IMG/VR virus record: IMGVR_UViG_2778261514_000005
Direction: 5' to 3' (one strand)
DNA from: a virus
Lineage: Duplodnaviria > Heunggongvirae > Uroviricota > Caudoviricetes
DNA length: 18,746 bases
Part shown: positions 1 through 18,746 of the stretch, piece after piece
Position numbering within the stretch: position 1 is the first letter of the stretch
Layout of the letters: every line of letters starts with the position of its first letter
Position numbers and translations under genes: made by a program
The notes under the pieces: generated by a model
Database searches by the model: none
Seen by the model: the letters and a program-made list of their open reading frames with translations, nothing else
What the model was told of the DNA's origin: nothing

Positions 1-394
1 ATTTACGCCCATTGTGCTCAAACGTGTAGTTCGCCGCTTCCATCGCATTACGCCAGGCGTTAATTTCATCGCCCTTCATCCCTCGCGCTTTCTCCGCGGT
101 CAGCAGGTCCGTGATTTTCTCCCCGTCAAAACCCCAGCGCCCCGAGATGTCAGCTTTGCGGTTTTCTTCCGTATCCGCCACCTCCACCACACTCTGGTTC
201 ACAGGCCACAGAACTGACGCCACCCTGCTAATGCCGGTAATGACCCCGGCACTGTTATAAACCACCTTCAGCGTCTCTGCTGAAAATAACGACTGACACT
301 CATACCAGTCCTGACCATCCTCTGATTTCAGGTACATCGCACCCGGCACATCCGGATTTTCCGGCGTGTATTGTCTGAAATTCTTTATGTGCAT
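1..394 (-). CDS. tfa: Tail fiber assembly protein (Tfa family), N-terminal part; CDS runs off the left edge of the window
   Basis: My own minus-strand translation from the ATG at 392-394 (GGGAGGA Shine-Dalgarno about 7 nt upstream) reads MHIKNFRQYTPENPDVPGAMYLKSEDGQDWYECQSLFSAETLKVVYNSAGVITGISRVASVLWPVNQSVVEVADTEENRKADISGRWGFDGEKI... with no stop before position 1. Absent from the ORF track, presumably because there is no in-window stop. Sequence pattern and position directly downstream of stf fit enterobacterial prophage Tfa chaperones. Hand-translated, so the frame and exact start are less certain than for track ORFs. Confidence 0.65.
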   Translation of the reverse strand, partial: MHIKNFRQYTPENPDVPGAMYLKSEDGQDWYECQSLFSAETLKVVYNSAGVITGISRVASVLWPVNQSVVEVADTEENRKADISGRWGFDGEKITDLLTAEKARGMKGDEINAWRNAMEAANYTFEHNGRK

Positions 395-435
395 CTGTAA
401 GTCCTCCCGGTTACATGTCTGAAAGATGATGCGCT

Positions 436-2163
436 TTATAATGGAAAATACTCAAACCCCGAAACTCCTGACGACACATACTCACCCACGCTGACTGTAC
501 GCCACTGAGAACCGTCAAATGTCACCTGAAGCGGCCTGTAAGATACCCTGTCAATAAGGGTTTTGTTTCCGTCGTTGTAACCGCCAATCCCCGTAATCAT
601 CGCACCAATATCCAAATCCACTGCCCATGTAGTGCTGTCTGTTTGCGGCGCATAAGTCTGTTTATTACCCAGCCTGATACCCACAACCCGGCTCTTCCCG
701 TCTGATGCCCCGGGCGGCCCCATCGGCCCGGTTTCTCCACGCTCACCTCTGGGACCGGGGTCGCCTTTCTCCCCTTTCGGTCCCTGCGCTCCCCGCGGAC
801 CAGCGGGACCTGTTGCTCCCGTTTCACCTTTCGGACCCTGTGCTCCGGGGTCGCCTTTCTCTCCTTTCGGACCGGGAACACCACCTCCTGCAGCAGCCTC
901 TTCTGCCTTTGTTTTCGCTTCATTTGCCACATCCATTGCCGCCTTCACGGCCTTCGGCGTGGCTGCCTTTGTTTCGTCATTACTGTTAGTATCACTGCTT
1001 AACTGCACCACGCCTTTCTGCGTCGTGCTGGCATCCCGCTGGCTGACCGTATCCGGTTTGTTCTTTGTGCTGTAATCCACCCGCCAGTGGAAATACTGTG
1101 TGTCGCCGTAAACCGTACAGGTACAGACCGTGCCATTAATAAACCCCGTTGCACCGTATTCGCCAATGGTGACCCGGACTATGGCTGCCTCATACTTCCC
1201 CATCACCTCAATGACACAACCACCCAGATTAAGTTTTCCCGGTCCGACATCCGTGATTACCTTATTGACTCCCGCATGCAGTGATGCCTTCATCATCCAG
1301 TAAGGCTGGTCAAATGCCCCTTTGGCTTTCAGCCAGGCAACAAACTCGCCCGTGGTCCATTCACCGGCCCCCGTATGAATGTCCCGCCCGTATACTCTGG
1401 CTGCTCCCACGGTGTTCAGAAACTTCACCTTATCCGGGATATCGTCACCGTTTTTCGCTTTCTCCAGGCATCCGTCCGCTTTGTCCATTGCCGCTTTCAC
1501 CGCTTTCGGGGTGGCTGCCTTCGTTTCATCATCACTGTCCGTTGCGCTGCTTAACTGCACAATGCCCTTCTGTGCCGTCGTCGCATCCGGTCCTCCCGGC
1601 TCGCCTTTTTCGCCCTTCTCTCCCCGTTCACCTTTCACACCCTGAAGCCCCTGCGGCCCCCTCTCACCACGCTCACCCTTTGGCCCACGCTCGCCGGTAT
1701 CGCCTTTTGGCCCGGGAATACCCTGTGGCCCGGTGTCTCCCTTATCCCCCTTCGGTCCCCGCGCATTCTCTGCCCGTTTCTTCGCTTCCTCTGCACTCGC
1801 CGCTGACGCTTCTGCACGTTTCAGGATTTCCGCGGCCACCGCTTCCAGCTCTGCAAGGGCTTTCGGGTAATACTGTGCGTCCTCCAGGTCCATCAGAAAT
1901 TTATTCAGCGTTCCCGGTGCAGAGTCCGCCTTCACCAGAATGTCACCCACATATGACGGCGCGTACCCTTCCGTGTTCAGCGTCACCCGGTACAACCCCG
2001 GCTCAACATCCATACTGTAACTGCCGGTTTCCCCCGGCTGACCATACGCCACCGTGGTGACAATCACCGTCTCCGTTGTGCGTCGCGCTTTCAGCTCTAT
2101 CGTGCATCCCGGTACCGGCTTACCGGCCCCGTCTTTCAATACACCAGAAATTTTAACCGTCAT
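436..2163 (-). CDS. stf: Side tail fiber protein (lambda Stf-like) with collagen-like Gly-X-Y tracts
   Basis: 575-aa track ORF. N-terminus [28 protein letters not shown]... matches the conserved Stf tail-attachment domain as I recall it. Two Gly-X-Y collagen-like tracts ([31 protein letters not shown]... and [28 protein letters not shown]...). Two copies of the phage-fiber motif [21 protein letters not shown]. Confidence 0.85.
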
Positions 2164-2176
2164 ACTTTTCCACCAA

Positions 2177-2208
2177 TAAAAAAGCCCGCAGCAGTAATGC
2201 CACGGGCT
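2177..2208 (-). terminator. Terminator-like hairpin plus U-tract between lom and stf
   Basis: Minus strand reads agcccg-(14 nt loop with possible inner gca/tgc pairing)-cgggct followed by TTTTTT, immediately upstream of the stf RBS. The stem is short and the loop long, so this is tentative. Confidence 0.35.
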
Positions 2209-2312
2209 TCAGGACAGTGTAACTTTACGTTTCCTCAGACGCAGTTCACCCCATAAGGCGGATGAACATGCGTACATTGCAATATTTGCAGAAAATAAAG
2301 CAGCATCTGCCG

Positions 2313-2936
2313 TCAGAAACGGTATCCGATCCCAACAATAAACGCATCCGTTCGCCAGTCACCATGACCGGCCACTTCGTACGCAAGGTCAACCACCACC
2401 GTATCCGCCGGATTAAACTGAAGCCCTGCCCCCCATGCCAGCGTCAGATGACGCGCAGAATGACCATCACTGGCAGTGGTGGTCACCCTGACATCCCCCT
2501 GTGTCACTTCATCACGCCGGTAATCCTGAACACTGTCAGACCAGCGGGTGTGCGCCATCCCGGCCATGCCATAAAGGCTGAGCTGCTCACTGACCTGCCA
2601 GACCGGCCCCGCCATCAGGCTCACATAACGGCCACGCAGACTTTCATAATGAAATGCTTTATCCCCGGTCATCGTGGTTCTGCTCTTTTTCGCAGAGGCG
2701 TAACTCAGCGAGGCTATGCCACCCAGATGGTCCGTGAATTCATAACGGTATTTCACGTTGATCCCTTTTAAATCACCTGTACGGGCACCGGTACCGGACA
2801 ATACCGGCACGCCGCCCGGGTGAACCTGAGCATATCCCACGGAAAATGCACCGTGTCCGCCTGCAGCCTGTGCAGGAAAAGTCATTACTGCCGGCAGGGT
2901 GGTAAAAAATAAAATGGCTCCGTATAAATACCGCAT
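2313..2936 (-). CDS. lom: Lom-like outer membrane protein (Ail/Lom family)
   Basis: Track ORF 2313..2975, trimmed to the internal ATG at 2936 (AAAGAGG RBS upstream). That start gives a signal-peptide-like N-terminus MRYLYGAILFFTTLPAVMTFPAQA, and the protein ends in the beta-barrel motif ...GDWRTDAFIVGIGYRF. It is close to lambda Lom as I recall it and occupies the lambda position between J and stf. Confidence 0.85.
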   Translation of the reverse strand: MRYLYGAILFFTTLPAVMTFPAQAAGGHGAFSVGYAQVHPGGVPVLSGTGARTGDLKGINVKYRYEFTDHLGGIASLSYASAKKSRTTMTGDKAFHYESLRGRYVSLMAGPVWQVSEQLSLYGMAGMAHTRWSDSVQDYRRDEVTQGDVRVTTTASDGHSARHLTLAWGAGLQFNPADTVVVDLAYEVAGHGDWRTDAFIVGIGYRF

Positions 2937-2961
2937 GATTACCTCTTTGTTTTCAGTCAAT

Positions 2962-2985
2962 AAAAAAGGCACCACTTCGGGTGCC
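2962..2985 (-). terminator. Intrinsic terminator between J and lom
   Basis: Minus strand reads GGCACC-cgaagt-GGTGCC followed by TTTTTT, placed between the J stop (3005) and the lom start. Confidence 0.5.
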
Positions 2986-3004
2986 CGTCCGGGTTAATAA
3001 ACCG

Positions 3005-6000
3005 TCAGCTGATACTGATTCCCGCCGTGGATTTTTTCATCACCACAACCAGTAAATCACTGATGTACGTCGTCGGTGTCCAGTTGTTCGCGCCGGCAGA
3101 CGACACATTAAACGTCAGGGTGACATGACCCCGTCCTGCTGGCATGTCAATCACCGATGAGAACACCCGGCTGACATCCGTTGCCGGTTCATGAAAAATC
3201 TCTGCCCCGTTTTTCAGCACCTGCAGCTTACAGGTTGAATACCAGTACGACTGCTGATTCGGGCTGTTGACGTTCTGGTGTTTCGTCCCGCGAAACAGTA
3301 CCGGTGGAATGATAATCTGCCGGTCGAAGCCCTGGTCATCGTAAACCGTGACGGTTATCGTGCCACGGGCATAACTGTTATTCCGGGGAAAGGCTTTCCC
3401 CACCGTCTTCACCAGATCGCCTTCAATCTGGTTCGCAGACAGTTTCCCTCTGATGACACAGTTCTCGTTAATGGTGACATTATTGAGCGTGCCCGAGTTC
3501 GCACTGATATGTCCGCTGATGTCCGCATTGCGGGCTGTCAGCCTGCCCTCCGGCGTCAGGGAAAACGTCGGGGGATTGCCGGATGACGTGATACTCACCG
3601 CAAACAGTCGCTTCAGGAACACGTCGTTCATAAACAGCTGATTCCCCTGCGCCACAAACAGCGGCGTGGTGTTGCCGTTCTCCGGGGTAATCATCGCGAT
3701 ACGGTCCGCCTGCAGCAGAATATTGCTCAGCGTCTGGCCATCAGCATCCTCAATCCCCGCACCAATACCGGCAACATACGGAATGCCGTTTTTCGTTTTC
3801 TGCACCTTCAGCATGTACAGCGCTGCCAGCTCATCATTCGTGTCTGACTGGACCTGCTGTATCTGCTGTATGGTGGCGCTCTGGTCTTCCAGCTTTTTAT
3901 CCGTGGTCGAGGTGATTTCACTCCCTTTGTCATCCACGTACTGGCGGACCTGCGCTATCTGCCTGGCGTTTTCCTCCGTGCTCTGGCTGACTGTCTGTGT
4001 GATTTCACTGCTCACCCGGTCCACCTGCTGACTCACCTGCGCGATGGCCAGCGTCTGGTCCTCATTCTTTTTCGCAACCAGCTGCGTGAGGCTGTTTTCC
4101 GCCTCCCCGATTTTTCGGGTCACTTCCGCAACATCCGTCTCCAGTCGCTGGCGGATGTCTTCTTCCAGTTGCGTGACCTCAGTACGCAGGGCTGACGCAT
4201 CAATACGCTCTTTCAGTGCCTTCCCCAGCAGCGCCTCATCTATCAGCCCACGGAAAATTTCCAGATACCCTTCACCATCATTGCTGGCCTGCCCGCTGGC
4301 CTCCACAAACGCAGATTTCCCCACCAGGTTGACGCTGCGCACATAAAACCAGAAATCCTTCCCCGGCTTAATGTGCGGGCCGGAGACGCTCCACTGGCTG
4401 CCGGTACCCAGATAACGGGCAGAGGTTTCCACCTGTGCCGTGTCCGTGATGCGTTTTTCTGAGAACCAGAATTCATACTGTACCGTCGGGTCATACACCG
4501 CAGGATGCGGGACCACCGTTATCTGAAAATAGCCCGGCGTCAGTTCAATGCTGGCCGGTGCCGCCGGTGCATTAATCCGGAATGTGGTGGTGGCAGGTTC
4601 GCCCTGCTGGCCGTAGCTGTTTATCGCCCTGACCGTCAGGGTGTATTCCCCGAGCGGCAGGCCACTGAAACGGTACTCCGTGTCCGCCGTGATGGCGCTG
4701 GTCACCAGGCGGCTGTTCTCACCACTGCCACTGGTCAGGCGCAGACTGAAGCGCACGCCCTTCACCACCCGCGGCGTGTCCCATTTCGCCAGCGCCAGAT
4801 ACTGGCCGTCTGAGGCACTCACCTCCACCGTGAGGTGCTGCACTGCCGGCGGGATGACGCTGTTCAGTGAGCCGGACATCGGCTCAAAGCGGGCCCCGTT
4901 ATCCACAATGGCTTCTTTTTCCGGCACATGCTGCACCGCCGTGATGGCAAAGGTGCCGTCCGTGTTTTCCCGGATGGAAACACAGCGGAACAGGCGACGA
5001 CGCAGTGACGGCAGGGAGAGTCCCCATACCCCGTATGCCTCCACGCCATCCGGCAGGACGCTGACCTGTATCCGGTCAGGGGCCGGTTGTGCAGTGATGT
5101 CCACGCGCACCGGCTTACCGCTGCCGTTAATCAGGTTCACCGTCGATGTCCCTGTCTCAGGCAGTGTCACCTCACGGTCCAGCGTCAGGGTACGGCTGGC
5201 GGCATCGATGGACAGGATACGTCCGCCGGTCAGGGTCCCGGCATAGTCGTTATCACAGATTTCAATGATGTCACCGGGTGTGTGCCGCAGCCCCTGTGAC
5301 CCGAGCGTGAAATCCACCGTCTGCGTTTCCAGCAGTTCGGTCTTTATCACCCACAGTCCGGCACGGTGGGCCTGACCGCGGCTGGTACAGCCGAACGCAT
5401 CCATCTTCAGCAGGTTGCGCCCGTAGCGCAGGATGGCGTCCGGGTCTTCCACCAGTTCCGTGGAAGTCTGCCAGCCGTTCTGCGGGTCAGTGTAATTCAC
5501 CTCCACCGCCGTGTGCCGGTCCTTCAGGGCACTGAAGCTGTAGCGGAACCCCACGCCGTTATCATCCACCACCACATCGCTGTTGGTGTACGGCCACACC
5601 ACATCCGACGGGCGGTCCTGAACGAACGTCAGCGTCTGGCCGTTCCATACCGGCATACAGCGCATCGCCGAGCAGAAATCCCCCAGGACATCCCACACCT
5701 TACGCTGCTGTGACAGGTACGCATTAAAGGTCATCCGCGGCTCTGTGCCCCCGAAACCATCCGGGACCGTCTGGTCGCAGTACTGCCCGATGGCATACAG
5801 CGCCCACTTGTCCACATCCGCGGCCCCCAGGCGTTTTCCCATCCCGTAGCGCGGGTGGGTCAGCATGTCCCACAGGCACCAGGCCGGGTTATTGCTGTAT
5901 GCCGGTTTCAGACTCCCGTCCCAGATACCACTGTAGGTGCGTTTTTCCGGGTCATAGTTTGACGGCACCTGAATGATGCGGCCGCGGATATGGTAGTTCA

Positions 6001-6700
6001 CCACCATCTGCTGGCCACCGAACTGCTCCGCATCCACCTGCAGCCCCACAATGGCCGTGTTCGGGTAGCACTGTTTCACATCGATGATTTCGGTGTATGA
6101 CGACCACAGCGTTCTGTTCTGCAGCTGGTCCGTGGTGCTGTCCGCCGTCACCCTGACCATCCGGATATTAAAGGGGCGCTCAGGGAGATTATTCAGAATC
6201 ACCGACGTCAGGTACTGCGAGGTGGTCTTGCCGTTAATGGTGACATCCTTCTCCGTCACCCAGTTACCGTTACGCTCAAGCTGAATCAGCAGCCGGACAG
6301 AAGAGGGATTACGGTCACCCTTTGAGGTGGTCTCCACCAGTGACTGCACCCCGAAGGTGACCCGCAGACGGTCAATGTTCGCTGACGTGATGGTGCGCGT
6401 CACCGGCTTTGCCTTCGTCACCTCCACGCCCAGTGCGGTTTCCGCCCCGGAGGACTCAAAGCCTTCCGGCGGTGTCTGCTCCTGCTCCCCGGCACGCCAG
6501 ACGGCGGTCACACCGTGTATCACGGGATTACCGTCCGTGTCCGTAAGCGGGGTTTTGTTCACCAGAATACTCTGCAGTCCCTTCACCGGGCCTTCCACCG
6601 GTCCCTCACCAATGGCATCAATCACGCTCATCATCTGCGTGGATTTGAGATTGTCCTTCGCCTCACGCGGTGTGTGCCCCTTGCCGCCCCCTTTACCCAC
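3005..6700 (-). CDS. J: Tail tip / host specificity protein J (central tail fiber)
   Basis: 1231-aa track ORF. N-terminus (M)[20 protein letters not shown]... and long internal stretches are near-identical to lambda J as I recall it. The start codon is GTG at 6698-6700, preceded by a strong AGGAGAGGGGGA RBS. Confidence 0.95.
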
Positions 6701-6746
6701 TCTGTCCCCCTCTCCTGTCTGATGTCTGATGTCTGAATCTGTTTAT

Positions 6747-6779
6747 GCCCAAAAACAACAGGCACCCCGGAGGGTGCCT
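6747..6779 (-). terminator. Hairpin plus U-rich tract just upstream of the J RBS
   Basis: Minus strand reads AGGCACCC-tccg-GGGTGCCT (UCCG tetraloop) followed by GTTGTTTTTGGG. The U-tract is imperfect, so this may be an attenuator or mRNA-stability hairpin rather than a terminator. Confidence 0.35.
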
Positions 6780-6794
6780 GTGTCATGACGGAAT

Positions 6795-6953
6795 AAAATT
6801 TCTGAAATTCTTCACATTTCCGGCAATTGCCTGTAGCCGCAATAATGACGCTGCGTTACATTTTTGATGCCTGAAAAATAACTCCATAACGTTAATCTTC
6901 ATCGTTCTCTCCCGCAGCTCCGCTGATTCTGCGGGATTTTTTTATCCCTTAAA
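6795..6953. repeat. Unit 1 of a tandemly duplicated non-coding element in the I-J intergenic insert
   Basis: Shares a near-identical ~55-nt block (tcacatttc..cctgtagcc.caataatgacgctgcgttacatttt) and a conserved 3' block (catcgttctc.tcccgcag ... ctgcgggattttttta) with unit 2 about 228 bp downstream. The middle section diverges between the units. Confidence 0.6.
6910..6945 (+). terminator. Intrinsic terminator (plus strand) at the 3' end of unit 1
   Basis: tcccgcag-(11 nt loop)-ctgcggga followed by ttttttta on the plus strand. The minus strand has no U-tract after the stem, so it is unidirectional. Confidence 0.5.
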
Positions 6954-7021
6954 CCCGGCACGATGTTATCTGTCTTCTTCCACAGATACCCGCCTGGCTT
7001 CCGCTCCCCCGCTACCGGATA

Positions 7022-7178
7022 AAAAGTCTGAATTTATTCACATTTCTGCAAATTACCTGTAGCCACAATAATGACGCTGCGTTACATTTTTTGCGGGTAA
7101 ATAAAAATAAAACGCCAACAGGTTAGTCAACATCGTTCTCTTCCCGCAGGCGCCGAGCACTGCGGGATTTTTTTATTT
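7022..7178. repeat. Unit 2 of the tandemly duplicated non-coding element in the I-J intergenic insert
   Basis: Second copy of the conserved 5' block and terminator block (see unit 1). It ends directly at the I stop codon. Confidence 0.6.
7141..7178 (+). terminator. Intrinsic terminator (plus strand) at the 3' end of unit 2
   Basis: Same tcccgcag/ctgcggga stem as unit 1 but a different loop (gcgccgagca), followed by tttttttatttt. The stem is conserved while the loop differs. Confidence 0.5.
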
Positions 7179-7859
7179 TCATCCTCGCCCGATAACCACC
7201 ACTTTCCCGTCACTGCCCTCATCACGGGTGCTGATGTCCTGGGATATCCGTCGTGAGCCAACCAGCATTTCACCGTAAGGCACCGGCATCGGGTTCCCCT
7301 GGGCAATCATGTTGTCCAGTGACGAAAAATACGTGTTCTGTCTGCCGTTATCCGTGCTTTTGTACTCCGGCGTCTTTGCCTTCGGGGCCAGCATCTGGGC
7401 CACACCACCCAGTATCATGCTGGCACCCAGTGAGAACAGCATCGTGGTGGCAGTCAGCCCTCCGGCACTCAGGGCTGCGCCCCACAACGCCATCATTGCA
7501 CCGGCGGTGAAGAAAGAGCCCACGATGGCTGCTGCCCCCAGCACCACCTGAAAAACACCATTTCCCCCGGCCCCTGCCAGCCGCGGTACAATATGAATCA
7601 CGGCCCTCCCGCTCAGCGGTTCATGAAGACGGGCATACACCGCCTCCGGCGCGGTATCCTCACCGGCAATACGTATCTGGTACCAGCCTTCGTTCATCTG
7701 ACAGCGGAATCCCGGCACCTGCAGCGACAGGGCACGGATAGCCTCCGCTGCCGTGTTCACATACAGGCTGATGCGGCGACCAAATCGTTGTAAATCCCCG
7801 TGAAGGCAGATGCGGACCAGTGGCGGTGACGCCAGACAGAATGCGTTCGTCGTTGCCAT
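7179..7859 (-). CDS. I: Tail tip assembly protein I
   Basis: 226-aa track ORF. ...ICLHGDLQRFGRRISLYVNTAAEAIRAL...NTYFSSLDNMIAQGN... matches lambda gpI closely as I recall it. Confidence 0.9.
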   Translation of the reverse strand: MATTNAFCLASPPLVRICLHGDLQRFGRRISLYVNTAAEAIRALSLQVPGFRCQMNEGWYQIRIAGEDTAPEAVYARLHEPLSGRAVIHIVPRLAGAGGNGVFQVVLGAAAIVGSFFTAGAMMALWGAALSAGGLTATTMLFSLGASMILGGVAQMLAPKAKTPEYKSTDNGRQNTYFSSLDNMIAQGNPMPVPYGEMLVGSRRISQDISTRDEGSDGKVVVIGRG

Positions 7860-8500
7860 TTCTCTGAATACCTCTCCCGTTTACTCAGTTGTTCAGGTAT
7901 ATGGTGAAGCAGCTCACCGTTGCCACAGTAAATGGCGGCATGATTCGGCACCGATGCGCCAAAGCAGCACAGCAGGATATCGCCTGCCTGTGCACAGGAC
8001 GGAGACACACGGTAAAAGCCGTTTTCCGCCAGGTTGTCCAGGTACAGGTTCTGACCGTTGCGCCACCAGTCATCCTCGCGGTGAAAATCCGGCATCTCAA
8101 TCCCCGCCAGATGGTATGCATCCAGGAACAGGGTGTAACAGTCCGTCACACCGTGTTCAAAGCGCCGTCCGGTCAGGTGCGGCACACAGCGGAACCGGTG
8201 AATTTCCCCCCGGCTGACCAGCCACCAGGGCAGTGCGCTTTTTATCTGCAGCCGCCGGTCAGCCTCGCTCAGCCAGGGCAGACCACCGGGATGACTGTGG
8301 ACCAGCGCCACAATCTCCCCCTGCATCTCTGCCCGCAGCCAGTCTTCCGGTGCAATACGAAAATATGCCTCAGGCTCTGCAGAGATATTCACGCACGGCT
8401 GGTACAGGTTGCCCTCCGGCGTGCTTATCACGAAGCCGCACGACTCCTCAGGCGCACACCGCCGGGCATGCGCCAGAATCGCTGATTCAGTCTGTGTCAT
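7757..8500 (-). CDS. K: Tail tip assembly protein K (JAB/MPN plus NlpC/P60-type domains)
   Basis: Track ORF 7757..8761, trimmed to the ATG at 8500 (MTQTESAILAHARRCAPEESCGFV...); the 87 codons upstream run into L and are an ORF-finder extension. The 3' end overlaps the I start by 103 nt, which matches the K/I overlap I recall for lambda. Confidence 0.85.
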   Translation of the reverse strand: MTQTESAILAHARRCAPEESCGFVISTPEGNLYQPCVNISAEPEAYFRIAPEDWLRAEMQGEIVALVHSHPGGLPWLSEADRRLQIKSALPWWLVSRGEIHRFRCVPHLTGRRFEHGVTDCYTLFLDAYHLAGIEMPDFHREDDWWRNGQNLYLDNLAENGFYRVSPSCAQAGDILLCCFGASVPNHAAIYCGNGELLHHIPEQLSKRERYSEKWQRRTHSVWRHRHWSASAFTGIYNDLVAASACM

Positions 8501-8510
8501 AAAACAGGAT

Positions 8511-9209
8511 TTACTGCGAAAGTTTATTAATGGAAAGGAAACCGCCAAAATTAACCGCCATGCCGCGCATCTCACACCCGCGCATGTATTTACTGCATCT
8601 GTCCTTCCGGATATCCGTGGTGGGGTTGTCGAACTCATCCGCCACTGCCGGACCGTTATACCCGCATTCATCGCCCCGGTAATCCCACATACAGGTGTTC
8701 GCCAGCATGATGCGACCGGGAAACAGCGCCCCGTCCGTCTCCGTCGGTGTCGCCAGCACAAACGAGGCCGTCATGGCTGTCAGCGATGACATCTGCTCCA
8801 CCACCCACCGGTCCGTCAGCTCCTGCTCCGGGTCGGCCTCCGGATTCCCCGCCACAAAATTCACCGCATCCAGAAAACGGGCATACACCCGGCGGCGGAC
8901 CACCGTGGCACCCACCAGGCTCTGCAAATCCTCCGCCATCCCGGTGACAAGGCCGAACAGATTGGACACCGTCAGCGACGGGCGGGCACTGCTGCCCTTT
9001 CCGTTCATCTCAAAGCCGCTGCCCTCAATCGGGTACGCCTCATACTTCCGCCCCTGCCAGGTCACCGGCTCCCCTTTTTCATTCAGCTCATTGCAGAAAA
9101 AATACCGCTCACCGCCCTGCACCGTCAGGTCGATTTCCCAGAGCACCACCCGCGGTGACTGCTCTGATTTAACCGACTCGTTCAGGCTTGCTTCGTGAAT
9201 ATCCTGCAT
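8511..9209 (-). CDS. L: Minor tail protein L
   Basis: Track ORF 8511..9251, trimmed to the ATG at 9209 (MQDIHEASLNE...). VVLWEIDLT..GGERYFFCNE.NEKGEPVTWQGR.Y..YPI.GSGFE.NGKG ... NFGGFLSINKLSQ is near-identical to lambda gpL as I recall it. Confidence 0.9.
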   Translation of the reverse strand: MQDIHEASLNESVKSEQSPRVVLWEIDLTVQGGERYFFCNELNEKGEPVTWQGRKYEAYPIEGSGFEMNGKGSSARPSLTVSNLFGLVTGMAEDLQSLVGATVVRRRVYARFLDAVNFVAGNPEADPEQELTDRWVVEQMSSLTAMTASFVLATPTETDGALFPGRIMLANTCMWDYRGDECGYNGPAVADEFDNPTTDIRKDRCSKYMRGCEMRGMAVNFGGFLSINKLSQ

Positions 9210-9341
9210 ATATCCGCCCATAAAAAAGGGGCGCAACCGCGCCCCGAACAATAAAAGTCCAATTTAAAATAAAACCAATAAAGGTAATAACAGAAAGTTA
9301 AATCAGCATATGCCAGATGGCAATTGCTGATTGCAGTGACC

Positions 9342-9362
9342 AATGAAAACACTGTTTTCATT
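9342..9362. other. 21-bp perfect palindrome aatgaaaaca-c-tgttttcatt downstream of the porin gene
   Basis: Read directly from the sequence as a 10+1+10 perfect inverted repeat, about 60 nt past the porin stop in an AT-rich spacer. It could be a dimeric-protein binding site or a weak terminator stem. Confidence 0.4.
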
Positions 9363-9418
9363 GATACAGACCGCCTGTAAGGGCAGACGGCCTGTAACCA
9401 TTAACTTACCAGCAACAA

Positions 9419-10513
9419 TCAGAACTGATAAGTCATACCCACAGCAACAATATCATCTGTAGTAATACCGGCTTTCTGAGTAAATTTGTTTTCGTCAATC
9501 AGGTTAATTTTATAATCAACATAGGTAGACATATTTTTGTTGAAGTAATATGTTGCTCCAACATCAATATATTTAACCAGGTCCTGATCCCCATAGTTTT
9601 TCCCACCAACTATAACCTCCTGCCCACGAGACTGCAGGAATGCCAGTGATGGACGTAAACCAAAATCAAACTGATATTGCGCTACAGCTTCAACGTTTTC
9701 TGCCTTATCCGCAATGCCGTTAACCTTATCGCCAAAAGCCGTCATATTTTGGGTCTCTGAATATATTGTCGCAATATACAGATTATTGGCATCATATTTC
9801 AGACCAGCCCCCCACATTTCAGCATATTTACCACTGGCAACAGAGCTTCCTCCATTAACCTGCTTATCAGTACGGTCAGATTTCGTGTACGCCGCTACGA
9901 GACCAAAACCATCAAACTCATAGCTGGCTGAGAAACCATACCCATCACCATTGGCCTTCTGGAGGTCATCGCGCTCATTTTTGCCCTGATACTGCGCCGC
10001 AAAATTCAGACCATCAACCAGCCCAAAGAAATCTGTATTACGGTAGGTCAGAACTCCGGAAGTTCGGGCAGTCATAAAGTTATCGGTCTGAGTCCAGCCA
10101 TCACCACCAAACTCTGGCAGTACGTCAGTATATGATCCGACATCGTAAGCAATACCGTAGTTACGACCGTAATCAATGCTACCAACATCAGCAAATCTCA
10201 GACCTGCAAATGCCAGACGGGTTTTATTTCCCGCGGAACCTTCAGATTCCGTTTTGTTACCAGAGAACTGGTATTCCCACTGACCAAATCCGGTCAGTTG
10301 ATCATTAATCTGCGTTTCGCCTTTAAAGCCGAGACGAGCGTAAGTCTGATCTCCGTCATTACCTTTATCATCCGAGAAGTAATGCAGAGCGGTTGCACGC
10401 CCGTAAAGATCCAGTTTATTACCATCTTTATTATAAACTTCTGCTGCCTGCGCCCCCGCAGCAAACATCACTGCAACTGCTACAGCAGAAAGTGCCACTG
10501 TCATTTTTTTCAT
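9419..10513 (-). CDS. General porin of the OmpC/OmpF/PhoE (GBP) family, prophage-encoded cargo gene
   Basis: 364-aa track ORF with signal peptide [23 protein letters not shown]. Mature N-terminus [15 protein letters not shown], internal ...VLPEFGGD...[22 protein letters not shown]... and C-terminus ...[18 protein letters not shown]......AGI.TD.IVA.G..YQF with terminal Phe are classic enterobacterial porin signatures. Codon usage is visibly more AT-rich than the flanking tail genes. Confidence 0.9.
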
Positions 10514-10711
10514 GATTTAATCCTTATTTAAACTGAACTATTCATGCATTCAGATGTCATGAACAAAAATTAAAATATTTTAATACAAATTCTTAGTTCA
10601 ATTTATATTACGTAACAAAATGTAAATACAGGATCGATTTCGCACTTTCTGACAAGACAGATTAAAAATAATTAACAACTAAACAATAAAGAATGATTTA
10701 TAGGATAATTC
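10514..10711 (-). promoter_or_regulatory. AT-rich upstream region of the porin gene; probable own promoter with an OmpR-box-like motif
   Basis: ~200-bp AT-rich spacer between the M stop and the porin start. Minus strand contains TTTACATTTTGTTACGTAAT (plus coordinates 10607-10626), which resembles the ompC OmpR C1 box as I recall it, and possible -35/-10 pairs such as TTGTTA ... TAAGAAT. AAGGA RBS sits 8 nt before the ATG. Confidence 0.35.
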
Positions 10712-11053
10712 TCATCTAACTACCTGCTCTATCGTGCAACTGAAATCACTGTACCGGGCGTTATCCGTAATACTCCACTCCCGGCACACCACCCTGACCG
10801 TCCGGTTATGTTTCGGGGGCTTCCACAAAAAAGCCCGGTAACCACCATGCCATGACAGAAACGCGGACAGTGCCTCCCGCTCAGCATCCGTTGTCACCCG
10901 AAAAACCACCTGAAAGGTCTTCAGTTGCGCATTCAGTCCTGCCGGACGACGCTGCTGATAACCGTCGCCAAACTTCACCGTCATCACCGACGGTTTCTCC
11001 GTCACCTGCATCCCTTCCCGGGGACACCAGTGAAGGGTCTTAATCTCATCCAC
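10712..11053 (-). CDS. M: Minor tail protein M
   Basis: 113-aa track ORF. ...VKFGDGYQQRRPAGLNAQLKTFQVVF...FLSWHGGYRAFLW.PP... matches lambda gpM as I recall it. Start overlaps the H stop by 8 nt. Confidence 0.85.
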   Translation of the reverse strand: MDEIKTLHWCPREGMQVTEKPSVMTVKFGDGYQQRRPAGLNAQLKTFQVVFRVTTDAEREALSAFLSWHGGYRAFLWKPPKHNRTVRVVCREWSITDNARYSDFSCTIEQVVR

Positions 11054-14000
11054 TCAGCATTCCCCCGTCACGTCGCATGGACAGCATCACCGCCTGTACC
11101 CGCTGGTCAATCAGTTGCACAAGGGTGCCCGCCGCTTCCGGCCCTATCTGCCCGTTAGCGCCGTCATTCTGAATGGCGATGTGGTACACCGGAGAATACA
11201 CCAGACCCGCACTGCCGTTCATGCTGCCCACCGCACGCACGCCGAGTGAACCATCCGCTGCCCGGGTCAGGGGCATTATGGCTTCAGGTCCGGCCTCCCC
11301 CATCAGCCCTGCCCCTTTTGCAAAGGCAAAGTACGTGGGCGTGTCCACAATACTGTTACTGTATGCACTCAGGTTTGCCGAGGTATAAACGCCGCCTTTT
11401 GCATTTGCCACCGCGCCACCCAGCCAGTTGCCTATACTGCCGAAAAATCCTCCTGCACCGGACATACTGTTTGCCGCCATCTTAATGCCGTTGACAATGG
11501 CCGCATTCATAAGAACTTTTGATATTTCCTGCAGGATTGATGCAGCCCAGCTGCGCCATTCCACTTTATTTCCGTTCAGCATATCCGTGATGTTACTTAC
11601 CATCCCTGAGATACCGTCTGTCGCAAGCTGTGCTGCCTGTGAAGCGTAATCTGATGCGCTGTCCACCCAGTTGCTGACCCCCTCCTGCAGTCCTTTCTGC
11701 CAGTCAGCACGCTGCGCATCCGATTCGGCATAAAAAGCCTCCTGGTCTTTAAGGCGTTCACTCAGATACTGCGCATTCTGCGCCAGCGCCTGTCTGTAAA
11801 AATCCTCACTGATATCCCCTGTCTGATACTGAGACTGCAGGTCCGCATCCTTCTGGCGGTAGCCGTCACGAATCTGCTGCAGCTCCCGCATCCGTTCACG
11901 GCCCCGCTCACCCTGCCCGTACCCCAGCAGCTCTGCGTCATTTGATGCCCTTGCGTCTGCATTATCATTTTTCAGGGTCTCCTCCCGGGCCCGTAACTGC
12001 TCCCGGATTTTCTTCTGGTCAATCAGGGCAGCATTGCGCAGCAGCTCCTGCTTCTGAATCTCCGTCAGGGTTTTCAGCTCGCCCTGCGAGGTCTGGTATT
12101 TCAGTTTTGCCAGTTCTGTATTCTTCCCTGCCAGTCCCAGTTGTTCCTTCTGCTGCTTCAGCAGACGGGAAAAACTGTCTTCCGCTTTTTCCGTCTCAGA
12201 TTTTCCGCCCCGGGATTTGGGTTTATTCGCCTCATTATTGCGCCAGGCTTCCATCGAATTACGGATGTAACGCTGCCTCGCCTCCTGATACGTATCCCCC
12301 ACCAGACCAAGGTCATCCGCCGCATACCCCAGCCGGGCACGCTCTTTTTCTTCCCCTTTCCGCCGGGACAGGGCAAGTTGACGCTCTGTGTTATTCAGGG
12401 CGCTCTGCTGTTTATCATCCAGAGTGGCCTGTGGCAGTCGCAGCGGTACACTCGCCAGTCCCTGACGCTGTTGCAGCAGTTCATTACCCAGCCCCAGCAG
12501 GCGGTTGAATTCCGTATGCTGAACATTCATCTGCAGTAATGCCTGGTATGCCCTGTTCTGCTCTGCCGCCTCCTCACGTATCCTCGCTACACGGTTGTAC
12601 TCCAGTGACGCCAGCGTTTCCTGTACAGACCTCGCCCTTTCCTGCATCTGTGTCAGTCGTGACTGTTCAACCGCCAGCCTGCCGGTTGCCTCAGCAAGGC
12701 CGTGGGTTATAATCTCCGCACCTGAACCACCCTGTGGATTTTCCTGCAGCCAGCGCTGATAGTCAGCAATCTGTGTTTTCAGTCCCCGGACTTTACTTTC
12801 CTGCTCAGCAATCAGACGATTCTGCTCTTCCAGTGCTTCGCGGGTTTTACCCTCATTATCAGCCAGTTCCGGAAGGGTCATTCCTGGCAGCTTTGCCCGG
12901 ATTTCATCAATCGTCGATGCATACTGGCGCGCGGACTCCCTGGCCTGTTCCTGACGCTGGTACACCGTGTACCAGGCACCGGCCCCAAGCATCAGTAAAC
13001 CGGGTATCCCGCCGACCAGAGAAAGCAGGGATGCAGCGCCACTTTTCAGCATTCCCGTAACCGACGTGGCATTCTCCAGCGCCTTCCCCGAGGCCGCCAC
13101 TGCATGATTCGACTGCACCAGTGCAGCATTGGCCACAATCATGGCCCGACGTTTTGCGACGGCATTCTGTGTGACCAGCGCCTCCGCACTGGTATTTCTG
13201 GCCACGGCGAGTTCTGCCTGTGCCAGTTGCCAGGCACGTTCTGCCGCCAGAGCGTCAGCCGCCGCCTTACGTTGCACCTGAACCGCAGCATCTGCCTGCG
13301 CCGCTGCCAGGGCAACAGTGCCAGACTTCGCAGCAAGCAGTTCTGTCGTGGCCTTTCCCACACCGGATGCCATATTGCCAAAGTACCGGGCGACCCCGAC
13401 AGCAACCAGCACACCCGCAGCTGTTGCCACGGTATCAATATTTCCGGCCACACCGTTCAGCACGCCGGAGAGCGTTTTCGTCGCTCCGCTGGCCTCATTC
13501 GCGCCACCCACCCAGGCCATAAAGGCGTTTTCCACCTTCGTGATCCCGTCAGCCACCGTTTCCGGCATGGCTGCATATTCATCACGCAATATCCCCAGCT
13601 GGCTGATTAACGCGGGAACGACTTTATCCGCCGTCAGTTGACCATCGTCCGCCATCGCCTTCAGATCTTTACGGGCCACGCCCATGCCTGCAGCCAGTGC
13701 GCGAATGATCCGGTCCCCACTTTCATTGACCGAATTAAATTCCTCACCGCGTAACACACCCTGTGCCAGCGCCTGGCTGAACTGGGTGATCACCGAACCC
13801 GCCTCTGCCGTACTGGCACCGGAAATTTTCAGCCCTGTCGAAATGGCCTCCGTCACCTTCAGCACATCATCAGCACTGTAACCATATTCACGCATCGAGG
13901 CAGCCGAACGGGCAAACAGGGCCGCATTATCCGAAAATGCGGTGCCTGTCCGCTGGCTGATATCCATCAGTACTTTCTGTGATGACGAAAATTCATCTGA

Positions 14001-14312
14001 TGACTGCGACGCCTGTTTCAGACGGGCATTCACGGAGCTCCATTCATCCGCCAGCGAAATCAGGTGTCCGGTGGCAAAGGCACCGGCAAACGCACCGGTC
14101 ATTCCGACAGCCGAAGCGCGGATTTCCGTCAACTGGCTGTTCAGCTCAGCCAGAGCCCGGCGCTGCTCCCTGGCTGCCGCAGCAGCCTGACGTCCGCCAT
14201 TCTGCAGGGTCCGGTAATATTCACTGCCCATACGGGATGCCCGCTGGATCTCCGACTGGAATGACTGTGAATTTGCCGAAATTTTGATAATCAGTTCACG
14301 TAACGTCGCCAT
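11046..14312 (-). CDS. H: Tail tape measure protein (lambda H-like)
   Basis: 1088-aa track ORF, Ala/Gln-rich with coiled-coil character and a Gly-rich hydrophobic segment, in the canonical position after G/T. Strong GAGAAAGGTGA RBS before the ATG at 14312. Confidence 0.9.
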   Translation of the reverse strand: MATLRELIIKISANSQSFQSEIQRASRMGSEYYRTLQNGGRQAAAAAREQRRALAELNSQLTEIRASAVGMTGAFAGAFATGHLISLADEWSSVNARLKQASQSSDEFSSSQKVLMDISQRTGTAFSDNAALFARSAASMREYGYSADDVLKVTEAISTGLKISGASTAEAGSVITQFSQALAQGVLRGEEFNSVNESGDRIIRALAAGMGVARKDLKAMADDGQLTADKVVPALISQLGILRDEYAAMPETVADGITKVENAFMAWVGGANEASGATKTLSGVLNGVAGNIDTVATAAGVLVAVGVARYFGNMASGVGKATTELLAAKSGTVALAAAQADAAVQVQRKAAADALAAERAWQLAQAELAVARNTSAEALVTQNAVAKRRAMIVANAALVQSNHAVAASGKALENATSVTGMLKSGAASLLSLVGGIPGLLMLGAGAWYTVYQRQEQARESARQYASTIDEIRAKLPGMTLPELADNEGKTREALEEQNRLIAEQESKVRGLKTQIADYQRWLQENPQGGSGAEIITHGLAEATGRLAVEQSRLTQMQERARSVQETLASLEYNRVARIREEAAEQNRAYQALLQMNVQHTEFNRLLGLGNELLQQRQGLASVPLRLPQATLDDKQQSALNNTERQLALSRRKGEEKERARLGYAADDLGLVGDTYQEARQRYIRNSMEAWRNNEANKPKSRGGKSETEKAEDSFSRLLKQQKEQLGLAGKNTELAKLKYQTSQGELKTLTEIQKQELLRNAALIDQKKIREQLRAREETLKNDNADARASNDAELLGYGQGERGRERMRELQQIRDGYRQKDADLQSQYQTGDISEDFYRQALAQNAQYLSERLKDQEAFYAESDAQRADWQKGLQEGVSNWVDSASDYASQAAQLATDGISGMVSNITDMLNGNKVEWRSWAASILQEISKVLMNAAIVNGIKMAANSMSGAGGFFGSIGNWLGGAVANAKGGVYTSANLSAYSNSIVDTPTYFAFAKGAGLMGEAGPEAIMPLTRAADGSLGVRAVGSMNGSAGLVYSPVYHIAIQNDGANGQIGPEAAGTLVQLIDQRVQAVMLSMRRDGGMLSG

Positions 14313-14330
14313 TCACCTTTCTCCGGGCGT

Positions 14331-14351
14331 AAAAAAACCGCCTCAGCGGTT
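14331..14351 (-). terminator. Small hairpin plus U7 between T and H (terminator-like or attenuator)
   Basis: Minus strand reads aaccgc-tgag-gcggtt followed by TTTTTTT, lying between the T stop (14360) and the H RBS. The stem is only 6 bp. Confidence 0.3.
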
Positions 14352-14359
14352 CTCATCAT

Positions 14360-14674
14360 TCATGACTGTGCTGCAAAGCTCAGCGCGTCTTCCAGCGCCG
14401 CAAACGGATCCACCTCCGGCTTATCCTCATCCTCGCCCCAGCAGAGCATGGCGTCCTTCAGTGCAACATTCATCCCCTGTGCCCCGAAAACCGCTTTCAC
14501 GATCTGTGCATTACGGATATCCCCGCGCTCATCACCCAGCGGGGATACCCTGTCGAACTCCATCCACATCATCGCCTCGCTCGCACTCAGGCTGTGGCGC
14601 AGTTCGGATAAGGTGCGCCCCAGACGGAGCGCAAGTCGCATCAGAAAGCGAATTTCCGGGCGGGCTACTTTTTT
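14360..14674 (-). CDS. T: Tail assembly chaperone T, the -1 frame extension of G (G-T fusion product)
   Basis: Track ORF 14360..14641 in the -1 frame relative to G. Translating that frame back from the slippery site gives KKVARPEIRFLMRLALRLGRT..., continuous with the track protein. Confidence 0.75.
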   Translation of the reverse strand, partial: KKVARPEIRFLMRLALRLGRTLSELRHSLSASEAMMWMEFDRVSPLGDERGDIRNAQIVKAVFGAQGMNVALKDAMLCWGEDEDKPEVDPFAALEDALSFAAQS

Positions 14675-15039
14675 CTGGCCGACTCTGCATCAGCGATCAG
14701 TTCCAGTGCCTGACGCAGCAACCGGGCATGTACCGGACCATAGACGGCCAGCACCTGCTCACGGTCGTCCGGAGTGAACACCCGCTGCAGGTCCGTATCA
14801 CACAGGACATCGCAGAACAGCGTCACATCCGCTTCCAGGTTACGGCGGGTTTTCGCCACCACCGACAGGGTATCGTCATCCTCTCCATCACCATTGAGCA
14901 CGTCCTGCCACAGATACCAGGCCTCTGCCGAAGGCTCCCGCAGCACCACGCTGACATTACCCCATTCCGGCACCTTCACCGTTTTATGACGAAACCCTGA
15001 CAGTCTGGCCAGCGCCAGCGTTTTCAGATCCTTTTTCAT
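14665..15039 (-). CDS. G: Tail assembly chaperone G
   Basis: Track ORF 14665..15087, trimmed to the ATG at 15039 (MKKDLKTLALARL...; AAGGGGA RBS), which avoids overlap with V. Ends ...ARKK-stop on the slippery heptamer A-AAA-AAG (about 14668-14674), the classic G/T arrangement. Confidence 0.8.
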   Translation of the reverse strand: MKKDLKTLALARLSGFRHKTVKVPEWGNVSVVLREPSAEAWYLWQDVLNGDGEDDDTLSVVAKTRRNLEADVTLFCDVLCDTDLQRVFTPDDREQVLAVYGPVHARLLRQALELIADAESARKK

Positions 15040-15053
15040 GATGGCCCATCCCC

Positions 15054-15770
15054 TTATCCGGCGGCTGCGCTCACTGTCACGGTGCATTCAACAGACGTCA
15101 CACTCTGTGCTTTCTCTGCCGAATCGGTCACCACGCAGGTATATTTCCCCGCATCAGCGGACTGCGCACCGGGCTTACTGAAGGTGTCTGTCGTCTGCCC
15201 GTCAACCGGCTGACCATCCTTCTTCCAGGCGTATTTATACGGCGGCATTCCCCCGTTGGCACTGACTGACATTGTCAGCAGCGCACCGGTATTCACGGTA
15301 AGTGTCTTTTCCAGATTTTTCACAAACGCCAGCGGTACCACAAAGGACACCGGTTTGCCTTTCAGACGCAGTGAGAACGTTGCAGCCACCACGCCGTTGG
15401 TACCGGATGACCAGGTGTGCTGACGCACTTCCGCCAGGAATTTAAAGCCCTTACCGGACGGAAACTGCACCTTAAACGCATACAACGCGTCATTGTCATA
15501 AGCATCACGCAGGGCGTTCTGGGCCTGATTCAGATAAAAATTACCCGACATGGAAATCTCGGACGACGCCCCCAGACCGTTGATGTTCTCCTGCTCTGTG
15601 GAGCAGAGCGTGGTCACATCAATATCCTGTTTCTGACCGGCGGTGAACTGGACTTCCTTGATGGTGCAGTCCAGGCGCAGATATTCCGCCTTATCCATAG
15701 TTTCAGCAGTCGCCGGGGCAGATGAAATCATCACCTGCGTCAGCTGTGAGCGTTCATACAAAGCAGACAT
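15054..15770 (-). CDS. V: Major tail (tube) protein with C-terminal Ig-like domain
   Basis: 238-aa track ORF between the tail terminator and G/T, with AGGAGG RBS. The C-terminal ~80 aa (...KYAWKKDGQPVDGQTTDTFSKPGAQSADAGKYTCVVTDSAEKAQSVTSVECTVTV) looks like an Ig-like (Big_2/I-set) domain. The N-terminal domain is not lambda gpV-like, so the V symbol is positional. Confidence 0.75.
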   Translation of the reverse strand: MSALYERSQLTQVMISSAPATAETMDKAEYLRLDCTIKEVQFTAGQKQDIDVTTLCSTEQENINGLGASSEISMSGNFYLNQAQNALRDAYDNDALYAFKVQFPSGKGFKFLAEVRQHTWSSGTNGVVAATFSLRLKGKPVSFVVPLAFVKNLEKTLTVNTGALLTMSVSANGGMPPYKYAWKKDGQPVDGQTTDTFSKPGAQSADAGKYTCVVTDSAEKAQSVTSVECTVTVSAAAG

Positions 15771-15786
15771 TCTGCCTCCTGATAAT

Positions 15787-15807
15787 AAAAAACCCGCACG
15801 CGGCGGG
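15787..15807 (-). terminator. GC-rich hairpin plus U6 immediately upstream of the V RBS
   Basis: Minus strand reads cccgc-cgcgt-gcggg followed by TTTTTT, then ATTATCAGGAGGCAGA-ATG (V). The stem is 5 bp. Confidence 0.3.
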
Positions 15808-15836
15808 GTATGGGTTTTGTGGGAAAAAAGAAAAAG

Positions 15837-16181
15837 TCACACCGTGACCTGAAACTCCAGGGTTGCACGGTAACAGCGGTTTTCCGGAATATAGTCCTGC
15901 ATTTCACTGACGGCTCCCGGGGCCAGCAGCATTATGGCTTCACGGGCGTCCTGACGTATCTGACGCGCCTGCGTCACAGTCCCGGCATAAACGTCTATCT
16001 GCACCGACACTGAGGACTCCGCCTGCCCGCCCATCACGTCCGCAGACACCGATGAAATCAGGCTGAAAACCACCCACGGAAGCGCCACCGACGGCCTGCC
16101 ATCCAGCAGGGGGACCACATACGGGTACACCTGCCCGCCGGCAAGATGCGCCAGATGAGGATACAAATCCGCCTCCGTCAT
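15837..16181 (-). CDS. Tail terminator / tail completion protein (lambda U or HK97 gp11-like by position)
   Basis: 114-aa track ORF directly upstream of the major tail gene, translationally coupled to the gp10-like gene through an ATGA overlap at 16178-16181. The assignment is mainly positional. Confidence 0.5.
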   Translation of the reverse strand: MTEADLYPHLAHLAGGQVYPYVVPLLDGRPSVALPWVVFSLISSVSADVMGGQAESSVSVQIDVYAGTVTQARQIRQDAREAIMLLAPGAVSEMQDYIPENRCYRATLEFQVTV

Positions 16182-16624
16182 CGTCTCAGTACCTCATCAA
16201 TGGCCCAGTTCATCCGCACAATCGCCACCTGCGCTGCCTGTTCACTGCGCACATCAAACGCCGGGCGCACAAACGGGTGCGGTGGCATATTCACGGTCCC
16301 CATTTCCACAAACCGCCAGTAGAAAGCATTCCGCGGGTTATCCGCCTTCATGGTGTTATCGCTGTTACCGGTGTCCGGATTAACACCACGGATATGGACA
16401 CCGGATTCCATCCCGCCATCGCGGGAGCGCCGGGAAAGGACCACCACATTGCGGCGCAGTTTTCCCCTGCGCACCGGTGCCCGTGACACCACTTCTTCTT
16501 TCAGCACATTCGCACCCGCACGGGTTGCCTCACGCAGCACCCGGTTATTTTCCGCACCACTCAGAAGCTGCAAATCGCGGCTGATGTCCTCCAGCCCCGA
16601 AAAATCCAGCAGGGTTTCGATCAT
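16178..16624 (-). CDS. HK97 gp10-family head-tail joining protein
   Basis: 148-aa track ORF. ...AFYWRFVEMGTVNMPPHPFVRPAFD... matches the HK97_gp10 family signature as I recall it. ATGA overlaps on both sides. Confidence 0.7.
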   Translation of the reverse strand: MIETLLDFSGLEDISRDLQLLSGAENNRVLREATRAGANVLKEEVVSRAPVRRGKLRRNVVVLSRRSRDGGMESGVHIRGVNPDTGNSDNTMKADNPRNAFYWRFVEMGTVNMPPHPFVRPAFDVRSEQAAQVAIVRMNWAIDEVLRR

Positions 16625-16971
16625 TTTTCCCCTCCCAGCCGACAGAGAATTTCCAGACGCCCGCCGGTCGCATCCGGCACGGGCAGCCCGACAACGTTCA
16701 GGATCCGGTCACGCCATGGACCACTCAGCACATGAAGTCGTGACGCTGCCGTGATTTCCCGACCGGACTGACCGCGCACCCAGATGCGGATTTCCGCCTG
16801 CGCCATTTCCGCACCGGACTGCATCCGCTCCCGGCTGCTCCTGCCACGGATATCCGCATGAATTTTCCCGCATGACACCCATTCTTCCGTCATTTCTCCG
16901 GCAGCATTACGGGTTAACACCGGGTTCAGAACACTTATCATCTGTGTCAGACGACCTGCATATATTGCCAT
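16621..16971 (-). CDS. Head-tail adaptor / head closure protein
   Basis: 116-aa track ORF between the gp6-like and gp10-like genes, with GAGGAGGGGG RBS. Size and position fit the Phage_H_T_join family. Confidence 0.6.
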   Translation of the reverse strand: MAIYAGRLTQMISVLNPVLTRNAAGEMTEEWVSCGKIHADIRGRSSRERMQSGAEMAQAEIRIWVRGQSGREITAASRLHVLSGPWRDRILNVVGLPVPDATGGRLEILCRLGGEK

Positions 16972-16980
16972 TCCCCCTCC

Positions 16981-17307
16981 TCATAACACCGTCGGACAAC
17001 GCAAATCGTAAATCAGCACGGAAACAGAAAACGGCAGCTCCCCCTGAAGCAGTTCTTCCCGCTCCGCAAGATCCGGATTCCGGTACAGCATCCCGGTCAG
17101 TCGCATGGCAGCCCCCTTCATCCGGGTTAATGCCTCGCCCGGGATCAGTTCACCGTCCTCACGAATCACCTTATCCCGGCTGCCCTGAATGTAGGCCAGC
17201 AGCACGGCGGTAGCCTGACGAACCTTCTCCATCAGCATGTCATCATCCGCGTCATGGTCGACACGCAGATGTGCCTTGATCTCTTCCAGTGTCAGTAATG
17301 CCGTCAT
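16981..17307 (-). CDS. gp6-like head-tail connector protein
   Basis: 108-aa track ORF. N-terminus MTALLTLEEIKAHLRVDHDADDDMLMEKV... is typical of the gp6-like connector family. GGAGG RBS, and the start overlaps the stop of the upstream gene (ATGA). Confidence 0.7.
   Translation of the reverse strand: MTALLTLEEIKAHLRVDHDADDDMLMEKVRQATAVLLAYIQGSRDKVIREDGELIPGEALTRMKGAAMRLTGMLYRNPDLAEREELLQGELPFSVSVLIYDLRCPTVL

Positions 17308-18746: not shown

Follow-up and report, generated by a model that had tools for sequence, protein, structure and literature searches.

The closest described counterparts of the locus analyzed here are the general porins Lc of phage PA-2 and NmpC of DLP12, both of them prophage-encoded. 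PA-2 uses OmpC as its receptor, as does phage 434 according to the original receptor work, and each of these two phages carries a porin gene in the phage collection that we searched. The Lc and NmpC genes lie between Q and the lysis genes, and they are followed by a 3'UTR of ~150–200 nt, with IpeX, that contains three hairpins, an AU-rich spacer and a GGGGCG...CGCCCC terminator. IpeX is described in a passage of PMC12197685 as an RNA of ~170 nt derived from the phage porin transcript, and passages of the same paper and of PMC8065619 state that it lowers OmpC and OmpF. For the tail tip, two sets of structures serve as reference: lambda J with LamB (PDB 8xcg, 8xcj and others), and the A8 gpJ chimera (PDB 9wca and 9wcb), of which entry 9wcb also contains an OmpC chain. 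Delivery by A8 needs OmpC, as seen with a lamB ompC double deletion and plasmid-borne ompC, and phage phi330 fails on the Keio ompC strain and is rescued by Plac-ompC (PMC12502783). A passage of the latter paper also cites the tail fiber of 434 as targeting OmpC.

The window, i.e. the whole stretch of 18,746 nt that was analyzed (IMG/VR record IMGVR_UViG_2778261514_000005), represents the tail region of a lambdoid prophage from E. coli of the Shiga-toxigenic type. This prophage is defective, as its portal gene is interrupted by IS600, and cannot produce virions by itself. The reading that we favor, with a probability of about 0.55, is that an OmpC-type J is accompanied in this prophage by a porin-swap cassette whose IpeX-like RNA would lower host OmpC and so disfavor OmpC-dependent phages. 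The coordinates of the features on which this reading draws are listed in Table 1.

Table 1. Features of the J gene and of the porin cassette in the window
Feature	Position	Strand	Basis
J, tail tip attachment/host specificity protein, 1231 aa, GTG start	3005..6700	-	ORF, translation
J receptor-binding domain, aa 1073-1231 (segment exchanged in the A8 chimera)	3008..3484	-	identity to A8 gpJ and phi330 J
J aa 1204-1209, ANNWTP, counterpart of phi330 hairpin A1015-P1020	3074..3091	-	6/6 identical
J aa 1142-1151, counterpart of phi330 hairpin E953-S962 (ENFNSNNQQS)	3248..3277	-	equal length, 7/10 identical
Heptad-rich coiled-coil-like insert in J, ~100 aa, aa 834-937	3890..4201	-	gap in global alignment to lambda J
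L (tail gene, 232 aa), flanking the moron on the right	8511..9209	-	ATG at 9209; TIGR01600 phage_tail_L, 374 bits
Moron between M and L, 1.5 kb (porin, own upstream region, 3'UTR, terminator)	9210..10711	-	M/L adjacency, GC
Conserved structured 3'UTR RNA, IpeX-like candidate sRNA, 197 nt	9222..9418	-	folding, covariation
Intrinsic terminator, GGGGCGCGGUUGCGCCCC then U-run	9222..9245	-	terminator scan, 7 GC pairs
Single-stranded seed-like stretch, GAUUUAACUUUCUGUUAUUACCUUUAUUGGUUUUAUUUUAAAUUG, 45 nt	9260..9304	-	antisense match to ompC start region
3'UTR parts SL1, SL2, SL3 (followed by spacer and terminator)	9366-9395, 9341-9363, 9302-9331	-	
Porin of the prophage (364 aa), a general porin of the Lc/NmpC/OmpD branch	9419..10513	-	ORF, identity, family model
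OmpR C1-like box, TTTACATTTTGTTAC	10612..10626	-	113 nt upstream of porin ATG; aligns with TTTACATTTTGAAAC upstream of K-12 ompC
M (tail gene), flanking the moron on the left	10712..11053	-	ORF; 'phage tail protein' annotation in near-identical S19-651 record

The genes M and L, which adjoin in lambda and 434, are separated in the window by the porin cassette, with a GC fraction of 0.409 compared to 0.567 in the rest of the window. The cassette is thus a moron, a unit of deviant composition placed between two genes that related phages have side by side. It shares these properties, and the possession of its own terminator, with the lambdoid morons (lom, bor, HK97/HK022), and it differs from them in its cargo, a porin plus a candidate regulatory RNA, and in its site inside the tail-tip gene block. 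The location between M and L also sets it apart from Lc and NmpC, and the classical Q–lysis site was rejected for the window porin on this ground. The M-porin-L order was intact in seven other E. coli genomes among those examined, with a remnant in an eighth, and it recurred with two different head modules. The cassette was present in 105 of 5426 complete E. coli genomes (about 2%), and a search of IMG/VR yielded 32 contigs with only three new sequence variants. The element is accessory, and two exact-pattern scans of species-representative genomes gave no match. None of the deposited records in the phage collection carries this porin, the best match there being 73%, and we found no published study of the porin cassette.

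Upstream of the porin, a simple consensus scan found no sigma-70 promoter on the porin strand. The OmpR-box-like motif aligns with a site of K-12 ompC which we take to be the OmpR C1 site, and the motif was retained, together with conserved upstream blocks, in diverged porin alleles. The corresponding region differs in PA-2, where the record annotates CRP sites upstream of the porin.

The first-pass annotation had called the product of this ORF an OmpC-family porin. The ORF itself is real, encoding a protein with a signal peptide and a C-terminal YQF within the tail operon. The protein scored 519 bits against the NCBIfam porin OmpC subfamily model NF007841 (cut-off 484), and PF00267 is on record for an identical protein; together with the signal peptide and the aromatic C-terminal residue, the match to this curated model marks it as a general bacterial porin of the OmpC/OmpF/PhoE family. 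The family call stood in this sense, as the subfamily cut-off was passed, but it does not extend to orthology with OmpC. We considered and rejected the porin as an OmpC orthologue: it is 64% identical to K-12 OmpC, it lacks the long L4 insert of OmpC, and it is nearer to PA-2 Lc and DLP12 NmpC (73–74%). Within the Lc/NmpC branch it forms a separate cluster whose own alleles are 80–92% identical and vary chiefly in the hypervariable loops L5 and L6, and its loops L5–L7 are unlike those of Lc and NmpC. Many of the carriers are Shiga-toxigenic or bovine isolates, in which the porin is labeled simply "porin OmpC"; this RefSeq label mirrors the subfamily model only.

The 3'UTR, which runs for 197 nt from the stop codon to the end of the terminator U-run, turned out to be the most conserved portion of the insert. 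It was 92.3% identical to the allele of a mouse strain, compared to 63.5% identity at third codon positions of the CDS. Its minimum free energy (-73.4 kcal/mol) was well below that of shuffled sequences (-47.2 ± 4.0 kcal/mol, z = -6.5), and eight pairs showed compensatory changes with 99.2% of cells paired, which was matched by controls in 0–1 of 500 cases. The predicted fold has three stem-loops with support from covariation and ends in a terminator. The terminator stem was invariant in all alleles, and the U-run lies 13 nt ahead of the L start codon. The RNA shares with the Lc/NmpC 3'UTRs the succession of three hairpins, AU-rich spacer and terminator, and, like IpeX, it is encoded at the 3' end of a prophage-porin transcription unit that closes with an intrinsic terminator. 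A covariance model of the 3'UTR from which IpeX had been left out matched PA-2 and DLP12 IpeX over their full length with 38.5 bits (E ~1e-8), a score that is to be read against reverse-strand self matches reaching 34 bits, close to the IpeX value. By BLAST, the 3'UTR had no match in the phage collection, the PA-2 record included. When the whole window was scanned against Rfam at E<=1, nothing was reported at the porin 3'UTR, and in particular neither MicF nor MicC. The terminator hairpin, the U-tail and the AU-rich sequence before it are features of Hfq-dependent small RNAs, which the 3'UTR RNA resembles in this respect. An isrK-like sub-threshold match in the same Rfam scan lies elsewhere in the window, away from the porin 3'UTR.

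A single-stranded, seed-like stretch in this RNA is complementary to the start region of ompC, and IpeX, too, is complementary to the ompC leader. When antisense alignment scores were judged against dinucleotide shuffles, the seed reached a score of 36 with the ompC start region, compared to 18.1 ± 2.9 for the shuffles (0 of 300). Complementarity to the ompF translation start was less marked, and no significant antisense score was obtained with the leader of the porin itself. The predicted duplex with ompC positions -37..-4 contains 28 bp at -28.5 kcal/mol, compared to -22.5 kcal/mol for the MicC control, and takes in the MicC site on ompC together with the Shine-Dalgarno sequence. In its complementarity to ompC, the seed is at least the equal of MicC and IpeX. 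We relied on the antisense scores because raw RNAduplex energies separated ompC, ompF and the porin's own leader poorly: duplex predictions are permissive in AU-rich RNA, the seed's raw energy with its own leader was similar to that with ompC, and mononucleotide shuffles of the seed reached the ompC value in 4 of 200 trials. The seed is also identical at 21 of 25 positions to nt 10–34 of MicF, the 5' region that binds ompF, and its resemblance to the 5' end of MicC was not significant alone (11 of 300 shuffles). MicF and MicC are independent, divergently transcribed genes, whereas the seed RNA is the 3'UTR of a porin mRNA and has three extra hairpins on its 5' side. The ompC leader was >=99% identical in 5365 of the 5426 genomes; diverged alleles of the cassette carry mismatches within the seed. 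The structure of the 3'UTR, its covariation, its apparent relation to IpeX and its complementarity to ompC are new here.

The possibility that the porin acts as in PA-2, changing the porins displayed by the lysogen and excluding superinfecting relatives, had been raised speculatively in the first-pass annotation. As far as sequence can tell, the analogy with PA-2 and Lc is apt, with respect to both the porin branch and the IpeX-like 3'UTR, and in our analysis the finding of a structured, IpeX-like 3'UTR complementary to the ompC start strengthens the idea of exclusion by porin swap. In the mechanism that we propose, the cassette would have been acquired independently, between M and L, and would bring in three elements, i.e. 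an upstream region with an OmpR-box-like motif, an Lc/NmpC-branch porin whose surface loops L5/L6 are hypervariable, and a structured 3'UTR of ~195 nt with a strong terminator. In a lysogen expressing the cassette, the 3'UTR would be processed to an IpeX-like small RNA, and its MicF/MicC-like single-stranded stretch would base-pair around the translation start of host ompC (and ompF). This pairing would lower the synthesis of OmpC and OmpF, and the phage porin, whose own leader is without the target, would assume the diffusion function. With less OmpC on its surface, the lysogen would present a poorer target for OmpC-dependent phages, including kin with a J of the window type; other OmpC-dependent agents may be hindered too.

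If the RNA tail does silence OmpC and OmpF, the cassette would represent a porin swap of the PA-2/IpeX kind, the second one and independent of the first, and would update the old "porin swap" idea from phage PA-2. The covariation, the conserved seed and the loop hypervariability would give it better comparative support than the PA-2/IpeX case has, and expectations for phage therapy, OmpC-targeted vectors, antibiotic permeability and OMP-based typing would have to be altered in carriers.

A farther-reaching version of this proposal can be put forward only tentatively. It holds that the cassette is a self-contained receptor-swap unit, in which an OmpR-responsive porin with rapidly evolving surface loops is combined with a 3'UTR-derived small RNA whose MicF/MicC-like seed silences OmpC and OmpF and spares the phage porin, that lysogens become refractory to OmpC-dependent phages, among them their own kin, and that the unit is of enough use to outlive its prophage. 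Colicins and contact-dependent toxins would perhaps also be blocked in this case.

Alternatively, the cassette may be ordinary host-fitness or virulence cargo, serving permeability, bile or antibiotic tolerance, or escape from antibodies, colicins or contact-dependent inhibition, with no phage exclusion and with a 3'UTR that merely terminates and stabilizes the porin mRNA. We consider this unlikely, and several observations fit it nevertheless. The porin was still intact in one fully decayed prophage, which shows that the host gains from it irrespective of the phage. Hypervariability of L5 and L6 is expected under pressure from any surface-binding agent, and CdiA toxins use OmpC/OmpF as receptors according to a passage of PMC5056734. 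The porin is also not linked to any one J type. Among the seven porin-linked J ends compared, five were A8-like, one was 46% and one 21% identical to phi330, and no specific J–porin linkage was found; the A8-like majority is not an enrichment, because an A8-like end is found in ~60% of J homologues from the phage collection. A terminating or stabilizing role, however, leaves unexplained both the conserved 45-nt stretch that is antisense to ompC and MicF-like, and the apparent relation to IpeX. A lowering of OmpC would, moreover, alter susceptibility to OmpC-dependent phages anyway.

For J itself, membership in the TipJ family was clear, with 2312.8 bits against the NCBIfam model lambda_TipJ NF049904 (cut-off 1950). 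The overall architecture is that of lambda J, and the match to lambda J in the PDB spans aa 1–835, over which the two proteins are 72.7% identical without gaps. The earlier statement that the first ~800 aa follow lambda J closely was thus correct, but it had overlooked the ~100-aa coiled-coil-like insert behind this region, which is without counterpart in lambda J or 434 J and is also an extra segment relative to the bodies of A8 gpJ and phi330 J. In a multiple alignment, window J had ~73 aa at the insert that most J proteins of E. coli prophages lack. Beyond the insert, identity to lambda J was 56% over aa 936–1072 and 48% over aa 1073–1231, the last 159 aa. The first-pass annotation had placed the divergence from lambda in 3008..3733, which are the final 242 codons of J (aa 990–1231), and the peptide strings that it quoted were found in the J translation. 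The divergence holds for the last ~160 aa, but it is not spread evenly over ~240 aa.

Alignment of the C-terminus with J proteins of known receptor placed it nearest to A8 and phi330 (OmpC) and far from lambda (LamB). Over aa 1073–1231, window J was 78% identical to A8 gpJ and 77% to phi330 J, compared to 48% and 47% to lambda J and 434 J, respectively. The best solved relative of aa 937–1231 was 'A8 gpJ 713' (446 bits, compared to 304 for lambda J). The end of phi330 J is nearly identical to that of A8. Both share the domain family and its length with window J, and the C-terminal strand and the rim hairpin are identical in all three; the differences amount to 35 substitutions in the 159 aa, three of them within the barrel-inserting hairpin. 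The OmpC-contact hairpins were taken from the AlphaFold3 model in PMC12502783, not from coordinates; in that model hairpin E953–S962 of phi330 is predicted to insert into the OmpC barrel and hairpin A1015–P1020 to contact the OmpC rim (PMC12502783). The rim hairpin is the same in window J, A8 and phi330 and different in lambda and 434. The barrel-hairpin loop was the most variable loop among J alleles.

The suspicion that the J end is not the LamB-type domain of lambda was borne out, as the receptor-facing hairpin loops also differ from those of lambda in length. The further suggestion of another porin such as OmpC as the target gained support from the A8/phi330-type domain and from the predicted contact hairpins (7/10 and 6/6 residues identical), and it remains a prediction. 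Given a lambda-like body with an A8/phi330-type end, OmpC rather than LamB is most likely the receptor of window J, with the proviso that 78% identity is no guarantee of the same receptor or of the same range of OmpC alleles.

This proviso bears on the possibility that the J end binds another outer-membrane protein, such as OmpF, a narrow set of OmpC alleles, or an NmpC/Lc-type porin like the one that the prophage encodes. Twenty-two percent of the domain is unlike A8, including 3 of the 10 barrel-hairpin residues, and A8 and 1A2 already differ in the OmpC alleles that they accept. Sequence and receptor also appear only loosely coupled, because phage 434 uses OmpC with an end that is 47% identical to that of window J. 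Conservation of the rim hairpin and of the barrel-hairpin length argues against a different receptor, and we found no experimentally typed relative at comparable identity that uses one; we regard this possibility as improbable. A drifted LamB-binding domain is very improbable, since the J end, despite a fold and many framework residues in common with lambda J that make the two alignable end to end, is far nearer to two tips that depend on OmpC and can do without LamB, and since the loops unlike lambda are those predicted for receptor contact.

With OmpC as the most likely receptor of window J, the J end allows the same receptor to be guessed for many long-tailed Stx and non-Stx prophages, a guess that matters for the spread of Shiga-toxin genes and for designing delivery particles from lambda. 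The end is 97.5% identical to J of BP-4795, of Stx2 phage 1717 and of many Stx1a/2a phages, so this part of the J protein was already known.

The C-terminal part of J (aa 937–1231) found its best match among all solved structures in "A8 gpJ 713" (PDB 9wca/9wcb; 446 bits, compared to 304 bits for lambda J), and entry 9wcb includes an OmpC chain as well. A8 is an engineered lambda gpJ that carries the C-terminal portion of the protein from a natural E. coli phage for use of OmpC in place of LamB, and its delivery to a lamB ompC double deletion took place only when ompC was supplied (PMC11338833). Comparison of A8 with lambda placed the swap junction between SGTL and NNVTI, so that the segment swapped into A8 is equivalent to aa 1073–1231 of the window's J protein. 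Over this segment J was 78% identical to A8, compared to about 48–49% for lambda J, whose end it does not track; identity to the OmpC-using phage 434 was only 47%. The J end of phage phi330 is almost identical to that of A8. This phage does not plate on the Keio ompC strain and is rescued by Plac-ompC, and an AlphaFold3 model assigned contact to two of its hairpins, ENFNSNNQQS reaching into the barrel and ANNWTP on the rim (PMC12502783). The barrel hairpin in our J is of equal length with 7 of 10 residues identical, and the rim hairpin is identical. OmpC use by this allele is thus a well-supported prediction from homology. Within the OmpC-type clade, the J end represents a common allele that had been catalogued before; at 97.5% protein identity it occurs in BP-4795, Stx2 phage 1717 and many Stx1a/Stx2a phages; the first-pass annotation was correct about J, yet what it described is a known allele class.

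The extent of the divergence from lambda differed from what had been proposed. J aa 1–835 aligned globally to lambda J without gaps at 72.7% identity, in agreement with the claim that the body of the protein tracks lambda. The region said to have diverged, the last ~240 aa (aa 990–1231; 3008–3733), does differ at its end, but strong divergence is limited to the last ~160 aa; identity over aa 936–1072 was still 56% in the global alignment. A heptad-rich insert of ~100 aa (aa 834–937; 3890–4201), which has no counterpart in lambda or 434, had been overlooked. The insert, which exceeds the corresponding region of most other J proteins from E. coli prophages by ~73 aa, is shared by RM10042 and would lengthen the central fibre.

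Features of the window. All large genes lie on the minus strand as a lambda-like tail operon, in the order head-tail connector genes, V, G/T, H, M, porin, L, K, I, J, Ail/Lom, tail fibre.
Feature	Coordinates	Strand	Remark
V, G/T, H	11046..14312	-	
M	10712..11053	-	
Porin	9419..10513	-	
L	8511..9209	-	true ATG at 9209
J	3005..6700	-	
Ail/Lom-family outer-membrane protein	2313..2975	-	downstream of J
Tail fibre with two collagen-like Gly-X-Y repeat blocks	436..2163	-	downstream of J

In related prophages (L006–L009) the lom slot is occupied by a Hok/Gef toxin gene.

M and L abut in lambda and 434. In the window they are separated by 1502 bp of 41% GC (57% for the rest), which hold the porin gene. 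The open reading frame is as annotated earlier and scored above the NCBIfam porin OmpC subfamily cut-off. The protein is 64% identical to K-12 OmpC, whose long L4 insert it is missing, and 73–74% identical to PA-2 Lc and DLP12 NmpC; deposited phages do not carry it, the best match in the phage collection being 73%. In a large protein collection it grouped in a cluster of its own, made up of E. coli alleles (364–387 aa, 80–87% BLASTP identity) and one from Citrobacter farmeri, the nearest porins beyond being Citrobacter porins and NmpC/OmpD at ~71–75%. Whereas the classical Lc and NmpC genes adjoin lysis genes, this porin lies between M and L; it is a separate prophage porin lineage in an unusual site. 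Among the alleles compared (window 9419–10513, L006–L008, L013–L015), the barrel was nearly identical and sharp differences were found in loop L5, which carries a variable insert of 0 to ~28 aa, with extra residues in L6 in some.

Of 5426 complete E. coli genomes, 105 carried the insert. The window's allele, the shortest (364 aa), is rare (six genomes at ≥99%); another 63 genomes, for the most part from Shiga-toxigenic or bovine strains, had the insert at ~92%, and the remaining ones, with many mouse isolates among them, at 83–86%. M-porin-L order was found in seven further genomes that we opened, with HK97-like or lambda-like head genes. E. coli DETEC-P1056 retains both the porin and its 3'UTR intact (L015 7873–8994), although the prophage around them has decayed to part of the tape-measure gene and an L with a frameshift, surrounded by IS66 elements.

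Upstream of the porin, TTTACATTTTGTTAC (10612–10626, minus strand) aligned with TTTACATTTTGAAAC in the regulatory region of K-12 ompC, which we take to be the OmpR C1 site. This C1-like box suggests osmoregulated expression; it and a few downstream blocks are kept in alleles whose other upstream DNA is only 62% identical. A consensus scan of the porin strand detected no sigma-70 promoter, so promoter activity here is an inference. Downstream of the porin, a terminator of 7 GC pairs and a U-run leaves 13 nt to the start codon of L.

The most interesting element, absent from the first-pass annotation and directly testable, is the conserved, IpeX-like candidate RNA encoded at 9222–9418 on the minus strand, from the porin stop codon to this terminator. 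Its ~195 nt folded with a minimum free energy of –73.4 kcal/mol, compared to –47.2 ± 4.0 kcal/mol for shuffles (z = –6.5). Identity to the mouse-strain allele was 92.3% in the 3'UTR, 84.6% in the coding sequence (63.5% at third codon positions), 61.7% in upstream DNA and 50.6% at the end of M. A MAFFT alignment of seven alleles resolved three hairpins, ~55 nt of unpaired spacer and then the terminator, with 99.2% of cells paired and compensatory double changes in 8 of 38 pairs; these counts were reached in 0 of 500 shuffles, and slid controls yielded 0–3 compensated pairs. Addition of 32 IMG/VR contigs, which brought the set to 10 distinct sequences, left the picture the same. A dispersed repeat is ruled out, since carrier genomes hold one copy, two at most. 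The RNA has no Rfam family.

A covariance model built from the new porin 3'UTR family alone matched IpeX over its full length, immediately downstream of where lc and nmpC end (38.5 bits, E about 1e-8), with the caveats that reverse-strand self hits scored as high as 34 bits and that BLAST of the 3'UTR against the phage collection, which includes PA-2, returned no similarity. The single-stranded seed, GAUUUAACUUUCUGUUAUUACCUUUAUUGG... (9260..9304), shares 21 of 25 positions with the part of MicF near its 5' end that binds ompF, a match equalled by none of 300 shuffles; its likeness to the 5' end of MicC was not significant when taken alone. The model's match to K-12 micF (L004 2595–2675) was weak (13.9 bits), with seed and terminator aligned, consistent with the seed identity.

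Aligned to the reverse complement of the K-12 ompC start region, the 3'UTR scored 36 (dinucleotide shuffles 18.1 ± 2.9, maximum 29, 0/300); the known controls MicC and IpeX each scored 32 against ompC. The ompF start region gave 28 (0/300), and the porin's own leader 18, a score reached in 121 of 300 shuffles (mean 17.4). K-12 is a fair proxy, as the ompC leader is ≥99% identical in 5365 of 5426 genomes. The predicted seed-ompC duplex spans –37 to –4 (28 bp, –28.5 kcal/mol) and covers the MicC site and the Shine-Dalgarno sequence; the same computation gave –22.5 kcal/mol for MicC-ompC and –26.7 kcal/mol for IpeX-ompC. Diverged alleles are predicted to pair instead over the ompC start codon, with an energy of about –24 kcal/mol. 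With RNA this rich in AU, raw duplex energies are of limited specificity: the ompC value was attained by 4 of 200 mononucleotide shuffles, and the leader of the porin itself came out similar. We therefore gave more weight to the alignment-based test.

The speculative suggestion that the porin could exclude superinfecting relatives now has a concrete candidate mechanism, in which expression of the cassette would lower OmpC and OmpF and so alter phage adsorption. It is alike in kind to that of PA-2 Lc and IpeX; the cassette is a different one at a different site. Function is favoured by three features of the RNA, namely purifying selection, covarying stems and a conserved antisense seed, and by two of the porin, its hypervariable exposed loops and its survival of prophage decay. 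A serious alternative is that the cassette is fitness cargo without a phage role. The J alleles that accompany the porin are mixed (five A8-like, one with 46% and one with 21% identity to phi330), indicating that the cassette travels with the tail block generally and not with the window's J specifically.

A prophage 99.9% identical to the window is present in E. coli S19-651 (human stool, Zurich), where it lies at an ompW gene that is truncated, adjacent to the trp operon. Past the window's left end, this locus (L001 4009–10460) carries as cargo genes for an S6-family (SPATE-like) peptidase autotransporter and a YadA-like adhesin. The portal gene is split by IS600 (orfA start at 18056 in the window), and the prophage is therefore defective. 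The portal remnant (ORF 17304..18017, region 17304–18746) runs into IS600 and contains tandem PVPRDGRDYDP-type repeats in a copy number unlike that in S19-651. A sub-threshold Rfam match to isrK at 14331–14398 on the minus strand (27.1 bits against a gathering score of 50, E = 0.023) has a terminator-like hairpin and lies mostly in the intergenic DNA that separates the tape-measure gene H from the tail assembly gene.

Follow-up and report, generated by a model that had tools for sequence, protein, structure and literature searches.

Organization of the I-J gap

The window analyzed here is an 18,746-nt stretch of DNA (IMG/VR virus record IMGVR_UViG_2778261514_000005) corresponding to the tail region of a lambdoid prophage, with every tail gene encoded on the minus strand. 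The start of gene J and the stop codon of gene I (Table 1) are separated by 478 bp (6701-7178), compared to the 60 bp that lie between these two genes in phage lambda (I end 15444, J start 15505); both figures in the original prediction, which had given a lambda spacing of roughly 60 bp, are borne out by these coordinates. The RefSeq name for J, "phage attachment tail tip protein J", comes from locus L001, whose I-J gap matches that of the window at 100%. The RefSeq annotation of that locus also names two further genes outside the gap, a porin ("porin OmpC" in L001) and an Ail/Lom-family outer-membrane protein. The porin gene looks like cargo inside the tail operon, and the Lom/Ail gene is counted with it as cargo in the window.

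Direct repeats of 78 nt (6788-6865 and 7014-7091, 86% identical), 40 nt (6874-6913 and 7105-7144, 75% identical) and 17 nt (6929-6945 and 7160-7176, 100% identical, with sequence CTGCGGGATTTTTTTAT) recur within the I-J gap with a period of 226-231 bp. The length and identity of these repeats are far beyond what is expected by chance, and they confirm the two units of about 228 bp, each with a conserved 5' block, that had been described from the sequence. The spacer between both units has been found in arrays only. Full-length matches to it are present in 14 of 5,426 complete E. coli genomes, and similar spacers occur in arrays of four units.

On the operon strand, the gap contains a terminator-like hairpin located 58 nt upstream of the J start codon, with a predicted folding energy of -26.1 kcal/mol (z = -4.7). 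Related loci retain the hairpin: 97.8% of cells are paired and a single pair changes from C-G to U-A, but covariation across these loci is not significant (one covarying pair, with 109 of 500 shuffles doing equally well). An analogous hairpin is found in the 60-bp I-J gap of lambda (L165, 746-805), and this, together with its retention in related loci, indicates that the hairpin is part of the ancestral I-J junction and not of the small RNA (sRNA) cassette. The sRNA units are thus inserted between this hairpin and the I stop codon. A terminator at such a place in a late operon would stop RNA polymerase lacking Q modification before it reaches J. A 7-nt tandem repeat lies between the hairpin and the J ribosome-binding site, with three copies in the window and two to eight in related loci, so that the length of the J leader varies.

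Table 1. Location of genes and sequence elements in the window (positions refer to the 18,746-nt stretch)
Feature	Position	Strand	Basis or remarks
Ail/Lom-family outer-membrane protein gene	2313-2975	minus	downstream of J as in lambda; L001 RefSeq name
Gene J, tail tip / host specificity	3005-6700	minus	ORF list; GTG start at 6700
J ribosome-binding site GGAGAGGGGGA	6705-6715	minus	sequence
7-nt tandem repeat TGTCTGA x3 (plus-strand reading; CAGACAT-like on operon strand)	6716-6736	minus	repeat search
Terminator-like hairpin	6750-6781 (stem 6758-6767 / 6772-6781, then UGUUUUUG)	minus	terminator scan
Unit 1 CRP-like box TCTGAAATTCTTCACA	6801-6816	plus	centre ~60.5 bp upstream of G6869
Unit 1 candidate -10 elements	AATAAT 6841-6846; TACATT 6857-6862	plus	alignments
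sRNA 1, EcOnc22/23/24 type, ~75 nt	6869-6943	plus	CLASH reads, probe match, homology
Unit 1 terminator	6911-6943 (stem 6911-6917 / 6929-6935; T7 6937-6943)	plus	
Inter-unit spacer	6944-7026	plus	found in arrays only
Unit 2 CRP-like box TCTGAATTTATTCACA	7027-7042	plus	centre ~60.5 bp upstream of G7095
Unit 2 candidate -10 elements	AATAAT 7067-7072; TACATT 7083-7088	plus	homologous alignment positions
sRNA 2, predicted paralogue, ~80 nt	7095-7174	plus	nhmmer 158 bits; ends by homology
Unit 2 terminator	7143-7174 (stem 7143-7149 / 7160-7166; T7 7168-7174)	plus	
Gene I, tail assembly	7179-7859	minus	stop codon 7179-7181; RefSeq start = window 7760
Porin gene, 364 aa	9419-10513	minus	between tail genes L and M; "porin OmpC" in L001

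Relationship of the two units to the EcOnc22/23/24 and PasB small RNAs

Both units end in a Rho-independent terminator with a 3' U7 tract, a feature of the PasB / EcOnc22-24 family. The two stems (CCCGCAG / CTGCGGG) are identical and each is followed by an A and seven T residues, with unlike loops (CTCCGCTGATT in unit 1 versus GCGCCGAGCA in unit 2). The minus strand presents an A-run before each hairpin and no T-run after it, and hence the hairpins can terminate transcription on the plus strand only, as had been proposed. A terminator scan reported the unit 1 terminator only, because the loop of the unit 2 terminator exceeds the 8-nt limit of the scanner. The corresponding fold z-scores are -2.8 and -2.1. 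The original prediction had interpreted the combination of identical stems and differing loops as selection on structure. The observation stands, but what the stems display is conservation and not compensatory change. RNAalifold applied to an alignment of 34 variants produced no consensus structure, because variable loops shift the terminator arms out of register. Within the main type the stems do not vary at all and thus provide no covariation signal.

Unit 1 is the already known EcOnc22/23/24 sRNA gene. Positions 6869-6901 of the window (GCCTGAAAAATAACTCCATAACGTTAATCTTCA) are identical to RNase E-CLASH reads assigned to EcOnc22/23/24 in E. coli O157 Sakai (Waters et al. 2017), and the reverse complement of the common EcOnc22/23/24 Northern probe matches positions 6891-6913 exactly, which gives a name to what had been raised as a possible identity with a named prophage sRNA. 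EcOnc22 (Sp15), EcOnc23 (Sp14) and EcOnc24 (Sp11) were reported as homologous plus-strand Hfq-CRAC peaks (Table S2, Tree et al. 2014, PMC4104026), and EcOnc22 yielded a Northern band of ~85 nt and was listed as "Destabilised" in a delta-hfq background (PMC4104026). In the current Sakai record, Sp11, Sp14 and Sp15 each contain a 240-bp I-J gap with a single unit, which shares with the window units its strand relative to the tail genes and its promoter block. Unit 1 is 96.9% identical over 223 bp to the VT1-Sakai unit, and the predicted mature sRNA 1, composed of an A-rich stretch with ARN-like triplets, a candidate pairing region (AACUCCAUAACGUUAAUCUUC) and the terminator, differs from the Sp15 copy at 2 nt, both in the terminator loop. 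The Sakai EcOnc coordinates published by Tree et al. 2014 and Waters et al. 2017 refer to an older record and are offset by ~133-135 bp from NC_002695.2, at 2.9 Mb and 5.1 Mb; a ~135-bp offset was confirmed via the yjbJ half of EcOnc22/23/24 CLASH hybrids. Without offset correction, the EcOnc22 peak falls on the wrong part of the I-J gap.

The second described relative of these units is PasB, an 83-nt sRNA of EPEC E2348/69 encoded on the minus strand of NC_011601 (1466343-1466261; Pearl Mizrahi et al. 2021, PMC8550237), with a log2 fold change of -6.8 in delta-hfq and 37 RIL-seq partners. PasB is encoded between I and J of prophage PP6, and it can be aligned to units 1 and 2 alike over the promoter block, body and terminator, which makes it a separate line of evidence for this family. 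It resembles them in its orientation, CRP-like box, terminator stem and homologous 5' end, as well as in its I-J location, and departs from them in its body (GUAACAAAAACAACUCCUUCACAUUGAUC...) and in presenting a perfect TATAAT. Judging by these alignments, EcOnc22-24 and PasB are one family. The Note field for PasB is blank in PMC8550237 and the term "EcOnc" is absent from a recent survey of Pas sRNAs (Zhu, Shabalina and Storz 2026 preprint), so that the equivalence is a result of the present analysis and not a cited one. According to data from others, the RNA of unit 1 and PasB accumulate in lysogens, are crosslinked to Hfq, are lost in its absence and are ligated to many mRNAs in RIL-seq. 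Together, the identity of unit 1 and the homology to PasB support the original reading of the insert as a duplicated pair of plus-strand sRNA genes opposite the tail operon.

Database annotation offers little guidance at this locus. At gathering thresholds, Rfam gave no match in the whole window to AgvB, AsxR, Esr41, STnc100, IsrG, IS009 or any other family, and relaxing the E-value up to 10 for positions 6600-7300 returned chance-level snoRNA matches only. EcOnc22-24 and PasB are without Rfam family or RefSeq annotation, public annotation has no feature under the matches listed among 803 E. coli genomes, and a full-text literature search with the RNA sequences found no paper. Some phage records do annotate "hypothetical proteins" of 32-50 aa in the gap and the plus-strand hairpin of unit 2 abuts the I stop codon, as would be compatible with a small-protein gene, a mobile-element fragment or mere terminators or insulators. 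We regard such readings as so improbable as to be practically negligible, given that the annotated ORFs lie at non-homologous positions, that no transposase or terminal repeats were seen in elements that are confined to one site, and that published Northern, CRAC, CLASH and RIL-seq data show that the RNA exists. A small-protein gene was also rejected on the grounds that the ORFs are not conserved and that public gene calls at the site are inconsistent. The small ORFs of the two window units differ and read the conserved block in different frames, in line with the lack of a conserved peptide stated in the original prediction, and a coding or mobile-element origin of the insert is rejected.

The mapped 5' end of PasB (Table S6, PMC8550237) and the common start of the CLASH reads fall on a homologous base, T6868/G6869, which sets the length of sRNA 1 at 75 nt and, by homology, that of sRNA 2 at 80 nt. 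A consensus scan detected no sigma-70 promoter in the I-J gap, matching the earlier failure to recognize a convincing one by eye. Each unit nevertheless contains two candidate -10 elements. TACATT lies 7 nt upstream of each presumed start (G6869 and G7095), and a TAnnnT sequence at this position is kept in every type, even in those without the upstream box. AATAAT, 16 bp further upstream, is replaced by a perfect TATAAT in PasB and the most frequent variants, and transcription could instead use this TATAAT-like box as its -10 if the 5' end is processed afterwards. Because it exactly predicts the measured 5' ends, we tentatively favour TACATT over AATAAT as the -10 element.

Upstream of these elements, each unit contains a sequence resembling a CRP site. 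Searching for TGTGA-N6-TCACA with at most one mismatch identified only two matches in the 18.7-kb window, one per unit, although the presence of two at this stringency is not rare per se (24 of 200 shuffles). The box reads TCTGA-N6-TCACATTT and matches 9 of the 10 core positions, with TCACATTT intact in both units and a left half-site that is TCTGA instead of TGTGA. The spacing between the box and the -10 elements is equal in units 1 and 2, and across types all intact units examined contain the box, even those recovered by searches that did not rely on it. The CRP site of class I promoters has its centre around -61.5 or one more turn of the helix upstream. The box centre lies at -60.5, within 1 bp of that value, if transcription starts at G6869/G7095, as the 5' ends of PasB and of the CLASH reads suggest, and at a non-canonical -44.5 if the TATAAT-like box is the -10. 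Spot 42 is a CRP-repressed sRNA. PasB has been found at higher levels in static LB than in virulence-activating medium, and Spot 42 behaves in the opposite manner, which would be compatible with activation of PasB by CRP if, as we assume, the activating medium is glucose-rich. From these circumstantial observations we infer putative cAMP-CRP control of the units.

Unit diversity and array structure across prophages

Two IMG/VR pattern scans and a profile search yielded 136 arrays with both flanks, all of which (136/136) lie between I and J on the strand opposite these genes. Single units predominate (124 loci; gap sizes of 239-1638 bp, with a median of 285), and the remaining gaps contain two (6 loci, 421-478 bp), three (1 locus, 715 bp) or four units (5 loci, 907-956 bp). 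At 85% identity, the sequences preceding the terminator, or bodies, fall into ~12 types. In most body types, an A-rich stretch containing ARN-like triplets is accompanied by a core resembling UCCUUA...UUAAUCUUC, which is complementary to Shine-Dalgarno-like sequences; the PasB seed has been placed in a core of this type (Zhu et al., 2026 preprint). The window RNAs deviate from the common core, with ACUCCAUAACGUUAAUC in sRNA 1 and ACGCCAACAGGUUAGUC in sRNA 2. The same survey reported only a few PasB nucleotide variants, usually one per genome, and no tandem PasB copies, discussing tandem duplication only to exclude it for PasA. Within the searchable literature, both the diversity of bodies and the arrays therefore seem undescribed.

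The sRNA 1 type is present in 542 of 5,426 complete E. coli genomes, mostly in Shiga-toxin-producing strains among the matches listed. A scan of species-representative genomes retrieved only E. albertii and a single 460-bp contig labelled as Parendozoicomonas. This contig (L126, NZ_FWPT01000051.1, from a Parendozoicomonas haliclonae assembly) carries the sRNA promoter pattern and is most likely contamination. In a different set of loci, the I-J gap harbors a protein-coding gene. An 857-bp gap contains sodC, encoding a Cu,Zn superoxide dismutase, on the sRNA strand (L128, 1031-1577), and 10 similar loci were found. In these loci sodC is followed by its own terminator and then by a PasB-family unit that has an RNA body but lacks the CRP-like and TATAAT boxes. 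Protein and RNA genes alike are thus carried as cargo in this gap, and the notion of a cargo-insertion site between I and J is thereby substantiated in the genomes of other phages.

The second unit of the window is without counterpart in the three Sakai loci, where gaps of 240 bp hold one unit instead of the two found in the 478-bp gap of the window. In its predicted product, sRNA 2, the body AAAUAAAAAUAAAACGCCAACAGGUUAGUCAACAUCG is followed by a terminator whose end lies 4 nt short of the I stop codon. The promoters of the two window units are 86% identical, and their pre-terminator bodies 58%. Unit 2 is closest to type A in its promoter (94%), to type C in its body (98%) and to type D in its terminator (97%), where type C designates the third unit of 4-unit arrays. 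By these matches unit 2 is a mosaic of three types, which fits the collapse or reshuffling of a larger array via recombination between conserved blocks. The body of sRNA 2 is found, at 90% identity or higher, in 84 of 5,426 E. coli genomes.

Such an origin raises the question of whether unit 2 is functional. Unit 1 might work alone, with unit 2 being a recombination by-product, unexpressed or targetless, and the array lacking adaptive meaning. This reading would account for the three-part mosaic and for the rarity of the exact two-unit layout, as gauged by the 14 genomes with a full-length spacer. In addition, the ATAAT box is degraded or lost in the type C units of 4-unit arrays, so that type C could be poorly expressed in general. 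We nonetheless consider an inactive second unit unlikely. In unit 2 the CRP-like box is intact, both -10 candidates are present, the 5' part is rich in ARN motifs and the terminator is perfect, and the 98% identity of its body to type C in independent arrays, together with its presence in 84 genomes, argues against free decay.

Proposed mode of action and implications

Taken as a whole, the I-J insert is very probably a two-gene array of PasB / EcOnc22-24 prophage sRNAs. Under this explanation, each unit would form a gene complete in itself, encoded opposite the tail operon. The conserved upstream block would supply the CRP-like box together with weak -10 elements, and transcription would begin near G6869 or G7095 and stop at the Rho-independent terminator, yielding an RNA of ~75-80 nt. 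The U-tail and the A-rich, ARN-like stretch would mediate Hfq binding, and the single-stranded segment 5' of the terminator would pair in trans with host or prophage mRNAs, altering their translation or stability. As sRNA 1 and sRNA 2 differ in this pairing segment, they probably have different target sets. Activation by cAMP-CRP from a class I-like position would make these RNAs reporters of carbon-source status, and recombination between the conserved promoter and terminator blocks may both generate and reshuffle the arrays. The CLASH partners of EcOnc22/23/24 are low-count hybrids, such as a 10-bp duplex (CCAUAACGUU/AACGUUAUGG) inside the yjbJ coding region. Scanning the translation-initiation regions of the window for targets gave no useful information: the top candidate, the J ribosome-binding site at -28.3 kcal/mol, barely passed the 5% background of -26.2 kcal/mol with a method that allows large loops.

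The invariable location of the arrays invites an alternative explanation in which the RNAs act in cis, pairing with the I-J part of the late tail-operon mRNA during induction or superinfection. Such pairing could trigger RNase III cleavage or alter J expression, leading to tuning of tail-tip production or to a handicap for a related incoming phage. All 136 loci are antisense at exactly the I-J junction, with position conserved while the body sequence varies, and the convergent arrangement ensures full complementarity. The original description of the units as antisense to the tail operon is right with regard to strand, but the complementarity involves only an untranslated intergenic stretch; no CDS or ribosome-binding site is overlapped, and sRNA 1 ends ~170 nt upstream of the J start. 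Moreover, PasB resembles a trans-acting sRNA in RIL-seq, with its 37 partners, antisense RNAs with full complementarity do not usually depend on Hfq, and lambda makes tails without any such insert. Cis-antisense action is accordingly disfavoured, and we deem it distinctly improbable.

A role as anti-sRNAs, or sponges, sequestering core sRNAs in the manner of AgvB and AsxR, is a further alternative. AgvB and AsxR (Rfam RF02702 and RF02703) are, like the window RNAs, short, Hfq-bound products of EHEC lambdoid prophages with a modular layout of variable 5' part and conserved 3' part. The EcOnc RNAs, themselves short prophage RNAs containing ARN motifs, come from the same Hfq-CRAC screen, and chimeras of PasB with the pasA region are among those recorded by RIL-seq. 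AgvB and AsxR differ from the window RNAs in their length of 51-60 nt, in their sequences, which are unrelated, and in their position close to stx, downstream of PR'. They sponge GcvB or FnrS, an action for which the window RNAs show no support. Their Rfam models gave no match even at E-values up to 10, which together with the different prophage location rules out identity with either RNA. In a seed-mimic test restricted to GcvB, which compared duplex energies with those of shuffled sequences, the complementarity of the window RNAs was no better than that of shuffled ones (fractions of 0.29 and 0.37). PasB, in turn, has over 67% of its interactions with CDS or 5'UTR, the criterion applied by the authors (PMC8550237). 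The sponge reading thus finds no support in either GcvB pairing or the AgvB/AsxR models, and we judge it very unlikely.

The two units have parallels among other adjacent paralogous sRNA genes. OmrA/OmrB and PrrF1/PrrF2 are such pairs, each gene with its own promoter and terminator, located in the core genome and under known regulators. They are comparable to the window pair in their shared regulation and partly differing sequence. The units described here, in contrast, are carried by a mobile element and occupy one fixed junction within a phage operon, where as many as four cassettes, of ~12 body types overall, are found. Among prophage sRNAs, HnrS (EcOnc10-12) is a multicopy RNA repressing hha (2025 preprint). 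Like the window RNAs, it is Hfq-associated and gained repeatedly with prophages, and gene dosage has been proposed to matter. HnrS is a different RNA, so identity with the window RNAs was discarded; its copies are identical and located one per prophage on separate prophages, in contrast to the diverged, tandem copies within a single prophage seen in the window.

The feature identified in the I-J gap is hence real and largely known, sRNA 1 having been described already under two names. The tandem arrays, the link between EcOnc22-24 and PasB and the CRP-like box appear to be undescribed. What is new is therefore modest: a second paralogue with a divergent seed, the architecture of the arrays, the link between names and the CRP hypothesis. 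The PasB / EcOnc22-24 family is common and yet has been treated in the literature under two unconnected names. In practical terms, these results point to one regulator to check, allow probes specific to each unit to be designed and offer natural variation in the seed with which targets can be mapped.

A broader reading, which we advance tentatively and consider less likely than not, is that the I-J junction of lambdoid prophages constitutes a dedicated, expandable cassette site for host-directed sRNAs. In such a site, the exchangeable part would be the pairing region, flanked by a CRP-responsive promoter block and a terminator that both stay constant, and recombination between the constant blocks would build arrays of one to four genes and swap pairing regions between phages. 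If this is true, a lysogen could gain in one step several regulators with different targets under carbon-source control, in an RNA-level parallel to protein cargo such as sodC at the I-J site. Should both the CRP control and the distinct target sets hold true, these prophages would tie the regulation of host genes to the sugars available in the gut, and this link would bear on colonisation by STEC and EPEC.

Follow-up and report, generated by a model that had tools for sequence, protein, structure and literature searches.

In the lambda-like tail operon of the window (the whole stretch of DNA analysed here, 18,746 nucleotides), tail genes M and L are separated by a porin gene and a structured RNA element that follows it. 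We think that this cassette is probably a moron-type lysogenic-conversion module that swaps porins, a relative of the NmpC/Lc–IpeX system at another locus. Lysogenic conversion of the envelope is its most likely role.

The long ORFs of the window all lie on the minus strand and make up a lambda-like tail operon that encodes the tape measure protein, M, a protein of 364 amino acids, L, K, I and J (Table 1). The M–L junction contains an AT-rich insert of 1,502 nt, which extends from the M stop codon to the ATG of L. We searched 5,426 complete E. coli genomes with a query in which M and L were artificially joined, and found the uninterrupted pair as a single alignment of 1,040 nt in at least 1,198 of them. 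Alignment of the junction with an empty site in another prophage, the flanks of which are 98% identical, revealed that M and L overlap there as TGATG. Because this pair lacks the insert, the cassette can be placed at 9210..10711, which agrees to the base with the cassette of roughly 1.5 kb that an earlier reading of the letters alone (the sequence-only reading) had proposed. The last 12 nt of the insert would give L a new ribosome-binding stretch, in place of the translational coupling that TGATG suggests at the empty site.

Compared with 0.57 in the rest of the window, the GC content is 0.23 upstream of the porin ORF, 0.44 across the ORF itself and 0.41 beyond it, so the AT-rich region that had been described upstream of the gene is real. 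The value for the ORF is, however, ordinary for porins (0.44 for lc and 0.45 for phoE), and its low GC content alone is therefore no evidence of foreign origin. The insert resembles a moron in two respects: it separates genes that are adjacent in relatives (TGATG in at least 1,198 genomes) and differs from its surroundings in composition (0.23–0.44 against 0.57). As for the promoter and terminator that a moron should carry, we found a terminator, and the promoter is a candidate from sequence.

Table 1. Features of the porin cassette and of the neighbouring tail genes (positions in the window)
Feature	Position	Strand	Remarks
Tape measure ORF	11046..14312	minus	
Tail gene M homologue, 113 aa	10712..11053	minus	Pfam PF05939, E 3e-33; M stop codon marks the left boundary of the insert
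Cassette upstream regulatory region, 198 nt	10514..10711	minus	GC 0.23; blocks conserved among M–L-locus alleles
OmpR-box-like 20-mer TTTACATTTTGTTACGTAAT	10607..10626	minus	113 to 94 nt before the porin ATG; putative function
Candidate weak promoter TTGTTC, 17-nt spacer, GAATAG	10538..10566	minus	In a conserved block; putative
Porin ORF, 364 aa	9419..10513	minus	Signal peptide 10445..10513; mature protein 9422..10444; stop 9419..9421
IpeX-like structured 3′ RNA element, 178 nt	9221..9398	minus	Hairpins, unpaired region, terminator
Hairpin 1	9365..9397	minus	Part of the 3′ element
Hairpin 2	9341..9364	minus	Part of the 3′ element
Hairpin 3	9301..9332	minus	Part of the 3′ element
Unpaired conserved seed GATTTAACTTTCTGTTATTACCTTTATTGGTTTT	9271..9304	minus	Invariant core TTATTACCTT; antisense-like to the ompC 5′ UTR and Shine–Dalgarno sequence and to the ompF ribosome-binding site
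Intrinsic terminator GGGGCGCGGTTGCGCCCC followed by TTTTTT	9222..9245	minus	GC stem invariant in nine alleles
Insert right end, ribosome-binding stretch ATGGGCGGATAT for L	9210..9221	minus	Conserved among alleles; putative function
Tail gene L homologue, 232 aa	8511..9209	minus	Pfam PF05100, E 1e-91; right flank of the insert

The porin ORF matched Pfam Porin_1 over the entire profile (1–337 of 337; E 4e-143; 477 bits against a cut-off of 23.7). It starts with a signal peptide and ends in ...TYQF, and the intact gene, signal peptide, mature N terminus and C-terminal Phe of the sequence-only reading all hold. The closest solved structures were those of OmpC, PhoE and OmpK36 (E 1e-130 or better), and an AlphaFold2 model of moderate confidence (pLDDT 70.8) contained 16 barrel strands and an N-terminal closing strand. 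The constriction residues R42, R82, R132, D113 and E117 and the PEFGG of L3 are kept, and K16 is replaced by R. The profile, the constriction residues and the 16-strand model are thus all consistent with a general bacterial porin of the Porin_1 (OmpC/OmpF/PhoE) type. Between alleles, dN/dS was 0.03–0.17 at a dS of 0.3–2.4, which indicates that the porin has long been under purifying selection. Allelic variation is concentrated in the surface loops, with L5 first, followed by L6, L8, L4 and L1, whereas the barrel, the periplasmic turns and L3 are conserved. L5 differs among alleles by an indel of 0–30 residues, and the window carries the short form.

These observations bear on whether the cassette might be an inert passenger, that is, a porin gene picked up from a chromosome and now silent or in decay, as could be expected of a gene carried by a defective prophage such as that of the window. 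We consider this very improbable given the low dN/dS, the ORFs that are intact at every locus examined (in the window at its full 364 amino acids, with none of the frameshifts of a pseudogene), the conservation of the non-coding flanks and the concentration of variation in surface loops.

Sequence comparisons placed the porin close to OmpD and to the known phage porins. Its identity is 64% to OmpC and 62–64% across OmpC, OmpF and PhoE, compared with about 71–75% to Lc/NmpC and 70–75% to OmpD of Salmonella and Citrobacter. A neighbour-joining tree grouped the porins of the M–L locus in a clade of their own, which is sister to a group of OmpD, NmpC-type phage porins and Lc and stands apart from OmpC/OmpN, PhoE and OmpF. 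The M–L-locus porins are sister to the NmpC/Lc/OmpD clade and not nested within it, as judged from a tree without support values and identities of 72–75%. The sequence-only reading had called the protein diverged from OmpC in its loops and had suggested a phylogeny; the phylogeny speaks against an OmpC derivative, as the porin belongs to its own clade beside OmpD, NmpC and Lc and is 64% identical to OmpC. RefSeq annotates the M–L-locus porin as 'porin OmpC', which on these comparisons is a family-level label and does not denote orthology. We ruled out an OmpC orthologue by the 64% identity, the branching with OmpD, NmpC and Lc, and the location in a prophage tail operon. Ec042-2121 of EAEC 042, which has been described as a 'phylogenetically distinct porin' (PMC2808357), is a different sequence outside the M–L-locus clade. 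The nearest non-phage relatives of the cassette porin are the chromosomal OmpD proteins of Salmonella and Citrobacter (70–75% identity). These are encoded at a yddG–ompD locus with a 3′ spacer of only 88 nt and flanks that do not match those of the cassette, whereas the cassette porin lies in a tail operon.

The cassette was present in 105 of the 5,426 complete E. coli genomes, at 114 places, all of them chromosomal. Carriers thus make up about 2% of these genomes, many of them Shiga-toxin-producing, and the cassette occupies about 1.7% of M–L junctions (~114 of ~6,600). Wherever the flanking DNA sufficed, the porin was found between M and L, including at four further RefSeq loci, on a Citrobacter farmeri contig and in other assemblies. 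Among 30 IMG/VR contigs with a porin of this clade, both flanks were reached in 28, and all 28 had the order M–porin–L. We found no porin of the clade in 50,697 phage records (best match 73%) or in the GTDB species-representative genomes (best match 72%). The arrangement is a minority state and not the ordinary configuration of M–L junctions; it is not a one-off, given the 105 genomes and the deeply diverged alleles. The flanking M proteins are 49% to 100% identical to that of the window, and several loci combine an M that is 100% identical with a porin that is only 86% identical, which suggests that tail modules have traded porin alleles. One intact porin allele persists in decayed prophage remnants. 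No published description of a porin at the M/L junction turned up in a literature search of incomplete coverage. That this cargo locus is distinct from the Q–lysis locus of Lc and NmpC, as had been supposed, is borne out by PhiR49_1 and by all 50 NmpC-type IMG/VR loci, whose porins are only 73% identical to that of the cassette; none of these has M or L beside the porin.

Downstream of the porin, the cassette contains a conserved RNA structure. The 190 nt between the porin stop codon and L have a mean column identity of 80%, compared with third-position identities of 51–66%. The 3′ element folds into three hairpins, an unpaired region of ~57 nt and a GC-rich terminator (minimum free energy z-score −7.9). 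Over nine diverged alleles, 97.9% of cells were paired and 11 of 38 base pairs had compensatory changes; none of 500 shuffles reached the observed covariation, and slid controls paired at only 35–47%. The downstream palindrome of the sequence-only reading is therefore real, and it proved to be more than a single palindrome, comprising the three hairpins as well as the terminator at 9245..9222. A small ORF at ATGAAAACAGTG in the 3′ region was rejected as a peptide, as one allele (L002) contains a stop codon and another (L003) lacks the ATG.

A covariance model built from the cassette element (R1) gave full-length matches, with rough E-values, just 3′ of lc in PA-2 (E 2e-6), of nmpC in DLP12 (E 2e-6) and of the porin at the Q–S locus of PhiR49_1 (E 3e-7). 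No other significant match was found in the 116 kb searched. R1 also matched all 80 IMG/VR phage-porin loci, 50 of them NmpC-type, about 20 nt after the stop codon. The region just 3′ of nmpC is, we assume, IpeX. Published work describes IpeX as an RNA of 167 nt from DLP12, reports that its region reduces OmpC and OmpF, and states that it does not act through complementarity alone. The relationship was invisible to blastn, which detected no significant homology outside the ORF between the cassette 3′ flank and the lc, nmpC or ompC loci. When the window was scanned against Rfam, neither gathering nor permissive thresholds gave anything meaningful, and a scan of the DLP12 and PA-2 IpeX regions gave no match, so Rfam apparently has no IpeX family. 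The prophage small RNA svsR, which lies at the 3′ end of cI and has mal genes as its targets (PMC12803456), is unrelated.

The first hint of an RNA came from short blastn matches with micF and with the ompC start region in antisense. The 34-nt seed in the unpaired part of the element is strongly complementary to the ompC mRNA. By RNAduplex, the energies of which take no account of intramolecular structure or Hfq, the window seed pairs with positions −37 to −4 of the ompC start region (the MicC site and the Shine–Dalgarno sequence) at −27.8 kcal/mol, compared with −23.7 for the best of 13,254 control windows. Pairing with ompF was weaker (−19.6, top 1.7%), pairing with the cassette's own start region was ordinary (−11.5), and so was pairing with the phoE, ompN and lc start regions. 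With a 52-nt seed the cassette's own start scored −25.6 (reached by 2 of 300 shuffles), a signal that was gone with the 34-nt conserved core. For three other seed variants, the ompC start region ranked in the top 0.1–0.2% of controls; ompF ranked in the top 0.2–0.3% for two of the three, and their own start regions were not outstanding (roughly top 7% to 74%). The corresponding seed of the known IpeX region favoured ompC over all 12,064 controls (−26.7) and placed ompF in the top 1.2%, and its own start was again ordinary. The positive controls MicF–ompF and MicC–ompC behaved as expected. A blastn search of all E. coli genomes with the seed returned only copies of the element, none of them annotated.

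The same data can be set against a simpler reading, in which the cassette provides an extra porin, an added diffusion channel with a nutrient, bile or antibiotic phenotype, and the 3′ element stabilizes the mRNA and terminates transcription while host porins are unaffected. Porin function is well supported by the Porin_1 match, the related structures, the constriction residues and the dN/dS values, and hairpins and terminators at 3′ ends are common. This reading does not account for a seed that is invariant over alleles with saturated synonymous sites, for complementarity to ompC that exceeds all 13,254 controls, or for the reported lowering of OmpC and OmpF by the homologous IpeX region, and we regard it as unlikely, while giving it some weight.

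Upstream of the porin, the cassette shares no significant blastn homology with the upstream DNA of ompC, lc or nmpC. We built an OmpR matrix from six ompF and ompC OmpR sites only, each verified in the K-12 sequence. The 20-mer listed in Table 1 was the top match of the whole window on both strands; its score of 10.1 exceeds every leave-one-out score obtained for the six known sites and was reached by 75 of 5,000 shuffles (1.5%). An OmpR-box-like site occurs at the same position in six alleles. The candidate promoter starts 60 nt after the start of this box, a distance of three OmpR-site lengths that reproduces the ompC/ompF geometry. A scan for the sigma-70 consensus found no promoter on the porin strand of the window, as would be expected if the promoter depends on an activator, and we found no CRP-like site upstream of the porin (the best candidate had four mismatches). 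These features suggest that the cassette porin may be under OmpR control. The OmpR-box-like site and the IpeX-like 3′ RNA both lie outside what the sequence-only reading had covered, and it is from these two features that a mechanism can be proposed.

In human STEC isolates, S19-651 among them, a prophage beside the trp operon and a truncated copy of ompW matches the window at 99.9% identity. This prophage combines HK97-type head genes with a lambda-type tail, and an IS600 is inserted in its portal gene and extends into the window from about position 18057. The prophage is therefore defective, which makes a role of the cassette in lytic growth moot for this particular prophage. We also considered whether the receptor might be read from the C terminus of J. 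The inference was rejected, as this part is 97% identical to J of long-tailed Stx phages and 54% identical to J of the OmpC-binding phage 434; a self-exclusion rationale is therefore conjectural.

If the cassette served the lytic phase and not conversion of the lysogen, it would be expressed mainly under Q antitermination, and its purpose would be to switch off the receptor porin towards the end of infection, which would keep progeny from being wasted on debris. Such a function would suit an insert that runs in sense with the tail genes inside the late operon and lacks a consensus promoter, and whose terminator would have to be overcome by antitermination before L, K, I and J could be expressed. 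Yet intact alleles occur in defective and decayed prophages that are incapable of lytic growth, and the conserved upstream block with its OmpR-like site argues for independent transcription. Moreover, expression of NmpC from prophage Perceval is ~10-fold above background in uninduced LF82 (PMC9928086). We therefore judge a mainly lytic function to be quite unlikely.

Taken as a module for lysogenic conversion, the cassette probably works as follows. A functional 16-stranded general-diffusion porin of a phage-specific clade would be made from the cassette's own weak promoter under activation by EnvZ/OmpR. The 3′ UTR of its mRNA, a diverged IpeX homologue, would act as an RNA, either within the transcript or as a processed 3′ fragment. 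Its seed would pair with the host ompC mRNA, at the MicC site and the Shine–Dalgarno sequence, and more weakly with the ompF mRNA, and would block their translation, whereas the start region of the cassette's own mRNA would escape pairing. In the lysogen, host OmpC and OmpF would thus go down as the phage porin goes up. The variable loops, above all L5, may then change the docking of phages, colicins and antibodies and alter permeability, and any ecological benefit would presumably lie there. In the lytic cycle, the terminator before L would not stop polymerase modified by Q. For the physiology of such a swap, the main support is by analogy with the experimentally studied IpeX/Lc precedent, which suggests that expression in the lysogen, processing of the RNA and repression of ompC and ompF may be similar here.

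More tentatively, we propose as a serious possibility that the cassette represents a second phage lineage of porin swapping in the tail operons of lambdoid prophages of E. coli and Citrobacter. In such a lineage, an OmpR-controlled porin with a hypervariable L5 would be joined to an IpeX-family 3′ UTR that silences ompC and ompF by direct pairing, and tail modules that are otherwise nearly identical would exchange alleles under diversifying selection from phages or immunity. If true, IpeX itself would also gain a mechanism based on pairing. Beta-lactams enter the cell mainly through porins, to which many phages, colicins and antibodies also dock. A mobile module that adds one porin and silences the resident ones would therefore shift antibiotic permeability, susceptibility to phage therapy and surface antigenicity in one step. 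As the cassette porin is present in ~2% of complete E. coli genomes and mislabelled 'OmpC', porin-based prediction of resistance could be confused by it. The most useful by-products of this analysis are the link to IpeX, an explicit and testable pairing model for the poorly understood IpeX family and an allelic series for L5, and a covariance model is now available for a family that is apparently absent from Rfam.

Cargo at the M/L junction has a precedent, which makes the junction an already known moron site. In Gifsy-2, the same gpM/gpL junction carries the lom/ail-like gene STM1043 and sodCI, which, like the cassette, are directed to the envelope or periplasm. The Gifsy-2 cargo differs in that sodCI has the opposite orientation and in that it includes neither a porin nor a regulatory RNA. 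The seed in turn recalls the host small RNAs MicC and MicF. It overlaps the MicC target in the ompC 5′ UTR, resembles the 5′ ends of MicF and MicC (84% over 25 nt to micF), and has predicted duplex energies similar to those of MicC–ompC and MicF–ompF. Its architecture is different, as it lies in a porin 3′ UTR, whereas MicC and MicF are divergently transcribed genes; the Rfam MicF model (RF00033) had no match in the window and does find micF of K-12.

The closest known system is that of NmpC (DLP12) and Lc (PA-2). According to work from the 1970s on PA-2, Lc reportedly replaces OmpC, the receptor of that phage. NmpC, Lc and the cassette porin are all phage-borne general porins with an IpeX-type structured RNA directly 3′ of the stop codon, which in each case begins ~15–20 nt past the stop and contains hairpins, an unpaired U-rich seed and a GC-rich terminator. 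The cassette and IpeX seeds are also alike in strongly favouring the ompC start region and moderately favouring that of ompF. The systems differ in location and orientation: the cassette is a sense insert between M and L, whereas NmpC and Lc are encoded in antisense between Q and the lysis genes. The cassette porin forms a separate clade, and its 3′ element is too diverged for blastn. Its upstream DNA is unrelated to that of lc and has an OmpR-box-like site where lc has annotated CRP sites. The cassette clade has no isolated phage among the 50,697 records searched. The NmpC/Lc–IpeX components, the moron site and the gene as annotated in RefSeq were already known, and what appears to be new here is a porin cassette at M/L with a separate clade and a separate upstream region.

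An IpeX-like element lay approximately 20 nt after the porin stop codon in all 50 NmpC/Lc-type (Q-lysis) phage porin loci from IMG/VR (L064-L113, about 3600-3746). Within this sample, the RNA was found together with a phage porin in every case. Porins of the clade found between tail genes M and L were also present in decayed prophage remnants at two loci (L023 and L024), each of which contained an intact 370-aa allele (3001-4113). These remnants hold M, L and tape-measure DNA in fragments, and their neighbours are either IS66 or Rop/T6SS-lipase genes. The phage appears to have been outlived by its porin at these loci. The prophage in the window carries an IS600 insertion in its portal gene and is therefore defective. 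Its porin is still intact despite this state.

An Ail/Lom-family gene is a second outer-membrane moron of the window, and the 137-aa ORF of other porin-carrying prophages (L018-L021), which had no match in Pfam, may be another moron. The S19-651 copy of the window's prophage (L001) borders a truncated ompW. Tail genes I and J are separated by a 478-nt non-coding gap (window 6701-7178), in which GC is lower and for which Rfam returned no match. Each of the repeats in this gap begins with a hairpin (aaaaaaatcccgcag...ctgcggg; window sequence, as read).

Features of the window and of other porin-carrying prophages
Feature	Coordinates	Strand	Position and remarks
Ail/Lom-family beta-barrel protein	window 2313-2936	minus	directly after J
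Diverged repeat copies (n=2)	window 6788-6913 and 7014-7144		I-J gap; unit ~226-231 nt; 75-86% identical
Partial IS600 (IS3 family)	window about 18057-18746		within portal gene; from collinearity with strain S19-651
Extra 137-aa ORF	L018-L021 742-1155		between tail genes T and tape measure
YadA-like adhesin and S6-family (SPATE) autotransporter protease	L001 32042-38493 (outside window)		after tail-fibre genes, S19-651 prophage

The covariance model built from the 3' element of the porin cassette gave a weak, non-significant match to the K-12 micF gene (L008 2029-2175; E 0.07). Over a 25-nt stretch, the cassette seed, which is the unpaired conserved part of this element, matches the 5' end of MicF with 84% identity. 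Remote shared ancestry may explain this likeness, as may convergent evolution towards porin start regions.

Follow-up and report, generated by a model that had tools for sequence, protein, structure and literature searches.

An OmpR-type box upstream of a porin gene located between the M and L tail genes in a lambdoid Escherichia coli prophage

A porin cassette in the tail region

The genes of the window, by which we mean the whole analyzed stretch of 18,746 nucleotides, all lie on the minus strand and make up the tail region of an E. coli prophage of the lambdoid type. In RefSeq the gene order reads tape measure, 'phage tail protein' (M), 'porin OmpC', 'minor tail protein L', K, I, J, an Ail/Lom protein and a tail fibre. 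The porin gene and its surroundings comprise the following features.

10712..11053, minus strand: tail gene M
9210..10711, minus strand: cassette of 1.5 kb, occupying the interval from the M stop to the L start
9419..10513, minus strand: porin gene, 364 aa, of the NmpC/Lc/OmpD clade, named 'porin OmpC' in RefSeq
9246..9418, minus strand: conserved structured 3' untranslated region, with three hairpins and a conserved unpaired stretch containing TTATTACCTT
9228..9245, minus strand: intrinsic-terminator-like hairpin GGGGCGCGGTTGCGCCCC with a T run after it, 18 nt ahead of the start codon of L
8511..9209, minus strand: tail gene L

The GC content of the cassette ranged from 23 to 50%, against 55-65% in the flanking tail genes, and the stem of the terminator was invariant in all variants of the cassette that we collected. 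With its location between late genes, promoter-like hexamers, terminator and deviant GC, the cassette has the appearance of a phage 'moron'. The encoded protein was 61% identical to K-12 OmpC over its full length (E 6e-155), and its closest relatives, at 70-73% identity, were prophage porins of the nmpC/lc type (71-73%) and OmpD-type porins encoded on the chromosomes of Citrobacter, Enterobacter and Salmonella (70-72%). The porins encoded by nmpC (prophage DLP12) and lc (phage PA-2) are likewise phage-borne and belong to the same clade, but nmpC adjoins the Q/lysis region whereas the cassette porin lies between tail genes M and L, and the 50 nmpC/lc-type loci had another context and another promoter.

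The 1.9 kb around the box described below was 100% identical to the chromosomes of several Shiga-toxin-producing isolates. At a coverage of at least 80%, the same M-porin-L arrangement was shared by 69 of the 5426 complete E. coli genomes searched, and it recurred in 34 further loci. Among deposited phage genomes we did not find the cassette, the only porin there being of the nmpC/lc type (at most 73% identical), and in the literature we found no description of a porin cassette at this M-L position.

In the carrier strain S19-651 (L001, NZ_CP075852.1) the portal gene was split by IS600 and the tape measure gene was annotated as frameshifted, with the porin gene intact, and this prophage looks defective. 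In locus L004 the cassette lay among IS66/transposase remnants, with tail genes present in fragments only. Together, these two cases suggest that the porin is kept once the phage decays. A further cargo gene encodes an outer-membrane protein of the Ail/Lom family; it comes after J, the tail tip gene, and is placed like lom in phage lambda (window ~2313..2936, minus strand, calculated by offset from L001 5114..5737); downstream of it, the carrier genome (L001) has a gene for a YadA-like adhesin.

Sequence of the box and its match to OmpR sites

The initial annotation had noted an OmpR-box-like motif on the coding strand within 10600-10630, upstream of the porin gene. The top-scoring site of our matrix scans fell inside this range, where the coding-strand sequence tgtaTTTACATTTTGTTACGTAATataaa occupies 10626..10607. 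Counted from the porin ATG (10513), the site extends from 113 to 94 nt upstream.

10626..10607, minus (coding) strand: OmpR-type 20-bp site TTTACATTTTGTTACGTAAT, the top matrix site
10626..10617, minus strand: half-site a, TTTACATTTT
10616..10607, minus strand: half-site b, GTTACGTAAT

The resemblance to the C1 box of ompC noted in the initial annotation proved accurate, in that TTTACATTTTGAAACATCTA is present in the K-12 ompC upstream region and its first 11 nt are identical to those of the window site; over the whole box, 14 of 20 positions were identical to C1. Identity to the ompF box F1 (TTTACTTTTGGTTACATATT, K-12) was higher, at 16 of 20, and the sequences of the ompF boxes F1-F4 were confirmed in the K-12 upstream region. 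Like C1 and F1, the box consists of two 10-bp half-sites in tandem, 20 bp in all, and it has the orientation of C1 and F1 on the coding strand. Half-site C1a was identical to half-site a of the box (TTTACATTTT) and half-site b was of the F1b type (GTTACATATT vs GTTACGTAAT), so that the box in effect combines C1a with a half-site of the F1b type. OmpR sites are characterized by direct repeats of a 10-bp half-site, phased at 10 bp and sharing a (G/T)(T/A)(T/A)AC(A) core, and this is the arrangement that we observed. The OmpR site of csgD (GTTACATTTAGTTACAT) offers another parallel, both it and the window site (TTTACATTTTGTTACGT) being near-perfect tandem-repeat copies. Sites of the csgD type can serve both OmpR and RstA, and the gene class and promoter context of csgD differ from those of the cassette.

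We compared the box with the OmpR repeat derived from published ChIP-exo data, GTTACATTTTGTTACAT (PMC5438342), and found that it matched 15 of the 17 positions. It was the sole match in the window with three or fewer mismatches, 0.04 being expected, and its two mismatches were fewer than those of all in-vivo sites examined except csgD. We then scored the window with two matrices. Matrix 1 was made from the seven footprinted ompF/ompC sites and gave the box 17.05 bits, which was rank 1 of 37,454 window positions and above the in-sample scores of F3, C2, C3 and F4; 25 of 2000 shuffles of the 198-nt intergenic region (77% A+T) reached this score. When C1 was removed from the matrix the box still ranked first, with 67 of 2000 local shuffles reaching its score. 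When both C1 and F1 were removed, it ranked second and 28% of local shuffles reached its score, in a matrix so much weakened that the test loses power.

Matrix 2 was made from non-porin sites. From Seo et al. we retrieved the sequences under eight of the stronger ChIP-exo peaks, using the coordinates given in the supplement of PMC5438342. One of them, flhDC, contained no good match and was left out. For the other seven (ompX, csgD, dtpA, yedS, queE/yqcG, alx and narU) we used the best repeat-like site, which in every case was close to the centre of the peak. This matrix gave the box 18.5 bits, compared with 18.3 for C1 and 13.9 for F1, and again ranked it first in the window, where the next-best position scored 10.4 bits. 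Seven of 5000 local shuffles of the intergenic region reached the score of the box, as did 2 of 953,638 background positions drawn from ~480 kb of DNA from other enterobacteria. As a control, upstream regions of OmpC-/OmpF-type genes of other genera scored 11-19 bits with matrix 2, while those of PhoE-type and OmpN-like genes had medians of 6.3 and 2.8 bits, respectively. The comparison with OmpR matrices that the initial annotation had proposed thus placed the box at the top of the window with both matrices, and not below background. That OmpR sites are degenerate and AT-rich is a caveat on this match.

In a scan with a half-site matrix, the coding-strand half-sites at offsets 0 and +10 scored above all others in the window and in variants L090, L003, L004 and L005; in variant L108, the half-site at +10, GAAACAAAAT, scored like C1b. 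The same scan found no additional in-phase half-sites up- or downstream of the box in any variant. A search at 10-bp phase detected no three-site array resembling C1-C2-C3 and no convincing distal site resembling F4. Three contiguous 20-bp sites define the ompC/ompF type of promoter and not the OmpR site as such; csgD, dtpA and ompX have one or two.

Conservation, promoter geometry and the choice of regulator

We took diverged M-porin-L cassettes from E. coli genomes and IMG/VR contigs, in which identity was 80-100% for the porin and 49-100% for the M protein. Mean intergenic identity across the promoter variants was 68%, and that of half-site a was 92%. The invariant intergenic blocks were TCTT (10657-54), AAAGTG (10648-43), TTTACAT (10626-20), ATTGAA (10602-597), AATATTTT (10579-72) and the Shine-Dalgarno region. 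The TTTACAT of half-site a was kept in all six sequence variants of the cassette promoter, and the variants of half-site b were limited to GTTACA, GTTACG, GTTGCA, CTTACA and GAAACA. These are forms that authentic OmpR half-sites take, GTTACA and GAAACA being the two classical ones. The box variants were as follows.

Window and commonest E. coli class: TTTACATTTTGTTACGTAAT
Second variant: ..GTTACATAAT
Third variant: ..GTTGCATTTA
Fourth variant: TTTACATCTTGTTACATTAA
Fifth variant: TTTACATTCTCTTACATTTT
GAAACA class: TTTACATTTTGAAACAAAAT

In the L108 class, which has the GAAACA form, the box equaled ompC C1 over 16 nt. The box was located at -113 to -119 from the ATG in all M-porin-L loci that include upstream sequence.

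Half-site b also carries a natural G/A polymorphism at 10611. The window and the commonest E. coli class (L181) have GTTACG, and L182, L090 and L091 carry the consensus GTTACA allele. The G allele creates an 8-bp palindrome, TTACGTAA, at 10615..10608 on the minus strand, and with matrix 2 the G of the window in place of the consensus A cost ~4 bits relative to the GTTACA allele. In one genome (643348545, IMG/VR), a cassette of the GAAACA class was present on each of three separate prophage contigs, L110, L114 and L115, always with the same box, TTTACATTTTGAAACAAAAT.

The intergenic region is 77% A+T, between ~0.1 and 3% of composition-matched shuffles reached the score of the box depending on the matrix (far more with the weakened matrix), and the specificity of OmpR is loose (PMC3586657). 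Such observations would be expected if no regulator were involved and the T/A-rich stretch had been kept as an UP-element-like sequence, for DNA curvature or as a target of H-NS-type silencing, its likeness to OmpR sites being a by-product of composition. The conserved positions, however, were the C and the flanking bases of the TTTACA/GxxAC cores and not generic A/T tracts, half-site b alternated between exactly two known OmpR half-site forms, and both the 10-bp phasing and the distance to the -35-like hexamer were fixed. From this pattern of conservation, a box that answers to no regulator seems decidedly unlikely.

Around the box, the alignment of variants delineated a putative promoter and leader.

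10643..10657, minus strand: block TCTT...AAAGTG, invariant among the seven aligned variants and lying 17-31 nt upstream of the box
10596..10601, minus strand: predicted -35-like hexamer TTGAAC, 5 nt downstream of the box
10572..10577, minus strand: predicted -10-like hexamer TATTTT, within the invariant AATATTTT
10514..10564, minus strand: predicted 5' leader, with conserved GTTCATGAC, TGAA, GTTC and the Shine-Dalgarno sequence AAGGA

Every class showed the same order of box, exactly 5 variable nt, TTGAAY, 16-18 nt and TATTTT, with ATTGAA invariant in the seven aligned promoter variants. The spacer between the -35 and -10 hexamers was 18 nt in the window and 16 nt in the L005 class. The hexamers are weak, with 8 of 12 consensus matches, and were not picked up by a promoter scan. 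From the start of the site to the -35 hexamer we counted 25 nt in the window (one site + 5), compared with 65 nt in K-12 ompC and ompF (3 x 20 + 5). The 5-nt gap to the -35-like hexamer is the same as for C3 and F3, the start site in the window being a predicted one, and relative to the conserved hexamers the box would occupy the promoter-proximal register of C3/F3. A transcription start predicted near G10564 would place it at about -62 to -43. C1 and F1, which the box resembles in sequence, are the distal, high-affinity members of three contiguous sites, whereas the window box is single and proximal. The rest of the ompC and ompF promoters is non-homologous to the cassette promoter. We also considered whether the promoter had been inherited from nmpC/lc-type or OmpD-type relatives, or from K-12 ompC/ompF, and rejected this, as the upstream regions shared the box only.

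Two other possibilities for the region were examined and set aside. TTTACA as a -35 hexamer, as in lacP, had no conserved -10 at 16-18 nt in the alignment of variants, and a by-eye comparison of the AAAGTG/TCTT block with the consensus sequences of CRP, PhoB, ArcA and IHF was unconvincing. The reverse complement of this block, GCACTTTC, equals the end of ompF F3.

The closest precedent is nmpC, the porin gene of the DLP12 prophage, which is bound by OmpR in vivo (PMC5438342, supplementary tables 1-2, citing Coll et al. 1994). Under the in-vivo ChIP-exo peak lies CTTACATCTTGAAATA, an OmpR-type element ~90-110 nt upstream of the ATG, as in the cassette. Nevertheless, the nmpC promoter is non-homologous to that of the cassette, and the nmpC site lies downstream of the transcription start and is repressive (PMC5438342), whereas the cassette box lies upstream of the hexamers. 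In K-12 the nmpC peak is centred at +43 and its effect is repression (PMC5438342), so activation of the cassette promoter is not guaranteed. OmpR could conceivably bind the box as a repressor, as at nmpC and ompF F4, acting on a promoter further upstream (TTGTCA/TTGACA, 10655..10650) or as a roadblock or silencer of the late operon. The upstream -35-like hexamer is part of the TCTT...AAAGTG block, where it reads TTGTCA (10655..10650) in the window; it was partly conserved and was a perfect TTGACA in L004 and L108. No conserved -10 was found at 16-18 nt past it, however, whereas the hexamers downstream of the box (ATTGAA and AATATTTT) were invariant, are separated by 16-18 nt and begin at the canonical distance of 5 nt from the box. 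These conserved downstream hexamers favor activation over repression, and we give the repressor reading little chance.

The box might also be used mainly by a paralogous regulator of the OmpR family, either instead of or besides OmpR itself, the candidates being RstA (PhoQP-RstBA, acid/low Mg) and CpxR (envelope stress). CpxR reportedly regulates ompF and ompC directly. Its motif is TTTAC-N4-8-TTTAC (GTAAA-N5-GTAAA) (PMC13353760), and the window, with TTTAC-N5-GTTAC, matched 9 of 10 positions; in the variants, though, the second repeat was GTTAC, GTTGC, CTTAC or GAAAC and never TTTAC, so that a full CpxR box did not occur. The RstA box is TACATNTNGTTACA, with tandem TACA (PMC4117788), and RstA and OmpR motifs resemble each other and overlap at csgD (PMC4117788, PMC7315122). 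The window sequence TACATTTTGTTACG fitted 11 of the 12 specified positions of the RstA box, and the L090/L182 allele (GTTACA) fitted all 12. Against RstA, the L108 class has GAAACA, a classical OmpR half-site (C1b, C2b, F2b), and is two mismatches from the RstA box; the L005 class likewise has two mismatches, and the GAAACA and CTTACA classes fit OmpR better. Against both paralogues, the gene is a porin gene and the box stands, relative to the predicted hexamers, in the exact C3/F3 register. Sequence alone cannot separate RstA from OmpR, but we consider it rather improbable that one of the paralogues is the main user of the box.

The presence of the motif is confirmed, and by its sequence, phasing, orientation, predicted register and conservation the box fits well among OmpR sites. 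The proposal of the initial annotation, that the prophage porin is wired to the host EnvZ/OmpR system, is likewise supported at the level of sequence. That OmpR binds, that it activates, where transcription starts and what shape the response curve takes are inferences from these comparisons. On balance, the porin cassette is probably a self-contained unit with one near-consensus OmpR site, at which a single OmpR~P dimer activates a weak sigma-70 promoter. One phosphorylated dimer of host OmpR would bind the box and would activate the promoter (TTGAAC-18-TATTTT), and a lysogen would make the phage porin whenever EnvZ/OmpR is active. That a single dimer would suffice is suggested by the half-site scan, which found no further in-phase sites, and a single OmpR site can reportedly activate the ompC promoter (Maeda & Mizuno 1990, cited in PMC2883594). 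With a single site near consensus, like C1/F1, and with no array or F4-like site, the promoter would have a low OmpR~P threshold and no reciprocal ompF/ompC switch; it would fire at low OmpR~P and stay on at high OmpR~P. For the same reason (one site, no array, no F4-like site), 'OmpR-dependent' is better supported as a description than 'osmoregulated like ompC/ompF'.

Possible small-RNA links and biological meaning

We also analyzed the transcribed regions on either side of the porin coding sequence. The predicted 5' leader had a mean pairwise identity of 0.78, versus 0.68 across the intergenic region. Pairing of this leader with MicC and MicF was no better than with shuffles (z -0.3 and -1.2), and the control pairs behaved as they should (ompC-MicC z -4.3, ompF-MicF z -5.2). 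Within the porin coding sequence we identified one further candidate small-RNA site.

10493..10501, minus strand: ACAGTGGCA, complement of the RybB 5' seed, in porin codons 4-7

The RybB seed is GCCACTGC, from a RybB sequence that was checked in K-12. The same ACAGTGGCA is present in K-12 nmpC, which is a reported RybB target, and GCAGTGGCA is present in the ompC and ompF leaders. The predicted RybB pairing had z ~ -2.3 (p ~ 0.03).

The fold of the 3' untranslated region comprised 41 predicted pairs, of which 7 showed compensatory changes among 6 variants. An RNA called IpeX, which comes from the 3' untranslated region of nmpC/lc and sits downstream of nmpC, reportedly lowers OmpC/OmpF (Castillo-Keller et al. 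2006). One IpeX target is ompC mRNA (PMC3333887). Both nmpC and the cassette have a long structured 3' untranslated region that ends in a GGGGCG...CGCCCC terminator, and in its unpaired stretch and tail the cassette region matched, in short collinear segments, the sequence that follows nmpC in K-12. Window 9222..9418 (minus strand) may encode an IpeX-like RNA. When the 3' untranslated region was paired with the start regions of ompC and ompF the duplexes had z ~ -3, a value that is unspecific, since the leader of the cassette's own porin scored the same. Against Rfam, no part of the window reached the gathering score of any family, and the cassette had nothing beyond a chance-level hit at E<=1.

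In the course of these comparisons we observed that the K-12 nmpC segment before the terminator (L179, ...CCTTCTGTTATATATTACCCTTTATTTT) is complementary to ompC -32..+13 (L002), a target that includes the Shine-Dalgarno sequence and the MicC target region. The predicted duplex had an energy of -26.9 kcal/mol and z -5.2, and 0 of 300 shuffles reached it. The original IpeX paper reportedly described no complementarity, so that of nmpC and ompC may merit a second look.

These elements could be combined into a more far-reaching proposal, which we regard as doubtful and put forward as speculation, namely that the M-L cassette is a 'porin replacement module' hijacking three layers of host porin control: OmpR, the RNA of the 3' untranslated region and RybB. 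The first layer would be a minimal one-dimer OmpR promoter that evolved independently, and not from the promoters of ompC, ompF, nmpC or ompD, with half-site-b alleles that would set different OmpR~P thresholds in each phage lineage. In the second, the structured 3' untranslated region would lower host OmpC/OmpF upon transcription of the phage porin, like the IpeX of nmpC/lc. In the third, the RybB seed site would keep the phage porin subject to a brake that responds to envelope stress. Host porin, phage replacement and an anti-host-porin RNA would then be turned on together by OmpR, possibly removing the receptor of competing phages.

A prophage porin under OmpR is already known from nmpC (PMC5438342), and it is the case of the M-L cassette that is undescribed. 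That phage cargo genes plug into host regulators is an established principle, which the cassette extends and in no way overturns. If OmpR drives the promoter, a phage-encoded outer-membrane channel would be under the control of a host envelope-sensing two-component system. The cassette would also provide a natural minimal one-site OmpR promoter, in which the half-site-b alleles would help in studying how affinity relates to response threshold. Cassettes of this kind are located in the lambdoid-prophage tail operon of Shiga-toxin-producing and other E. coli, and further genomes hold diverged versions. In such strains, the composition of the surface would be altered under gut-like conditions of high osmolarity and acid pH, with consequences for permeability to antibiotics and bile, for phage receptors and for antigenicity.
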